Shown: one piece after another, positions 1 through 64,000 of the stretch
Numbering within the stretch: the first letter of the stretch is position 1
Layout: every line of letters starts with the position of its first letter
Source: a virus
Virus record (IMG/VR): IMGVR_UViG_3300034111_001103
Span: 104,935-168,934 of that record
DNA: 64,000 nucleotides
Reading direction: 5' to 3' (one strand)
The notes under the pieces: model-generated
Told to the model about the DNA's origin: nothing
Seen by the model: the letters and a program-made list of their open reading frames with translations, nothing else
Database searches by the model: none
Made by a program: the position numbers and the translations under genes

Positions 1-2
1 TT

Positions 3-155
3 ACTAAAGAAGAGTATAAAAAAGTAGAAAAAGAAATAACTGAAGGTCAAATAGCTATTAAAATAGTTAGTAAGATAAAAGAGATATTAGGGGATGGTTA
101 TAGATTATTTAATAAATCTGATTTATTAGATAAAATTATAAATTTAACAAAATAA
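3..155 (+). CDS. 3' end of hypothetical protein (truncated by window start)
   Basis: Open frame TKEEYKKVEKEITEG...IINLTK ending TAA at 153-155. Confidence 0.6.
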   Translation, partial: TKEEYKKVEKEITEGQIAIKIVSKIKEILGDGYRLFNKSDLLDKIINLTK

Positions 156-156
156 A

Positions 157-203
157 ATTTTTATATTCACTATATTATATTATATTTACACATTATTAAA
201 CAA
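157..203 (+). promoter_or_regulatory. putative Bacteroidota-type promoter/leader (-7 variant TATATTTA at 181-188)
   Basis: TAnnTTTA box upstream of the ATG at 226; 181-203 matches 20/23 nt with the promoter/leader at 19777-19799 (-). Confidence 0.55.
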
Positions 204-225
204 AAAAAAATTAAATTAAAAAAGT

Positions 226-1209
226 ATGAATTTACCACAAAGAGAACAGACAAACACAGAAAAGAAATTATATGTAGGGTATGGAGAATCTACATTAGTA
301 GGAATTAATCCTACAAAAGAAGAACTTATGACATTATTAGGCATAGATAATGAAGAAACTATTGCTAAATTTAAAGATCCTGAATATACAGGAGAAACTA
401 CAGAAGGAGATAAATACTTCAGATTAGCTTTTTATGTTAGAAATACAAGAACAGAACAAATAGATCAATTGAGTTTTCAAGTAACAGACAAAGAAAGAGT
501 ATCTAAAGAAGGTAAACCAGAATGGGTTAATCAATTGGGAGCTAATCAATGGGCTATAACAGAAGATGAATTATGGGATAATTTTAAATCTTTTAGTAAA
601 GTATTAAGTTGGAAAAATGTAGATGGTAGTGTTACAGAAAAATATAATGCTGGAGCTAAACCAGAAAAAGTAGATAATTTAGGAGATAAAGTATTTAGAA
701 AAGCTTTAGAAGGAGAAGTTGCTGTATATAGCTTTATGATTAATATGTTTAATTTAGATATATATAGTCAAGATTTAAATCTTTTATTAGATATACCTAC
801 TATGCTAAAAGGAAACTTTAAATCACTAAGAAAGACTCTAATGGACATCAGATTTGATGTTAGTGGAAATGAAAAAACTGTAGTATGTTCTTATGGAGTT
901 AAGTTGAAAGATGATGGAACTCCTGTACAAACTGTTTATAACAGAGCATTTTTACCTGGATATATGTTTAAAAATGTAAAAGCTTATAATCTAGACCCTA
1001 CTAAATTAGCTTCTTTAGTACAAGTTAAAGAAGCTAAATCTAGAAAAATTACTCCAGTAGAAACATTTTTAATAGACACTATGGATGAAATAAATGGATT
1101 TAGAAAAAGTAGCTATTTCTTACCACAGGAAATAGATATTTATGACTCTTCAAAAAACTTTTTAGCTTCTGGAGCAGTTGTAGCTAGTAGTACAAGTGAT
1201 GATTATTAG
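226..1209 (+). CDS. conserved crAss-like replication-module protein, possibly ssDNA-binding
   Basis: KLYVG..VGINPTKEEL...PEY N-terminus, acidic C-terminal tail (STSDDY), located two genes before the helicase. Confidence 0.5.
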   Translation: MNLPQREQTNTEKKLYVGYGESTLVGINPTKEELMTLLGIDNEETIAKFKDPEYTGETTEGDKYFRLAFYVRNTRTEQIDQLSFQVTDKERVSKEGKPEWVNQLGANQWAITEDELWDNFKSFSKVLSWKNVDGSVTEKYNAGAKPEKVDNLGDKVFRKALEGEVAVYSFMINMFNLDIYSQDLNLLLDIPTMLKGNFKSLRKTLMDIRFDVSGNEKTVVCSYGVKLKDDGTPVQTVYNRAFLPGYMFKNVKAYNLDPTKLASLVQVKEAKSRKITPVETFLIDTMDEINGFRKSSYFLPQEIDIYDSSKNFLASGAVVASSTSDDY

Positions 1210-1232
1210 TAAATAAATTATATTAAGTCTTA

Positions 1233-1272
1233 GACCCTCTTATATAATTTAAAAAGTATAAGAGGGTTTTTT
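1233..1272 (+). terminator. intrinsic terminator
   Basis: ACCCTCTTATA (1234-1244) / TATAAGAGGGT (1257-1267) stem followed by a T-run. Confidence 0.85.
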
Positions 1273-1301
1273 AATAATTATAATTAAAAAAAAACAAAAC
1301 T

Positions 1302-1895
1302 ATGTACAACTTAGAAACTTTATTAAAAATAAAAGAACTAGGTTTATCTGTAAGGTATTATCTTCTATTAAAATTAGTAGAAGATAATGCTCTTTTTAAC
1401 TTTAGAGAAGAATATTTAGATATTATAGTAGGTATGAAAACTGAAGGTTTTCTAACAAATACTGAAGAATTAACTACTAAAGGTTATGAAATTTTAAAGG
1501 AAATAGAAGGTAAAAATGATACAAAAGGTATTAATTATCCTCTTTTACATAAAAAACTTCAAGATGAATTGTTTAAACTTACAGGAGAAAGACAATATAG
1601 AGTAGATGGTAAATATTCTTTTTTTCCAAATTTAAAAGATTTCACAGATAAACTTAAAAAAGTAGTTCTAAAATATAAACTAAAAGACTACAATAAAATA
1701 GAAACTATACTCTTAAATCACATAAGAAAAGCTGTAAAAGCTAATTTTAAATATATTCCTCTCTTAGGATACTATATAAGTAAAGATAGTAAGAGTATGT
1801 TAGTAGATGATTATGAGAATTATGATGGAAAAGAAAATACAACTATTCAAGCTAATCACAATACAAGTACACCAATAAACACATTTGATATATAA
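1302..1895 (+). CDS. hypothetical protein, possible winged-helix replication/loader protein
   Basis: wHTH-like LTTKGYEIL segment; TAATG-coupled to the helicase. Confidence 0.45.
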   Translation: MYNLETLLKIKELGLSVRYYLLLKLVEDNALFNFREEYLDIIVGMKTEGFLTNTEELTTKGYEILKEIEGKNDTKGINYPLLHKKLQDELFKLTGERQYRVDGKYSFFPNLKDFTDKLKKVVLKYKLKDYNKIETILLNHIRKAVKANFKYIPLLGYYISKDSKSMLVDDYENYDGKENTTIQANHNTSTPINTFDI

Positions 1896-3028
1896 TGATA
1901 GATTATTTTGATGATTTAGAGAAAGAAATAACAGAAGGATTAAATAAAGAACTTATTTCAATGGGTTTTGATAGATTAAATTATCATATAGGGTTAAGAA
2001 AAGCTACTTATTACCTAATAGGAGGTTTTACAGGTTCAGGAAAAACTACATTTTTAGATGATGCTTTTGTATTAAATCCTTATGAGTTTGTTTTATCTCC
2101 TAAAAATACTAAAGGATTGAAGTTAAAAATCTTCTATTTTTCTATGGAAAGAAGAAAAAACTACAAAATAGCTAAATGGATAAGTAGAAAAATATTTACT
2201 GATACAGGTCAAATTATATCTGTAAATAAGATTTTAGGTTGGGTTTCTAAAGAAAATAAATTAACTGCTGAAGAACTAGAAATAGTAAAATCTTACAAAG
2301 ATTATATAAATACTATGTTAAATAATGTAGTTACTATTATAGAAAATCCTCAAAATCCTATGGGTATTAAAAAAACTATAGATGCTTATGCTGAAGCTAA
2401 TGGTAAAAAAGTAAAAATAGATGAACATAATTATAAATATATCCCTAATGACCCTAATGAGCATGTTATAGTAATTTATGACCATATTGGTTTACAAAAG
2501 AAAGAAACCAGAAGTTATCCTAATGGAGATAAAGTTAGATTATCCTCTAAAAAAGAAATTATAGATCAATCTTCAGAAGATGCTAGAAAATTTAGAGATG
2601 TTTATGGTTATACTATAGTAAAAATATCTCAATTTAACAGAGATATATCTAACCCTATAAGATTAAAAAATGGAGATGTAGAACCTATGTTAGAGGACTT
2701 TAAAGATTCTGCATCAACACAAGAAGATAGTGAGGTATGTATAGCTTTATTTGATCCAATGAGATATAAAATACCTGACCCTATTGGTTATAATTTAGAA
2801 AAATTAAGAAACTCTTATGGTAATAAAATGTATAGAAGTATTAAAATATTAAAGAATAGTTATGGCTCAGATGATGTCAGAATTGGACTTGCCTTTAATC
2901 CAGTAGTGGGAATCTTCAAAGAAATGCCTAAAGTTCAAGATACTACTGAAGAAACTTATAAATCTATTATAGATAATACTTACTTTACACAAAGAAAATT
3001 AACACCTTTAAAAGAATTAAAACTATAA
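1895..3028 (+). CDS. dnaB: DnaB-like replicative helicase
   Basis: Walker A GGFTGSGKTT, FSME, Walker B VIYDH, SQFNR, DFKDS, KNSYG. Confidence 0.88.
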   Translation: MIDYFDDLEKEITEGLNKELISMGFDRLNYHIGLRKATYYLIGGFTGSGKTTFLDDAFVLNPYEFVLSPKNTKGLKLKIFYFSMERRKNYKIAKWISRKIFTDTGQIISVNKILGWVSKENKLTAEELEIVKSYKDYINTMLNNVVTIIENPQNPMGIKKTIDAYAEANGKKVKIDEHNYKYIPNDPNEHVIVIYDHIGLQKKETRSYPNGDKVRLSSKKEIIDQSSEDARKFRDVYGYTIVKISQFNRDISNPIRLKNGDVEPMLEDFKDSASTQEDSEVCIALFDPMRYKIPDPIGYNLEKLRNSYGNKMYRSIKILKNSYGSDDVRIGLAFNPVVGIFKEMPKVQDTTEETYKSIIDNTYFTQRKLTPLKELKL

Positions 3029-3897
3029 TGCAATTAGAACTTAAATATCAAAAGACTAAAACTCTTAATATTAAAGAGAATGGTAGGTCATCTGACTGGG
3101 TAACCCCCAATTTTATTATGGGATGCAATGCTGGATGTTCTAATAGTTATTGTTATACTAGAAGATTTGGAAGAAAATATATTTATATTAATACTAATGT
3201 AGATGAAATATTAGAATCAATAAGACAACATTCTTTAAAATTAGGTACTAAAATCCCTAATCAAACAGATTTAAAGTATTGGACTTTTGATGTGGGATGT
3301 GATGTAGATCTTAATTATCATTGGAAAGATTATAATTGGGATAAAGTATTAAAGTTTTTTACAGAAACTCCTAATATTAAAGCTACTTTTGCTACTAAAT
3401 TTGTTAATAATCAATTACTACCTTATGGTAATGAAAAACTAAGAATTAGATATAGTTTAATGCCTCAACATATGTCTGATATTTTAGAACCTAAAACTTT
3501 TAAAATAGAGAAAAGGATTGAAGCTATTAATAAATTTATAGAGCATGGTTGGGATGTACATATTAATTTTAGTCCTATTGTATATACTAATACTTGGAAA
3601 AAAGATTATGAAGAATTATTTAAACTAATAGATCAGAAAGTATTATATAAAGATAAAGTAGCTTGTGAAGTTATATTTTTAACTCATAATCAAAACTTAC
3701 ATAATATTAATTTAGAACAAAATGCTATAGAAATAGAAAACCTACTTTGGAAACCAGAAATACAAGAAACTAAAATATCTCAATATGGAGGAGAAAATAT
3801 TAGGTATCAATGGGAGTTTAAAAATCAATTAATTAATGAATTTAAAGAATTACATAATAATATCATACCTTGGTGTAATATTAGGTATATTTTTTAA
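3028..3897 (+). CDS. spore photoproduct lyase-family radical SAM protein
   Basis: GCNAGCSNSYCY cluster motif, FDVGCDVD, FATK, RIRYSLMP, RIEAIN, HINFSPIV, EVIFLTHN and C-terminal RY..IRYIF are characteristic of SPL-like proteins. Confidence 0.8.
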   Translation: MQLELKYQKTKTLNIKENGRSSDWVTPNFIMGCNAGCSNSYCYTRRFGRKYIYINTNVDEILESIRQHSLKLGTKIPNQTDLKYWTFDVGCDVDLNYHWKDYNWDKVLKFFTETPNIKATFATKFVNNQLLPYGNEKLRIRYSLMPQHMSDILEPKTFKIEKRIEAINKFIEHGWDVHINFSPIVYTNTWKKDYEELFKLIDQKVLYKDKVACEVIFLTHNQNLHNINLEQNAIEIENLLWKPEIQETKISQYGGENIRYQWEFKNQLINEFKELHNNIIPWCNIRYIF

Positions 3898-3918
3898 AAT
3901 AAAAACATAAAAACTATT

Positions 3919-4218
3919 ATGATACAAACAACAGATCAATTATTTAACTATTATAAAGAACATGTTGCTTTAACAGAAGGACATTACGCTTATTTAATAG
4001 ATAAAGAAGATTTTAAAGAAGCATTAAAAAAATTTGCTACTTTACATGTTGAAAAAGCATTAGAACAAGCATTTTTAAATAGTGAAATGAGAGTTTCAGA
4101 AAATGATACAAATGAAACACCTGGTTTTACTAATAATTATGATGATGGTTATGTAACTATTACAGTAAGTAAAGATTCTATTTTAAATGCTTATAATATA
4201 GAAGAAAATATAAAATAA
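3919..4218 (+). CDS. hypothetical phage protein
   Basis: FATLHVEKALEQA...SILNAY pattern of small Bacteroidota phage proteins; coupled to next gene. Confidence 0.7.
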   Translation: MIQTTDQLFNYYKEHVALTEGHYAYLIDKEDFKEALKKFATLHVEKALEQAFLNSEMRVSENDTNETPGFTNNYDDGYVTITVSKDSILNAYNIEENIK

Positions 4219-4748
4219 TGAAAGATAAATATACAATAGGTAATTATTATAAAATCCCTTGTATAGAATATAAAGAAGTTTATAATAGATTAGAGCAAGT
4301 AAAGTTATATGAGTTAAATATAGGTTATCCTACATATAAAAAATTTGAATATATTTATTATTTACCTGTTACTTCAGAAAAACCTCATAGTGATAGAGAA
4401 AATGGACAAAATTACTTACATTATCATGTAGATTATAGATTTGAATTTGGAGAAAAAAGTAAACATTATTTATTTGAAGATAGTAATATTAGATTAGAAC
4501 ATACTAAAAATACTAAAATAGTCTATATGATGATGAAATGTATAAAAAAATCTAATGAATTTACCACTCCTGTAAGTTATATAAAAAACTCTAAACTAAA
4601 ACATAAATGTATAATAAAAGGTAAATGTCCTCACAGAGGTCAAAACTTAACTTTAGAACCTGATATTAATGGAGTAATAACTTGTCCTAATCATGGTTTA
4701 CAATTTGATGCTATAACTAAACAATTAATAACAAATAATGATAAATAA
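4218..4748 (+). CDS. Rieske [2Fe-2S] domain protein
   Basis: C-terminal CPHRG...ITCPNHGLQFD supplies both Rieske ligand boxes (CxH, CxxH). Confidence 0.8.
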   Translation: MKDKYTIGNYYKIPCIEYKEVYNRLEQVKLYELNIGYPTYKKFEYIYYLPVTSEKPHSDRENGQNYLHYHVDYRFEFGEKSKHYLFEDSNIRLEHTKNTKIVYMMMKCIKKSNEFTTPVSYIKNSKLKHKCIIKGKCPHRGQNLTLEPDINGVITCPNHGLQFDAITKQLITNNDK

Positions 4749-4956
4749 CAAAGATTTACCAGGAACAAATAGTGAAACTTTTAAAATTAGATTTACTGAA
4801 GATTGGTTTCAAAAAAGTGAAACAGGTATATACAATACTCATAAATTACTAATACTAGAAATACCTCATAAAAAATGGTATAAACAATTATTACAATTTA
4901 TTAGTTTTGGACTATATGAAGCTCCTATTCAATACAAAGTAATACAAATTAAATAA
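4738..4956 (+). CDS. hypothetical protein
   Basis: ORF in operon context. Confidence 0.6.
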   Translation: MINNKDLPGTNSETFKIRFTEDWFQKSETGIYNTHKLLILEIPHKKWYKQLLQFISFGLYEAPIQYKVIQIK

Positions 4957-4963
4957 AATAAAA

Positions 4964-5803
4964 ATGAATTTAGTAACAAAAAGTAATAATGATTATATAG
5001 AACCTATTCCACATGACAATAATATTAATAGTATTATAAGTGATTTTAATGTGAAAGAGGAAAAAGTAGTTGTATTTGATGCTGATAGCTTACCTTTTAT
5101 TTGTAGTTATCAGCCTAAAAATGATGAATTTGGTAATCCTACAGAATATTATACTAAAAAAAATGGGGGTTTTGATATAGCTGAAGGTATTTTAAATGAG
5201 AAATTATTAGGAATTTTTAACAAAATAGAAGAATATTTTACTATAAAAACCATTTATTTATGTGTAAAAGGTAATAATAATCCTAGAAAACAATGGTTAA
5301 GTTCTTATAAAACTCATAGACCAGAAACTCCAGAAATAGTTAACTATTTGCACAATATTCTTATAGAAAAACATAATGCTTTTATAGCTCCTATAGGAGA
5401 AGCTGATGATGCAATTAAAACATTAGTAGATACTTTAGGAGATAATGCTTTAATTTGTGGAATAGACAAAGATTTATTAACTATTTCTGGATACCATTAC
5501 AACTATTCTAAAGATTTTTATCAATATATTGATGAAAAAACAGCTAATTATAACTTTTGGACCCAAGTATTGATAGGAGATAGTACAGATTTTGAAAATC
5601 TAAGCCCAAAAATAGGTAAAAAATATGCAGAAAAAGTATTAGATATAGATATGACTGAAGAAGAATATAAAGAAGCTGTATATAATGGGTTTTTAAAAGC
5701 TTGGAAAGGAAATGTTGATTTAGCTAAAGAAAAGATGGAATTATCTTATAAATTAGTTAAATTATGGAATTTTAAAGAATTAGAAAATGTTGAAAATAAA
5801 TAA
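4964..5803 (+). CDS. 5'-3' exonuclease / RNase H (PIN/FEN-like, T7 gp6-like)
   Basis: FDADS, YKTHR, EADDA, IDKDL, GDSTD, KIGKKYA motifs. Confidence 0.88.
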   Translation: MNLVTKSNNDYIEPIPHDNNINSIISDFNVKEEKVVVFDADSLPFICSYQPKNDEFGNPTEYYTKKNGGFDIAEGILNEKLLGIFNKIEEYFTIKTIYLCVKGNNNPRKQWLSSYKTHRPETPEIVNYLHNILIEKHNAFIAPIGEADDAIKTLVDTLGDNALICGIDKDLLTISGYHYNYSKDFYQYIDEKTANYNFWTQVLIGDSTDFENLSPKIGKKYAEKVLDIDMTEEEYKEAVYNGFLKAWKGNVDLAKEKMELSYKLVKLWNFKELENVENK

Positions 5804-5806
5804 AAT

Positions 5807-6103
5807 ATGGAAAAACAAGAGCAAATAGATGTAATAATTGCACATCACATGGAGCTAATTAATAAATTAGAACATGAAAAAGCTTTACTAGATTATAATA
5901 TTATTAAGTCATTTAAAACAATGAATCAAGATAATATAGCCTTAATTTCTTATGAATTTTATGATTATATGGATAAACAAATGAAAATATGTGATAAAAT
6001 TAATGAAAAATATAAATATATGACAAAAGAAGTATATGAGCTGAATGAAGTTGATTTAAGATTAATGAATAAAAATATTGATAATTATAATAAAAGTAAA
6101 TAA
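5807..6103 (+). CDS. hypothetical protein
   Basis: ORF with A-rich leader. Confidence 0.65.
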   Translation: MEKQEQIDVIIAHHMELINKLEHEKALLDYNIIKSFKTMNQDNIALISYEFYDYMDKQMKICDKINEKYKYMTKEVYELNEVDLRLMNKNIDNYNKSK

Positions 6104-6106
6104 AAT

Positions 6107-6553
6107 ATGAAATTAAGTAAAAAACCTACAGATTGGATTATAGCTACAGCAAATAATAATGATGATTACTTTGTAAGTGACTTTATTATAATAAATGCAA
6201 AACAATGTATAGACTTTAAAGAAAGAATTATACCTATACTAGAAAATAATGGATTAAAAGGAGAATATTCTGAGCATGGAGTAATTATGTTTGAATTCTT
6301 TGACTCTAGTAATGAATATTACCCTATCATAAATGATTTTTTAGAAAATAATGAAGAAGGTTGGTCTTATATAGAATTAACAGATAAAGAATTTGAAGAA
6401 ATACAAGAAAATTGTGTTATACTAGATAGTTGTGAAAATGAACTTAGAGTAGATTGTACTATTACTGGTATAGATAGAAGTGGATTTTCTTTTAAATCTT
6501 ATGGAAAGTATTGTGGTACAGAACTTTATGCAAATTTACCTTTAAATATATAA
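6107..6553 (+). CDS. hypothetical acidic protein
   Basis: ORF with A-rich leader. Confidence 0.7.
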   Translation: MKLSKKPTDWIIATANNNDDYFVSDFIIINAKQCIDFKERIIPILENNGLKGEYSEHGVIMFEFFDSSNEYYPIINDFLENNEEGWSYIELTDKEFEEIQENCVILDSCENELRVDCTITGIDRSGFSFKSYGKYCGTELYANLPLNI

Positions 6554-6569
6554 AATAATATTAGATAAG

Positions 6570-6611
6570 AACCTTATAATTTGGAATTATAAGGTTTAAG
6601 TCTTATATTTG
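6570..6611 (+). promoter_or_regulatory. Bacteroidota sigma-A promoter with a 12-bp inverted repeat over the -33 element
   Basis: TTTG (6580-6583), 20 nt, TATATTTG (6604-6611); AACCTTATAATT-tgg-AATTATAAGGTT (6570-6596). Confidence 0.8.
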
Positions 6612-6632
6612 AAACTTAATTAAAAGAAAAAT

Positions 6633-6986
6633 ATGGAAGAAAAAATTAATTATTATTTAGTTTTAGAACAACAAACTCATTTTAATGGACATGGAGAACC
6701 TGAAGAAGGAAAACTCACTAAATTTATAACTACTAATAAATTATATGAGCAATTAATTGGTAAAGAAGGTGTTATGTTTTATGAAAATCCTGTAGAATCT
6801 TTTATAGAAGATTCTGTTTTTGTAAATATAGATAAACATTTTAGAAGTTTATTTGCTTTTCCTGAAGATAAACAAGCTCAAGATAGTTACCATTGCATTA
6901 TGTATAGTTATGAAGTTAGTATTGTTTCTAAAGAAATGGCTGAAAAATTAACAGAAATTATTAAATCTTATAAGAATATTAATTAA
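6633..6986 (+). CDS. hypothetical protein
   Basis: First ORF after the promoter. Confidence 0.7.
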   Translation: MEEKINYYLVLEQQTHFNGHGEPEEGKLTKFITTNKLYEQLIGKEGVMFYENPVESFIEDSVFVNIDKHFRSLFAFPEDKQAQDSYHCIMYSYEVSIVSKEMAEKLTEIIKSYKNIN

Positions 6987-6988
6987 AT

Positions 6989-7165
6989 ATGAATCAAAAT
7001 CTAGAAGTAGGAAACTTAGAGTTAATAAAGTGGAAAGATAAACATGATATCCTTTTAGAAGAAATATCTAATCTTTGGAAAGATATAAAAGATGCTATAG
7101 AAAGTAAAAACTTAAGGTTATTAGAAGAAAAGTTGAAGGATAGTGTAGAATTTATAAAAGAATAA
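6989..7165 (+). CDS. small hypothetical protein (58 aa, not in ORF track)
   Basis: ATG at 6989, MNQNLEVGNLELIKW...VEFIKE, TAA at 7163-7165; fills the gap before recA. Confidence 0.65.
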   Translation: MNQNLEVGNLELIKWKDKHDILLEEISNLWKDIKDAIESKNLRLLEEKLKDSVEFIKE

Positions 7166-7180
7166 ATTAAATAAAAAAAT

Positions 7181-8218
7181 ATGGCAAAAGAAGTAAAAAA
7201 AGAACAAAATATTGATGGTTTTCAATCAGAAATTGAAAAATTATTTGGGAAAGGAAGTATTATAACAGCAAATGAAGAAATTCCTCCTGGAGATATTATT
7301 CCTTTAACCAGTTTAACATTATGTAATGCTTTGGGTAAAGGAGGATTTGCTAAAAATAAAATTATAGAAATTATTGGTTGGGAAAGTGCAGGAAAAAGTA
7401 CTCTATCTTGTGATGCTATAGCAAATGATCAAAAAACATATGGAGATAATTGTCTTTTAATAGATAAAGAAAATAGTTTTGATAAATTTTATGCTGAAAG
7501 ATTAGGAGTAAATTTAGATAAACTACAATTAGCCTATCCTAATTCTTTAGAAGATTGTTATAGTTTAATAGAAAAAGCACTAGACTCTAGACTTTTTGGT
7601 TTAATTGTAGTAGATTCTTTAACTTCTTTTCAACCTCAAGCAAGTTTAGATAATCCTGGAGGTGCTATGGGTAAAGAAGCTAGAATTAATTCTGATAGAA
7701 TGAGAATGGTTAATGATAAAGTTAGAAACTCTAATTGTTGTGTAGTATTTATTAATCAAATTAGAGAGAAGATAGGGATATTATTTGGAAGTCCAGAAAC
7801 TACATCAGGAGGTAACGCATTAAAATTTTATGCTCATGTTAGAATTATGATTAGAAGAAAAGAAATAAAAGCTGAAAATCAAACTAATACTATGCACTTT
7901 AAAATCATTAAAAATAAATTAGCTCCTCCTATGAAAGAAGCAGAAACTACTATTATTTGGGGTAAAGGTTTTGATAAAGAAAGTGAAATATTTTATTTAG
8001 CTAAAGATTTTGAAATTATTAAAAAACATGGTAAAAAAGTTACTTATAATGGGGAAATATTTGAATTAAGTGATAAAGATGCTATGGATGAATATTATGC
8101 CTATTTAGATGAAAATCCTGACATTAAAAAAGAAATAGTAGATAAAGTGTTAGATAGATTAAATAACCCAATAACAACAGAAGAAAATGGACAAATTAGT
8201 GAGGAAAAAGTACTTTAA
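7181..8218 (+). CDS. recA: RecA-family recombinase
   Basis: GWESAGKST, IVVDSL, FINQIREKIG, GSPETTSGGNALKFYA, KNKLAPP. Confidence 0.93.
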   Translation: MAKEVKKEQNIDGFQSEIEKLFGKGSIITANEEIPPGDIIPLTSLTLCNALGKGGFAKNKIIEIIGWESAGKSTLSCDAIANDQKTYGDNCLLIDKENSFDKFYAERLGVNLDKLQLAYPNSLEDCYSLIEKALDSRLFGLIVVDSLTSFQPQASLDNPGGAMGKEARINSDRMRMVNDKVRNSNCCVVFINQIREKIGILFGSPETTSGGNALKFYAHVRIMIRRKEIKAENQTNTMHFKIIKNKLAPPMKEAETTIIWGKGFDKESEIFYLAKDFEIIKKHGKKVTYNGEIFELSDKDAMDEYYAYLDENPDIKKEIVDKVLDRLNNPITTEENGQISEEKVL

Positions 8219-8426
8219 TGACTTAATAAATTTAAATGGTTCTAAAAATATGTTTAATTTTGGTTACTTTAAAAATATAAGTTATAATGATAATGAATTT
8301 AGAAGATTATGCAACTATGTTAATCAAAAGTTTAGAGATATAGGAACTTTTTTAGATAAAGAAGATGTTAATGATATAGAATTATTAAAAGAATCTAGAG
8401 AACAGGGATTAGAAAAAGAAGATTAG
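8187..8426 (+). CDS. hypothetical protein
   Basis: ORF overlapping the recA 3' end. Confidence 0.55.
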   Translation: MDKLVRKKYFNDLINLNGSKNMFNFGYFKNISYNDNEFRRLCNYVNQKFRDIGTFLDKEDVNDIELLKESREQGLEKED

Positions 8427-8433
8427 AAAATAT

Positions 8434-9039
8434 ATGATAGAAGAAAGAAAAAAAGTAAATTTACATAGTCTTAGATATAATCTGGCTACTAAATACTTGA
8501 TAAATACCTTAGATATTAATTCTAAAGGGGTTACTTTTAAGTTATTGAAAGAATTAGGATTTGTTAATGCTTATCTTATAGATGTTGGATATGATCATAA
8601 AGTATCTGATACTTTAACTTTAATATTTTCTATTCCTAACTCTTTCAAAGATAATTTCTTTAACTTTATTAAAGAGTTAGAAAAAGATGTACCTAATTAT
8701 CTTTTACATTATGAAATAGATATTAATACTTATGGGGTTCTTTTTAAAATATCTGAAAAATATAAATATATAATACCTTTATTTTTAGAGGGTAAATATT
8801 CTAAATTTGGTAAAGGATATGCTGATTTTTTTAAAGAAGTTAGTGGAGGAAAAGTTAACTATTTATCACAATATAAGATTATCCTAAAAGACAAGGATTA
8901 TCAATATGCTTTAGAAAATAAAATAGGAGCAGATATAGGAGAACTAGATGATAGAGAATTAGATAGTTCTCCTGATGAAAAAGATTATATATTTGATTAT
9001 GAACAACTTATAAAAGAACAAGAAAATGCAAGTAGATAA
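8434..9039 (+). CDS. conserved crAss-like hypothetical protein
   Basis: FVNAYL...FLEGKYSKF pattern. Confidence 0.6.
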   Translation: MIEERKKVNLHSLRYNLATKYLINTLDINSKGVTFKLLKELGFVNAYLIDVGYDHKVSDTLTLIFSIPNSFKDNFFNFIKELEKDVPNYLLHYEIDINTYGVLFKISEKYKYIIPLFLEGKYSKFGKGYADFFKEVSGGKVNYLSQYKIILKDKDYQYALENKIGADIGELDDRELDSSPDEKDYIFDYEQLIKEQENASR

Positions 9040-9697
9040 CAAAGAAAACTTAATACTAAACATTAATAATAAGACACAACTATATTCTGAACAAGAAGTT
9101 AAAAAAGCTTTAGAAGAATATGAAAAAAACAAAATAGCTACTAGTCAGGTTAGTTTTTGTGCTAATCATGATAGAGATACTCAAGAAGCTATTAATGAAT
9201 ATTATAAAGCTCCTGAACAAGTAGTTTGGGATGCTAGACCTGGTATTAAAATGAGTAATGCTTACTTTCCAACAGCAATTCCAACAGCAAATTGGATAAC
9301 TACACATACAGCAGAAAGAATTAAAACAGACCCTGTTGTAGAAGCTGTAAAACATGACAAAGATAAAGTTAAAATGGAATTGTTACCTCCTTATAGTTTA
9401 GAAAAGATTGCTAAAGTATTTACTTTTGGAGCTAATAAATATGAAGATTGGAATTATCTTAAAGGAGATGGGTTAAAATTAAGTAGAGTTTATGGTTCTT
9501 GTTTAAGACATTTAAATTCCTGGTATAAAGGAGAAGAATTAGATCCTGAAACAGGAGAAAATCATTTAATTCATGCAGGATGTTGTATTATTATGCTCAT
9601 AGAACTAATAAATGCTAAAAACAATGATGATAGACCTAAACATTATGTAAAAGATAATAAAATAAGTAATTTATTAAATGTACATGAAATGGATTAA
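9026..9697 (+). CDS. dATP/dGTP diphosphohydrolase (DUF5664-like) domain protein
   Basis: KHDKDK..ELLP, FGANKY..NY.KG, LRHL..W..GEELDPETG..HL.HA. Confidence 0.85.
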   Translation: MQVDNKENLILNINNKTQLYSEQEVKKALEEYEKNKIATSQVSFCANHDRDTQEAINEYYKAPEQVVWDARPGIKMSNAYFPTAIPTANWITTHTAERIKTDPVVEAVKHDKDKVKMELLPPYSLEKIAKVFTFGANKYEDWNYLKGDGLKLSRVYGSCLRHLNSWYKGEELDPETGENHLIHAGCCIIMLIELINAKNNDDRPKHYVKDNKISNLLNVHEMD

Positions 9698-9700
9698 AAA

Positions 9701-10381
9701 ATGGAAAAAATACAAGTTATAAGTGATACACATGGATTTCACAATCAAGTATTTATACAAGATAATGTAGATTGTATTATACATTGTGGAGATAGTACTA
9801 ATTATTATGATATTTATCATAATCAACCAGAATTTGATGATTTTATTAGTTGGTATTCTACTATAAATGTAGAACATAAAATTTTAATACCAGGCAATCA
9901 TGATTCATGGAGTATGAAAAAATATAATATTGATAAAGTAAAAAGTTTAGGTATTATCTATTTAGAACATGAATATTATAAATTAGAAGGTTTAAAGATA
10001 TTTGGTTCTCCTTATACTCCTACATTTGGAAATTGGCATCATATGAAAGATAGAGCTAAATTATTTAGATATTGGGAAGAATTAGAAGAAAATATAGATA
10101 TTCTTATAACTCATGGACCTCCTTATGGTATTTTAGATTTATCAGAAAACAGAGATGGTCAATTAGAAAATTGTGGAGATAAAGCTCTTTTTAAGAAAAT
10201 ATTAAAAGTACAACCTAAATATCATTGCTTTGGTCATATTCACAACAATAATAATTGTTATAATCAAGGTACTAGAACTATTCAAGGTTGTAAAACTACT
10301 TTTATAAATTGTTCTATGGTAGAAGATGGTAAATTTAGTAAAGGTTTAATAAATAATGGATTAATAATTAATTTAAAATAG
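9701..10381 (+). CDS. calcineurin-like metallophosphoesterase
   Basis: SDTHG, HCGD, PGNHD, THGPP, FGHIH. Confidence 0.9.
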   Translation: MEKIQVISDTHGFHNQVFIQDNVDCIIHCGDSTNYYDIYHNQPEFDDFISWYSTINVEHKILIPGNHDSWSMKKYNIDKVKSLGIIYLEHEYYKLEGLKIFGSPYTPTFGNWHHMKDRAKLFRYWEELEENIDILITHGPPYGILDLSENRDGQLENCGDKALFKKILKVQPKYHCFGHIHNNNNCYNQGTRTIQGCKTTFINCSMVEDGKFSKGLINNGLIINLK

Positions 10382-10384
10382 AAT

Positions 10385-10843
10385 ATGAAAGTAAAAATAA
10401 AGAAACTACACAAAGATGCAGTAATACCTAAATATGCTAAACCTGGAGATGCTGGAATGGATTTAACTGCTATAGAAATTAGTTATGATAATAATGGAAA
10501 TATAGTTTATAGAACAGGATTATCTTTTGAAATACCTGCTGGGTTTTTTATGATGCTTGTACCAAGAAGCTCTAATTCTAAAACAAATTTAATGCTCACT
10601 AATCATTGTGGAATAGTTGATTCTGGATATAGAGGAGAAGTAATGTTTAAATATAAACCTTATAAATGGAATGATAATTCCCAAGAATCTTTTTTAGAAA
10701 TGGTAAAATTTGAAACTTATAAAATAGGGGATAGAGTAGGTCAAGGAATTATACTTCCTTATCCTCAAATAGAATTTGAAGAAGTAGAAGAATTATCTGT
10801 AACTGAAAGAAACACAGGAGGGTATGGTAGCAGTGGTGCTTAG
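10385..10843 (+). CDS. dut: trimeric dUTPase
   Basis: AGMDL, PRSS, GIVDSGYRGE, RVGQ, RNTGGYGSSG. Confidence 0.95.
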   Translation: MKVKIKKLHKDAVIPKYAKPGDAGMDLTAIEISYDNNGNIVYRTGLSFEIPAGFFMMLVPRSSNSKTNLMLTNHCGIVDSGYRGEVMFKYKPYKWNDNSQESFLEMVKFETYKIGDRVGQGIILPYPQIEFEEVEELSVTERNTGGYGSSGA

Positions 10844-10941
10844 TTACATAAAACAATTATTACCTAAAAAAGTAATAATTACAAATCAAAATTTAAAAAA
10901 ATTAGAAATATTATATAACAAAGAAATAAATAAATTAAGGT

Positions 10942-12684
10942 ATGGTAAAAAAAGTATTTAGGACAGATTTTAGTGAAAGTATATTCAATTTTAAGTATAA
11001 GCATGAAAATGCTGAAACTTGGGAAGAATTAAGTAGAACTTTAATAGAAGATGTTTGTAGAGAATATTTATCTAAAGAAGAAAAAGAAGAACTTATAGAA
11101 ATGCATAGCAATATGGAATTTATTGCTGGAGGTAGATACTTATATTATGCAGGAAGAATTAATAAATTTTTTAATAATTGTTATCTATTAAAAAGTTTAG
11201 AAGATTCTAGAGAAGATTGGGCTGATTTATCTTGGAGAGCTGAAAGCTGTTTAATGACTGGAGGAGGTATAGGTAATGATTATTCTATTTATAGAAGTAA
11301 AAATACACCTATTAAAAGAACAGGAGGTAAAGCTTCAGGTCCTATTTCTAAAATGAAAATGATTAATGAAATAGGAAGAGAAGTAATGCAAGGGGGTAGT
11401 AGAAGAAGTGCTATATATGCTTCTTTAAACTGGAAACATAGTGATGCTGGGGAATTTTTACATTGTAAAGATTGGAAATCTATTCCTGTAGCAGGAGCTT
11501 TTGATGAAAATGGAAATCAATTATCTGTAGGAGACTTAAAAGAAAAAGATTTTAATTATCCTGCTCCTTTAGATATGACTAACATATCTTTAAATTATGA
11601 TAATAAATTCTTAGAAGAAATATATGATAAAACTTTTGAAGAATTATTACAAATTTATAAAGAAGGAGGTAAAAATGCTATTTTTAATTTACCTATTATT
11701 AAAATTCCTATTACTTTTTTAGAAAATTGTAGACAAGCTTTAAAAACAGGGGAACCTGGAATGAGTTTTAATTTTTTTGAAAAAGTATTAGAGACCCTCA
11801 GAAATGCATGTTGTGAAGTAACAAGTGAAGATGATAGTGATGTTTGTAATTTAGCTAGTATTAATATGTCTAGAATAACTACTAAAGAAAGATTTGAAAG
11901 AGTTTGTTATTTAGTAGGTAAATTTTTACTTTGTGGTACTATGGTAGCAGAATTACCTTATCAAAAAGTAATAGATGTTAGAGAAAAAAATAGAAGATTA
12001 GGTATGGGATTAATGGGTGTACATGAATGGTTACTACAAAGAAATAGTGGATATGAAGTAACTCCAGAATTACATAGTTGGTTAACTGTTTATAAAGAAC
12101 AATCAGAAGTTGGAGCTAATGAATTAGCTATTAAATTAAATATAAATAAACCTGTTGCTTATAGAGCTATTGCTCCTACTGGGACTATAGGTATTATGGC
12201 AGGAACTACTACAGGTATTGAACCTTTATTTGCTGTAGCTTATAAAAGAAGATATTTAAAAGGACAAAAAGAATGGCATTATCAATATGTAATAGATGGT
12301 ACAGCTAAACTTTTAATTAAAGAATATGGAATAGATCCTTATAAAATAGAAACAGCTTTAAGTCTAGCTAATGATTATGAAAGAAGAATTAAATTTCAAG
12401 CTGATATTCAAGATTATGTAGATATGGCAATTTCATCTACAATTAATCTCCCTAAATGGGGTACTTCATTAAATAATGATACTAAAGTAGATGATTTTGC
12501 TCATGTACTAGCTAAATATGCAATTAGATTAAGAGGTTTTACTTGTTATCCTGATGGAAGTAGAGGTGGTCAACCTTTAACTATTGTAGATTATAAAGAA
12601 GCTATTTCTCAAGAAGGGCAAGAATTTAAAGAAGAATTCTTTGATGTCTGTGACCTGACTAAAGGGGGAACTTGTGGTATTTAA
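10942..12684 (+). CDS. nrdJ: class II (adenosylcobalamin-dependent) ribonucleotide reductase
   Basis: NNCYL, GGSRRSA, TNIS, GEPG, NACCE, APTGT, C-terminal CxxxxxxxC; no beta subunit next to it. Confidence 0.82.
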   Translation: MVKKVFRTDFSESIFNFKYKHENAETWEELSRTLIEDVCREYLSKEEKEELIEMHSNMEFIAGGRYLYYAGRINKFFNNCYLLKSLEDSREDWADLSWRAESCLMTGGGIGNDYSIYRSKNTPIKRTGGKASGPISKMKMINEIGREVMQGGSRRSAIYASLNWKHSDAGEFLHCKDWKSIPVAGAFDENGNQLSVGDLKEKDFNYPAPLDMTNISLNYDNKFLEEIYDKTFEELLQIYKEGGKNAIFNLPIIKIPITFLENCRQALKTGEPGMSFNFFEKVLETLRNACCEVTSEDDSDVCNLASINMSRITTKERFERVCYLVGKFLLCGTMVAELPYQKVIDVREKNRRLGMGLMGVHEWLLQRNSGYEVTPELHSWLTVYKEQSEVGANELAIKLNINKPVAYRAIAPTGTIGIMAGTTTGIEPLFAVAYKRRYLKGQKEWHYQYVIDGTAKLLIKEYGIDPYKIETALSLANDYERRIKFQADIQDYVDMAISSTINLPKWGTSLNNDTKVDDFAHVLAKYAIRLRGFTCYPDGSRGGQPLTIVDYKEAISQEGQEFKEEFFDVCDLTKGGTCGI

Positions 12685-12702
12685 ATTAAATAAATAAATA
12701 TA

Positions 12703-13008
12703 GTGATATTAACAGAAAAAGAAATAAGAGATCTTTTATCTAAAGATTTTAAACAAGTAAAGAAAACTTCTTCAGGAGAAATATTTAATCAATATACTTA
12801 TGATGAAAAAGAATGTTTAAATCTTATAGAGAGTTATATTTATGAAAGAAAAGGTCAGAAGATAGGGGATATTCAATCCCCTTCTTTTGCTCTTAAACAA
12901 CATGGACAATTAGGAGGATTAGTTGCTCAACAAAGATATAACAAAATGGAAATAGCTTTTGATAAAGCTTTACAATTTTATAATGAAAAATATAATAAAT
13001 ATGGCTAA
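12703..13008 (+). CDS. hypothetical protein
   Basis: GTG start, in operon. Confidence 0.6.
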   Translation: MILTEKEIRDLLSKDFKQVKKTSSGEIFNQYTYDEKECLNLIESYIYERKGQKIGDIQSPSFALKQHGQLGGLVAQQRYNKMEIAFDKALQFYNEKYNKYG

Positions 13009-13198
13009 AAAAAATCAATTAGAAGTAAAAGTATATACTATTTTAGAGGAATGTGTAGAAAGTGGTATTAATTGGGGTTTCTTGAAAGCTTTTAAACATG
13101 ATGATGATCCTTCTGAAGATAAAATAAAAGAAGAAATATTAAGGGCTATTATGTTATCTATTAGTGAAAAGTTTAATTTTCCTGAATTTAATGATTAG
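13001..13198 (+). CDS. hypothetical protein (probable start MAKKNQ at 13001)
   Basis: ATG with A-rich leader overlapping the previous stop; ILEECVESGI..G..KA.KH pattern. Confidence 0.6.
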   Translation: MAKKNQLEVKVYTILEECVESGINWGFLKAFKHDDDPSEDKIKEEILRAIMLSISEKFNFPEFND

Positions 13199-13649
13199 GA
13201 AAAAAAAGACCTGTTTATCTTGTAATACTGAACAATTTATTTTTTCTAAAAATAGGTGCAAATCATGTGCTTCTAAAGAAGATAGTAAACCTATTAAAAA
13301 AGTATCTACTAAACAAACAGAAAAGAATAAAGATAAAGCTTTAAAAACTAAAGAGTTACATTCTTGGTTTTTAACTTTATTTGATAAACTGAAAGAAAAA
13401 GATGATAAAGGTTATTTTGTAAGATGTTTTGAAACAAGTTTTAAAATGTATGAAGATAATTATAAATTTAACAGTTGTATATATTCACATTATTTACCTA
13501 AAAGTACATACCCACAATATGCTTTAGAAGAATGGAATATAGAATTAGTTACTCCAGATACACACAGTCAATGGGAGCAAGATCATACAAAATGCCCTAA
13601 AATGTATAAGAAATACTTGGAATTAAAAGAAAAAGTATTATATTTGTAA
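13191..13649 (+). CDS. Zn-finger / HNH-like (NinG-like) nuclease (probable start MIRKKK at 13191)
   Basis: CxxC..CxxC N-terminus, then SHYLPKS..P.....NI......H. Confidence 0.6.
   Translation: MIRKKKTCLSCNTEQFIFSKNRCKSCASKEDSKPIKKVSTKQTEKNKDKALKTKELHSWFLTLFDKLKEKDDKGYFVRCFETSFKMYEDNYKFNSCIYSHYLPKSTYPQYALEEWNIELVTPDTHSQWEQDHTKCPKMYKKYLELKEKVLYL
13616..13646 (+). promoter_or_regulatory. Bacteroidota sigma-A promoter
   Basis: TTG (13617-13619), 19 nt, TATATTTG (13639-13646); shares TTGGAATTA with the 6581 promoter. Confidence 0.7.
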
Positions 13650-13660
13650 ATAAATAATAT

Positions 13661-13867
13661 ATGGTAACAAGTCAAATTAAATATAAAAACTTTGTAAAAG
13701 GTAGTAAAAATACTTTAGCAGGTAAAGAAATGGAAGCTAAAATAGTAGATAAAATAGAAATAGAAGGTACTACTCATTATTTAGTACAAAATAATAAAGG
13801 AGAATTAATTATTATTCTACCTAATCAATTAACTAAAATAGTAAATACAAAAAATGTTAACACCTAA
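13661..13867 (+). CDS. hypothetical protein
   Basis: First ORF after the promoter. Confidence 0.65.
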   Translation: MVTSQIKYKNFVKGSKNTLAGKEMEAKIVDKIEIEGTTHYLVQNNKGELIIILPNQLTKIVNTKNVNT

Positions 13868-14024
13868 GAAACAAGCAGAAGAATTAGTAAGAGATTTTGG
13901 TAATATAGGTTTAGCTTTATTGTGTGTTAGATATATATTAAGATCTACTGGAATAACTCATGTTTATGATTATTGGATAGAAATAAGAGAAGAATTATTA
14001 AAATTAAAAAAAGATAATGAATAA
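13854..14024 (+). CDS. small hypothetical protein (56 aa, not in ORF track)
   Basis: MLTPKKQAEELV...ALLCV..IL....YWIEIREELLKL resembles a common small Bacteroidota-phage family. Confidence 0.7.
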   Translation: MLTPKKQAEELVRDFGNIGLALLCVRYILRSTGITHVYDYWIEIREELLKLKKDNE

Positions 14025-15729
14025 AATAAAAATATTAGCTATAATGGGAGATAATAATCTAAGTGCTTCTAAGTATCATAGATTATATCTTCCTTTAACA
14101 GCCTTAGAAGGTAAAGTAATCAAAGTAGAAGAAGAAGATAAAGAGATAAATGTAGATTTTATAGATACTTTTAATCCTCCTTTAGAAATATTAGAAAAGT
14201 ATAATATTATTTGGAATAATTTTTCTTGTAATATTCCTAATACTATTATAGGACTTTTACAAAGTAAAGGTATTATCTTTATAGAAGATGTAGATGATTA
14301 TTGGGAATTACCTAAAAAGAGCATAATGGTTCCTATAGTAGGTAGAAGTTATGATAATGTACCTATTCTTTCTAGTTTAAGTGATGTTACTATTTGTGCT
14401 ACTGGTACTTTAGGAGTTAGTGTTATTCCTTATAGTAACAATATTTCTATATCCAACAATGATTTACCTATAGGAGAAGGACAATTTACTGTAAGAGATA
14501 ATATTAAAGAAGGAGAAAAGATAGTCATAGGAGTAATAGGTTCTGTATCACATCTTCCTGATTATCAAAGTATTGCTAATGTTATTAAAAGGATTACTTT
14601 AAATAAAGAGATAAAAGAAAAATGTAAATTTGTTATAGCTGGATATGTAGAAAAAGATAAAAATTGGGATAAAATTGTAGCTATCTTTAGTCAAAATGGA
14701 TTTGAAGTAGAATTAAGAAATTCTTTACCTTTAGAGAATTATATGGAAGCTTATAAAGGAATTAATATTGTGTTAGCTCCTTTAAGTGATGTAGAATTTA
14801 ATAGGAAAAAATCGGCTTTAAAGGCTCTTGAGTGCTCTTTATGGAACATTCCTATGATAAGTAACCTAATGTATGCTGATAAAGAATTTAATGGTGTTAT
14901 AGTAGCTAAAACTGATAAATCTTGGATAGAAACTATTAGATACCTAATACAAGATGATAACTATGTAGAAATAGGTAAAAGATTAGGAGAAGTTAACAGA
15001 AACTTATCTAATTTTGAAGGTAGAATAGAAAACTTAAGATTATTGGTAGAAGCTAGTATGAATAAAAAACTAGTATCTGATTTAGAAACTTTAGATATGT
15101 ATTCTATTAAATATAGGGAAGATCAAAATACTGAATATCAAAGTTATTTAAATCAAAATAAAGAGACTTCTTGGAGGTTTGAGTATAATCCCTTGATGAA
15201 TATAGTACCTAAAGTAGAAAAAGAATATGTAGGAGTATTAAGTTGGAGATTTCTTCAGAAAACAGGTTTAGCTAAGAATTTACTTTATAATATGATTAAA
15301 CCTTCTTTAAAAGAAGGCAATGTAGATATGATTAATTTATCTCCTAGAAAATGGTTAAGTGGTAAAGAATATATGGAGTTTAGTGAAAAACAACATCCTG
15401 GACTTGAAAACTTATTAAAATTAATATGTTTAAAATTAGGAGTTATTTATAACCCTAATCCTAAAAATATAGTTTACTCTAATTTTTTCATTCTAAAAAC
15501 TTCTATTTACAAAGAATATGTAGAAGAATGGATTAAACCTGCTTTAGCTTGTTTAGAAGGGGAATATTGGACTTTAGCCAACAAAGATGCTAATTATATA
15601 GGAGGATTATCTAAAGAAGATTTAAAACTACATACAGGCTTAGATTATTACAATATGATTACTTTTGTATTAGAAAGATTAATTCTTCAATTTATAGAAA
15701 CTAAAAAATTAAAAGTAAAAAATGTCTAA
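14017..15729 (+). CDS. two-domain glycosyltransferase (GT-B/GT4-like plus a second GT-like domain)
   Basis: KYHRL..P, EDVDDYW, SHLPD, LAPL...FNRKKS.LK.LE; C-terminal YVGVLSWRF...NFFI...ERL. Confidence 0.78.
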   Translation: MNKIKILAIMGDNNLSASKYHRLYLPLTALEGKVIKVEEEDKEINVDFIDTFNPPLEILEKYNIIWNNFSCNIPNTIIGLLQSKGIIFIEDVDDYWELPKKSIMVPIVGRSYDNVPILSSLSDVTICATGTLGVSVIPYSNNISISNNDLPIGEGQFTVRDNIKEGEKIVIGVIGSVSHLPDYQSIANVIKRITLNKEIKEKCKFVIAGYVEKDKNWDKIVAIFSQNGFEVELRNSLPLENYMEAYKGINIVLAPLSDVEFNRKKSALKALECSLWNIPMISNLMYADKEFNGVIVAKTDKSWIETIRYLIQDDNYVEIGKRLGEVNRNLSNFEGRIENLRLLVEASMNKKLVSDLETLDMYSIKYREDQNTEYQSYLNQNKETSWRFEYNPLMNIVPKVEKEYVGVLSWRFLQKTGLAKNLLYNMIKPSLKEGNVDMINLSPRKWLSGKEYMEFSEKQHPGLENLLKLICLKLGVIYNPNPKNIVYSNFFILKTSIYKEYVEEWIKPALACLEGEYWTLANKDANYIGGLSKEDLKLHTGLDYYNMITFVLERLILQFIETKKLKVKNV

Positions 15730-16162
15730 ACCATTAAGTAGGGAATTTTTGTTGGAAAGAGGTAAATGTTGCAAAAATTCTTGTAAAAATTGCCCCTGGG
15801 GTTTTGGTAAAAGATTAATAGATCGAATAACAAATTTACAATTAGAGCAAAATTTACTTATGTCAAAAGTAGATGATTTAATAAATAAAACTAAAAATAT
15901 GAATAAAAAAAAATATAATTACTCTAGTTATTGTTTAGGGAGTTCAATATCAATAAACAATAAGAAGTTAAATCATTTAGATTCTTCTCAAGATAACTCA
16001 TTATTACTACAAGAAACTGAAAAATTATTTAATAAATTACTATTAAAACATGGTTCATTTGAACTTTATAAAACATTATTACAAGCATATGGAGAATATG
16101 AATCTACAGAAGTCTGTGAACAATGTGGTAATTATGATGAAATTATTAATTTAGAAATATAA
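15722..16162 (+). CDS. DUF5522-like Cys-rich protein with C-terminal CxxC region
   Basis: FLLERGKCCKNSCKNCPW N-terminus; CEQCG near the C-terminus. Confidence 0.65.
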   Translation: MSKPLSREFLLERGKCCKNSCKNCPWGFGKRLIDRITNLQLEQNLLMSKVDDLINKTKNMNKKKYNYSSYCLGSSISINNKKLNHLDSSQDNSLLLQETEKLFNKLLLKHGSFELYKTLLQAYGEYESTEVCEQCGNYDEIINLEI

Positions 16163-16168
16163 TAAAAT

Positions 16169-16624
16169 ATGAATACAGAAGAAAAATACTATGTACCTGA
16201 TAGAGAAGATTTTAAAGAAGGTTTTGAATATGAAAAACTTTATAATACATACAGTCCTCCAGATTTTAAATTAACATCTAGTAATTGGCTTAAAGAGACT
16301 TTTGATGATTTTACTTCAGAAGAAAATTATCTTTTCAATAGACAACTTATGGATAATAATATAAGAGTACCTTTTCTAACAAAAGAAGATATTGAAAAAG
16401 AAGGTTGGGTATATAATGGTAAATCTATAGATTTATGGTTTTATAAAGAAGGAGAATTTGAAAGAACTTCTTATACTGTTTATAAAGTGACATTACATTA
16501 TAATTTAGAAGATAAATGGTTACTTATTTATTTAAAAGATAATGGAGAAGATGTATTAATATTTCAAGGTAAGTGTAGATGTATAAATGATTTTAAAACT
16601 GTTTGTAAACTATTAAATATATAA
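16169..16624 (+). CDS. hypothetical phage protein
   Basis: KYYVP...F..GFEYE...IRV..L..EDIE..GW pattern. Confidence 0.7.
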   Translation: MNTEEKYYVPDREDFKEGFEYEKLYNTYSPPDFKLTSSNWLKETFDDFTSEENYLFNRQLMDNNIRVPFLTKEDIEKEGWVYNGKSIDLWFYKEGEFERTSYTVYKVTLHYNLEDKWLLIYLKDNGEDVLIFQGKCRCINDFKTVCKLLNI

Positions 16625-16627
16625 AAT

Positions 16628-17320
16628 ATGAATAATATACAAATTTTTGTTATCACATATAACGAGGAATATATGTTACCTTTCTTTATAAAATGGTATA
16701 GAGATAGATTTCCTGATTGTAAAATAGTTGTCTATGATAATATGTCAACAGATAACACAGTACAAATAGCTAAAGATAATAATTGTGAAGTGATACTTTA
16801 TGATACTAATAATCAACTTTCAGACAGTAAATACTTAGAAATAAAGAATAATTGTTGGAAAAATGCTACAACAGATTGGGTATTAGTGTGTGATGTAGAT
16901 GAACTATTAGACATTAAACCAGAAGATTTAAATACAGATCAAACATTATTTAAATCTAAAGGTTATAATATGTGTAATGTAAATAATGTTGAAGATATAT
17001 TAACTATTAAACATGGAATAGAAGCTGTACAATATGATAAAATATTATGTTTTAATAAATTATACATTAAGGAGATAAACTATACTCCAGGTTGTCATTC
17101 TTGTAATCCTATAGGGGATGTTATATATACTTCTAAAAGACCTAAACTATTACATATGAAGTTTATGAATGAAGATTTGTTGGTAGAAAAATATAAATCT
17201 TATGCTAGTAGACTTTCAGAAGAAAATTTAAAGCAAAATTGGGGTTATCATTACAAATCTGAAGAAGAAAATATCAAAAGAGATTATCAAAATCACCTTA
17301 AACAAGCAAAATTAATATGA
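16628..17320 (+). CDS. glycosyltransferase family 2-like
   Basis: YNEEYMLPFF, YDNMSTD, WVLVCDVDE (DxD), GCH. Confidence 0.85.
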   Translation: MNNIQIFVITYNEEYMLPFFIKWYRDRFPDCKIVVYDNMSTDNTVQIAKDNNCEVILYDTNNQLSDSKYLEIKNNCWKNATTDWVLVCDVDELLDIKPEDLNTDQTLFKSKGYNMCNVNNVEDILTIKHGIEAVQYDKILCFNKLYIKEINYTPGCHSCNPIGDVIYTSKRPKLLHMKFMNEDLLVEKYKSYASRLSEENLKQNWGYHYKSEEENIKRDYQNHLKQAKLI

Positions 17321-17889
17321 TAAAACATAACTATAAAGAAATAGAAGGTTGGTTTAATATGGAAGACCAATACTTAGAATTATTAGAAAATACTCCAGAA
17401 GGAGGAATATTTGTAGAATTAGGAGCTTATAAAGGAAAAAGTACTTCTTTTATAGTAACTGAAATGGTTAATAGAGGTAAAGACATAAAATTTTTTACAA
17501 TAGATACTTTTTTAGGAGATAGTGGTTCTACAGATCAAAAAGAAATAGAAGCTTATAAACAAGTAAACATTTCTAAAATGTATGAAGAATTTAAAGAAAA
17601 TACTGAACATTTAGAAGATAAATTTACAGTAATTAAAGACTATTCTTGGGAAGCTGCTAGATTATTTGAAGATAATAGTATAGATGTTTGTTTTTTAGAT
17701 GCCAGTCATGCAGAAAATTCAGTTTTTTTAGATCTTCAAGTATGGTATCCAAAAATTAAAAATAATGGTATTTTAGCTGGACATGATTATTATGCTTGGA
17801 CAGGCGTTCAAAATGCTTTTAAAAAATATTTTAAAAAAAATCCAGACAAAATTGAAAACGATTGCTGGTTTATTAAAATAATTAAATAA
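17317..17889 (+). CDS. class I SAM-dependent methyltransferase (Methyltransf_24-like)
   Basis: FVELGAYKGKS, IDTF, FLDASH, GILAGHDY. Confidence 0.88.
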   Translation: MIKHNYKEIEGWFNMEDQYLELLENTPEGGIFVELGAYKGKSTSFIVTEMVNRGKDIKFFTIDTFLGDSGSTDQKEIEAYKQVNISKMYEEFKENTEHLEDKFTVIKDYSWEAARLFEDNSIDVCFLDASHAENSVFLDLQVWYPKIKNNGILAGHDYYAWTGVQNAFKKYFKKNPDKIENDCWFIKIIK

Positions 17890-17900
17890 TAAGTTAATTC

Positions 17901-19148
17901 ATGGATAAAATTTGTGGAATTTATAAAATAACTAGTCCTTCTAATAGAGTATATATTGGACAATCTAGAAATTACAATAAAAGAATAAATGGATATAAAA
18001 AATATAATTGTAAGGGACAACCAAAATTATATAATTCTTTAAAAAAATATGGTTTTAAAAATCATATAGTTGAATTAGTTCATGAATTAACTTTAGATAT
18101 TGATCAAAAAGATTTAAATTATTGGGAACTTTTTTATTATAATAAATATAAAAATGAAGGTTTTCATTTATTAAATTTAAGAGAATGTGGTGCTAATGGT
18201 AAATTTTCAGAAGAATCTCGATTAAAAATGAGCATTTCTGGTAAAAATAAAATAATAACAGAAGAACATAAAAGAAATATGGGGTTAGCTCAAAAAGGCA
18301 GAAAACATACTGAAGAAACTAAAAAGAAAATGAGTGCCTGGCAAAAAGGAACTATTTTAGGTACAGGTAAACCTATTTTAAAACTTGATTTAAATATGAA
18401 TTTAATAAAAGAATATGCTTCTGTAACTCATGCTCAAAGAGAAGAAAATATACCAAAACAAAATATAACAGAATGTTGTAAGAAAAATTTACAAAAATTA
18501 AAAACAAAAATTAGAAATAAAACAAATAAATTTACATGTAGAGGGTTTATTTGGGAATATAAAAACAAAGATAATATGAAAGAAATAAGTGAAACAGGTT
18601 ATTGGAATGGAGAAACAGCTCATATTCATCATGTACATTGTAAAGAACTAAGTAAATGGATATGTGAGTTTTTAGAAGAAAATGTAGGTCTAGATTGTCC
18701 TATAAGAGATCTGGCATGTGGATTGGGGAATTATCTTAGAGATTTAGATAATGAAGGTTTTATAAATTTAGCAGGATTTGAAGCTGATCTTCCAAAACAT
18801 AAAGTATTTGATAATATTTTACAACAAGATTTAACTATACCTTTTACTATATCTCCTAAAGGAGTAGTTATAAGTCTTGAATGTGGAGAACATATTAATC
18901 AAATATATATGGATAAATATATAGACAATATATGTAATAATTGTAATAATTATCTTATTATGTCTTGGGCTATAAGAGGGCAAGAAGGATTTGGTCATGT
19001 TAATTGTCTTGACAATCATGAAGTTATACCATTAATAGAAGAAAAGGGTTTTAAATTAATGGAAAAAGAAACAGAGGAAGTTAGAAATATAGATCTTTCA
19101 GAAGCTCCTTGGTTTAAGAATACATTATTAATATTTAAAAAAGTATAG
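17901..19148 (+). CDS. GIY-YIG homing endonuclease (NUMOD3/NUMOD1) fused in frame to a SAM-dependent methyltransferase
   Basis: GIYKIT...VYIGQS, KHTEETKKKMS, IKEYAS...NITECC...GFIWEY; second ATG at 18576 begins DLACGLGNY...SLECGEHI...GHVNC. Confidence 0.8.
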   Translation: MDKICGIYKITSPSNRVYIGQSRNYNKRINGYKKYNCKGQPKLYNSLKKYGFKNHIVELVHELTLDIDQKDLNYWELFYYNKYKNEGFHLLNLRECGANGKFSEESRLKMSISGKNKIITEEHKRNMGLAQKGRKHTEETKKKMSAWQKGTILGTGKPILKLDLNMNLIKEYASVTHAQREENIPKQNITECCKKNLQKLKTKIRNKTNKFTCRGFIWEYKNKDNMKEISETGYWNGETAHIHHVHCKELSKWICEFLEENVGLDCPIRDLACGLGNYLRDLDNEGFINLAGFEADLPKHKVFDNILQQDLTIPFTISPKGVVISLECGEHINQIYMDKYIDNICNNCNNYLIMSWAIRGQEGFGHVNCLDNHEVIPLIEEKGFKLMEKETEEVRNIDLSEAPWFKNTLLIFKKV

Positions 19149-19150
19149 AT

Positions 19151-19363
19151 ATGAAAGAAAATATAGTTTTAAAAATAACATTTAAAGAAGATTTATTAAA
19201 ACAAAATGATTATGAAATAATGTACACTAAGGGTAATATTGATAAACTTAAATTACCTAAACTTGATAAAACAATGGTATATTATTTAAAAGATATGTCA
19301 GAATTTCCTGAAGTTATAGGTTATTTTAACTTAGATGAAATAGAAAGTATTCAATTTAAATAA
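19151..19363 (+). CDS. hypothetical protein
   Basis: Last + strand ORF before the terminator. Confidence 0.65.
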   Translation: MKENIVLKITFKEDLLKQNDYEIMYTKGNIDKLKLPKLDKTMVYYLKDMSEFPEVIGYFNLDEIESIQFK

Positions 19364-19374
19364 TACAAAAAAAC

Positions 19375-19410
19375 AAAAGACCTACTAAATTAATAGTAGG
19401 TCTTTTTTTT
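19375..19410. terminator. bidirectional intrinsic terminator at the convergence of the two gene blocks
   Basis: AAAAGACCTACTA (19375-19387) / TAGTAGGTCTTTT (19394-19406), with an A-run before and a T-run after. Confidence 0.92.
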
Positions 19411-19463
19411 CATTAACATTAAAATTACAGCAAAACATGAAAAGTATTAAAACAAAAAAGTTA

Positions 19464-19760
19464 TTATTTCTGAATATTATTTCTAGTGAAGAATTCTTCT
19501 TTTAGGGTTTTATCTTCGTTAAGATCTGAAGCAGTATAGAGTAATAGATTTTTCTCTTCTATATTTCTATCTTTTATAGCATTTATGATAGCTACTGGTT
19601 CTTCAAATATTTGAAGAAAGTGTTGTAAAGCCATAAATTCTCTAGGTTGTAATGTGATTAGTTTATCTGTAGTTACATATCCTATTGGAGCTTCATTTAA
19701 GATTTGTGGTATATCTTGTATGTCATTTGTTAAAATATCAGGATTATCTGTTGGTGTCAT
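19464..19760 (-). CDS. hypothetical protein with its own promoter
   Basis: ORF with A-rich leader and an upstream promoter. Confidence 0.7.
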   Translation of the reverse strand: MTPTDNPDILTNDIQDIPQILNEAPIGYVTTDKLITLQPREFMALQHFLQIFEEPVAIINAIKDRNIEEKNLLLYTASDLNEDKTLKEEFFTRNNIQK

Positions 19761-19776
19761 ATATTTTTTGTTTTAA

Positions 19777-19823
19777 TTGTTTAATAATTTGTAAAAGTAA
19801 TAATAAAAATTGATATAACCAAA
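19777..19823 (-). promoter_or_regulatory. Bacteroidota-type promoter/leader
   Basis: On - strand: TTTG (19823-19820), 20 nt, TACTTTTA (19799-19792). Confidence 0.65.
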
Positions 19824-19829
19824 TTTATT

Positions 19830-22800
19830 TTATTGTATTTTTGGTCTACGAGCATCTAATAGTTTTCTATAACTAGGAGATATTTGTTTTACTATTTTAT
19901 TTATACCTTTTGCTGGAGTAGCATTTAATTGTTTATCTATAACTCTATTTGTTTTTAAAGCTTCATCATCTCCTGTTAAAGTAAAATATGTTTCTTTTAG
20001 AGGAGCATATATATAAGAATCTATTAAATTCCAGGCAGTTCCTATGGTTGGAATAGGTCCTTGTAAAAGCATTATTTTTAATTGTTCAGGGTTAAACACA
20101 AAAGATTGCTCTCTAAGGGATCTTGTAAGAACTACTATTACTATATCTAAAGTAGTACGATAGGTATCTTTTTCTTTGTTATCATCATCATCTCCTCCTA
20201 CTATAAAAGGTAATATAAATTTAGCTAGTAAAAATAGAGTTAAAAGAGACTTTGCTTCTTTTAAAGAATTTTCATATTGTCTAACATAAAATCTAATAAA
20301 TTCAGCTTCAGTTACTTTAAGATTTTTAGATGTTTTTTTGAAAAACTCTACTTGCATTACTTTATATCTTTCTTTAGCTATATCTTCTAAGGTTATAGTA
20401 TTGTTTTTATTGACACTTTTTCTAACTATTTCTGGTAATACGGAACTCATATTATGAAATACTAGGAAAGGTATATGTTTTCCATAACTAGCAAATAATA
20501 AATCAAGGGATAATCTCATTCTACCCCATTCTAATAAATTAGTGTTTTTGTTAACATTAAAAGGTTCTAACCTTGTAGCTATAGTCTCTCCTAACCATTT
20601 TTTATGTTGAGTTACAAACTTAGCCCACCATTTAGTCATAAAAGTATTAATATCTTGTTCACTGTAGTTACCTAGAGTTTTAGCTATAGTATCTTCTATG
20701 ATGGAAGTTAGGAGGATATTATTTTTAGCATCTAAATTTAAAGAGTTAGTACTCACTAAATTATAAAGACTATTTGTTTTTTTATACTCTTTTATTTCTT
20801 TATCTATCTTTTTAGCTAATTTAATTCTTTCTTCTTTAGGTAAATTATACCTATCTGGGTATTTATTGTTTATAAAATCTTCTACAGAGATAATATTATT
20901 ATTTTCATCTACAGTAGTACCATAGTATATACTAGCTATAATTTTACTTTGTATAATATGATCTCCAGCAGAATAAAGGAATAAAGAAGCTTTTGTTACA
21001 TTTATATATCTTTTTTCAGTAGTTTTATACTTATTAGTGGTATATACTTGATCAGACATTTCTACAAAAGGATTAAACATTTTATTCAGTTTTGTAAAGT
21101 TTTTTACATTTACAGCTGTGTTTTTATCTTTTATAGCAGGTAATATGCTATTTTGAAAATCACTACTATTATAATAAGTATTATTTGTTAAGGTAGAGTT
21201 AGTTAAACCTGCCACTAAATTGGTTAGAGGAGCTGTGTAAGTAAAACCTAAGTTAACTTGAGTAGTTAAACTATACAACCAATTAACAATATTTATTAAT
21301 GCCCCTTTAGGAGCTAATTTATCATTATATAAATAATAATCAATATGTCTATTTAAGTCTCTAAGAGTACCTTTATCTCCTTCAGTTATACCTAATTTTT
21401 TATTATCATCATAATAAGGCATACCACTATCATCTAAAGGTAAAGTAATATTTCCTTTAGAATTATCTGTGTTTATCTCTTTTGTTTTGTTGTTTTCTAC
21501 TATAGAAAGTAATTGAAATCTAGATTCATATTCTTTTAGTATTTTATACTCAATTACATGATGACCAAATACTGAGAATATATAAAATAAATCTTTGGAA
21601 AGACTCATATCATATAATACTTTTTCTTTGTTATATCTTTCTTGATATGCTTCTGGAGATTCTAAAGGTTTTCTCTTAAGGAAAAAAGTATTGTTATATT
21701 TACTTCTAATTTTCTTTTTATCTTTGTTAGTAAAAGGATCTGATATATTTTGAGAAGAATAAGTATTAGTTAAAAATCTATCATAAAAAGCATAGAATTT
21801 ACTTAAAATATAGTTTTTAAATAAACCAGCTTTTAGGTAAGTAAATATTTTAAAAGAATCATTTTTAACTTCTGGAAGATTGTTTAAAGATTCTATCATA
21901 CCTGAATCTTTAGCATCTGTTAAAATATCTTGTAATTGATTGTAAAAATCAAAAACTTCTTTATTTTCAGGTTTTAATAATTCTCTATATTCATCACTTA
22001 TCCATTTATCTTCATTAATTGTTTGAAATAATAATTCATTTTTATTAAAACCAGATGTTTGTAATGCTTTTGGATTAGTAAAAATATTATGTCTATATTC
22101 CCATTCTTCTAGTTTTTTTGCTTGTATATCTGCATTTTCAAAAGGATCTGCATCAAAAATATAATTATCTACTACTTCTTTATAAGCTTTGTAAGCTTCT
22201 TCATAAAGTTGAACATATTTTTTAATATCATAATTTTCTTTGATAAAGGGAGTTATATAAGCTCTATATTCTTTTGAAATTTGAGTTATTCTTTCTTTAG
22301 AACTTAATTGAATAGATACACCTTTAATAATATCTCTATGTTTTTTAATAGCTTCTTCTTTCTTATCAAAAAGAGTTTGAAAATATTCTTTTTTATATTT
22401 ATAGATTAGTCTTCTATTTACTTTATCATATACTTTAGAATAAACACCTTCTAAGTTAGTTTTATTGGTTTTTACCCAAGATTGTAAACCAACCATTAAT
22501 TTTTCCATTTTACTATCAAAAGATTGTACTTCTTGCTCTTTTAAATAGTTAATCATTTTTTGTAATCTAGTAAACATTTGTAAAGATAATTCTGGTCTAG
22601 AATATAAACTATAAGAATTAATCATTGTAGAAGATTTTACATCTATATCAGAAACATTATCATCCATTCCTAATATTGTACCTACTTGATTCATAGTTTT
22701 AGTAACAGCTACTGTTAATTTTTCTTCACTTATAGTAATTTTAGCTTTTACACTATTTATACTTTTAACCAATTCAGGAGACATATCTTTATGAATAGTT

Positions 22801-25800
22801 TCTAATTCTCCTAATGTAGGAAAAACTTTTAAGAAAGAACTTAAGAAATTATGATTTTCATACATTTTATCAAAATATAACCTAAGTTCTTGTTGTTGTT
22901 CTGGAATTAAATCTGATAAATTTTTATTATCTTTTAAGAAAGAAAAAGTTTTTTTAGATAATTCATTTATATTAAATAATTCATCTTCAAATACAGTTAT
23001 TAGTAGATTAGTAGTTTTTTTACTTCTTAATTCTTGTATTGTTTTATCAGTTCTTTGAATTTGATCTAGAAGTCTATCTCTATCTAAAGTAGTTGATTGT
23101 GCTCTTTGTTCTAAAGAGTGAGCTTTATAAGCCTCTAGTTTCTCTATTAAAGTATTTAGAAAAGAAATAGGTTTACCTGTAATGTCATCAAAAACTTCTT
23201 CATTTGAAGTAGATATTGGTAGTAAATAAGATTTAGCTTCTTTGTTAGGGTCAACATTTCCTATTTCTAGAGAAGTTAACCTAATGACTAAGTTTTTAGG
23301 GTCTTCAAAAGATTTACTTTTATTTATTTTTTTAGTAGTATTTTCTACTATAATAGGTATAGTTCGAGTTTGTCTAAAGTTTTTAACACCTACACTTAAT
23401 AATGCTTGTTTATATAAAGCTAATTGTTGTCTATGTACTTGTTTAGTTAAAGCATGAACATCTTCTCTTTTCATAGATTTACCTCCTATATTATAAGATA
23501 AATCCATTGATTTCCAATCTAATATATCTACTTGACCTGTAGGTAATATTGCTAAGAAATCTATAGTTCCTGCATATCCATATACTTCATTAACTATTTT
23601 AGTTTCTACCATAAATCTAGTATCTTTTGGATAAGATATTAGTCTTTCTTTTAGATGTTTTTCTAATATATTATAGTATTTTTCAGGAATAGCAATATTT
23701 TGGGGTCTATCTTCAGGAGTTACTTTTAAAAATCCTGTTTCTTTATCAATATGTCTTCCTATAATTTCTTCTATAGTAGAGTGAATTTCAGTACCTTTTT
23801 TCATTTTTTCTTCTTTAATGAAGGCAGTTATCTCTGTTTCATCTATAGTTTTATAGTTACCTATATTAGTTTTTATTTCATTTAGCACAGTACTAACTCT
23901 TTTTTTCATACCTGTACCAGTAACATAATAAGTAACTTCCTCTTCTTTACCTGTTTCAGGATTAATTTCTCTAGCTACTACAAGAGAAGTTTCTTCATTT
24001 ATTTTCTTTAGAAGATCAAAAATCTCTTTAGAGTCTTTTAGAGAAGGTATAATAAGATGATAATCTTCTACAGAGGCTACTCCAAATGCTTTCTTAGTTT
24101 TAGCCATAGTACTAGAAAATATATTTGCTTTACTCATTTTTTTAGAGTAAAAAACACCATCACCTAATTTATCTACATCTTCTTTATTAATAAGATTATC
24201 TTTAGTAACTATATCATTAGCAAATTCTTCAAAAAGATCTCTTTGATATGCAGGTATTTTAGAAAATAAGTTTGTAATAAAATCACTTACTTTATCCCAT
24301 AAAGCTCCAAATATATTTTTAGTATCATTTATATTAGTGTTATCTACTAGTTTTGCTACTAAAAGTTTTACCACAGCTTCTTTTTTAAGCTTAGCTATAT
24401 CAGGTTTACCTTCTTTAGTTTGATACTCAGGATCATCTTTATAGTTATCTAAAACTTCTTTGTAAATACCAAATTTCCATATCTCTGAAATCATTTTATC
24501 ATATAGAGTAGGATCTTTTTGTTCTATAATATTAATAATTAAGTGGATAACTTCTTCTGTAAAATTGTCCTCTGTTAATTCTCCTTTAGAGAAAGATATT
24601 AACTTTTGTAACATATCTACTTTAGCTAGAGTATCTTTAGGTAGATCAGCATCTCTTTCAATAGTAATACCTAAGATTTTTAGTATTTCTTGTAGTTTCT
24701 TTTTTACTTCAGATTCTTTAATTTCTACTAAGTCATCTGTAGTATTATCTTTTGAAGAAGTAACTTCTTGTTCTATTACTATAGGAGTATTTAATATTTT
24801 TCTTACTTCAGTATCAGTACTAGTATCAGTATTATTTTCATTATTTTGATTACTACCTTTATTAACAAAATCTTTAAATCTTTCTATGTCTTGTTTAGAA
24901 CCTAATATATGTATTTGTTCTGGTTCAAATACTATATAGTCTTTATATAAATCATAATCTGCAATAACAGAATCAATATTTCTATCAGTATATCCTTTAG
25001 CTTTTTCATAGGTCATATCAGAAAGAACTCTTGCTCTATCGTTGCTTATGTTTTTAAACCCTAAAAATTCTTTAACATTTAAAATAGCGTTTATTTTATT
25101 TTTACCATAATCTTTTATACGACTTAGATCGTTACTGAAAAAATAAGCATTAGCTGTGTTAGATATTTCCCTGTTAGGTATTTTTTCAATATTTTTAGAA
25201 AATGATTCAAATATTTTATCAGTACCATGATAAACAATATTTTTTACAACTGAATTTGGGAATATTTGATCTAAGTATTGAGAGTATTGTTGTAAAGCTT
25301 GTTGTTTTTGTTGTGGTGTTATTTGGGCAATGCTATTAACTTCATATAAATTAGTATTGTTAAATACAATAAAATCGCTTTTACCCCCTGTTACAAATGA
25401 TGGAGGTAATATTTCTATAGCATCGTACTGATTATAAACTTCTTTTAATTTTAATTGATTTTTAGAATACTCATCATAAGAAATAGTTTTTACATTTTTA
25501 ACATTTGCAAAAACAGTTAAAATTTTAGAAGAAGTTGCCACATGTGTTGTACTTTTATCTTGAGATAAATATATACCTTGATATTGAGGTTCTTGGTAAG
25601 GATGCTTATTATTAACCAATGATTTTCTTTTATCTCCTACATAAAGTGGTTGCTGTATTGCAGAATTAATAAAAGGATTTATTAAATTATTAGTATTAGC
25701 ATCTTTTACTTCTAATAATTTTTTATCTGCTTTTATTTTTTCTCCTAAAATTTCAAAATTATCAGTTTTTAAATTTGATAATAATACATTTAAACTAATT

Positions 25801-28800
25801 TTTTGTTTAGGAGAACCATATTCTATATCAAAATACGCATTACCTAATTCTTCTGGAGTTTTATAAAATTCTCCTGCATCATCTTCACTTTTAAAATATT
25901 CTCCATCAAAAATAAAAGTATAGTCTCCTATTTTTATAATGTCATTTTTTTTAGCCTGATATATTTTATTTAAAGCTACTTTATCAATTTCTAAAATAAG
26001 TTTTTTTAATTCATTTTCTTGCTCATTAATTTTTTTATTACTTTGAAACCCTAAAGCTTCATATACTTCATTAGCAAGATTACTATCACTTTCAAATAAT
26101 TCTTCTACTCCTAGTTTGATATTAGCTTCTTCTTGACTAAATAAACTATCTTGTTGATTAGTATTGTTTGTTGTATTGTTATTATTTGATTTTGTACCAT
26201 ATTTAACAAATCCACCTATAAGTTCATTTACTTCTTTTTCATTTAATATTTTACCTGTAAATTTAGTAATCCAAGTTTGAATTGAAGTTAAGAATTCTTT
26301 CCACCAAGAAGGTTTTGGTTTATCTATTAATGTTTCAGCCCATCTAGCTGCTAATTCCATTAATAATTTTATTTTACCTTCTTCACTTTGATTGGTAAAA
26401 CCATAATCCAACATTAAATTTTCTAAAGAAGTATGTCCTGTTCTTTTTAAAAGTTCAGGTAATTTTTCCATTAATTGTTTTTCAGCAGAAAATAAAACTT
26501 TTCCTAATTCTTGTACTCCTCCTAATTCTTTAGCCATTCTAATCATACCTCTATGAGCTACTTCATGTATACCTACTTTTGATGCTTCTTCTATAGGTGT
26601 ATTAGAAGCTACTACTACTACTTTGTCTGCTTTTGCATCATAATATCCTTGTATTTGATTAGTATTAGTTTTAGAAAATGGTAATTCATCTAGATCAAAA
26701 CCATCATAATCCATTTTATTTAAAATTTGTGCTAAAGTAAATGTAGGATTTTCTACTTTATATTTTTCTAGTATTGTTTGATTATATTTTACACTTCTTT
26801 CAAGTGCAGTAGCTTCTTGCTCTGCTTGTTTTTTTAATAATTTTTCTTCAGTTTCTTTATCTCTTTTTATAATATTATCTTCATATATTTTTTTTAAATC
26901 TATTCTCTCTTCTTTTATATTATGAGGTAAATATGAAAACACATCAGGTGTTTTTGTTACAGCCATTGTAACAAGCTCATTATAAAATGGTAAATTTTCA
27001 TCTATATGAGTTATATTATAAGGGGAAGATTCCACACCTATTCTTGCAATTTCTTCGTTATTTCTTAATTCAGGTTTTAATAGTTCAAAAAATTCTAAAT
27101 AATCAGGATTTTGTAAAACTTCTTCTACAGTATTTAAATTTTCAACTGCTGTGCTTCTTCTTTCTAAATCTTCTTCAAACAATCTTTCATTTTCTTCTCT
27201 TTCTCTTCTATATTCTCCTTCTATATCATCTCTATCATCATCTGGATAAAAATCAGCTGGATCCCAATCATAACCATATATATCAAAAACTTTTTCATCA
27301 GCATCAACCTTACCTGCTTCTTTAGCTTTTTTAGCCCTATTTAAAGAATCATTATTAGTATCTAAATTATGCTTTTCAAAGAAAGCTAATATATCATCAT
27401 AATGATCTATTGAAGAAGTTCCATTATTAGCTCTTGATGTGACTTCTTTTACTTTTCTTAATTCAGATTCTTCTAATAGGTTTTGTATTTTAATTTTTAA
27501 ATACTTTAATTCTGTTTGTAAATCTTCATTTATTCTTTTAATAGTGTTTTCTTCTTTGTTAAGAATTTCTTCTCTACTGTTTGCTGAAAGTTGATACTTA
27601 ACCCCCATAAATGGTTTTATAGTAGTAGTGAAAGTAGATGGTTGCCCTTTAATTCTATTTCTATCTACTATTGTATAAGACTCATTATTTTCTAAATCTT
27701 TAATTTTATTTTCAAGGTCTTGTATTTTTTCAGAATTATCTACTCCTGGATAAGCTTCAATTCCAGCAACAGTAACACCATCAACAATTAATAAATAGTT
27801 ATCATAATTCTCTACATAATGAGAAGCCATACCTGATGCTGTGCACCAAGTTGAAGGAGATAGTTTTCTAAGTAGTTCTACATTTACTTTAAATTGAGAA
27901 TTATTTTTCCAATTTTCTGGTTCTACATCCTCAAGTTCTTTTTTAAATTTTTCTATCTTGTAGTCTTCATTATGAGGATTTTTATCAACAGATACATTTT
28001 TTTTGTCCATAGAAAAAACTATAGCCTCATTTTCTGTTTTAAATCTTTGAATAATAGGTCCCATTACAACACTAACTGTCCAAGGATTATTTTTTATTTC
28101 TTCCCATTCAGCAATTTGTTTCTCTCTATTTTCTTTAAAATCTTCATAACTACTAAATCCTAAATAATTTGAGGAACTAGTTCTAGGAATATGCACCCAA
28201 TATCCTTTACCACTTGCAGAAGGTTCATGACCAACTGCATCAGATACTGTTTTTAATACTTCAGAATCATATAATTTACCTATTCTATTAAGTTCATGTG
28301 GTTTATTTACAGCTATACCATAAGTTTGTTGTAGTGCTACTGCTGATAATTGTAAAACAAACTTAGATCTTCTTTCAGGATTTCTTAAATGTTTAATAGC
28401 ATGTTTTAACATTAAATCTTTAAAAACAACAGGATAATTTTCTAATGCTTTTACCCATTTATCAAAACTTTTTTTAATGTCTTTATTTTTTAAAATAGGG
28501 TCTTCTAACTTTAATAGTTTGTTATAACTATCATTAGCCATTTTCTCTATTTGAGCTTCAGAAGTAATGCTTTTAATAATTTGACCTCTTGATGTATTAG
28601 CAGATAAGTTTATACCAAACCAATTAATTAGAAACGGATTTGTTATTCCTTTTTCTTCTAGTACATCTTTCATAGAAAGAAATAAGTCTTGTCTACCTAA
28701 TATATCTAAAGGCACATCTTGTACTACTGTAACAGCATTAGCTATTTCTTTAGGTAATTGATTTTTAATAACATTAGTTATTTCTTCTGTTGTAGAAATT

Positions 28801-29261
28801 TTAATATTAGTAGAAGTTCTTGTAAAAGGTTCATCATTCTCAAAATACTCTCTATTTTCTTGTATTTCTTGACTAAGAGTTTCTTTTGGTTTTGCTTCTT
28901 CTTTTTGTTTTGCTTCCTCTTTTACTTGTTTTTGAAGTTCGTATATTTCTTTAGAATCATCTGTTGCATTTATAAGATTTAATTGATTATTAGTAGGTTC
29001 TATTTTAACCATACCTCTACCAGTAGCATCAAATCCAAGATAAGCTACTTTTCCTATATCTTTATAACCATCATTAATAACAGTATTAATTGCATCAGCT
29101 ACTGTTTTAGCCACTCCTGTTGAGGTTTTTAAGTTTATTTTTTTAGAGGGACTATCTAAAATACTAATAAGACCAAAATTACCATCTTTTTTATAAAAAA
29201 ACCAAGGCTTATTATCTAATATTCCTTCAACTACTTTGTGTAATCCAATTGAACAACTCAT
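19830..29261 (-). CDS. giant virion cargo / polyvalent protein (zincin, two ART-like domains, PD-(D/E)XK nuclease, C-terminal hydrophobic segment)
   Basis: GYYD...HEVAH (26553-26567); VYHGT...YFFS...YIVFEPEQI; GTEIH...E......AGTID......ILDWKS...QLALY; follows the RNAP gene. Confidence 0.8.
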   Translation of the reverse strand: MSCSIGLHKVVEGILDNKPWFFYKKDGNFGLISILDSPSKKINLKTSTGVAKTVADAINTVINDGYKDIGKVAYLGFDATGRGMVKIEPTNNQLNLINATDDSKEIYELQKQVKEEAKQKEEAKPKETLSQEIQENREYFENDEPFTRTSTNIKISTTEEITNVIKNQLPKEIANAVTVVQDVPLDILGRQDLFLSMKDVLEEKGITNPFLINWFGINLSANTSRGQIIKSITSEAQIEKMANDSYNKLLKLEDPILKNKDIKKSFDKWVKALENYPVVFKDLMLKHAIKHLRNPERRSKFVLQLSAVALQQTYGIAVNKPHELNRIGKLYDSEVLKTVSDAVGHEPSASGKGYWVHIPRTSSSNYLGFSSYEDFKENREKQIAEWEEIKNNPWTVSVVMGPIIQRFKTENEAIVFSMDKKNVSVDKNPHNEDYKIEKFKKELEDVEPENWKNNSQFKVNVELLRKLSPSTWCTASGMASHYVENYDNYLLIVDGVTVAGIEAYPGVDNSEKIQDLENKIKDLENNESYTIVDRNRIKGQPSTFTTTIKPFMGVKYQLSANSREEILNKEENTIKRINEDLQTELKYLKIKIQNLLEESELRKVKEVTSRANNGTSSIDHYDDILAFFEKHNLDTNNDSLNRAKKAKEAGKVDADEKVFDIYGYDWDPADFYPDDDRDDIEGEYRREREENERLFEEDLERRSTAVENLNTVEEVLQNPDYLEFFELLKPELRNNEEIARIGVESSPYNITHIDENLPFYNELVTMAVTKTPDVFSYLPHNIKEERIDLKKIYEDNIIKRDKETEEKLLKKQAEQEATALERSVKYNQTILEKYKVENPTFTLAQILNKMDYDGFDLDELPFSKTNTNQIQGYYDAKADKVVVVASNTPIEEASKVGIHEVAHRGMIRMAKELGGVQELGKVLFSAEKQLMEKLPELLKRTGHTSLENLMLDYGFTNQSEEGKIKLLMELAARWAETLIDKPKPSWWKEFLTSIQTWITKFTGKILNEKEVNELIGGFVKYGTKSNNNNTTNNTNQQDSLFSQEEANIKLGVEELFESDSNLANEVYEALGFQSNKKINEQENELKKLILEIDKVALNKIYQAKKNDIIKIGDYTFIFDGEYFKSEDDAGEFYKTPEELGNAYFDIEYGSPKQKISLNVLLSNLKTDNFEILGEKIKADKKLLEVKDANTNNLINPFINSAIQQPLYVGDKRKSLVNNKHPYQEPQYQGIYLSQDKSTTHVATSSKILTVFANVKNVKTISYDEYSKNQLKLKEVYNQYDAIEILPPSFVTGGKSDFIVFNNTNLYEVNSIAQITPQQKQQALQQYSQYLDQIFPNSVVKNIVYHGTDKIFESFSKNIEKIPNREISNTANAYFFSNDLSRIKDYGKNKINAILNVKEFLGFKNISNDRARVLSDMTYEKAKGYTDRNIDSVIADYDLYKDYIVFEPEQIHILGSKQDIERFKDFVNKGSNQNNENNTDTSTDTEVRKILNTPIVIEQEVTSSKDNTTDDLVEIKESEVKKKLQEILKILGITIERDADLPKDTLAKVDMLQKLISFSKGELTEDNFTEEVIHLIINIIEQKDPTLYDKMISEIWKFGIYKEVLDNYKDDPEYQTKEGKPDIAKLKKEAVVKLLVAKLVDNTNINDTKNIFGALWDKVSDFITNLFSKIPAYQRDLFEEFANDIVTKDNLINKEDVDKLGDGVFYSKKMSKANIFSSTMAKTKKAFGVASVEDYHLIIPSLKDSKEIFDLLKKINEETSLVVAREINPETGKEEEVTYYVTGTGMKKRVSTVLNEIKTNIGNYKTIDETEITAFIKEEKMKKGTEIHSTIEEIIGRHIDKETGFLKVTPEDRPQNIAIPEKYYNILEKHLKERLISYPKDTRFMVETKIVNEVYGYAGTIDFLAILPTGQVDILDWKSMDLSYNIGGKSMKREDVHALTKQVHRQQLALYKQALLSVGVKNFRQTRTIPIIVENTTKKINKSKSFEDPKNLVIRLTSLEIGNVDPNKEAKSYLLPISTSNEEVFDDITGKPISFLNTLIEKLEAYKAHSLEQRAQSTTLDRDRLLDQIQRTDKTIQELRSKKTTNLLITVFEDELFNINELSKKTFSFLKDNKNLSDLIPEQQQELRLYFDKMYENHNFLSSFLKVFPTLGELETIHKDMSPELVKSINSVKAKITISEEKLTVAVTKTMNQVGTILGMDDNVSDIDVKSSTMINSYSLYSRPELSLQMFTRLQKMINYLKEQEVQSFDSKMEKLMVGLQSWVKTNKTNLEGVYSKVYDKVNRRLIYKYKKEYFQTLFDKKEEAIKKHRDIIKGVSIQLSSKERITQISKEYRAYITPFIKENYDIKKYVQLYEEAYKAYKEVVDNYIFDADPFENADIQAKKLEEWEYRHNIFTNPKALQTSGFNKNELLFQTINEDKWISDEYRELLKPENKEVFDFYNQLQDILTDAKDSGMIESLNNLPEVKNDSFKIFTYLKAGLFKNYILSKFYAFYDRFLTNTYSSQNISDPFTNKDKKKIRSKYNNTFFLKRKPLESPEAYQERYNKEKVLYDMSLSKDLFYIFSVFGHHVIEYKILKEYESRFQLLSIVENNKTKEINTDNSKGNITLPLDDSGMPYYDDNKKLGITEGDKGTLRDLNRHIDYYLYNDKLAPKGALINIVNWLYSLTTQVNLGFTYTAPLTNLVAGLTNSTLTNNTYYNSSDFQNSILPAIKDKNTAVNVKNFTKLNKMFNPFVEMSDQVYTTNKYKTTEKRYINVTKASLFLYSAGDHIIQSKIIASIYYGTTVDENNNIISVEDFINNKYPDRYNLPKEERIKLAKKIDKEIKEYKKTNSLYNLVSTNSLNLDAKNNILLTSIIEDTIAKTLGNYSEQDINTFMTKWWAKFVTQHKKWLGETIATRLEPFNVNKNTNLLEWGRMRLSLDLLFASYGKHIPFLVFHNMSSVLPEIVRKSVNKNNTITLEDIAKERYKVMQVEFFKKTSKNLKVTEAEFIRFYVRQYENSLKEAKSLLTLFLLAKFILPFIVGGDDDDNKEKDTYRTTLDIVIVVLTRSLREQSFVFNPEQLKIMLLQGPIPTIGTAWNLIDSYIYAPLKETYFTLTGDDEALKTNRVIDKQLNATPAKGINKIVKQISPSYRKLLDARRPKIQ

Positions 29262-29278
29262 TTATATTATATTATTTT

Positions 29279-32200
29279 TTATTGTAAACATTTAGCATCT
29301 TTTTGAGATAAATTTGTATTTAAGCCTAACTCTTCAGAAGTTATATTACTTTCTTGTGATTGAGTAGGTTGGTTTTGAGTAAAAGGTAATTTTTGTTGAT
29401 TATTTAGTTTATCTAACATATTTTGTAAAGATACTAAAAAATCTTGAGATTTAAAAGAATATCTTGATTTTAATTCAGAATCCCAATATATTGGCATAGT
29501 ATCCTTCATATTTCTTAGAAGGTTTTCATTCATATTAGGTCTTAATGTTTGAACACTTTCATTGTTTATGTAAGAAGGTTTGTAATCTGTATTTGAGTTG
29601 TAATATTCAGATGTTTCTCTGTTTCCATATTTTCTTACAGGAAAATAAGTAACTAGGAAACCTTTGTTATCTTTAGTTGCTACTAAAGGAACATCTTTTT
29701 CTTGAGTTATTGGATTAGGAACTTCTAATCTTTTATATAATACAATTTCATTAAAAGAAAAATCTTTTCTTTTAACCATAGCATCTTTTTCAACTTTAGT
29801 GTAATACTTACCAGTTTTAGGATTTATAGCTTGTTTCTTTACTTTAATGTAAGGTTTTTGTGTTATTTCTTTAGATGAAGCTATTTGTATGATATTTACT
29901 GTTGCTTCTAAATCACCTTTTGTAACTTTTTGTTGTCTATAGATATTTTTAGTTCTATTTTCATAAACAGGAGCTTGATATATAGGAACTAATTTGTTAT
30001 CATACCATTTACTTTGATAATAATTATTAACAAAGTCTTCTATATATTGTTGTTGTAGTTCTGGAGATAGTTTTTCTCTAAATTGAGTTAACACCTGAGC
30101 CATTATATTTTCTATAGCATCTGCTGGAATTAATGTATTGTAAGAATTAGGAGTATTTGTTACACCATTTTGTGCTATAACCCCTATTATTATACTTTTA
30201 GCTAAGTTTTCTGTAGTTGCTTTTTTAGAAAGATTGTAAAGATCAGCAGTCATTTGATTAGACTCATTACTATCTTCAGGTTTTCTTAAAAGTCTTGATT
30301 GGAAATGTTTGTCATCTTTGTTTAGATAAACAGGATTTACACCAATAATATTAGAAAGAAACATAGAACTACCTTTATAGGTTTCTTGAGCTTGTCTTAT
30401 AGTATTAGCTATGTTTGTGTCTTTATTTAAGAAAAGAGTAGGATAATAACTTGATATTGTTTGATCTACAAGGGGACCATAAGTTATTGGTAATGTATGT
30501 AATAGATAAGTAACAAGATCTTTTCTTATATTTTTTAGTTCTTTTTCTATATCATCAATACTTTTTTTAGACTGTAATACACTATTCATTAATTTGTTTA
30601 GAAAAGGTCTTATTACAGGATTTTCAGATAAATACAATTCAGAAAAAGATTTAAGAATAGTATTTTTAATTTCATATAAATTACCTATATGGGTAGTTTT
30701 ATATAATTCAAACATTGTTTTACCTAAAGAAGATTCTAATGCATCTTTTAGTTTACTAAGTTTTACTCTAGTGGAATCAAAAGATCTATCTAAAGTAGTA
30801 TCTACATTTACACCTTGTGAGAGAGTTAAAATATCTTGAGCTACTTGTTCTAATTGTCTAAATTGTACTAGTAGTGTAGCTTGATTTATTGCAAAATCAG
30901 GATTTTTATCACTAAGAATAAATTCTTCTAATTCTTGATCTGTGTAGTTTTCTCTATCTAATGTTATCATTCTACCTTCTTTATCTGTAGGTAGTTTATA
31001 TTTGACTATTAATTGCTCTTGTATTTCTTTTTTACTTTTAGGGTTTCTTTTGTTAAGTCTAACAAGTGCTCCTTGATTTTGTATTAAAAGGTTAACATAA
31101 TCTATTATAATAGGTTGATTAAAGAATCTTACTAAAGTAGAAAGAGGAATACCTAGTCTTACTCCAGCTATATAAGTACCAGCAGTAGTTAAGTTACCAT
31201 TAGCATCAAAGATATAAGGTTTGTTAGCTATATCTACAAAAGCATCTAGAAACATAGATATTAAGTCACTTATTCTTTCACCTTTAGAATTTAATTCTTG
31301 TGATAAAGAATAAATAGTGTTAGCATCATTTACAGGAACATTAGTATTGAAAAGAAAAGGAAATTCTACAGGTATATTAGAAACAATAGTTTGAGATATA
31401 GCATTTAATGTTTGATTAGAAGCAGCAATACCAACACCCTCTTTCCCTACTAAGAAAGAATATCTTTTTACTATATTATGTAATCTAGATAATATACTTG
31501 TATGATAAGCTTTTTTCTTTTGGTTTCTTTCTTTCAGTTCTTTGATTTTATTAGCTTCATTCTCAAGAGGATCTGCACTGTTGGGTTTAACTAATTGTTT
31601 AAAGTTTTCTTCTAATTGTACTATTTCTCTTAGATTATCTATATAATAATTATCTAAAGCTTTTTTAGAGTTTTGTTCATAAATAGATAATTTTTTAAAT
31701 TCTTCAAAAGTTGGTATAGATTTTTTTTCTTCTTCAGAATTTTGTTTAGCAATTTCTAGATTTTCATCATAAGATTTTGTTAAATCTATTCTTGAATCTG
31801 AAAGATCTTCTCCAAATATATCAGAAATAAGTTTAGTCGAATCTGTATCTAAGGAAGCTTTAAAATAATTATAACCTTCTTTACTATTTAAAAACTCATA
31901 AAAGGTTTGAGCTTTTTGTAATTTTTTATATCTTTCTTCTACAGTACTATTAGTATTGTTTAAGAAATTGATTTTTTCTAACTTTCCTGTTTGTTTGTTG
32001 AATTTATGATTATAAAGATAAAGATTAAGTTTATCAATATCAAAATCCGAACCTGCTTTACCTACTATTTCTGAAGGAACCATTATAGCATCTCCATAAG
32101 AAGGGTCTAAAAACCCTACTATTTCAAAATGTTCTACAGAATTGAGAGCTTGAGTAGGAATCCTAAAACCTATACCTTTTAAAAGTTCTTTATCTATTTT

Positions 32201-35200
32201 AGAAAAGTCAAAATTTTCTAATCCTAATAATTCTTTATATCTCCAAGGTAGTTTTACTTGACAAATTCTTTTACCATCTTCATTTTTGTAGAATTTAAGT
32301 TCTCCAGAATATAATTTTTTAGTTTTAGAGTCTTTCTTTCTAGGGTTTCTTTCAAAAAGAGTAGAAGCTATTTGAGGAAATTGTCCTCCAAATATCTTAG
32401 GAGTAAGAATAGCTTTATTTATAATAGAGTTTATGATATTTTCTACTGTATCTGTTCCAGATATAATAGTATCAAAGGGTAATATAAATTGTCCTTGATC
32501 ATTAGTTCTTATAAGAGATTTAACATTTAAAGGTTTATCTCTGTTGACTAATTCTTGTTGAATTTTTTCTTCAAACTTTTTATAATTGTTAAAAGTTAAT
32601 ACTTTTCTATTTGTATTAGGATCTATAGTTACTTCTCCCCCAAAGTCTTTGTAGAATTGATTTATAGCTTTAGTTTCCATAGCAGCAAGAATCTCAAAAT
32701 TCTTTCTAACTAGATTATAATGATTAGAAGCAGTTCTTTTTTCTTCTTCTGAAAGAGAATCCCATTCAGTTTTTAAATCTTCTTCTGATAGATGTGAGTT
32801 TGTTTTCCTAAAATCTTTAGGAACTCCATTAGACATTAAGTTTAATATACCTAATTTTGTTAACTGAGTACCTAGAGTAGTAGACATTTTTTGTGTTATA
32901 GTTTCTACTTGAATACCAAACCATTCCCAACTTAATACTTTATGTTTAATATTTAAATTAGGTGTACCATTAGGTTTATATAACTCTTCAGTATCTTTAG
33001 TTTGACCTACTTTGTTAGCAGATTCAAAAGTTATATAAGTTGTTTGATTTGTATAATGTTTTATGTAGAAATCTTTAGCATTAGAGAATTTTACTTCTCC
33101 TGTTGCTTCATCTATATATCTTATATGACTCCATATTAAAGGAGCTACTGAATATTTATGTTGTTCAAAAGTACCATCAGATTTTAAACCATTATAAGCA
33201 GGTTTTAATATATTCATATTTGGAAGAGGTAAAGGGTTTAATCCTTGTTCTTCTCTTACTTTATTTATAGCTTGTATTGTAAAGAAAGGATTACCTTTAG
33301 CTATTATTTTTTTATCTAAAGCTCTCAGGGCATCAGCTCTTTTTTTGTCTTTTTTAGCTTTAGGGTATAAATCCATATCACTTCTACATAAAGCATCATC
33401 ATATTGTTTGAAGGCTTCATCTACTTCAGTCCAAGAGTTAGCTCTTCTTTTTATTTGAGAATATCCCCCTAAAAAAGCTAGTGCTTGGGCATCAGGTTCT
33501 TTAAGTTCTGAGTAAGGTTTAGCTTCTTCTTCTCCTAAAATTTCTTTTAATGCTTCATATTCTTCAGACACTACTACAGGATCTATATATACTTGTACAT
33601 TAAATTCCTCTTGATGATTAACATATCCTAAATCTCCAGGAAATAATTCTACAGATTCTGTAGATTCTTGTCCTATGGTATCTTCTTCTATAAAAGCTAC
33701 ATTACTATTTTTATTATGATAATCATTAAAATATTGTGCAGAATATACTACTTTTTGAGAACCTGAAGTAGTTTGTTTTATTCTCTTAAAAGGATCTTTC
33801 CATTCATTCGGGTTTAAAAAGAATAAGTTAAATTGTTCAAATATATTTATCATATATTTAACTTCTTCTTCATAAACAATACTAGCTATTTGCTCTTTAG
33901 AAATATTTTTAAATTTATTAAAAGTACCTTCTACAGTTTTTTCTTCTTTTCCTTCTGGAGTAAGTAATATTCTGTATTCATCTTTTTTACCTTCTATAGG
34001 AACTATAAGATTATTTATCCATAGTCTATTTTCTGTTTCTTTAGCTCTTTCTTTGAAGAAAGTTAAAAGGTCTTTTTCTATATCTTCTTTATTTTTTAAA
34101 AGAATAGTTTCTATACCTTCTGAAAGATCTATATTAGATAAAGTCTTTTCTGAAAGTATTTCTTTAAAGAGACCTAATTGGTTTGTGTTTTGTTTTAAAT
34201 TAGACTCTCTTTGAGCTTTTGCTACTTCAGCTTTAAAGTAATTAATAAATATAGGTAAGTAATAAATTTTATCACTAGCAGAACTTAAAACACTTTTAGG
34301 ATAAGTAATTACCCATTCATTCTTAGTATCTGCTGGTACTATAATAGAATATATATTATTTATACCATTAGCAAAATCTAGAGCTAATCTTCCTGATAAA
34401 GATAATTTATTTGAAGCATCAGTATTATCAGATTGTCTCTCTTCTATACCTTCAGTTACACCTACAGTTATATTACCTTTTTTTGTACCTGAAGGACTAA
34501 ATAATTCAGAATGCAACATAGTTTGAGCATAATGAGGTAGTCTATCTATTAATTCTCCTTTAGTAGATATTGAATTAAATATCTTATTAATACTTGTAAT
34601 ATATGAAGGTAAAGTTATATTTTGAACCATTTCCCCCTCTATATTTTTATGTTGAGTAGTTTCATATATAGGGTTGTATTTATTATAAAGCTGAGCTAAT
34701 TTATCAAACTTACCTTTAAATTCTCTAGAATCTGTTATTATATTATCAATATTGCCTTCTTTTTCACTTAAAGTATAATTTACTATACTACTTAGTAATT
34801 TTAAAATTTCATCTTCTTCTGTAGAAGTGTATTTTGTATACTTTAATCTTATATCTATACCTAATTCATCTTTTGCAAATTGTGCATATTGATCTAATGT
34901 TTTAAGTGTAGGTATTGGTTTTCCTAAATTAAATACATAATGTCCTTGACTAACAGATACTTTTTTATTAGATTTTAGTTTTTCATACCACTCATTTTTA
35001 AGTTTGTTAATACCATCTTTTTCATTTATAACAAAATTAACAGAAGAACCATCTTCATTAACTATTAGTTTGTAGTAAGTATTTTTAAAATTACTAAAGG
35101 CTATAAAGAAATCATTTCTTAATTCTACAGTAGCTTTATCTACTACTTCTTCATCTAGTTTTAATTTATTTATTAATGGTAAAAATTTAGCATCAACTTT

Positions 35201-38200
35201 AGTAAGATCATACAACATATCCATCATTTCAGTATAATTTGTAGCAGGAGCTAAAGCATACATAAGTTGAACAAATGTTTTATTATAATCTACTAAAGTA
35301 GGTAGGAAAAGAGAATTAGGTCTAGTTATAACTCTTCTAGTAACAGGGGAATAATATTGATCTTTTAGTGTAGCTACTAAAAGTTTTATTTTTAGATTTG
35401 CATTAAGTTTTCTATTAATAGTTAATGTATTTACAAATTGATCATTCTTATCTTTGTTTTCTTTATTTGGGTTATTTTCTTCTAATTCCTCATCTTCAAA
35501 TTCTATTTTATATTTACCTAAGTATTTCTTATTAGCTTTAACAAAATAATCCCAATTATCTAGAATATAAAGCATAGAAGTTTGAACATCATGAAATTTT
35601 TCATTAGTTTCTTCTAAGGTTGCATTATGTACAGCAGTATAATATTTACCAGGTTCTTTAAAGAAATTTCTTCTTTCTTCAGGACTAGACATAATATGTT
35701 CAAAAAAAGCACGAACTTCATCATAATAATTGTCTATATTAATGTCAGACTTTAACAAATTTCCTAAAGAATCTCCTTTATCTGTTATAAATTGAAACAA
35801 TAAAGCAGTAATAGATTTCATTGAATCATTATAAAACAAAGGGTTTGTTAGTTCTATATCAGCAAGTTTATTTTCTTTTGTAAGAGAATTAAGATTATAT
35901 TTTAATCTTAGCTTTCTATATTTCCCAGAAGATAGGTTTTTAAAAGTACTTTCTATATTACCTAAAAATAAATCAAGTATTATGTTATATAATTGTTTAA
36001 ACCAAGAATTTTTATAATATTCTCCATCCCACTTTAACTTACCTTTAGATAAATGGTATCTCATATATTCATCAGCAAGTTCTTCTTTAATTTGAAAATC
36101 AGTAGCTTCTGAATATTTAACAGATTTTTTAGTTTGATAATCTATAAAAGAACCTTTTCTATTTCTAAATTCTTCTCTTAATCTTTCAATTCTTTTAGGA
36201 GATAAAAAGTGTTTTTGTAAAGCTTCATAAGCTTCATGTTGAATAGTACCTCTTTTAGCTAAAGTAGAAAGTAAAATAGCTTTATCTTTTAATTGTCCCC
36301 AAGCAACATTATCTATTAAACCTTCTACAGATTGTAAAGGTATTTGAGGTAAAACATTATCTAAATATTCTTCAGCTTTCTCTATATCTTCTACTTCATA
36401 ATCAGTTTCTTCAGAATCAACTAATTTAAAATCTTTTATATTTTCTGAAGTTGTAGATATATCACTTTCATTAAAACCTATATTATTAGAGTTTGTTTCT
36501 TCTACTTTTTCTTCAGAAACTACAGGTTCTTTTTCTACTATAGGTTCTATTTTCTTAAAACTATAACTTTCTTTTGCAAAAACACCTAATTCAATAATAT
36601 TTGATTTTATTAACTCTTTAATTACTTCATTAGATAATTTAGAATTAAATGTTTTATCAATAGTTACAGTTTTTTCTTCCCCAACAGTTTTAATAGTATA
36701 ATTTACTATTAAGTCTTTATTTGTAAGTTGATAAGAACCATCTTCACTTGAAAAAGGTATATCTTCATTAGCAGATTCAAAAGATTCTGTATCAACATAA
36801 GCATATTTAGTATCATCTTTAAATACCATCATTCTTCCAAACTTATTAGGGGTAGTTTCAGAAGAAGGATTTAGTTTTATTTTTAAAGGTATTTCATCAT
36901 TACTTCTTTTATTACCATTAGGAAGGATATCAGAAATAAGATAATCTTGATAAGTAGCCCATTTTCTTTCTAATAACTTTCCTTTTTCTAGATAATATTC
37001 TATAAACTCATTCATCATACCATTAGAGTCTATATTATGAAATATCATTCTATTATTTAACTCATTTTTTATTTTTGGTAAACCTTTAGTGTTAAGGGGT
37101 AATAAAGATGTTTTTGGTATCTGAATACTAAATGATGGTGAAGTTTTAAAAAATATTTGATTGTTACCTAAAGGAGTTTCTTGTTTTACAGTTTCACCAT
37201 TTTTATCAGTATATTCAGGATTTCTGATATATAGAATTTTAGATAAAAAGTCAAATAATTTTTTATTTTCTTTTGAAGTTTCTATCTTTTCTTCTTTATC
37301 TTGAGATAATGATAGTTTTTTGTTTTCTCCTATTTTTGTAAGAACAGCCATCACAACATCTATGTCTTCTGGAGATATTCTTCTATTTTCTAGAAATTCT
37401 AAATGTGTACCTACTTTTACAAAAGGTCTTCCTTTAGGGAAACTTTTTTCTTGTTTGTTATGTACTATTACAAAATTACCTTCTTTATTTTTTTCAGGAA
37501 ATATAACTATTTGAGTATTAGGTTCTTTAATATCTAAACTTTGAGTAATAGGAAAAGATTTTTTAGCATCTTCTACAGGTCTTCCTCTAGTAACATAAAG
37601 AATAGGAAAAGTGATATTTTTTTTCTTACCTTTTTTTATAGTTTCAATAATATTATTTCTTCTTGCAATATGTTCATTTTGAAAATTTTCTGGAGTTTTT
37701 TCTGTACTATTAGAATTTTCATGATAGTTTTCCTCACCATTATTCCAAGTAAGTTTAGGTAATCTCATAGAAGTATAAATAACTGTATCAGGGTTTATAT
37801 CTTTAAGATATTTACCATCTACACCTATAAATTTTATTTGACCATTTCCTAATTTTTTTACTACTACTAGTTTAATATCTTTACTTTCTTTTGAAGGAAA
37901 TATTATACCACTTAAACCATAATTTGAAGCATTATCTTCAGTTAGTGCTAAAAGTTCATATTGTCTAATATCTTCTACATTATTTAAAAATGTTTGTAGT
38001 CTAGTAACTTGAGGGTTATCTTTTAAACTTTCTTTTCCAGTTTGTCCAATAGTATGTCCACTTGTTGTAGTAATAAATAATTGTTCTATACCTAATTTAT
38101 CATCCTCAGATTCAATTCTTTTAATATCTTTTGTAGGATCATCTGTTTCTTCAGAAGATTCTGTAATTTCTATTATAGGGGTTTCTTGAGTAGTAGATGT

Positions 38201-41200
38201 AGGTTGTTCTTTAGATAGTAGGGATTGTATTTGATTTTTAAAATTACTTATTTGATTATTATATCTGTTTTCTACTTCTGATATTTTTTTGTTTACTTCT
38301 GCTAATTGTTGTTTTAGTTGGTCAAGTTTTGTGTTTTCTGATTTAGAATAGTAAACACCTTCAGAAACAAATCCTTCTGCCACATAGTCAATAGGATTTT
38401 CAATCATGTTTTTTAAAATACCTAAAGCCTCATCATAAGCATTTGTAGATATTCCTAAAATATCTAAAATATAATCAAAAAACCTTTCTACAAAATTTAA
38501 TTCTTTGTTTTTTAAAGCATCTGTAAAACCATCATGTGTAAGTTCAGCAAGTATTTCATGTTCATTTTTTGAACCATAAAAATCTTTTGTGTTAGAATCA
38601 CTCTGTAACTCTCTCAATAAATTAGAAAGTTTTTTAGCAGCATTAATTTGTTTTGGGGTAAGTTTATTTAAAACTTCTGTTTTGTTGTATTTAACAGCAT
38701 CTATTATGTAACTTGTAACACCGTGCACTAACTCATGTACAATAGTCCTTGCTGCTACATCAGGACTTGTTAATAAACTTGCACGATTAGCTACTTGCCC
38801 ATTAGAATATTCACCTTGATGTTCTTTTGCAATATTGTTACCTTTACCCTCAAGAAGAAATTTTGTAGGTATTTTTAATTTTTCTGCGACATTTTTTATT
38901 AAATTCCATATAAACTTAGTTTGTTTACTACCATGTTTTTGCACAAAAGCATCTAACTCATTTGCATAATAAACTTTATCTAAGTCTATCCCTAGTTCTT
39001 CAGCAGATAATTTACTACGTTCATTTATACTTTCATCTACTGCTTCCTGATTTTCATTTAGTTTATCTACTCTTGTACTGTTATCTTCAAAATATTCTAA
39101 TTCAGAAGGTCTTTTGTAAGTAGTGCTATTTCTTTTTTCTAATTCTTGTATTATTTCTTCAAATGTAAAATCAGTAGTTTCTACAAAACGGTTTAATACC
39201 CTTATATCTTTATCTGATAAATTGTTTAATTGTGAAAAACTATCAACTAATGCTACAATTTGGTTTTTAAAACTTTTTTGTAAAAATCTTATCTTTTTAT
39301 TAAGTTTATTAAACAAGGATATTTTATTGTCAGGAATAGAACCATCTTCATTTCTAAGATTTACAATTTCTTTTTTTGCATCTTCAATTTCTTGCGTACT
39401 AGTTTCCGAACCTTTAGTATCTTTCTCAATTTCAGCAATCTCATTTTCTAATCTTTCTTTTTCTTCAATTAAAGGTTGTAGCTCTTTTGCTTTAGCTTTT
39501 TCTGCTTTTTCTATTTGTTTTTCTAATTCTTGTCTTCTTCTTTCTATATCAGCTTCTTTAGTTTCTATAGTATTATCTACCTGATCAGTAGTAGTTTCTT
39601 CTTGTTCTATTCCTAAATCTAATAATATATCTTCATCAGAAGTTAAGACTTTTTCAGATACTAAAGAAGAGTTTATTTTAGTTTGTTTAGGAGTATTATC
39701 TTTTACTAGATCTTTGAGTTTTTTTAACCTAGAGTTTTTATTATTGTTTTGGTAACTTTCTAAATCGGATAAAAGAACTTGTTGATCTTTAAGTTTTCCG
39801 TCTTCTTTATATCTAAACATTACAAATCCTTTACCATCTTTAGGTCTGTACACTAATCTACCTTTAACAACTGTTTCCTTTCCCTTAATATCTACAGGAA
39901 AAGTAAAAATAGTATTTTTGTGATCATAAACAAATCCTTTAGGATGGTTTAATTCTCTGTATTTTTTTAGAGAAGATTTTGGTGTAAATCTTTTATTATC
40001 AAAGTAATTAGCTGGTACTTCTTTTTCTATATTATCTTCTAGTATTTTTAATTTACCATTAGGTAATTGTTCTAAGATAGTAACATCTTTAGTTTCAAAT
40101 ACTTTAGCTTTTTCTTTAGATTTAACAAAATTATAGACATGTAAAACTTCTCCTTTGTTATAAAGTTTGTTTTTTATTTGAATTTTATCTTCAGGAACAG
40201 GTTCTATATTATCTATAGCTTGAGCTTCAGTATTTATATTAGTTATTCTTTCTTGAAGTTTAGATTTTAATTCATCTATTCTTTTTATATCATCAGTATA
40301 AAGTTTTCTATCAGGATTCTTTTCAGAAGAAAACATTTCATTTGTAAACTCAAATTGTTTTTTGTATTCATCTAATTTTTTAATAACACCTTCCAACACA
40401 GGAATATTTATTGATTCTGTATCTAGTAATGCAAAAAATTCTGGTAAATGTTTAGAAAGAGCTTTAGTGGGATCTGCTTGAAATTCATCTCTAAATGTAA
40501 GAGCTTTCTTTTTAAGAACATCTCTTTCTTCATTTAACTGATTTATTCTATCAAAAGTTTCTTCTGAAGGAGTACTTACTTGAGATAGTTTAAATAATTG
40601 ATGAGTTAAGTTATAAAATTCATCTTCTTCTTTAGGATTTAATAAATATGGAGTATAAGGAAGAGAATCTTTTCTAGTCATTTTAACATCTGAATAATAA
40701 TCTTCTACTTTATCTACTACTTCTTTTCTATTTTTAGCTTCAGGAAATAGTTTTAATAAAGTTTTATCATCTACAGTATTTAAATATTGTCTAGCTAATA
40801 GTAGATATTGTTCAGGATTTTGATAAATTTCTGAAGTAAAGTTTGCTAAACCACTTTTAGCAGTATGAGATAAACCTCTATAACCACCCATACCCATTGT
40901 AGGTAACATAGCTAAAGTAGTATTCATTATGGTACTTAGAGTTTCTTCATAAGTTAGTCTATCATCTGCTTTGAATTTTAAATTATTTCTCTCTACACTT
41001 TTATCAAAAGGGGTATTGGCAACATTTCCTACTAATTCTTCTATACTTTCTTCCATAGGAACTTTTACTAAAGAACTAAATAAAGTTTCTACAGTAGATT
41101 TCATTACAGGAGAAATCATAGATTTACCTAATGATTGTCTTAGAAATTGTTTTAATACAAAATCTTTTATAGGTTGTTTTGAAAGAGATTTAAATAAATC

Positions 41201-43432
41201 ATATTCAGGAGTCCACCACATTTCTGTACCTGTTTCTATAAGTTTCTCTCTTTCTGTTTTAGTTAATGCAGCATTAAGACTATCTAAATCACCACTAAGG
41301 TAACTTTCAAAGTTTTGTTTAAATATTTCATCGTGCATTAATAATTGTCCAGCAGGTAACCTACCTACTTTATCTGCAAAGTATCTTACTAAACCCAATT
41401 GACTTTTAGACAGCAAAGCTTCTATTCCTGTAGCTGCACCTATTTCTGCTCCTGCTGCTGCTAACATAGCACTTTCTATAAAACTAGAAATACCTTCTCT
41501 AAATGCAGCTCTAGGGTTTATAGATTTAGACCATTTTATAGAACCATCTTTTCCTCTTACTATAGTAAAAGCTTGTACATCCTTAATTGCTTTAGGAACA
41601 TACATATTTATATTGTTTGCATCATTTTTAAATTGTGCATATGTTTTTAATACTTGTTCATCTTTAGAAAGAACACCTGTTGCATTTCCCCCAATAAGAG
41701 CATAATTATGAACAGCATTAACTACACCTACCATTCCACCTACAGTAGGTTTGGTGAAAGGTTGTACTATATCAAATTGTACAGAAAATTCTTTAGCTTT
41801 TCTTTCATATTGTTCTGTGGTTTCTTTAAAGTTTTTAAAGTCTTTAAAGTTTTCTAGTTCTATTTGATCTATTTTTTCTTTGACTTTATCCTGTTGATTA
41901 GCTAAAGTGTTATATTTTTGTATTTGATTGTCAATCTCTTGTAAACTTTTAGGATCTATTTGTTGTCCTTTTGCTTTAAATTCAGCAATAGATTCTTGTT
42001 TATATTTAGATAATTCTCCAGCATACTTAGTATACATTTTTTTATTACCTTCAGTAAGAGCCTTTAAAGTTTCTAATCCTGAAAGAGTTTTTTCTTGAAA
42101 GTCCACTACATTTATATCATAAAGATTTCTTAACCCACTTTTAGCTATAGCAGATTTAGCTCTTGAGTCTCCTAAAATAGAGTTCTCTTTCAAATATTCT
42201 TCTAAAGTTTGCCCATTATTACCTCCAATAAATGTTCCTTTTTTAGTAAACATAGAGTTTAAGGCAGATTTTAGTTCTGGATTGGTTAAAGCACTTGATT
42301 CATATCCTAATTTACTTGCTTTAAAAAGAATATCGTTATTGTTTTGAGCTAAAAATTTTTCTGGAGCTTCTCTTATTACTTTAGCTTCAGTATTATTTAT
42401 TATATAAGGTATAGAAGCTTTTTGATCTAAAGAAATTATTCTATTATTAAGATCTTCTTTTTTTCTTTCTAAAAAATGGATAGTTTTATCATACTTAAAT
42501 ATTCTATCTAGAGTATCTTCATACTCTTGTATTTTAACACTATTATCTTTACAACCTTCACCAACACAATCTTTGTATCTTCCTAAAGTTTGCTTTAATA
42601 AGTTTTGATTAATTTTACTTTTTTCTAGGTAGTCTTCAAGTTTATTTTTTTCTTCTAAAAAACCTTCTTTTATAGGAGCAGTAAGTTTAGTTATTCCTTC
42701 ACTTATTTCTTCTGTAGTTTTATTAGGGTCAAATAAAGTATCATAAAGTTCTTTTTTAACTTGATCTCCTTGTTTAAGAGCCATCATATACATCTCTTTA
42801 TTAGAAGGATTATTTAAATCTATATTAACTAAATTTTGTTTATCATCTACATAACCAGATTTTATATCATAAGTACCAAACATTTGTTTAAAAGCTTGAC
42901 CATAAAATAACTCTTCTACAGACATAGGTTCCTTTCCTTCAACAGAAGGGGGTAAATCACCTTTTAATCTTTTTTCTTCTCCTTGTCCAAATAATACACT
43001 TGTTTTAGTAGGTTCTATTGGAGCTTTAACATTTAAAGGATTAGGAATAATTTCATCATACATACTAGCATATTTCTCTACAGATCTATTTAGATTTCCT
43101 TGAGCTATAGTTTTTTGAACATTAGTACTTAAGGGTTTAATTATAGGAGAAATAGGTTTAGTAGTATCATTTAGATTTACATTACTAGCTTTAGTTTGTA
43201 AAGTCTTAATGTTACTATCTAGTTCTGTTTTTGGGTCTGTAGTAGATTCATAATACCTAGATTTAAAAGTATTTATATCTGGTAATTTTATGTCACCTTT
43301 TTGTAATTTACCATATAAACTATCTAAACCTTCTGGTGTAGAATATTTTGTTTTAAATGTATTATAGTCAGGAACTTTTATATTTCCTGCGTCTAATTTG
43401 TCATAAAGTATTTTTAATTTATCTTCTGGCAT
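29279..43432 (-). CDS. virion-packaged RNA polymerase (crAss-like, phi14:2 gp66-type) with zincin-like domains
   Basis: GFRIPTQ, catalytic GSDFDIDK (DFDIDK at 32030-32047), FVDIAN; HELVH (38723-38737) and HEAYE (36224-36238). Confidence 0.9.
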   Translation of the reverse strand: MPEDKLKILYDKLDAGNIKVPDYNTFKTKYSTPEGLDSLYGKLQKGDIKLPDINTFKSRYYESTTDPKTELDSNIKTLQTKASNVNLNDTTKPISPIIKPLSTNVQKTIAQGNLNRSVEKYASMYDEIIPNPLNVKAPIEPTKTSVLFGQGEEKRLKGDLPPSVEGKEPMSVEELFYGQAFKQMFGTYDIKSGYVDDKQNLVNIDLNNPSNKEMYMMALKQGDQVKKELYDTLFDPNKTTEEISEGITKLTAPIKEGFLEEKNKLEDYLEKSKINQNLLKQTLGRYKDCVGEGCKDNSVKIQEYEDTLDRIFKYDKTIHFLERKKEDLNNRIISLDQKASIPYIINNTEAKVIREAPEKFLAQNNNDILFKASKLGYESSALTNPELKSALNSMFTKKGTFIGGNNGQTLEEYLKENSILGDSRAKSAIAKSGLRNLYDINVVDFQEKTLSGLETLKALTEGNKKMYTKYAGELSKYKQESIAEFKAKGQQIDPKSLQEIDNQIQKYNTLANQQDKVKEKIDQIELENFKDFKNFKETTEQYERKAKEFSVQFDIVQPFTKPTVGGMVGVVNAVHNYALIGGNATGVLSKDEQVLKTYAQFKNDANNINMYVPKAIKDVQAFTIVRGKDGSIKWSKSINPRAAFREGISSFIESAMLAAAGAEIGAATGIEALLSKSQLGLVRYFADKVGRLPAGQLLMHDEIFKQNFESYLSGDLDSLNAALTKTEREKLIETGTEMWWTPEYDLFKSLSKQPIKDFVLKQFLRQSLGKSMISPVMKSTVETLFSSLVKVPMEESIEELVGNVANTPFDKSVERNNLKFKADDRLTYEETLSTIMNTTLAMLPTMGMGGYRGLSHTAKSGLANFTSEIYQNPEQYLLLARQYLNTVDDKTLLKLFPEAKNRKEVVDKVEDYYSDVKMTRKDSLPYTPYLLNPKEEDEFYNLTHQLFKLSQVSTPSEETFDRINQLNEERDVLKKKALTFRDEFQADPTKALSKHLPEFFALLDTESINIPVLEGVIKKLDEYKKQFEFTNEMFSSEKNPDRKLYTDDIKRIDELKSKLQERITNINTEAQAIDNIEPVPEDKIQIKNKLYNKGEVLHVYNFVKSKEKAKVFETKDVTILEQLPNGKLKILEDNIEKEVPANYFDNKRFTPKSSLKKYRELNHPKGFVYDHKNTIFTFPVDIKGKETVVKGRLVYRPKDGKGFVMFRYKEDGKLKDQQVLLSDLESYQNNNKNSRLKKLKDLVKDNTPKQTKINSSLVSEKVLTSDEDILLDLGIEQEETTTDQVDNTIETKEADIERRRQELEKQIEKAEKAKAKELQPLIEEKERLENEIAEIEKDTKGSETSTQEIEDAKKEIVNLRNEDGSIPDNKISLFNKLNKKIRFLQKSFKNQIVALVDSFSQLNNLSDKDIRVLNRFVETTDFTFEEIIQELEKRNSTTYKRPSELEYFEDNSTRVDKLNENQEAVDESINERSKLSAEELGIDLDKVYYANELDAFVQKHGSKQTKFIWNLIKNVAEKLKIPTKFLLEGKGNNIAKEHQGEYSNGQVANRASLLTSPDVAARTIVHELVHGVTSYIIDAVKYNKTEVLNKLTPKQINAAKKLSNLLRELQSDSNTKDFYGSKNEHEILAELTHDGFTDALKNKELNFVERFFDYILDILGISTNAYDEALGILKNMIENPIDYVAEGFVSEGVYYSKSENTKLDQLKQQLAEVNKKISEVENRYNNQISNFKNQIQSLLSKEQPTSTTQETPIIEITESSEETDDPTKDIKRIESEDDKLGIEQLFITTTSGHTIGQTGKESLKDNPQVTRLQTFLNNVEDIRQYELLALTEDNASNYGLSGIIFPSKESKDIKLVVVKKLGNGQIKFIGVDGKYLKDINPDTVIYTSMRLPKLTWNNGEENYHENSNSTEKTPENFQNEHIARRNNIIETIKKGKKKNITFPILYVTRGRPVEDAKKSFPITQSLDIKEPNTQIVIFPEKNKEGNFVIVHNKQEKSFPKGRPFVKVGTHLEFLENRRISPEDIDVVMAVLTKIGENKKLSLSQDKEEKIETSKENKKLFDFLSKILYIRNPEYTDKNGETVKQETPLGNNQIFFKTSPSFSIQIPKTSLLPLNTKGLPKIKNELNNRMIFHNIDSNGMMNEFIEYYLEKGKLLERKWATYQDYLISDILPNGNKRSNDEIPLKIKLNPSSETTPNKFGRMMVFKDDTKYAYVDTESFESANEDIPFSSEDGSYQLTNKDLIVNYTIKTVGEEKTVTIDKTFNSKLSNEVIKELIKSNIIELGVFAKESYSFKKIEPIVEKEPVVSEEKVEETNSNNIGFNESDISTTSENIKDFKLVDSEETDYEVEDIEKAEEYLDNVLPQIPLQSVEGLIDNVAWGQLKDKAILLSTLAKRGTIQHEAYEALQKHFLSPKRIERLREEFRNRKGSFIDYQTKKSVKYSEATDFQIKEELADEYMRYHLSKGKLKWDGEYYKNSWFKQLYNIILDLFLGNIESTFKNLSSGKYRKLRLKYNLNSLTKENKLADIELTNPLFYNDSMKSITALLFQFITDKGDSLGNLLKSDINIDNYYDEVRAFFEHIMSSPEERRNFFKEPGKYYTAVHNATLEETNEKFHDVQTSMLYILDNWDYFVKANKKYLGKYKIEFEDEELEENNPNKENKDKNDQFVNTLTINRKLNANLKIKLLVATLKDQYYSPVTRRVITRPNSLFLPTLVDYNKTFVQLMYALAPATNYTEMMDMLYDLTKVDAKFLPLINKLKLDEEVVDKATVELRNDFFIAFSNFKNTYYKLIVNEDGSSVNFVINEKDGINKLKNEWYEKLKSNKKVSVSQGHYVFNLGKPIPTLKTLDQYAQFAKDELGIDIRLKYTKYTSTEEDEILKLLSSIVNYTLSEKEGNIDNIITDSREFKGKFDKLAQLYNKYNPIYETTQHKNIEGEMVQNITLPSYITSINKIFNSISTKGELIDRLPHYAQTMLHSELFSPSGTKKGNITVGVTEGIEERQSDNTDASNKLSLSGRLALDFANGINNIYSIIVPADTKNEWVITYPKSVLSSASDKIYYLPIFINYFKAEVAKAQRESNLKQNTNQLGLFKEILSEKTLSNIDLSEGIETILLKNKEDIEKDLLTFFKERAKETENRLWINNLIVPIEGKKDEYRILLTPEGKEEKTVEGTFNKFKNISKEQIASIVYEEEVKYMINIFEQFNLFFLNPNEWKDPFKRIKQTTSGSQKVVYSAQYFNDYHNKNSNVAFIEEDTIGQESTESVELFPGDLGYVNHQEEFNVQVYIDPVVVSEEYEALKEILGEEEAKPYSELKEPDAQALAFLGGYSQIKRRANSWTEVDEAFKQYDDALCRSDMDLYPKAKKDKKRADALRALDKKIIAKGNPFFTIQAINKVREEQGLNPLPLPNMNILKPAYNGLKSDGTFEQHKYSVAPLIWSHIRYIDEATGEVKFSNAKDFYIKHYTNQTTYITFESANKVGQTKDTEELYKPNGTPNLNIKHKVLSWEWFGIQVETITQKMSTTLGTQLTKLGILNLMSNGVPKDFRKTNSHLSEEDLKTEWDSLSEEEKRTASNHYNLVRKNFEILAAMETKAINQFYKDFGGEVTIDPNTNRKVLTFNNYKKFEEKIQQELVNRDKPLNVKSLIRTNDQGQFILPFDTIISGTDTVENIINSIINKAILTPKIFGGQFPQIASTLFERNPRKKDSKTKKLYSGELKFYKNEDGKRICQVKLPWRYKELLGLENFDFSKIDKELLKGIGFRIPTQALNSVEHFEIVGFLDPSYGDAIMVPSEIVGKAGSDFDIDKLNLYLYNHKFNKQTGKLEKINFLNNTNSTVEERYKKLQKAQTFYEFLNSKEGYNYFKASLDTDSTKLISDIFGEDLSDSRIDLTKSYDENLEIAKQNSEEEKKSIPTFEEFKKLSIYEQNSKKALDNYYIDNLREIVQLEENFKQLVKPNSADPLENEANKIKELKERNQKKKAYHTSILSRLHNIVKRYSFLVGKEGVGIAASNQTLNAISQTIVSNIPVEFPFLFNTNVPVNDANTIYSLSQELNSKGERISDLISMFLDAFVDIANKPYIFDANGNLTTAGTYIAGVRLGIPLSTLVRFFNQPIIIDYVNLLIQNQGALVRLNKRNPKSKKEIQEQLIVKYKLPTDKEGRMITLDRENYTDQELEEFILSDKNPDFAINQATLLVQFRQLEQVAQDILTLSQGVNVDTTLDRSFDSTRVKLSKLKDALESSLGKTMFELYKTTHIGNLYEIKNTILKSFSELYLSENPVIRPFLNKLMNSVLQSKKSIDDIEKELKNIRKDLVTYLLHTLPITYGPLVDQTISSYYPTLFLNKDTNIANTIRQAQETYKGSSMFLSNIIGVNPVYLNKDDKHFQSRLLRKPEDSNESNQMTADLYNLSKKATTENLAKSIIIGVIAQNGVTNTPNSYNTLIPADAIENIMAQVLTQFREKLSPELQQQYIEDFVNNYYQSKWYDNKLVPIYQAPVYENRTKNIYRQQKVTKGDLEATVNIIQIASSKEITQKPYIKVKKQAINPKTGKYYTKVEKDAMVKRKDFSFNEIVLYKRLEVPNPITQEKDVPLVATKDNKGFLVTYFPVRKYGNRETSEYYNSNTDYKPSYINNESVQTLRPNMNENLLRNMKDTMPIYWDSELKSRYSFKSQDFLVSLQNMLDKLNNQQKLPFTQNQPTQSQESNITSEELGLNTNLSQKDAKCLQ

Positions 43433-43443
43433 TTTATTGTTTT

Positions 43444-45015
43444 TTAAACCCCTAAATCTTTTTTTTCAGAAGTTGAATTCCCATGAGATGTTGGAAAAGC
43501 TTTTTCTACTCCTTTTACAATATCATCTACAGGATATTCAACTGTTTTATTAAACCTATTAGGTATTTCTATTTCTACTGTATAACTTCTTTTTAAAGGA
43601 TTGTATTTAGCTTTAACTACATCATGTTCATTACCCATTATATCATGATAAGAATTCAATAAGTCAATAACAGAAGATTCATCCCCTCCAGTTATTGCAT
43701 CTTTAACAGAATACAAATCTGTTTTAATTTTTACTTTTTCATCTCCTTTCTGTGTTTCTAAATTCACAACTGTTTTCTTTTCAGACTCATCTTTTTGACT
43801 TGTACCTATTTTACCTTTTAAATCATTTTCTACATCAACAAGATTTCTTCTTGTACCATAAGCATCTAAAATAGGTATACCGAGTTTACTAGCTCTTTCA
43901 TAAATACTTCTTGCTATTGGATCTTTAATAGTAGATACAAATTCTGAATCTACTTTAGCTTTATAAGCATATACTTCTTTTTCTTTAGCACCTTGAGCAG
44001 CAATAATGGCTTTTTGGTTTTGTAGTTGTCTATACATTTCTTCTTGTTTAGACATATCAAATCCTCCAAAAGAATGAGAATTTTGAATATTCATTAAATC
44101 TTCTTTAAAATCATTCATAAATTCTTCTTTACGTAAAGACTTTAGTATTTCCCCATTTACTCCAGGATTATTTATAGCAGAACTATATTTAGATATATAA
44201 CCTTCAACTTCATACAAAGCTTGTTTAGCCATTACATTATTTGGGTCTTTATTAAGTATTTGTAATGCTTCATTTTTATAAGCAGATAAAGCATTTAATT
44301 TTTCTGTAGCATCTTGTAAACCTTCTGTTCCCCAATCTCTATCTGCAAATTGTTCTTCAAATTCATAATCTTTTAAAGCTCTTACATTAGGATCAGACAT
44401 CATATTATTAGTAATTAAACTTATTTCATTTGGGTCATAGAATTCATCTACTCTTCCTGTTTTAGGATCAAAACTTTTAATTTTTTTTAATTTACCTATT
44501 TCTTCTGTAAGTCTTTTTCCTATCTTAGGATCTAAAAAACCTTGACCAGTAAATTTAGTATCTCTTATGTAAAGTCCTTGGTTTATATATCTTTCTGCTT
44601 GTTTGAGGATACGAGAATAATATGTTTCTCCTTTAGCTAAAGCATCAGCTTGTTTTTTAGCTTCTATTTCTGTTACAGTACCTCTTTCAGCAATACCCAT
44701 AAAATCAGGATTACTTGTTACTTGTGAAATATATCCTTTTAATTGATTTAGAGTAGAAGGATTTCTAAAGTCATTATGAGAAATTTTAGATACTTGTTGT
44801 AATACTCCATCTATTATTTCTTGTTTCTTTTTAGTATCTTCTCCAGGAAGAGAAGGGATACTATACAGTTTGTCTAAAAGGAGATCATCTGCTTTTTGAA
44901 TATTATCTTGGATATTTTTATCTGTAAATAAAGCTCCTTTCAAAAGTAAATCTTCTGAAACTGGCGGCTTCCATTCTACTGGTTCGACTGGGGTGCTATA
45001 AGGGGTGAATGCCAT
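43444..45015 (-). CDS. virion cargo / ejection protein
   Basis: Directly upstream of the RNAP gene; helical protein with FTPY...W.PP N-terminus. Confidence 0.6.
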   Translation of the reverse strand: MAFTPYSTPVEPVEWKPPVSEDLLLKGALFTDKNIQDNIQKADDLLLDKLYSIPSLPGEDTKKKQEIIDGVLQQVSKISHNDFRNPSTLNQLKGYISQVTSNPDFMGIAERGTVTEIEAKKQADALAKGETYYSRILKQAERYINQGLYIRDTKFTGQGFLDPKIGKRLTEEIGKLKKIKSFDPKTGRVDEFYDPNEISLITNNMMSDPNVRALKDYEFEEQFADRDWGTEGLQDATEKLNALSAYKNEALQILNKDPNNVMAKQALYEVEGYISKYSSAINNPGVNGEILKSLRKEEFMNDFKEDLMNIQNSHSFGGFDMSKQEEMYRQLQNQKAIIAAQGAKEKEVYAYKAKVDSEFVSTIKDPIARSIYERASKLGIPILDAYGTRRNLVDVENDLKGKIGTSQKDESEKKTVVNLETQKGDEKVKIKTDLYSVKDAITGGDESSVIDLLNSYHDIMGNEHDVVKAKYNPLKRSYTVEIEIPNRFNKTVEYPVDDIVKGVEKAFPTSHGNSTSEKKDLGV

Positions 45016-45046
45016 TTTTGTTTAATGTTTATTTATTAATATAAAT

Positions 45047-45100
45047 AAAAAAGGTTTTTAATATTATCCTACAAATATAAGTAAAATAAGATTAAAAACC
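45047..45100 (-). terminator. intrinsic terminator superimposed on a promoter
   Basis: On - strand: GGTTTTTAAT-C-TTATTTTAC-loop-GTAGGATAA-T-ATTAAAAACC-TTTTTT. Confidence 0.7.
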
Positions 45101-45102
45101 AA
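45072..45102 (-). promoter_or_regulatory. Bacteroidota sigma-A promoter for cargo/RNAP genes
   Basis: TTG (45102-45100), 20 nt, TATATTTG (45079-45072). Confidence 0.78.
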
Positions 45103-45120
45103 TTTTAGTTTTAAGATAAC

Positions 45121-47547
45121 TTATTTTAGTTTTTTCTTTAAATTTAATTTAATTTTACCTCCATGTTTTCCTTGAGGTTTATCTTTTTCTTTATCTTTTT
45201 CTTTCTCTTTTTCTTTTTGGGGTTGACTCCCACTATAAGAAGGATTCCAAGGTTCATCAGTAGCATTAGGCATAAAAGTAGAGTTAATGTAATGTTTAGC
45301 TAGAGCATAGTCTCTTCTTAGCATATCATTTTTTAAAGCTTGATTACTATCCTTTCTCATTTGAATATCTAAAGCTCCATCTCTTCTATATATTTTGTCA
45401 GTAAAATTATTTAATTCAGCTTGATTTAATTGGTCTATTCTCATATTAGCTTGAGCATTAAATTGTTGTGCTTGACTATCTTGTCCTCTATCATAGTTAT
45501 ATTTTTGACCATATATTTGTTCATTCTGATTGTAGGCATTTGTTTGAGCTTGTAAAAGATTAGCTACATCTGCTGAAGTTCTAGAACCTAGATTAGATTT
45601 GAAAGCATTATAACCTCTTTGTACTTGATTTAATTGAGGTTGTATATTTAAATACCTAGGGTCTATATATTCTGGAGTTAAAGAAGAAGTAGATATAGGT
45701 GCTTTAGCATAGTTTCCTGGGATATTAAAACCTCCCATTAAGTCCATATAATTAGGATTTTGTCCTTGTGTAGCTTTTCTGTAGTCAAATTCTGTTTCTG
45801 GACCTAATTGATCTCCTTGTCTTTGTGCAGGAGGAGAAGTTCTGGGTTGAGTAGAGTTTTGAGTAGTTGATGCAGGTGTTTGTCTAGGAAAAAACATTCT
45901 TTTACCTCTATAATTATCTATAAAATTACCTCTTAAATCTTTTAATTGTTGATCTGATAAATTATTAACATCATAATCTTTATATCTAGCTTCATTTTTA
46001 TTAGTAACTCCCCATTGTTTATACATATCCCTAATTAAAGAAGGATCATTGTCTAAAGCCCAATCATAAGCAAATTCTTGCAAATCTTCAGTTTTTTCAA
46101 ATCTATCTTTAGCTCCTAATGCTCCAGCTTCTCTAGCTTTTTGTTCCCACATTTGTCTAGCACCCTCCCAATTGAACACAGGATTATCATTTAAATTACC
46201 TCCTTTTGGAGTTTCTTGTCCTTGTTTAGTTACAAACTTTTGTTGAGTCCAATTATCTTCTTGACCTCCTCCAGACATTTTAGGTAATTGCCCCCCATTC
46301 TTCATATAACCTTGAGCCATCATAGCTTCTTGTTGTACTTTAGAACCATGAAGACCTGTTAATTTTTGTATTTCTTGTTTTTGAAAAAGCTCATCTAGAT
46401 TTTCATTCTTTAGTTTAATATTTAAATCTGCTGTAGCTTTACCTATTTTATCTGTGAATTTAGATTTAAGATTTTTTACATCTTTTTCTGTAGAATAAAG
46501 TTTTGCCATTTGAGCATAAGATTTTTTAGTTTTAGAGTCTTTTAGTTTTTCAGAAAACACTTTAGTACCTTGAGGAAGTTGCATATCTATTCCTCCTTGA
46601 GAATGTGGTGGTCCATACACAGGTCCTGCAAGTCCATTAGGAATTTGTAACATTTCTTGTCCTTCTACTTCTACATTAGCTCCATTTTCTGCTTTATAGT
46701 TATGCATTCCTATTTCTCCCCCATGAGCACGATAAGCTTGGCTTCTGTTATATTCAAAATCTTGATTAGTAGGGTTTTCTAAAGATTGTCTTTTAGCAAA
46801 AGTTAATGCTTGAGCTTCTTGCCATTGAGTTCTATTATTTCTTATAGAATTACCTGCATTATCTAGGATACCTTTTACTCCATTTATAGAAGCCATAGCA
46901 GCATTACCAAAAGCTGCTGCTCTGTTAAAGTATTTATTGTTAGAAGGTCCAAATATACTATCTAGATTCCATCTACCTTGTTGTCCTTGAGTAGATTGTC
47001 CTTGTTTACTTTCATAGGGTTGATAGAGATCTGTTTTGCCTGAAAGAATATCATTAGAGTTATATCTATCATCTAGTGGAGTATTTCTAAATTGACTTTT
47101 ATTTTCATATAAACCTCTTGTATTATAAGGATTTTCTGGAATATTATATTGAGGTGGTCCCATAGTTCCTGGTGCTTGTGGTCTATTAGCAACTATATTA
47201 GAAAACTTATTAGGGGGAGTATTCCAATTAAATCCTACTCCCATATTACCTCCAGTATTAGGATTAAACCCTTGAGTATTGTCTAGCATTCCTGGATTGT
47301 AAGGTTGATAGTTTTGTTGAGTATTCCAAGCATTGTTTTGGTTTAAATTTAAAGGTTGTCCTAAAGAGTTTTGTAATGTATCATCAGTTATAAGTCCATT
47401 ATCAGCTTTAGGTAGTTTACCTCCATTTTTCATTAATGGTTTTATTAAAGAATCTATATCTTCTCCATTTTGTATAGCTCTTTTTACTTTATTTTGTAAG
47501 TTTTTAGGTATTACTATTTCTATACCTTGTTCATTTCTTATTTTCAT
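45121..47547 (-). CDS. crAss-like internal head (cargo) protein
   Basis: EVEGQE...GPPHSQGG...KVFSEKL domain, Q/N/G-rich linkers, repeated x[NH]GG motifs. Confidence 0.7.
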   Translation of the reverse strand: MKIRNEQGIEIVIPKNLQNKVKRAIQNGEDIDSLIKPLMKNGGKLPKADNGLITDDTLQNSLGQPLNLNQNNAWNTQQNYQPYNPGMLDNTQGFNPNTGGNMGVGFNWNTPPNKFSNIVANRPQAPGTMGPPQYNIPENPYNTRGLYENKSQFRNTPLDDRYNSNDILSGKTDLYQPYESKQGQSTQGQQGRWNLDSIFGPSNNKYFNRAAAFGNAAMASINGVKGILDNAGNSIRNNRTQWQEAQALTFAKRQSLENPTNQDFEYNRSQAYRAHGGEIGMHNYKAENGANVEVEGQEMLQIPNGLAGPVYGPPHSQGGIDMQLPQGTKVFSEKLKDSKTKKSYAQMAKLYSTEKDVKNLKSKFTDKIGKATADLNIKLKNENLDELFQKQEIQKLTGLHGSKVQQEAMMAQGYMKNGGQLPKMSGGGQEDNWTQQKFVTKQGQETPKGGNLNDNPVFNWEGARQMWEQKAREAGALGAKDRFEKTEDLQEFAYDWALDNDPSLIRDMYKQWGVTNKNEARYKDYDVNNLSDQQLKDLRGNFIDNYRGKRMFFPRQTPASTTQNSTQPRTSPPAQRQGDQLGPETEFDYRKATQGQNPNYMDLMGGFNIPGNYAKAPISTSSLTPEYIDPRYLNIQPQLNQVQRGYNAFKSNLGSRTSADVANLLQAQTNAYNQNEQIYGQKYNYDRGQDSQAQQFNAQANMRIDQLNQAELNNFTDKIYRRDGALDIQMRKDSNQALKNDMLRRDYALAKHYINSTFMPNATDEPWNPSYSGSQPQKEKEKEKDKEKDKPQGKHGGKIKLNLKKKLK

Positions 47548-47560
47548 ATTGTTTGATTTT

Positions 47561-48688
47561 TTAATCTATTATTGTCCAATTTGATATTTTACCTCCATTT
47601 CTATATAATCCTGTACTAGCTAATCCAATATTAGCTCTTTCTCTACTATCTGCTGATTTGTCTGCATCTTCTTGATTTGTAAAGTATCCTGTATGATAAC
47701 CATTTTTATAAAATTCATCTATTGCATTATTATTAGGAAACCTAATACCATTAATAACTGTAGGGATATTATAGTAACCTGTTTCATCATCAATACCTAT
47801 TACACTTTCTGTGCTAACATTTCCATTATTATTATCATATAATTTTTTTCTAGGACTTCCATCTGGATTTTGATTTAAAGGTAAAAAAGTTCCTGTATAG
47901 TTTTTACTATATTCTGGTTGAATACTTTCAGGAATAGTTCTACCTCCATTTTTATAAGTTTGTTTAGATGCATTATTAAACAAATCATATTTTTGTTTTA
48001 AAGTAATAATATCTCCAGCATAATTAAAAGGAGCAAAACCTGTTTTTTTACTTTTTATAAAAGATAAAGCATCTGAAGCTACACTTGCTTGATTCAAAGT
48101 ATCTGTTGGGTTTTTATAAAGTTCTACAACATCTTGAGCATTTAAAGCATAATCCAATCCTTGTCTTAATTGAGGGGGAGCAAAATATTTTCCTAATGTT
48201 ATCATTGTAGTGCCTACAGCATCTGCTTTGTTTATAAGGGGGGTATGAGGTAATTGATCTTGATATTTACTTTCTAAATTACCAATTTCTTGTCCTTTAT
48301 CTCTTTGTTTTAACATATCAAAAAAATTAGAAGAACCTAAACCTCCATTTAAAGAACCTATAGAGTCTTGTATTTGTTTTAAATCATTTAATTTTTTTTG
48401 TACATTTACAATATTAACTTTAGGGGTTGTATTTAATTTTATCCCTTGAAAATTTAATTTATCTGTTAATGATGGTTCTATTTTAGTAGCGTCTTGAACT
48501 GGTATAAAATTAGGTTTTGGTATAATAGTAGGTATATTTTTAGTAGAAGTAACAGTTATTTCTGGTAACATAATTGGATTATATATGGATCCAGATTGTT
48601 GTCTTTGGGAGACTATATCTCTAGTAGCTCCTCCATTAGGAAACTTGAATACATCTTCAACAATACTCCATTTTGATTTTTTCTTCAT
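47561..48688 (-). CDS. putative internal head protein (probable start MKKKSKW at 48688)
   Basis: TAATG overlap with the upstream stop at 48688; three NGG motifs; STE...IPTV domain. Confidence 0.6.
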   Translation of the reverse strand: MKKKSKWSIVEDVFKFPNGGATRDIVSQRQQSGSIYNPIMLPEITVTSTKNIPTIIPKPNFIPVQDATKIEPSLTDKLNFQGIKLNTTPKVNIVNVQKKLNDLKQIQDSIGSLNGGLGSSNFFDMLKQRDKGQEIGNLESKYQDQLPHTPLINKADAVGTTMITLGKYFAPPQLRQGLDYALNAQDVVELYKNPTDTLNQASVASDALSFIKSKKTGFAPFNYAGDIITLKQKYDLFNNASKQTYKNGGRTIPESIQPEYSKNYTGTFLPLNQNPDGSPRKKLYDNNNGNVSTESVIGIDDETGYYNIPTVINGIRFPNNNAIDEFYKNGYHTGYFTNQEDADKSADSRERANIGLASTGLYRNGGKISNWTIID

Positions 48689-48906
48689 TATATTGTATCT
48701 ATTAATTTTAGAATTTCTTTCCATTTAAACATTTCATCATATTCTACTTTAATGGTTTGAGTAGATAATGTAAACTCAATACAAAAGAATTTATCTTGTT
48801 CATTATAACTTTGTATTGCTAGTATCTTTTCTTTAAAGGAAAGGTGTAATAAATTATCAATGTAAATTTTTATTTCATCTCCTTTGATGTCTATTTTAGC
48901 TTCCAT
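48688..48906 (-). CDS. hypothetical protein
   Basis: TAATG-coupled on both sides. Confidence 0.7.
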   Translation of the reverse strand: MEAKIDIKGDEIKIYIDNLLHLSFKEKILAIQSYNEQDKFFCIEFTLSTQTIKVEYDEMFKWKEILKLIDTI

Positions 48907-49325
48907 TAAGAAAGAAACATTAGTTTATAAATCAATTTGTTTAGGTCAGATTTTGTGTTATCTAGTACATTTACTATTTCAGAAAAAGGTATTATTTTTT
49001 GTAAGTCTGTAATCATTGTTTTTAATTCTTTAGCATATTGTATTGCTTCTTCTTTAGTATTTAATACTCTAGGGGCAGAATCTTTGTAGGTTAAAAGTTT
49101 TTCAAAAGCTCCTTGACTTTCCTCTGCTATTGTATCTGAATGGTCTGGAAGAGAATCATAAATTTCATTTAGTGCCAAATGAATTGCAAGTGAACCTGGA
49201 CCTGTTATTTTTAAATGTAACTTATGGAAGGAAGTTGCAGCATTCATTAATTCTGATACACAGTCAGATATTTTAGTTAACTCTATTGTAGGATTATTAA
49301 TTTTTTTAAATTCTATTGATGCCAT
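48906..49325 (-). CDS. ferritin/Dps-like four-helix bundle protein
   Basis: HKLHLKITG....HLALNEIY......DTIAEESQG matches Dps ligand spacing. Confidence 0.75.
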   Translation of the reverse strand: MASIEFKKINNPTIELTKISDCVSELMNAATSFHKLHLKITGPGSLAIHLALNEIYDSLPDHSDTIAEESQGAFEKLLTYKDSAPRVLNTKEEAIQYAKELKTMITDLQKIIPFSEIVNVLDNTKSDLNKLIYKLMFLS

Positions 49326-49329
49326 TTGT

Positions 49330-52300
49330 TTATATTATTGATTGATTTGTTTTATTTAATTGAAATTTTAAAAGAAATTGATAGTTAGAAAGTTTATCAT
49401 TCTCTAATCTTATGTTGAAAAAATCAGACCTTAATGGTACAGTTAAGTATTTAGGTGCATAAGAAATTGAAAGAATATTAGACTCTTTATACATTGGATT
49501 AGTTATATATTTAACTAAAGGTTGATTGTTGTTTTGTGATAAGTCTTCAAAAGTATTGAATCTAAAGTTGTTTTCTACATTTTCTGTTAAGATGTCCTTA
49601 GAGTTTAAAGCTATTCTAGGATACTTAGAAGATTGGTAAAAATTATTCTTTTCCTTCACTATAAGATTTAGAATACCAGAAGATTGATTTTGATTATAAA
49701 TAAGAGCTTTGTTAAAAGTTTTATCTTCTATTTTGTAGAAATCGTATTCTGTGGTATATCTTCTTAGATCTGTATTGAAAGAAACAGATTGTAATATTTG
49801 ATTTACATATTTATCCTCAGATTGATATTCAAACATAAAGGTATGTAAATGTCCATAAAATACTTGATAAGATTTAGGTGTTAGGAGGTGAGACCATAAT
49901 CCTTCTTCATGTAAATTGTTAGGTTTATAGTTTACTCCAGAAGAAAAATAATTAAATGCTGGTGAGTAATAATTAGGGAGATAAGTGTAGAAGGAAATAA
50001 TAGTATCGGTTTGAGGATAATATCCTATAGTCCAGCATTGATTTGTAAAGTATATTGTATTGGAAGGTAATATTTCTGTGGAGTCTAAGAAGAACTTATT
50101 ATCTTGTAGGATTATTTTTCCTTTATATTCTTGTTTTAATTGATGATCTCTTTTGGTAATAAGAACTCTTTTAAATCTTTCATCCCAAGTCATTGAGATA
50201 CCAAACCATTTAAAGTTATTGTTGATATTAATAGTAGGAAAATCTTTTAGTATCTTAAAAGGTAAGTTTTCTTTTAACCAATTAGAAGCTAATTTATCTC
50301 CTACAGGTTGTATTTGTCCTTGACCTTGATGATGTATTATAGCTCCTCTTTTAGCATCTACCCAATATTGTCCAAATTCTGTAGATACAAAAGCAGTATG
50401 TTGAGAACCTCCAAAACCTAAATCTGTTTTTTTGTATTGTTGAGGTTGTTGAGCAAATAATTTATTAGTACCTACAAAAGAAGTTCCTAAATCTGTTTGT
50501 AGTTGTACAAAAGAATTGTAGAAAGTAGCTTGATCTTCTTGTAAAACAATAATAGTATTATTATTTGTTCCTCTTATTTGAGTTATTTTACCTCCTGATT
50601 TAGGTATGTCTATGTAGTTGTTAGCTAGATAAATAAGATTTCCATCATAGTTATCATTGTTATCATTATCTTGTAAAGAGTAAATAATTCTGTTATCATT
50701 TATTACTTTACAATCTTCTTTTTCTTTAGAGTAGCTTGGAGAAAGTATGTAACCTAGATTTTCTTTATTTTGTTTAGAGTAGGTAGTATTGTAAGAATAG
50801 TAGTTATCTTCAAATATAGGTACATTAGTTTCTTGAGTCCAAGTATTTGGATCTCCTACATAAGGATAGAAAGACTTTTCTTTAAAGTTTTCTCCATGTC
50901 TTAAATCTAAGTTATAATCACTTTCTACTAAGAAAGAAGGAATACCATAAGAATAAAGAAACATTTTACCTTTTATGAATACAGGGGCTTTTCCAGGTTC
51001 TTGACCTGCAAAGTTTAATCCTGTTAAGATACCAAAAGTAATAGGTATAGAAATAATACCAGCACCTGCTGCCCCTCCAGAAGCTACTGCTCCTAAAGTA
51101 TTTCCTGCTACTGCTAAAGAATTTCCTGTAGAATCTTCACAAGTTAAGTTATAATCTAATCTTTTGTTAGATTTAATACCTACATTAGCAAAAAGAGAAG
51201 AACCTGAATTATCTGAAGAGTCTGCTCCAGTAGGATAATTAAAGAAAAACTTAGGGTAGGCTACATTATATAATTCTGAATAAAATACATCAGCATTATC
51301 TAAGTATGAAGTAGAAGGGTTTATAGAAACTCTTTCTTCTATAAAGAAAGGGTGTTTTATCTTAAGAGAGAATCTATTTATAAAAGTATCTCCTCCAAAT
51401 ATAGGATCACATGATGTATCTTGTTCTAGGTTAGTCCAATCTATTTCTCCATTATATCCTGTATCTAAATATTCTATATGATTTATAGAGCCATATTGAG
51501 AAGGGTTATAATTCTTAAGGGAAGCATAGTAGGAAGATATAGGTCTGTAAAGATTATTTGCATTACAATCTAATGTAGTATTGGTATAATAATCATAACA
51601 ACCTGGAGCCCATCTAGAGTAATCTTTGTTTAGTGTAGAAGTGAAGAACTTATCTATATTTAAATAAGCAGAAGATTCTCTTCTAGCATTGTTAAATTTA
51701 ATAAATTTATCTCCATCTTGCACATTAAATATTCCAGAACCTAAGTAAGAAGTATTTAAAAGTCTTCTTCTAGTGTTACCATCATTAAAATCTTGAGGTA
51801 TAGCACTATTAACATATCTTCCTACAGAGGAATAAGTTTGAGCATAATTTCTAAAAGGTGCAAACTTTTGTAATAATTCTAACCATTCATAGTAGTGATT
51901 TACTATTTCTGAAGGAGCTGATATATTTAAAGCTATTGCAGAAAGAATATAACCTAAAGGTACAGATGTTCCAGAACCTAATACTGTTGTATTTATAGAA
52001 ACATTGGTTTGTAATAAGTTATTAATAGAACTTATAGAAGTTTCTGTGGTTGCAAAACCTAATGCAGCAGCAGATAAACCTGAACCAACTAATTGATATT
52101 CAGCATGTTTATTTACTTTATTATAAGAACCATAAGAAAAACCAAATTGCTCACATTCTAGTTTTAATTCTGTACCTAAAGAAGGTCTGTTAAAATGAGT
52201 GTTAGGAGAATGGAAAGTATATTTGTTATTTTTATAATCTTGACTTCTGTAAGGGTGTAATTGTGAAAAAGTAGTAATATAAGGTTTGTTAGCTAATTCT

Positions 52301-55155
52301 GCTTGATCTGCATTTTTTAAAGGAAGTCTAGATAAAAATATATCTTGGTTAAAATCATTATAAGGATAGTTAGGATAAAGAACCTGTAATCCTGCTTGAG
52401 TAGTATTGTCTACATAATTCCAAACATCATAAAGTAAACCTTTACCTATAATAGATTGATTACCTGCTCTGTTACCTCTTAGGATTCTAAACCCACATAT
52501 AGATAATTTTTCTTGTTCAGAAATTAACCCTAGAGTGACTGCATTATCTAAAGCTTCTTTCACAGTAGTAATGTCTATAGTCACTCCTATAGGGTATATT
52601 TTATTTTTTACTTGATAACTTTCTTGAGAGTTAGGGTCTATTGGAGTATTGTTTCTGTAGAAAGGAGAAATGTTAAAATCAGGAAACTTATAATGTCTTA
52701 TGGGAGTATCTGCTAAAGGTCCCCAAACTTCTTCATTGCAAGGGTATCTTTCTGAAGATTCCCAATATCCAAAGTTTCCTTTTTTGTAAACTACTCCATT
52801 ACAATTATTATCTATTGTTTGAGTAGAATTATATCTTATTTCATAAGTACATTCCAACACATATACAGCTGGAACTGTAATTTCTTCACAAGGAGTTCCA
52901 TCTGGTATAGGAGTATTGATACAAATATCAAAGTAAGAACCAATACCTGCTAAAGCAGGATCTATTGCAAATGTAGGGTCTAAGTTATATACTTTTACTT
53001 TATAATTGTTTCCAATAATAAAAGGAAAACTATTGTTTACAAAATAAAAATTATTAGTATTATTAGCACAACCTAGTAAAGTTGTACAATCATTATCATA
53101 TACCTCTAAGATTAAATCTGTTCCATAAGCTGTAGTATCATATCCTATAGATATAGCATGATTCATTGCTGTAGCAGTAAAATTATACCATACAGCATTA
53201 TCTGAAAAACCTGCTCCTGCACAAGCAGAAGTAGGAGCTATAGAAGGAGAAGCAATATATCTTAAGTAACCATAGAAAGGTAATCCTACTGTTCTATTAC
53301 AAGTATCATTTCCTTGAGGAAAAATAAACATACCTCCTCCACAAGTTATATTTGTGGGTAATATCCAAGCATTAGGTGTAGTAATTGTAGGAGGAACTGC
53401 TGTATCTTGTATTCTTGTATAAGGAGGAATAGGGGCTACTGGAGTTGCAATATCTTCTTCATAATGACATTGTTCATAAGTAAAGGAAGGAGTTACTACT
53501 CTAGGAGTAGAAGATATTAAAGCTGGAGTACCTAAAAGTGGAGGGTATTGTGATAATAAATCATCATAACAATGTTCTTCTTGTAAGTAAGAAGTCCAAC
53601 AATCTGTAGGTACAGGTATAGGGTCTCCTGTAGGAGTAGTTAGTAATCCTCCATATTGATAAGAAGTACATATGAGGGTATCTGTTACTTCTATTTCTGA
53701 AGTTATAGGTACTTCATAACCACAAGGAAATCCTTGGTCTTCTGAAGCCAAATTATATACTTGCCATCTTAGGTCTAAAGGAACATCACAATTATCTACT
53801 TGTATAACATCATTATTGGAAATAATATCATCTGTAGTTAATGGAGATATTTGAGCATTAACTTCAGATTTAGTTGGTCCAGGTATATGAAATCTAGCTG
53901 TAGATTGACCATTAGTTTTAGTAAATTCTACAGCATAAGAATACACTTCATCTCTTAGATTAGATCTATATTTAGAAGCCAAGATAGGATTTTTATAATC
54001 TCCTTCATTTAATTCTACAGTAATCCACTTTAGTCTTAAATTATTAACTACAGGTTGTAAATTAAATATTCTATCTTGTTTTACATTACCCCAAAGCACA
54101 TATCCATTAGATTCTGTTATTAGTTCTGCTTGAGAATAATAAGGATACCTAGCAAATATTTGGTCTATAGATAAATCTTGTATTAAGTTTCTATCTACTC
54201 CTGTATAATTATAAGTTATAACTTGATCTGTTACAGATAAGGTTTGTACTAAGTGAACAGAAGAAGTATTGTTAATAGTCTTGATGACTACTATATTAAA
54301 GTTTTGGAACTCTTGTGATAGGTCATATATAGTTAATTGTATAGTTTGATTTACTATATAATCTGTTTCTACAGTTATTTCTCTATCTGAAAGAGGTATT
54401 GGATTAGTTACATAAAAATAATGTCCTATAGGGTTTCCTAAAGAATCTGAATAAGCTATAGCAAATTGATAAGTACCAGCTTTATTTTCTCCTCCAGCTC
54501 TTACTATTTCTTGTTGTATTTTAGGGTAGCAAGTATCTTTAAATACTTTTATTTTATCACAATCTAATTCATCAGTTTCTACTAAAGGACAATTAGATAT
54601 TGTTTTCTTTTGGTAATCATAATCTATATATCTTAAACCTGTAGGAGTGTTATCTGTAAAATAAACTCTAATATTACAATCATCTACTTTAACCCAAGAC
54701 TGTATAGGACTATCTATAGAAAACCCTAAACAATCAGCATTAACTATTGTTGTATAGTTGCAGTTTTCTTTTTGAGGTAAAGTTTCTAAAGGAGGATCTT
54801 CTGTTGTAGGATTATTACAAGCATCACAAGAATATTGTCTATCTTCTGTAACAGAATAATTGATATAAGATATTTCCCCTATCTCTGAAGATTGAGTAGT
54901 AGGATTTACTAAAAAATATATAGCTTTAGAAAGAGACGGAATATTAGTAACATTTATTACTTTAAATCCATCTTTAAAACCAGTACATAAAATATTACTC
55001 ATTTCATTGGTAATATTAAATATATCTCCTCCTTTATCTTGTATATTTCCATTTATAAGATACCTGTATGAGTTTGGTTTTAATTCTCCTTCTCTGGAGT
55101 TTAAATCCATACCTAATTTAGATACATTTAAATTTATATTTTGATTATCTGCCAC
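49330..55155 (-). CDS. tail stabilisation / muzzle protein (P22 gp10-like in crAss nomenclature)
   Basis: GMDL N-terminus, GTYQFA, RDEVY, YWES.E.YP, FHSP, GGDTFI, FGGSQH, WVDAKRG; GTG start. Confidence 0.8.
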   Translation of the reverse strand: MADNQNINLNVSKLGMDLNSREGELKPNSYRYLINGNIQDKGGDIFNITNEMSNILCTGFKDGFKVINVTNIPSLSKAIYFLVNPTTQSSEIGEISYINYSVTEDRQYSCDACNNPTTEDPPLETLPQKENCNYTTIVNADCLGFSIDSPIQSWVKVDDCNIRVYFTDNTPTGLRYIDYDYQKKTISNCPLVETDELDCDKIKVFKDTCYPKIQQEIVRAGGENKAGTYQFAIAYSDSLGNPIGHYFYVTNPIPLSDREITVETDYIVNQTIQLTIYDLSQEFQNFNIVVIKTINNTSSVHLVQTLSVTDQVITYNYTGVDRNLIQDLSIDQIFARYPYYSQAELITESNGYVLWGNVKQDRIFNLQPVVNNLRLKWITVELNEGDYKNPILASKYRSNLRDEVYSYAVEFTKTNGQSTARFHIPGPTKSEVNAQISPLTTDDIISNNDVIQVDNCDVPLDLRWQVYNLASEDQGFPCGYEVPITSEIEVTDTLICTSYQYGGLLTTPTGDPIPVPTDCWTSYLQEEHCYDDLLSQYPPLLGTPALISSTPRVVTPSFTYEQCHYEEDIATPVAPIPPYTRIQDTAVPPTITTPNAWILPTNITCGGGMFIFPQGNDTCNRTVGLPFYGYLRYIASPSIAPTSACAGAGFSDNAVWYNFTATAMNHAISIGYDTTAYGTDLILEVYDNDCTTLLGCANNTNNFYFVNNSFPFIIGNNYKVKVYNLDPTFAIDPALAGIGSYFDICINTPIPDGTPCEEITVPAVYVLECTYEIRYNSTQTIDNNCNGVVYKKGNFGYWESSERYPCNEEVWGPLADTPIRHYKFPDFNISPFYRNNTPIDPNSQESYQVKNKIYPIGVTIDITTVKEALDNAVTLGLISEQEKLSICGFRILRGNRAGNQSIIGKGLLYDVWNYVDNTTQAGLQVLYPNYPYNDFNQDIFLSRLPLKNADQAELANKPYITTFSQLHPYRSQDYKNNKYTFHSPNTHFNRPSLGTELKLECEQFGFSYGSYNKVNKHAEYQLVGSGLSAAALGFATTETSISSINNLLQTNVSINTTVLGSGTSVPLGYILSAIALNISAPSEIVNHYYEWLELLQKFAPFRNYAQTYSSVGRYVNSAIPQDFNDGNTRRRLLNTSYLGSGIFNVQDGDKFIKFNNARRESSAYLNIDKFFTSTLNKDYSRWAPGCYDYYTNTTLDCNANNLYRPISSYYASLKNYNPSQYGSINHIEYLDTGYNGEIDWTNLEQDTSCDPIFGGDTFINRFSLKIKHPFFIEERVSINPSTSYLDNADVFYSELYNVAYPKFFFNYPTGADSSDNSGSSLFANVGIKSNKRLDYNLTCEDSTGNSLAVAGNTLGAVASGGAAGAGIISIPITFGILTGLNFAGQEPGKAPVFIKGKMFLYSYGIPSFLVESDYNLDLRHGENFKEKSFYPYVGDPNTWTQETNVPIFEDNYYSYNTTYSKQNKENLGYILSPSYSKEKEDCKVINDNRIIYSLQDNDNNDNYDGNLIYLANNYIDIPKSGGKITQIRGTNNNTIIVLQEDQATFYNSFVQLQTDLGTSFVGTNKLFAQQPQQYKKTDLGFGGSQHTAFVSTEFGQYWVDAKRGAIIHHQGQGQIQPVGDKLASNWLKENLPFKILKDFPTININNNFKWFGISMTWDERFKRVLITKRDHQLKQEYKGKIILQDNKFFLDSTEILPSNTIYFTNQCWTIGYYPQTDTIISFYTYLPNYYSPAFNYFSSGVNYKPNNLHEEGLWSHLLTPKSYQVFYGHLHTFMFEYQSEDKYVNQILQSVSFNTDLRRYTTEYDFYKIEDKTFNKALIYNQNQSSGILNLIVKEKNNFYQSSKYPRIALNSKDILTENVENNFRFNTFEDLSQNNNQPLVKYITNPMYKESNILSISYAPKYLTVPLRSDFFNIRLENDKLSNYQFLLKFQLNKTNQSII

Positions 55156-55173
55156 TTTTGTTTTTTAAACTTT

Positions 55174-56091
55174 TTATAAATGATAGTTCTGGATATTATA
55201 ACTATCCCATCTAGCCCTAGTATTTCTTGTTAATCTTATCATATCCTGGAAGCTTGGGAATTTAGCATATATTTTTGCTTCAGTCAAATATTTATCTTTT
55301 TCTACTTGATAGTATTTTATCTTGTTTTCTATATTAACATCATCTCCATTAACCCAAGAGTTTACTAGGAACCAATGTGTAAGATGCATTTCTAATGCTT
55401 TCTGTATAATAGCATCATTTGGTATTAGAGGTAAACCTGTTTCCATATCCATAGGAAATCTCCAATACTTTAAGTAGATAGTAGCATTTTTTAGATTAGA
55501 TTGTAAGTAATAAGCACCTCCTTGTCTGTTTATAGAGATTTCATAAGGAGAAGAAGAAAATAAATTCTTACAATGTTTGTTACAAATAGTCCCTATACTT
55601 TTTTTATTGTTATATCGCAAGAGGTGAAGATTAGAATATTGAAGTACATTATCTGCACCTGTTACATATTCTGTTATGGTTACTCTGTCTAGTACTTTAT
55701 CTTTTATATCTGTGTTTACACAATATCCTTGAGAAGATGAAGTTGCACAAGTTTGATCATTTAAAATTGTTTCACAAGTTTTTTCTGTAAAGAATACATA
55801 TTTACCTTGGAAATAATTATTTATAGCTGTAGTAGAACTATCACATAACCAAGCACTATCTAACATATAGAAATCACAAGGAAGTTCTACTCTATTTTTT
55901 TCTAAAAGGATAATACCTTCTTTAAACTCAAATACAGCTAATCCCATTTGTTGTATAAACCATTTAATCTCAGGATAAAATCTACTTGAATCAAGTGCTC
56001 CATTATTAACATAGCTAGATAAGTTCTCTTCAATCCTTGCAAATAAACTATCACAACTTACAAGATCAAAATTTGACTCTGGTGTATTCAT
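55174..56091 (-). CDS. tail tubular / ring protein
   Basis: ELPCDFY, LKY..FPMD..GLPLIP; conserved position before the tail stabilisation gene. Confidence 0.72.
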   Translation of the reverse strand: MNTPESNFDLVSCDSLFARIEENLSSYVNNGALDSSRFYPEIKWFIQQMGLAVFEFKEGIILLEKNRVELPCDFYMLDSAWLCDSSTTAINNYFQGKYVFFTEKTCETILNDQTCATSSSQGYCVNTDIKDKVLDRVTITEYVTGADNVLQYSNLHLLRYNNKKSIGTICNKHCKNLFSSSPYEISINRQGGAYYLQSNLKNATIYLKYWRFPMDMETGLPLIPNDAIIQKALEMHLTHWFLVNSWVNGDDVNIENKIKYYQVEKDKYLTEAKIYAKFPSFQDMIRLTRNTRARWDSYNIQNYHL

Positions 56092-56729
56092 TATTCTGGC
56101 TTTATTTTGTAGTGATAGAAATCATGAAAATTCCATTCATAATAATCTCTATCACCTGATTTAATAATATCATATAATTTGTTTTTATAATCTCTAGATA
56201 TTTCAAATATCCAAGCTCTTGATTTCTTGAAAGAGCAATTTCTATGATTAAACCAAACAAATTTATAAGTATAAAACATAGAATGAGCATTTGTGTGAAT
56301 TTTTAGCTCTCCATTTTTAGCTTTATTTCTATCTTGTCTTCTTTCTATAGAAGTATTGTATCTTTTAAGATACATTTTCTTTCTCCATTCTGGTATCTTG
56401 AGTTTCTCTATATCTTCATAAGTTTCATATTTATCTTCTCTAAACTCTTTAGGCATATGTTTAGATATAGCTAGTACACCATTAAGTTTGTTTCCTACTT
56501 CTAAGTATAAACCTTCAGGATTATCAAAGAGAAACTGAACTAATTTTTCATTACAATGTCTAATTGTATTTTTTATTAGACTATCAGGTAATTGTTTTTT
56601 CTTAAGGTTTAATCTAGTTCTTATTCTTCTAAAGAGGTTTTCAGACTTAAATATATTTTCATTTAAACCTTTAGAGGGTAATCTCATTTTAGCTAGTTTC
56701 TGAGCTAATTCTTTATCTCTATCTGTCAT
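56091..56729 (-). CDS. conserved crAss-like basic protein (IHF-like position)
   Basis: Basic protein with N.HS...YKF.W motif between the ring proteins. Confidence 0.55.
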   Translation of the reverse strand: MTDRDKELAQKLAKMRLPSKGLNENIFKSENLFRRIRTRLNLKKKQLPDSLIKNTIRHCNEKLVQFLFDNPEGLYLEVGNKLNGVLAISKHMPKEFREDKYETYEDIEKLKIPEWRKKMYLKRYNTSIERRQDRNKAKNGELKIHTNAHSMFYTYKFVWFNHRNCSFKKSRAWIFEISRDYKNKLYDIIKSGDRDYYEWNFHDFYHYKIKPE

Positions 56730-57444
56730 TGTTAATATCTCTCTGATTATTTTTATCCTGACTCATATTAGGATAGTCATCTAAAGGTATTTGTAAATAA
56801 ACTTGTCTAAGTTGATTATACATTTCTCTAGATACATCATTTCTCAAGTTTTCAGGGATAGGCATTTCATATTCTAGAGGGTTTATACATATCTTTTTAG
56901 AGTCAGACTTAGCATTTAGTTCATCAGCTTTCCAAGGTTCTATAAACCATCCTTCTAATCTTATAGATTCAGGAGTTCCTATTTCTCCTACAGGAATAGG
57001 AATATAAATATAATTATTTATAATCCAATAGAATTTTTTAGATTTATCTTTATACTCTCTTTTTTGTATAGCTTTCCATATTCTAGGAGTTGTAGGGTCA
57101 TAAAAAGATCCTAAATTATTAGAAGATACATATTTAATAACATTACCAAACATAGAAGTAAAAGTATTTGGAATAGGATATTTAGATTTCATAAGTTTTT
57201 GACATATCCTAGTATCTATCTCACAACATTCAGTAACAGGTACTTCTACCATTTCTAGACAATCAATAGACTTCCAACCTTCTTGTAATTTATATAATCT
57301 TCTAGAACTATTATTAGATTTAGCTACAAAATCTGAAGCTATATCTATAGATTTAAAATATATGAATTTAGGGGATAAGTAAGTATCTCCTTCATATGCT
57401 TTAAAGTCATTGGTTATATTAGAAACATATTGTTTAATAATCAT
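56719..57444 (-). CDS. ring / head-tail connector protein
   Basis: CLEMVEV...CC....KSKYPIP, YWIINNYIY motifs. Confidence 0.68.
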   Translation of the reverse strand: MIIKQYVSNITNDFKAYEGDTYLSPKFIYFKSIDIASDFVAKSNNSSRRLYKLQEGWKSIDCLEMVEVPVTECCEIDTRICQKLMKSKYPIPNTFTSMFGNVIKYVSSNNLGSFYDPTTPRIWKAIQKREYKDKSKKFYWIINNYIYIPIPVGEIGTPESIRLEGWFIEPWKADELNAKSDSKKICINPLEYEMPIPENLRNDVSREMYNQLRQVYLQIPLDDYPNMSQDKNNQRDINNDR

Positions 57445-57477
57445 TTTTTAATCTTAAATTGAGTTATAAATATAAAC

Positions 57478-57512
57478 AAAAAATTCCACTTACAAAAATA
57501 TATAAGTGGAAT
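57478..57512 (-). terminator. intrinsic terminator with a TAnnTTTG box in its loop
   Basis: ATTCCACTTA / TAAGTGGAAT 10-bp stem plus T-run on - strand; TATTTTTG at 57500-57493. Confidence 0.75.
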
Positions 57513-57531
57513 CAGTTATGTGGGTTTTTAG

Positions 57532-58806
57532 TTATTTAATTACCTTTCTTAATATATTAGATAATCCATCTTGTTCAAATAAGAAAGTCACTAATTCTGC
57601 TTTAGAACATAAATGACCTTTTTTATCATCCCAAGAAGACTTAGCTGTTGATAATTGAGGTACTTGATATGTTCTTACTCCATTATAATCATAAGCTTGT
57701 TCGTGGTGGCGATCTCCTGTAATAACGAAATAGTTATCAAAACTAGACCATTTATCTTTAGCTATAATAGGAAACTTAGTAGCTAAATCTTTAGGTTTCA
57801 TTTCATCTCCATGATTCATAAGTATTAGGTTAGTGGAGTATTCTAATATTTTTGTATTTTTCAAATCAGAATCTATAGTGATAGAATCGTTTTTAAAGAA
57901 TACTTGCTCTAGTAAGTGAGCTAAATGCCAAGATACATTATGATCATGATTACCATTTAAAAGAACAACTTCTACTTTAGGAGTATAAAATCTTAAAAGT
58001 TTTATCAGTTCTATAGTATAGTTAGATATTCTTTTAAAACCTTCTTGATAAGAAACTATATTTGATTGTATTGTCCCTTTTGTTGTTGCTCCTGTCCATT
58101 CAGAGTTAAATTCATCTGACCCTACTATATAGATTATTTTTTCTAGACTATTGGTTAATTGTACTTTTTCTAGTTGAGAAAGTAGAGATTTAGTAAATGT
58201 TTCAAATCTTTTTTCCATATCATTATTACCATCAACATCTCTTTTATCCCAATGTACATCTTGTTTAGGTATCAAGAGACAAGCTTTTTCTTTATTATTT
58301 ACTATAGTTTTAGGTAAAAGAGGTAAAGGTTTAATTTGGTTAATAGCTTCTATAAAAGCTTCATCTAAGTTAATAGTTTGATTACCAACCTTAGCTCTCT
58401 GATTAACAGTTATAGCATACTTACCTCCAAAAGAAGTTTTGTGATATATTTGAGATATAGTCCACTTAGTAATATCAATATTGAAGTGAGAAATAATTTC
58501 TTCTTCAGATGGAATATTATCTGCTGTAAAGCTAAATTCTTTAGTTCCTTGATTTTTATCTTCTTTAGAGTTTAGAAAAGGGTATTTATCTGTGGAGTTT
58601 AATACTTTTATAGGAGAAGATTGTTTTTGTCTTAGTTGTAGGAATTTTCTCCTTAGTGATTCTGAGTCTGAAGTTATTTTAGTTTGTTTGTATAATTGGT
58701 TTGCTATAGTAGACCATCTAAAGTCTTTATCTGTAGTTCTTGAAGATTCTATAGAATCAAAGTTTGTTGAGAGATAGTTTTCTATTTGTTCTTTAATACT
58801 AATCAT
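57532..58806 (-). CDS. calcineurin-like phosphoesterase with N-terminal HTH-like region
   Basis: QDVH, GSDEFN, GNHD, NHGD, GDRHH. Confidence 0.8.
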   Translation of the reverse strand: MISIKEQIENYLSTNFDSIESSRTTDKDFRWSTIANQLYKQTKITSDSESLRRKFLQLRQKQSSPIKVLNSTDKYPFLNSKEDKNQGTKEFSFTADNIPSEEEIISHFNIDITKWTISQIYHKTSFGGKYAITVNQRAKVGNQTINLDEAFIEAINQIKPLPLLPKTIVNNKEKACLLIPKQDVHWDKRDVDGNNDMEKRFETFTKSLLSQLEKVQLTNSLEKIIYIVGSDEFNSEWTGATTKGTIQSNIVSYQEGFKRISNYTIELIKLLRFYTPKVEVVLLNGNHDHNVSWHLAHLLEQVFFKNDSITIDSDLKNTKILEYSTNLILMNHGDEMKPKDLATKFPIIAKDKWSSFDNYFVITGDRHHEQAYDYNGVRTYQVPQLSTAKSSWDDKKGHLCSKAELVTFLFEQDGLSNILRKVIK

Positions 58807-58837
58807 TGGTTTTTTTATTTTGTTAAAAATTATTTGC

Positions 58838-58845
58838 CAAAGTTA
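58838..58845 (-). promoter_or_regulatory. putative -7 promoter box TAACTTTG
   Basis: Exact TAnnTTTG about 30 nt upstream of the ATG at 58806; no clear -33 element. Confidence 0.5.
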
Positions 58846-58926
58846 CAGACTTTTTTTGACATTTAGTATGTTTTTTGAAATATTTATTTTTTAGGTAAGC
58901 CTAAAAAAAGTTTAGGTGTGTCTAAA

Positions 58927-61191
58927 TTATGGTTTTAATTTTAAGAAAACACCCCATGCACTATCACCACTATTTGCTAGTGTTATTGAAACTACCAAAT
59001 ATTTATTTGTTGTAAAATCTGGTGTAATTGTAACAGGAGCTGTAGTAGATGCAACACCTACATCTATTAGTGATGTAGAACTTGTTGGCAATATTCTAGT
59101 ACCTGCACCTGTCCCATCTTTCTTTTTAATATTAATATATCTTTGAGCAGTTGCATTTCTAGTTGTAACGCCTAATGAAGCACTTTGAAAGACTAATATT
59201 GGACTACCTGATAAATTAGCAGTAGAATTTATATACATTTTTAATGTTACAGTTCCTGCACTACCTGTTTTTTCTATTTTAAAACTTGCATCCAAACTTA
59301 AATCATCTTTAATTAAGGAGCTTGATATTAGTTCTGCATAAGTAACAGTTTCAGCTGTTGTGCCTGTTACTATTGTGCCATCTGCACCTTGATTAATAAT
59401 AGGTAATAAATAATCTAATCCTAAATTTGTTCTAGCAGTTGTAGCACTTGCTAAATCACTTAGATTATTGGTAGGGTTTAGAGGAATATATCCTAATGCA
59501 CTTTGTTTTCCATTAAATGTAGTCCAATCTGTTGAACTTAATACACCTCTATTAGTAGCAGATGCAGTAGGTAAATTTAATGTATGAGTAGTTCCAACAG
59601 AACTAACTGCAAAGTCAGTTCCACTTGTACCTGTAACTATTGTTTGTGATGCACCCGTAAGAGAATTAATAGCAGTTATACCTGTTCCTGCCATAATTCC
59701 TGACTGTTGGGTAACTGTCATAATAACTGATGCAGCAGAAGGTGGAGGAGAACCTGCTGCATAGAACTCCATAGTTACATTAGTGTGGTTGTTTGTACTC
59801 CAAACTAATTCATAATATTGTCCTGCTACAACACTTAGTACATAATTCCAACTTGTTATTACATGTCCTTCATTTCCTACACCTGCTGCTCTTCTTTTTG
59901 GAATTTGAACAAATCCTGATGACCCTGTTACATCTGTTCCATTTAGCCTCAACCAAATAGTTACGTTATGTTCTGCATTATCAATATTTTGAAACTGAGA
60001 ACTAAACTGTATGTTATATATACCTGTATTTGCAAATGTTATTCTTGTAGGATCACCACTTCCATTATTAACAATTGATATACCATTTGGAGTAATATCA
60101 GCTATTTCAAATCTCATAGGGTATCCCACATTACTAGCAGCAGCAGTTTGTGTTGCATCTGTCTGCCAAGCTCCATAATATCCTAATGGTGTAGGAGTAG
60201 TTGCATTACTAAGTGTTCCTCCTGTTAAAGTTAATCCTGAGCCAACAGTTATTTCTTCCATTATACCTGTACCAGCAGAACTTCTCCCTACTAACTTATT
60301 AGTGTTTATAGAAGTAGTAATTGTACCTGCACTAGTAATAGGTCCACCTGAAATTAATCCTGTAGTTCCTACAGAGGTAACTGTTCCTGTACCGTAAGTT
60401 GGAGTAAAATACTCTAATGCTGTTTCTCCTGAATTAACTCTAGCTAATTTTAAAGAATTGCCTGTAAGAGAATCTAAAGGAGCTAATTTACTATTTAAAG
60501 ATAATGTTCCTGAAGAAGTAATAGTTCCTCCTGTCAATCCTGTTCCTGTAGCAACTGATGTAACTGTTCCTGTATATTGATCTGCTGAAGATATAGTAAA
60601 ATTAGGATAAGTGCCTGTAATAGTAGTAGTACCCCCCTGAGTAAGAACTACAGTTTGGTCAGGAAGTGTATTTGTTATAACTCCTGTTAAATTATTATAA
60701 GATATTCCTGTACCAGATGATAAATCTGTTAATTTTATATACCCTGAATCATTATTAAAAATAGATATATTTTGTCCTGTTAAAGCTGTGATAGCTCTAG
60801 GAGAAGTAAAGTATAAATTAGAACCTTCTGTTAAATCTGTAGTTGTTTTAGTAGAAAACGCTGTGTTAAATCTAGTAGATGTATAATAAAGATTAGTTCC
60901 TTCAGGAAGATTTGTTGTAGAACAAGTAGATAATTGAGAACAATTAAAAGATCCTCCTCCTCCAGTGCTATTAATAGTAATAGAATTATTAGTAGGAACT
61001 AAAGTAATATTATCCCCTGCTATAAGAGATTTAAATTGAAATATATTATACTTGTTCTTTTTATAAAATACCCCTTCTCCTAATCCTATATTAGCACCAT
61101 TAGTAGATGCACAACAACATTCTACTTTATCTAGTCTATCATAGATTTTTTTAAGTACACTATCAAATTGATATAAATTATATTCTGGCAT
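58927..61191 (-). CDS. tail fibre protein with C1q/BclA-like domain
   Basis: G/T/S-rich; T.NL.EG.NLY.T repeat x2; GTVTSV repeat x2; GYYGAW...RITFANTGIYNIQFS.Q. Confidence 0.78.
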   Translation of the reverse strand: MPEYNLYQFDSVLKKIYDRLDKVECCCASTNGANIGLGEGVFYKKNKYNIFQFKSLIAGDNITLVPTNNSITINSTGGGGSFNCSQLSTCSTTNLPEGTNLYYTSTRFNTAFSTKTTTDLTEGSNLYFTSPRAITALTGQNISIFNNDSGYIKLTDLSSGTGISYNNLTGVITNTLPDQTVVLTQGGTTTITGTYPNFTISSADQYTGTVTSVATGTGLTGGTITSSGTLSLNSKLAPLDSLTGNSLKLARVNSGETALEYFTPTYGTGTVTSVGTTGLISGGPITSAGTITTSINTNKLVGRSSAGTGIMEEITVGSGLTLTGGTLSNATTPTPLGYYGAWQTDATQTAAASNVGYPMRFEIADITPNGISIVNNGSGDPTRITFANTGIYNIQFSSQFQNIDNAEHNVTIWLRLNGTDVTGSSGFVQIPKRRAAGVGNEGHVITSWNYVLSVVAGQYYELVWSTNNHTNVTMEFYAAGSPPPSAASVIMTVTQQSGIMAGTGITAINSLTGASQTIVTGTSGTDFAVSSVGTTHTLNLPTASATNRGVLSSTDWTTFNGKQSALGYIPLNPTNNLSDLASATTARTNLGLDYLLPIINQGADGTIVTGTTAETVTYAELISSSLIKDDLSLDASFKIEKTGSAGTVTLKMYINSTANLSGSPILVFQSASLGVTTRNATAQRYINIKKKDGTGAGTRILPTSSTSLIDVGVASTTAPVTITPDFTTNKYLVVSITLANSGDSAWGVFLKLKP

Positions 61192-61588
61192 TGATAAATA
61201 TTTGTAATATTTGGTTTAATGATTTTTCTGTATAGTAATTAACTTGTCTGTTAGTTAATCTTCTTACTATTATACCTTCTTTTTTTAATCTTCTAGTTCT
61301 TAGATTATCTTTCTTTTTTTGTTCTGGAGTAGTATGGTATTGTGCTCCATCTATTTCTAAAGCTATATTAGTCTTAGGAAAGTAAAAGTCTAGTATATAA
61401 AGTTTCTTTTTGTTACATATTATGGGATGTTGGAATATATATTCTGCTCCTAGAGTATCTAACATACTTTTAATTTTAAGTTCCCATTTAGTTGCATTGT
61501 GGATAAGCTTTTTAGAATAAAAAACCCCAGCTCTTTCAAGAAGTTCTAGGGTTATTTGTTGTTTAGACTTTTTCTTTTTAAGAGCCAT
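61178..61588 (-). CDS. DUF559/Vsr-like PD-(D/E)XK endonuclease
   Basis: FQHPI...YILDFY.....LEIDG..H....D..R...L. Confidence 0.82.
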   Translation of the reverse strand: MALKKKKSKQQITLELLERAGVFYSKKLIHNATKWELKIKSMLDTLGAEYIFQHPIICNKKKLYILDFYFPKTNIALEIDGAQYHTTPEQKKKDNLRTRRLKKEGIIVRRLTNRQVNYYTEKSLNQILQIFINARI

Positions 61589-62079
61589 TATATATTTACA
61601 TAAGTAGTTCCAGGGATAAAATCTTTTTTATTATATTTTGCTAATAATTGTTGCCAAGTATATCCAAAAGTTTTTTCTAAATGTGGAAAATCTTTTATAG
61701 ATTTGAAGTTTCCTCCCCAACCATAACCTGCTTTAAGAAATATTTTTACTACTTCTAACCAATCGGCTATTTTATCTCCATCCCAATCTTTAGCAGTATC
61801 CCAAGATATTTCTTTTCCATCTATTAGGAAAGCAAAGTCTATGGCTAAACCATAATTATGGTATGAACTACCTCCCTTAGCTTTAGTTACTATTTTACCT
61901 GGAGCAGTTCTTCCTTGAGCATATAGAGCATCTTGTTCTGTAATGGTTCTTAATCCTTGTACTATTCTTATAGTTAATTTAGAAGAAATAGCAGAGTTAG
62001 CTTCTATTACTAATTTTTTTACTTCTTCTCTTATTTTTGGGTGTAAAAGTGCTATCCTTTGTTCTGTTATTTTATCCAT
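61588..62079 (-). CDS. endolysin, M15 family L-Ala-D-Glu peptidase
   Basis: GLRT..EQ..LYAQGR, SYHNYGLAID, WGG, DFPHLE. Confidence 0.92.
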   Translation of the reverse strand: MDKITEQRIALLHPKIREEVKKLVIEANSAISSKLTIRIVQGLRTITEQDALYAQGRTAPGKIVTKAKGGSSYHNYGLAIDFAFLIDGKEISWDTAKDWDGDKIADWLEVVKIFLKAGYGWGGNFKSIKDFPHLEKTFGYTWQQLLAKYNKKDFIPGTTYVNI

Positions 62080-62081
62080 AA

Positions 62082-62675
62082 TTATTTAAATATTCCTATT
62101 AATAATCCAGTTCCCAATCCTACTGCTGTACCCAATATAGTATAACCTATAGTTTTACCTGTAGATACTCTTTTTTGTTTCTTAAGAGATTTATTTAAGA
62201 AAAAAATATCTTCTTTCATTTTAAAAGCTTTATACTCTTGAGTGTTTATGATGCTATCAAGAACTTCTATTTTAGAAGTTTGTATCTTTATAATAGTATC
62301 ATTTATTTTACTTAAAGAATCACAATTAGCAAAAGCTTGGTCTAAAGTTTCTATTAAAGTAATAGTATCTATTTTATTATCAGCTAAGTCTTGTTTAACT
62401 TTTACTATTTTAGTTTTATATTCTGTATGTTTTAAGTATACAGTATCTTTTATAATTTGTGTTTTTTGAAGAGATTTATTTATAACTAAAAGTGAATCTT
62501 CATAAAGTTTTATCTTTTGTTCAAATTCTCTTAGCTTTAAATCTTTTTGTGTTAAAGGTTTAGGAGAGTTACAAGCTTTTAAGAGACTTGCAATTATAAT
62601 TATTAAAATTATTATTCCTAAAAACCCTAATATCATTTTACCTTTTTTAGTTTTTAATATATTATTTATTTCCAT
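62082..62675 (-). CDS. putative spanin (N-terminal hydrophobic segment plus Cys, coiled coil, C-terminal TM)
   Basis: ILGFLGIIILIIIIASLLKAC; C-terminal TIGYTILGTAVGLGTGLLIGIFK; adjacent to the endolysin. Confidence 0.6.
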   Translation of the reverse strand: MEINNILKTKKGKMILGFLGIIILIIIIASLLKACNSPKPLTQKDLKLREFEQKIKLYEDSLLVINKSLQKTQIIKDTVYLKHTEYKTKIVKVKQDLADNKIDTITLIETLDQAFANCDSLSKINDTIIKIQTSKIEVLDSIINTQEYKAFKMKEDIFFLNKSLKKQKRVSTGKTIGYTILGTAVGLGTGLLIGIFK

Positions 62676-62678
62676 TTT

Positions 62679-63116
62679 TTATATTTTGTGAGTTCCTAGT
62701 ATAATGTAAGGTTCATTGTTTTTATATAAAGGTGTACCACTACACTCTACATTTAAAATACTACCATCTTTTTTAGTATGTGTTATAGTATTTATAAAAC
62801 ATGACTCACTTTTATTTTTTATCAATTCTTCTAACATCTTAAAACCTTTTTCTAATTCTTTATGGTTTGCTGTTTTATAAAAAAAGTCTATTTTTTCTAT
62901 TACTTCATTTCTATTGTAATCAAGTAATTCAAGAAATTTATTTGATAAATATAAATCTTTTGATTCATAACTAAATAACCAAAAACCTCCAGATACAAAT
63001 TCATCAGAACCAGTATTTTGTATAAATTCACCTATTTCTTTTATTGTAGATAAATCTTTACTAGCAAGAGCAACTCCTAGTTTTAATATTATATTATTAT
63101 GTTCTTTAGTTGGCAT
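62679..63116 (-). CDS. stand-alone PAS domain protein
   Basis: GFWLF....LYLS..F.ELLDY, KKDGS...VECSG, IILGTH follow the PAS_3/PAC pattern. Confidence 0.75.
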   Translation of the reverse strand: MPTKEHNNIILKLGVALASKDLSTIKEIGEFIQNTGSDEFVSGGFWLFSYESKDLYLSNKFLELLDYNRNEVIEKIDFFYKTANHKELEKGFKMLEELIKNKSESCFINTITHTKKDGSILNVECSGTPLYKNNEPYIILGTHKI

Positions 63117-63511
63117 TACGATTCAATATTATTTCTCTTTTTAATCTCAATAGCCATTTCAGTAATAAAAGGATTTGTTCCTTCTGGAAGTGATTTTTCA
63201 AGCCAAGCCAACAAAGTTTTAATGTAGATTGTATTCTCTGCTATATGCTTGTCAAGCCTATATATTTCTAATCTTAGTTTTTCTACTTCTTGTCTCAAAA
63301 GAGCATTTTCTTGTTTAATATCTTCATTTCTTTTTCTTTCTTCTTCTTCTTTTAAAAGTTCATCAGCATCTTCTTTATCTTGTTTTGCTTTTTTATTAGC
63401 AAAAATATAATCCCACCAAGATCTAAGTATGCCACTTTTATCAAAGAAAAAAAGTACTATAGCTCCTAATACTACTGTTATAAATGTTTCATTTGTTACT
63501 ATTTCTTTCAT
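63116..63511 (-). CDS. holin-like membrane protein with C-terminal coiled coil (probable start MKEIV at 63511)
   Basis: FITVVLGAIVLFFF TM segment, then ENALLRQEVEKLRLEI coiled coil; first gene of the lysis cassette. Confidence 0.55.
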   Translation of the reverse strand: MKEIVTNETFITVVLGAIVLFFFDKSGILRSWWDYIFANKKAKQDKEDADELLKEEEERKRNEDIKQENALLRQEVEKLRLEIYRLDKHIAENTIYIKTLLAWLEKSLPEGTNPFITEMAIEIKKRNNIES

Positions 63512-63531
63512 ACAAAAATAATAATTATATT

Positions 63532-64000
63532 TTATTTGATTATCCACCAATCTTTGCTATCAGTTACTAATTCTATGCTTTCGTAATCGGTTGTAAAAAC
63601 AAAAGAACTTGCATTGTCTATTAATTCACCTCCAAATGGAAGTATAGTTATTAATCTTAATACATTATATGCATTAGTACTTTTTATTGTTATCCTACCA
63701 GTCATTCCATTAAAGATCATTTCAGAAGAGTCTGGCAAAATTATATCTACACTATAAGACTTATTGTCTACTAATATCACGCTTGTAATATTTGTACTAT
63801 CAAGTGCAGTATTACTATTTATAGTACTTATTGAAGTAGATACAACTCCATTAACTTGTAGTTTAGATAGAGATGTAGTAGTTTCAAAGTTATCTATTCC
63901 AATAGCAGTTTTACCATTTTTAAGGATTGTAAATGCGTCTGATGGATTGCCACTTCCACCATTACCTACTACTAATAATCTATCTGTTGGCTCAAATGAA
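63532..64000 (-). CDS. C-terminal part of a tail fibre/adhesin (truncated by window end)
   Basis: Frame is open to the window edge: DRLLVVGNG....DAFTILKNGKTAIG...KLQVNG...ILP...IDN...YESIELVTD...WWII. Confidence 0.72.
   Translation of the reverse strand, partial: SFEPTDRLLVVGNGGSGNPSDAFTILKNGKTAIGIDNFETTTSLSKLQVNGVVSTSISTINSNTALDSTNITSVILVDNKSYSVDIILPDSSEMIFNGMTGRITIKSTNAYNVLRLITILPFGGELIDNASSFVFTTDYESIELVTDSKDWWIIK

Follow-up and report, generated by a model that had tools for sequence, protein, structure and literature searches.

The locus described here raises the question of what a stand-alone PAS protein does among the lysis genes of a phage, and whether it takes part in deciding when the host bursts. 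Lysis timing is a central trait of phage fitness, and the known lysis regulators (antiholins, the RI and RIII proteins of T4, the releasin of Mu) stem from few coliphages. Full-text searches of the literature returned no paper with a PAS domain among the genes of a phage lysis cassette. The reading favoured here, to which we give slightly less than an even chance, is that the PAS protein and the membrane protein encoded next to it form a split, membrane-tethered PAS sensor that would modulate the membrane step of lysis; that the pair is lysis-related at all is regarded as reasonably probable.

Source phage and gene order of the cassette

The window, defined here as the whole stretch of DNA that was analysed (64,000 nucleotides), is the final 64 kb of the record IMGVR_UViG_3300034111_001103 (168,934 bp), which has terminal repeats and is rated complete; a repeat of 44 bp was detected at the record ends, and the GC content of the window is approximately 25%. 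Pfam searches identified the ring proteins CrAss_Ring_2 (47.4 bits) and CrAss_Ring_1 (37.3 bits; cut-off 27), and the sequence upstream contains ORFs of 4717, 3143 and 1941 aa; the ring proteins and these large ORFs, as expected of a giant virion RNAP/cargo block, assign the source phage to the crAss-like phages. Near-identical DNA was found in lake-water and freshwater metagenomes, and half or more of the sampled words were present in 18 DNA runs (one study each), six of which possibly represent the source sample. Metatranscriptome contigs matched positions 63129-63485, in the gene of the membrane protein (approximately 99% identity), and 61279-61443, a partial cover of the stretch only; since metatranscriptome libraries may hold DNA, these matches are at most a weak hint of expression.

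Reading of the ORFs placed the cassette on the - strand, with the gene order and coordinates that had been given by the initial annotation. The upstream flank is the C-terminal part of a tail-fibre gene resembling a YadA head (63532..63999), which continues beyond the end of the window. It is followed by the gene of a 131-aa membrane protein, hereafter the partner, with one N-terminal transmembrane domain (TMD) and a charged helical domain according to hydropathy (63116..63511), by the gene of the 145-aa stand-alone PAS_3 protein (62679..63116), by that of a 197-aa envelope protein with a transmembrane (TM) segment at both ends (62082..62675), and by that of a 163-aa M15 (VanY-type) peptidase endolysin (61588..62079). 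Further downstream lie the genes of a 136-aa DUF559/Vsr-like endonuclease (61178..61588; PF04480, 40.8 bits) and of a 754-aa tail fibre (58927-61191). The partner gene starts with an ATG (63511), while a TTG located further up, at 63550, is not used by its relatives. The tight spacing noted earlier was also found: the stop codon of the partner and the start codon of the PAS gene overlap in a TAATG at 63116-63120, and spacers of 3 and 2 nt separate, respectively, the PAS stop from the start of the 197-aa gene and the stop of the latter from the start of the M15 gene. No terminator-like sites were detected in 60800-64000, and the promoter scan gave results no better than chance.

The prediction of an M15 endolysin was borne out by 57.9 bits to PF13539 (M15_4) and 34.3 bits to PF02557 (VanY), both versus a cut-off of 25, and by a match to phrog_2649 (5e-33). 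Hydropathy analysis of this protein revealed no N-terminal TM, SAR or other hydrophobic segment, so that a membrane lesion would be needed for access of the enzyme to the wall. The 197-aa protein, earlier called spanin-like, can be retained as a spanin-like candidate whose ends resemble those of u-spanins and whose lipobox is atypical, while its description had to be corrected to TM segments at both the N- and the C-terminus, a conserved Cys behind the first and a helical region between them, with no family match in Pfam, PHROG or NCBIfam. Its basic N-terminus leads into a hydrophobic segment with L-[KR]-[AS]-C at its end, and the C-terminus is formed, as in u-spanins of the T1 gp11 type, by a Gly-rich TMD (hydrophobic segment at residues 178-196). 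The Cys is conserved after the basic n-region, but the hydrophobic segment is long (approximately 19 residues) and position -2 is charged. Copies that are 89-93% identical occupy the same position in two related contexts (L002 and L003, labels of the context survey below), and the DUF559 endonuclease gene, which flanks the cassette and probably lies outside the lysis unit, also keeps its position in L003. As a lead only, the middle of the 197-aa protein, in an Atlas model, appears to resemble the alpha-hairpin of periplasmic adaptor proteins.

Fold and family of the PAS protein

The PAS protein scored above the Pfam cut-offs of PAS_3 (PF08447; 37.5 bits versus 25.6) and PAS_9 (32.6 versus 27), and just below that of TIGR00229 (22.5 versus 22.9). 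Structure prediction with AF2 from the single sequence was poor (pLDDT 51.9), and a model based on an alignment of 41 sequences was used in its place (pLDDT 94.5, pTM 0.88). This model showed N-cap helices at residues 4-18, 25-34 and 37-40, followed by a five-stranded core (41-145), with the protein ending at the last strand; neither a signal peptide nor an output domain was present. Foldseek searches of the PDB with the model retrieved the PAS domains of LOV proteins (LOV2), VVD and NifL (E approximately 5e-6), and VIA-align gave a Z score of 11.6 to DsLOV (4kuk; rmsd 2.8 across 110 residues) and of 10.3-10.8 to the PAS domains of KCNH channels. The identity to the top structural matches was just 13-19%, and phmmer found nothing significant among the PDB sequences. 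Profile scores, AF2 model, Foldseek and VIA-align thus agreed on the PAS fold, on which the initial annotation had staked its reading; its view of a stand-alone PAS domain lacking an output domain also held, as the core of the model ends with the protein, while the single short helix it had placed before the domain proved to be three.

Further searches revealed that the cluster of the Protein Atlas closest to the PAS protein is all-viral and consists of PAS_3 proteins of 141 aa. Only four close relatives were found (90% clustering; 65-70% identity), and an exhaustive HMMER search yielded approximately 35 more stand-alone representatives, of 144-157 aa, which matched over the full length including the N-cap. 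Beyond these, the matches were PAS repeats of cellular multi-PAS kinases, the nearest being PAS_3 repeats of Bacteroidota sensor kinases. Scans of viral_contigs, made separately for all three proteins, gave no relatives, the search of genome_contigs gave nothing and that of metagenome_contigs an identical copy only, while three family members compared with deposited phages by tblastn yielded only one weak match, in Pseudomonas phage Y10.

The membrane partner and its link to lysis genes

The partner has a short acidic or neutral N-terminus, a TMD at approximately residues 9-29 and a charged helical domain of about 100 aa. Charge counts in 14 partner sequences showed a net charge of zero or below in the N-terminal flank and a positive one in the C-terminal flank, the same pattern as in Mu gp25, and this bias predicts an N-out/C-in topology that would place the helical domain in the cytoplasm, alongside the signal-less PAS protein. 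As far as can be predicted from charge and synteny, the partner therefore has the architecture of a releasin, i.e., an N-terminal TMD, N-out/C-in topology, a cytoplasmic C-terminal domain and a position near the endolysin. The family phrog_1397 (function unknown) was matched by 10 of 12 partner members, no Pfam family scored above its cut-off, and the Protein Atlas search retrieved unnamed clusters only. Two other assignments were not supported: an Rz-type i-spanin, as the charge bias predicts the opposite topology and no embedded or adjacent small lipoprotein ORF is present; and membership of DUF2730 (PF10805), as the best match (E 0.003, in 3 of 12 members) lies below the cut-off and hhalign against five DUF2730 proteins gave a probability of 7.5%.

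Context analyses revealed a TM-plus-helix gene directly next to the PAS gene, with overlapping stop and start, in 14 of 14 contexts, at a PAS identity down to 21-27%; the contexts (the window; L002, L003-L008, L009; L011-L013, L014, a JGI contig; L015, L016; L018, L019; L022, L023) include several that are phylogenetically related to each other. When the search was started from the partner, all 10 readable homologue clusters (39-98% identity) had an abutting PAS-family gene of 145-166 aa. Even the distant PAS relatives (21-39% identity; L015, L016, L018, L019, L022 and L023) adjoin a gene for a TM and helical protein, with overlaps of 1-11 nt, and the order is reversed in L018 and L019, with the partner downstream of the PAS gene, which indicates that the pairing is independent of gene order. 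In addition, a single chain, P0023 (224 aa), unites TM segment, helix, N-cap and PAS domain in a natural fusion; its N-terminus gave no significant hhalign match to the partner family. The constant abutment, the inverted order and the P0023 fusion together suggest that the two genes behave as one functional unit. Prediction of a complex between partner residues 38-131 and the PAS protein gave a score of 0.02 against a mark of 0.32 and, run without controls, weighs neither way on binding.

The linkage of homologues to lysis genes, which had been expected from the window, persisted across deep divergence. An endolysin gene is located at most three genes from the pair in five contexts and belongs to four Pfam families: M15_4 in the window and in L016, GH19 in L003/L004, Amidase_2 in the JGI contig and M15_3 in L018. 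Counted by clade, this concerns 4 of 7 PAS clades, to be compared with a background, by our own estimate, of approximately 5-10% for a random late gene near an endolysin. Small holin-like genes with 2-4 TM segments adjoin the pair in L002, L003, L009, L016, L018 and L023, and L016 and L018 encode extra TM-plus-helix proteins that are possible spanin equivalents. These contexts support the designation of the two proteins as a lysis-linked sensor pair, predicted from sequence comparison; and since the pair recurs in many uncultured phages beside unrelated lysis enzymes, it probably helps to set the time at which the host bursts.

The same survey contains evidence for a different reading, which we consider improbable, namely that the two proteins form an accessory (moron-like) membrane sensor with no role in lysis, acting, for example, in superinfection exclusion or in interference with host signalling. 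No recognisable lysis gene was present near the pair in L011, L014 and L015, i.e., in 3 of the 11 contexts with enough flanking sequence. Fibre genes homologous to that at 63532..63999 precede the module in L002, L003-L008 and L009, and the flanking tail-fibre genes share conserved, recombination-prone segments; as the lysis genes lie in this hypervariable region together with unrelated accessory genes, adjacency is weaker evidence than it appears. The second fibre block of the same genome (genome position 41-44 kb) carries other small genes in the equivalent slot, whose products are a TM protein of 89 aa, a protein of 122 aa and a 2-TM protein of 58 aa. Homing-type endonucleases nearby and the kinship of the PAS domain to repeats of Bacteroidota sensor kinases point in the same direction. 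It also speaks against the favoured reading that the small 2-TM holin-like protein has its sole homologue in the window's own genome approximately 125 kb away, in another tail-fibre block. An accessory role is, however, difficult to reconcile with a linkage that survives both the exchange of the endolysin among four unrelated families and the inversion of gene order, that is also found in phages lacking a flanking fibre gene (L016), and that comes with tight translational coupling to the envelope and lysis genes downstream; moreover, the defence-system models of PADLOC gave no meaningful match.

The initial annotation had taken the partner for a hole-forming holin and the PAS protein for a sensory antiholin, seated on its coiled coil and delaying triggering as long as no redox or metabolic signal has arrived. 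The partner does fit the generic description of a holin (small, at least one TMD, a charged C-terminal domain, position beside an endolysin), features that are non-specific. The cassette of the window lacks any further small protein with several TM segments, and the M15 enzyme, having no export signal, needs a hole-former; the partner in L022 also gave weak matches to Holin_BhlA (E 0.009, sub-threshold) and to a PHROG annotated as 'hol-like' (4e-4), and the mycobacteriophage protein LysF1b is an example of a one-TMD, N-out/C-in protein able to drive lysis (PMC13056207). Against this, the pair in L003, L016, L018 and L023 is accompanied by more typical holin candidates with 2-4 TM segments, and the conservation of the partner is unlike that of holins: the TMD is its least conserved part, while the C-terminal approximately 45 residues, on the predicted cytoplasmic side, are nearly invariant among relatives, a pattern that suggests a protein-docking domain. 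These two observations weaken the holin-antiholin version, and the predicted N-out/C-in topology fits proteins of the releasin or LysF1b type and not class III holins. The partner of the window matched none of the curated holin families of Pfam, PHROGs and NCBIfam, nor any antiholin or releasin family, and no sign of inhibition was seen. We therefore regard this version as unlikely; it is possibly a special case of the sensor-pair reading.

Proposed mechanism and its meaning for phage lysis

In the favoured reading, that of a membrane-tethered sensor split over two proteins, the cytoplasmic PAS protein would act together with a single-pass partner that exposes a tiny N-terminus outside and a helical domain of approximately 100 aa in the cytoplasm. 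The PAS protein would bind the partner at its conserved cytoplasmic domain, most likely via its N-cap or the face of its beta-sheet, and a cytoplasmic cue sensed by the PAS domain would alter the action of the partner on the membrane step of lysis. This step could consist in setting off a separate small holin, or in permeabilising the membrane or effecting release directly, as proteins of the releasin or LysF1b type do. As a result, the pair would set the time at which the soluble M15 endolysin gets to the wall, whether earlier or later, and the 197-aa protein might then deal with the outer layers.

Several known systems share part of this arrangement. One functional likeness is to lysis inhibition in T4, where small soluble proteins, the periplasmic antiholin RI and the cytoplasmic antiholin RIII, bind a soluble domain of the one-TMD holin T and timing depends on a signal; RIII works on the cytoplasmic side, the side proposed here for the PAS protein. 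The T4 proteins have no sequence or fold relation to the pair and include no PAS domain, T has an N-in/C-out topology, the signal in T4 is superinfection, perceived in the periplasm, and binding is proven in T4 while the contact within the pair is only proposed. Two N-out/C-in proteins, the Mu releasin gp25 and LysF1b, are experimentally lysis-relevant (PMC9239132; PMC13056207). Like the partner, gp25 (a DUF2730 protein; PMC9239132) has an N-terminal TMD and a helical cytoplasmic domain of 70-100 aa and is encoded a few genes from the endolysin, and some DUF2730 types accompany soluble endolysins, as is the case for the M15 enzyme here; unlike the situation in the window, gp25 acts on a SAR endolysin and has no PAS partner, whereas the M15 enzyme has no SAR segment. 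LysF1b, from F1-cluster mycobacteriophages, is a holin-like protein with one TMD, acts jointly with a small 2-TMD protein and determines the time of lysis (PMC13056207), and a small 2-TMD protein likewise accompanies the PAS pair in L002, L009 and L018. This likeness is one of architecture, and LysF1b serves a phage of a host with a mycolata envelope and has no PAS partner.

As regards the PAS domain itself, the best structural matches (Z 10-11.6), short LOV/VVD proteins and the PAS-cap domains of KCNH channels (hERG/ELK), have no enzymatic output and signal via N-cap or beta-sheet contacts, and the KCNH domains gate a membrane pore by docking; their biology is unrelated, and the flavin-binding Cys motif of LOV domains is missing here. 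VqmA_Phage of vibriophage VP882 is a phage PAS sensor that makes a lysis-related decision depend on a small molecule, but it has an HTH output, controls transcription in the lysis-lysogeny decision, is encoded outside the lysis cassette and has no membrane partner. What distinguishes the present pair, according to its predicted features, is that tether and sensor are separate, strictly coupled genes and that the tether has a long, conserved, presumably cytoplasmic helical domain.

Which cue the PAS protein might read was approached through the family alignment A4 (41 sequences, 21-70% identity). Residues G44, S58 and C125 are invariant, and F45, W46, Y113 and H143 near-invariant, the window protein having a His at position 113. 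A LOV-type light sensor, which the top fold matches and the lake-water habitat had brought to attention, was ruled out by the absence of the flavin/Cys motif: neither the sequence nor A4 has a Cys or Arg in the stretch equivalent to the GXNCRFLQ-type motif, and the invariant C125 sits on the H-beta strand and not at the E-alpha position of LOV domains. No conserved His corresponding to the proximal His of heme PAS domains of the FixL/DosP type was found across A4 at residues 85-100 (F-alpha), although another mode of heme binding is possible. With no cofactor motif present, the PAS protein may not sense anything. Conservation among the close relatives peaks in the N-cap helices and the H-beta strand (0.86-0.91) and is lowest in the helical lid and the G-beta strand (0.55-0.64), a pattern that fits a fixed protein-contact surface and a faster-evolving pocket. 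The absence of such a motif, the preference of conservation for N-cap and strands over the lid, and the regulation of a pore purely by docking in KCNH channels would also suit a constitutive structural component of the lysis machinery whose PAS domain is a ligand-free protein-protein adaptor, like many PAS-B or KCNH PAS domains, and gates no signal, but we hold this to be quite unlikely, since the invariant Cys125, the near-invariant His143 and W46/Y113 suggest a specific chemical site and the lid diversifies fast, as expected with changing ligands.

Taken as a sensor pair, the PAS protein and its partner probably help to decide the time of host burst, judging from their conservation and contexts. 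A more far-reaching proposal, which we put forward as possible but doubtful, is that such a two-protein sensor times lysis in many uncultured phages whose hosts are aquatic and Bacteroidota-like; in it, the PAS protein would read a metabolite or the redox state, possibly through Cys125 and His143, and gate the holin step via its tethered partner. The pair is small, recurrent and easily cloned, which makes the idea directly testable, and it may provide a compact, perhaps small-molecule-controlled, lysis switch for biotechnology. If true, the pair would represent a cytoplasmic, metabolic counterpart to lysis inhibition in T4 and a new class of lysis regulators; phages would read the physiological state of the host at the last step of infection, and the biology of lysis would be extended to crAss-like and Bacteroidota phages, which are poorly studied.

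Variation in the PAS protein and modelled structure of the 197-aa protein

Residue 113 of the PAS protein in the window (62679-63116, - strand) is a histidine; this position is occupied by tyrosine (Y113) in 90% of the 41-member family, and the tyrosine is also kept in the close relatives P0002-P0005. A strain variant, found on a 21.9-kb contig from another lake metagenome, differed at 20 positions over window 61100-63600, none of which fell in the PAS gene, although this number is too small for interpretation. In the Protein Atlas model, the middle part of the 197-aa protein (62082-62675, - strand) resembled the alpha-helical hairpin found in periplasmic adaptor proteins of RND/ABC systems, with TM scores of 0.5-0.58. 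If this likeness is real, both transmembrane ends of the protein would share one membrane, in contrast to a T1-type u-spanin.

Non-homologous endolysins and the neighboring endonuclease gene

The flanking genes were near-identical in phages with differing endolysins, the 197-aa protein being 89-93% identical, whereas the endolysins themselves were non-homologous: M15 in the window (61588-62079, - strand) and GH19 in the related locus L003 (2107-2706), which carries two additional small multi-transmembrane genes of 100 and 79 amino acids. A DUF559/Vsr-like endonuclease gene (61178-61588), which shares 14 nt with the beginning of the 754-aa tail-fibre gene, is conserved at the matching position in L003 and may be a homing-type element of the fibre region.

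Distribution of the module and organization of fibre blocks

L003 and the related locus L004 are identical except that in L004 the PAS and 195-aa genes are separated by a 91-aa gene of unknown function (L004:6679-6954), whereas L003 has a 275-nt gap at this point (L003:1202-1477). The three-gene block of TM-helix, PAS and 202-aa genes is also present in L002, a JGI contig of 48.7 kb, together with NinB-, YqaJ- and methyltransferase-type genes, and therefore the module is common to phages whose other gene content differs.

Outside the window, the genome to which it belongs contains a second tail-fibre block (G000:C1:41029-43762), which encodes, in order, a 274-aa YadA-like fibre, an 89-aa transmembrane protein, a 122-aa protein, a 58-aa protein with two transmembrane segments (56% identical to a 60-aa protein of L002) and a 365-aa fibre. 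One conserved segment occurs both in the 274-aa fibre and in the fibre encoded at window 63532-63999 (- strand). In the related locus L009, the slot of the 89-aa gene is taken by the TM-helix and PAS pair, which suggests that cassettes are shuffled between fibre modules.
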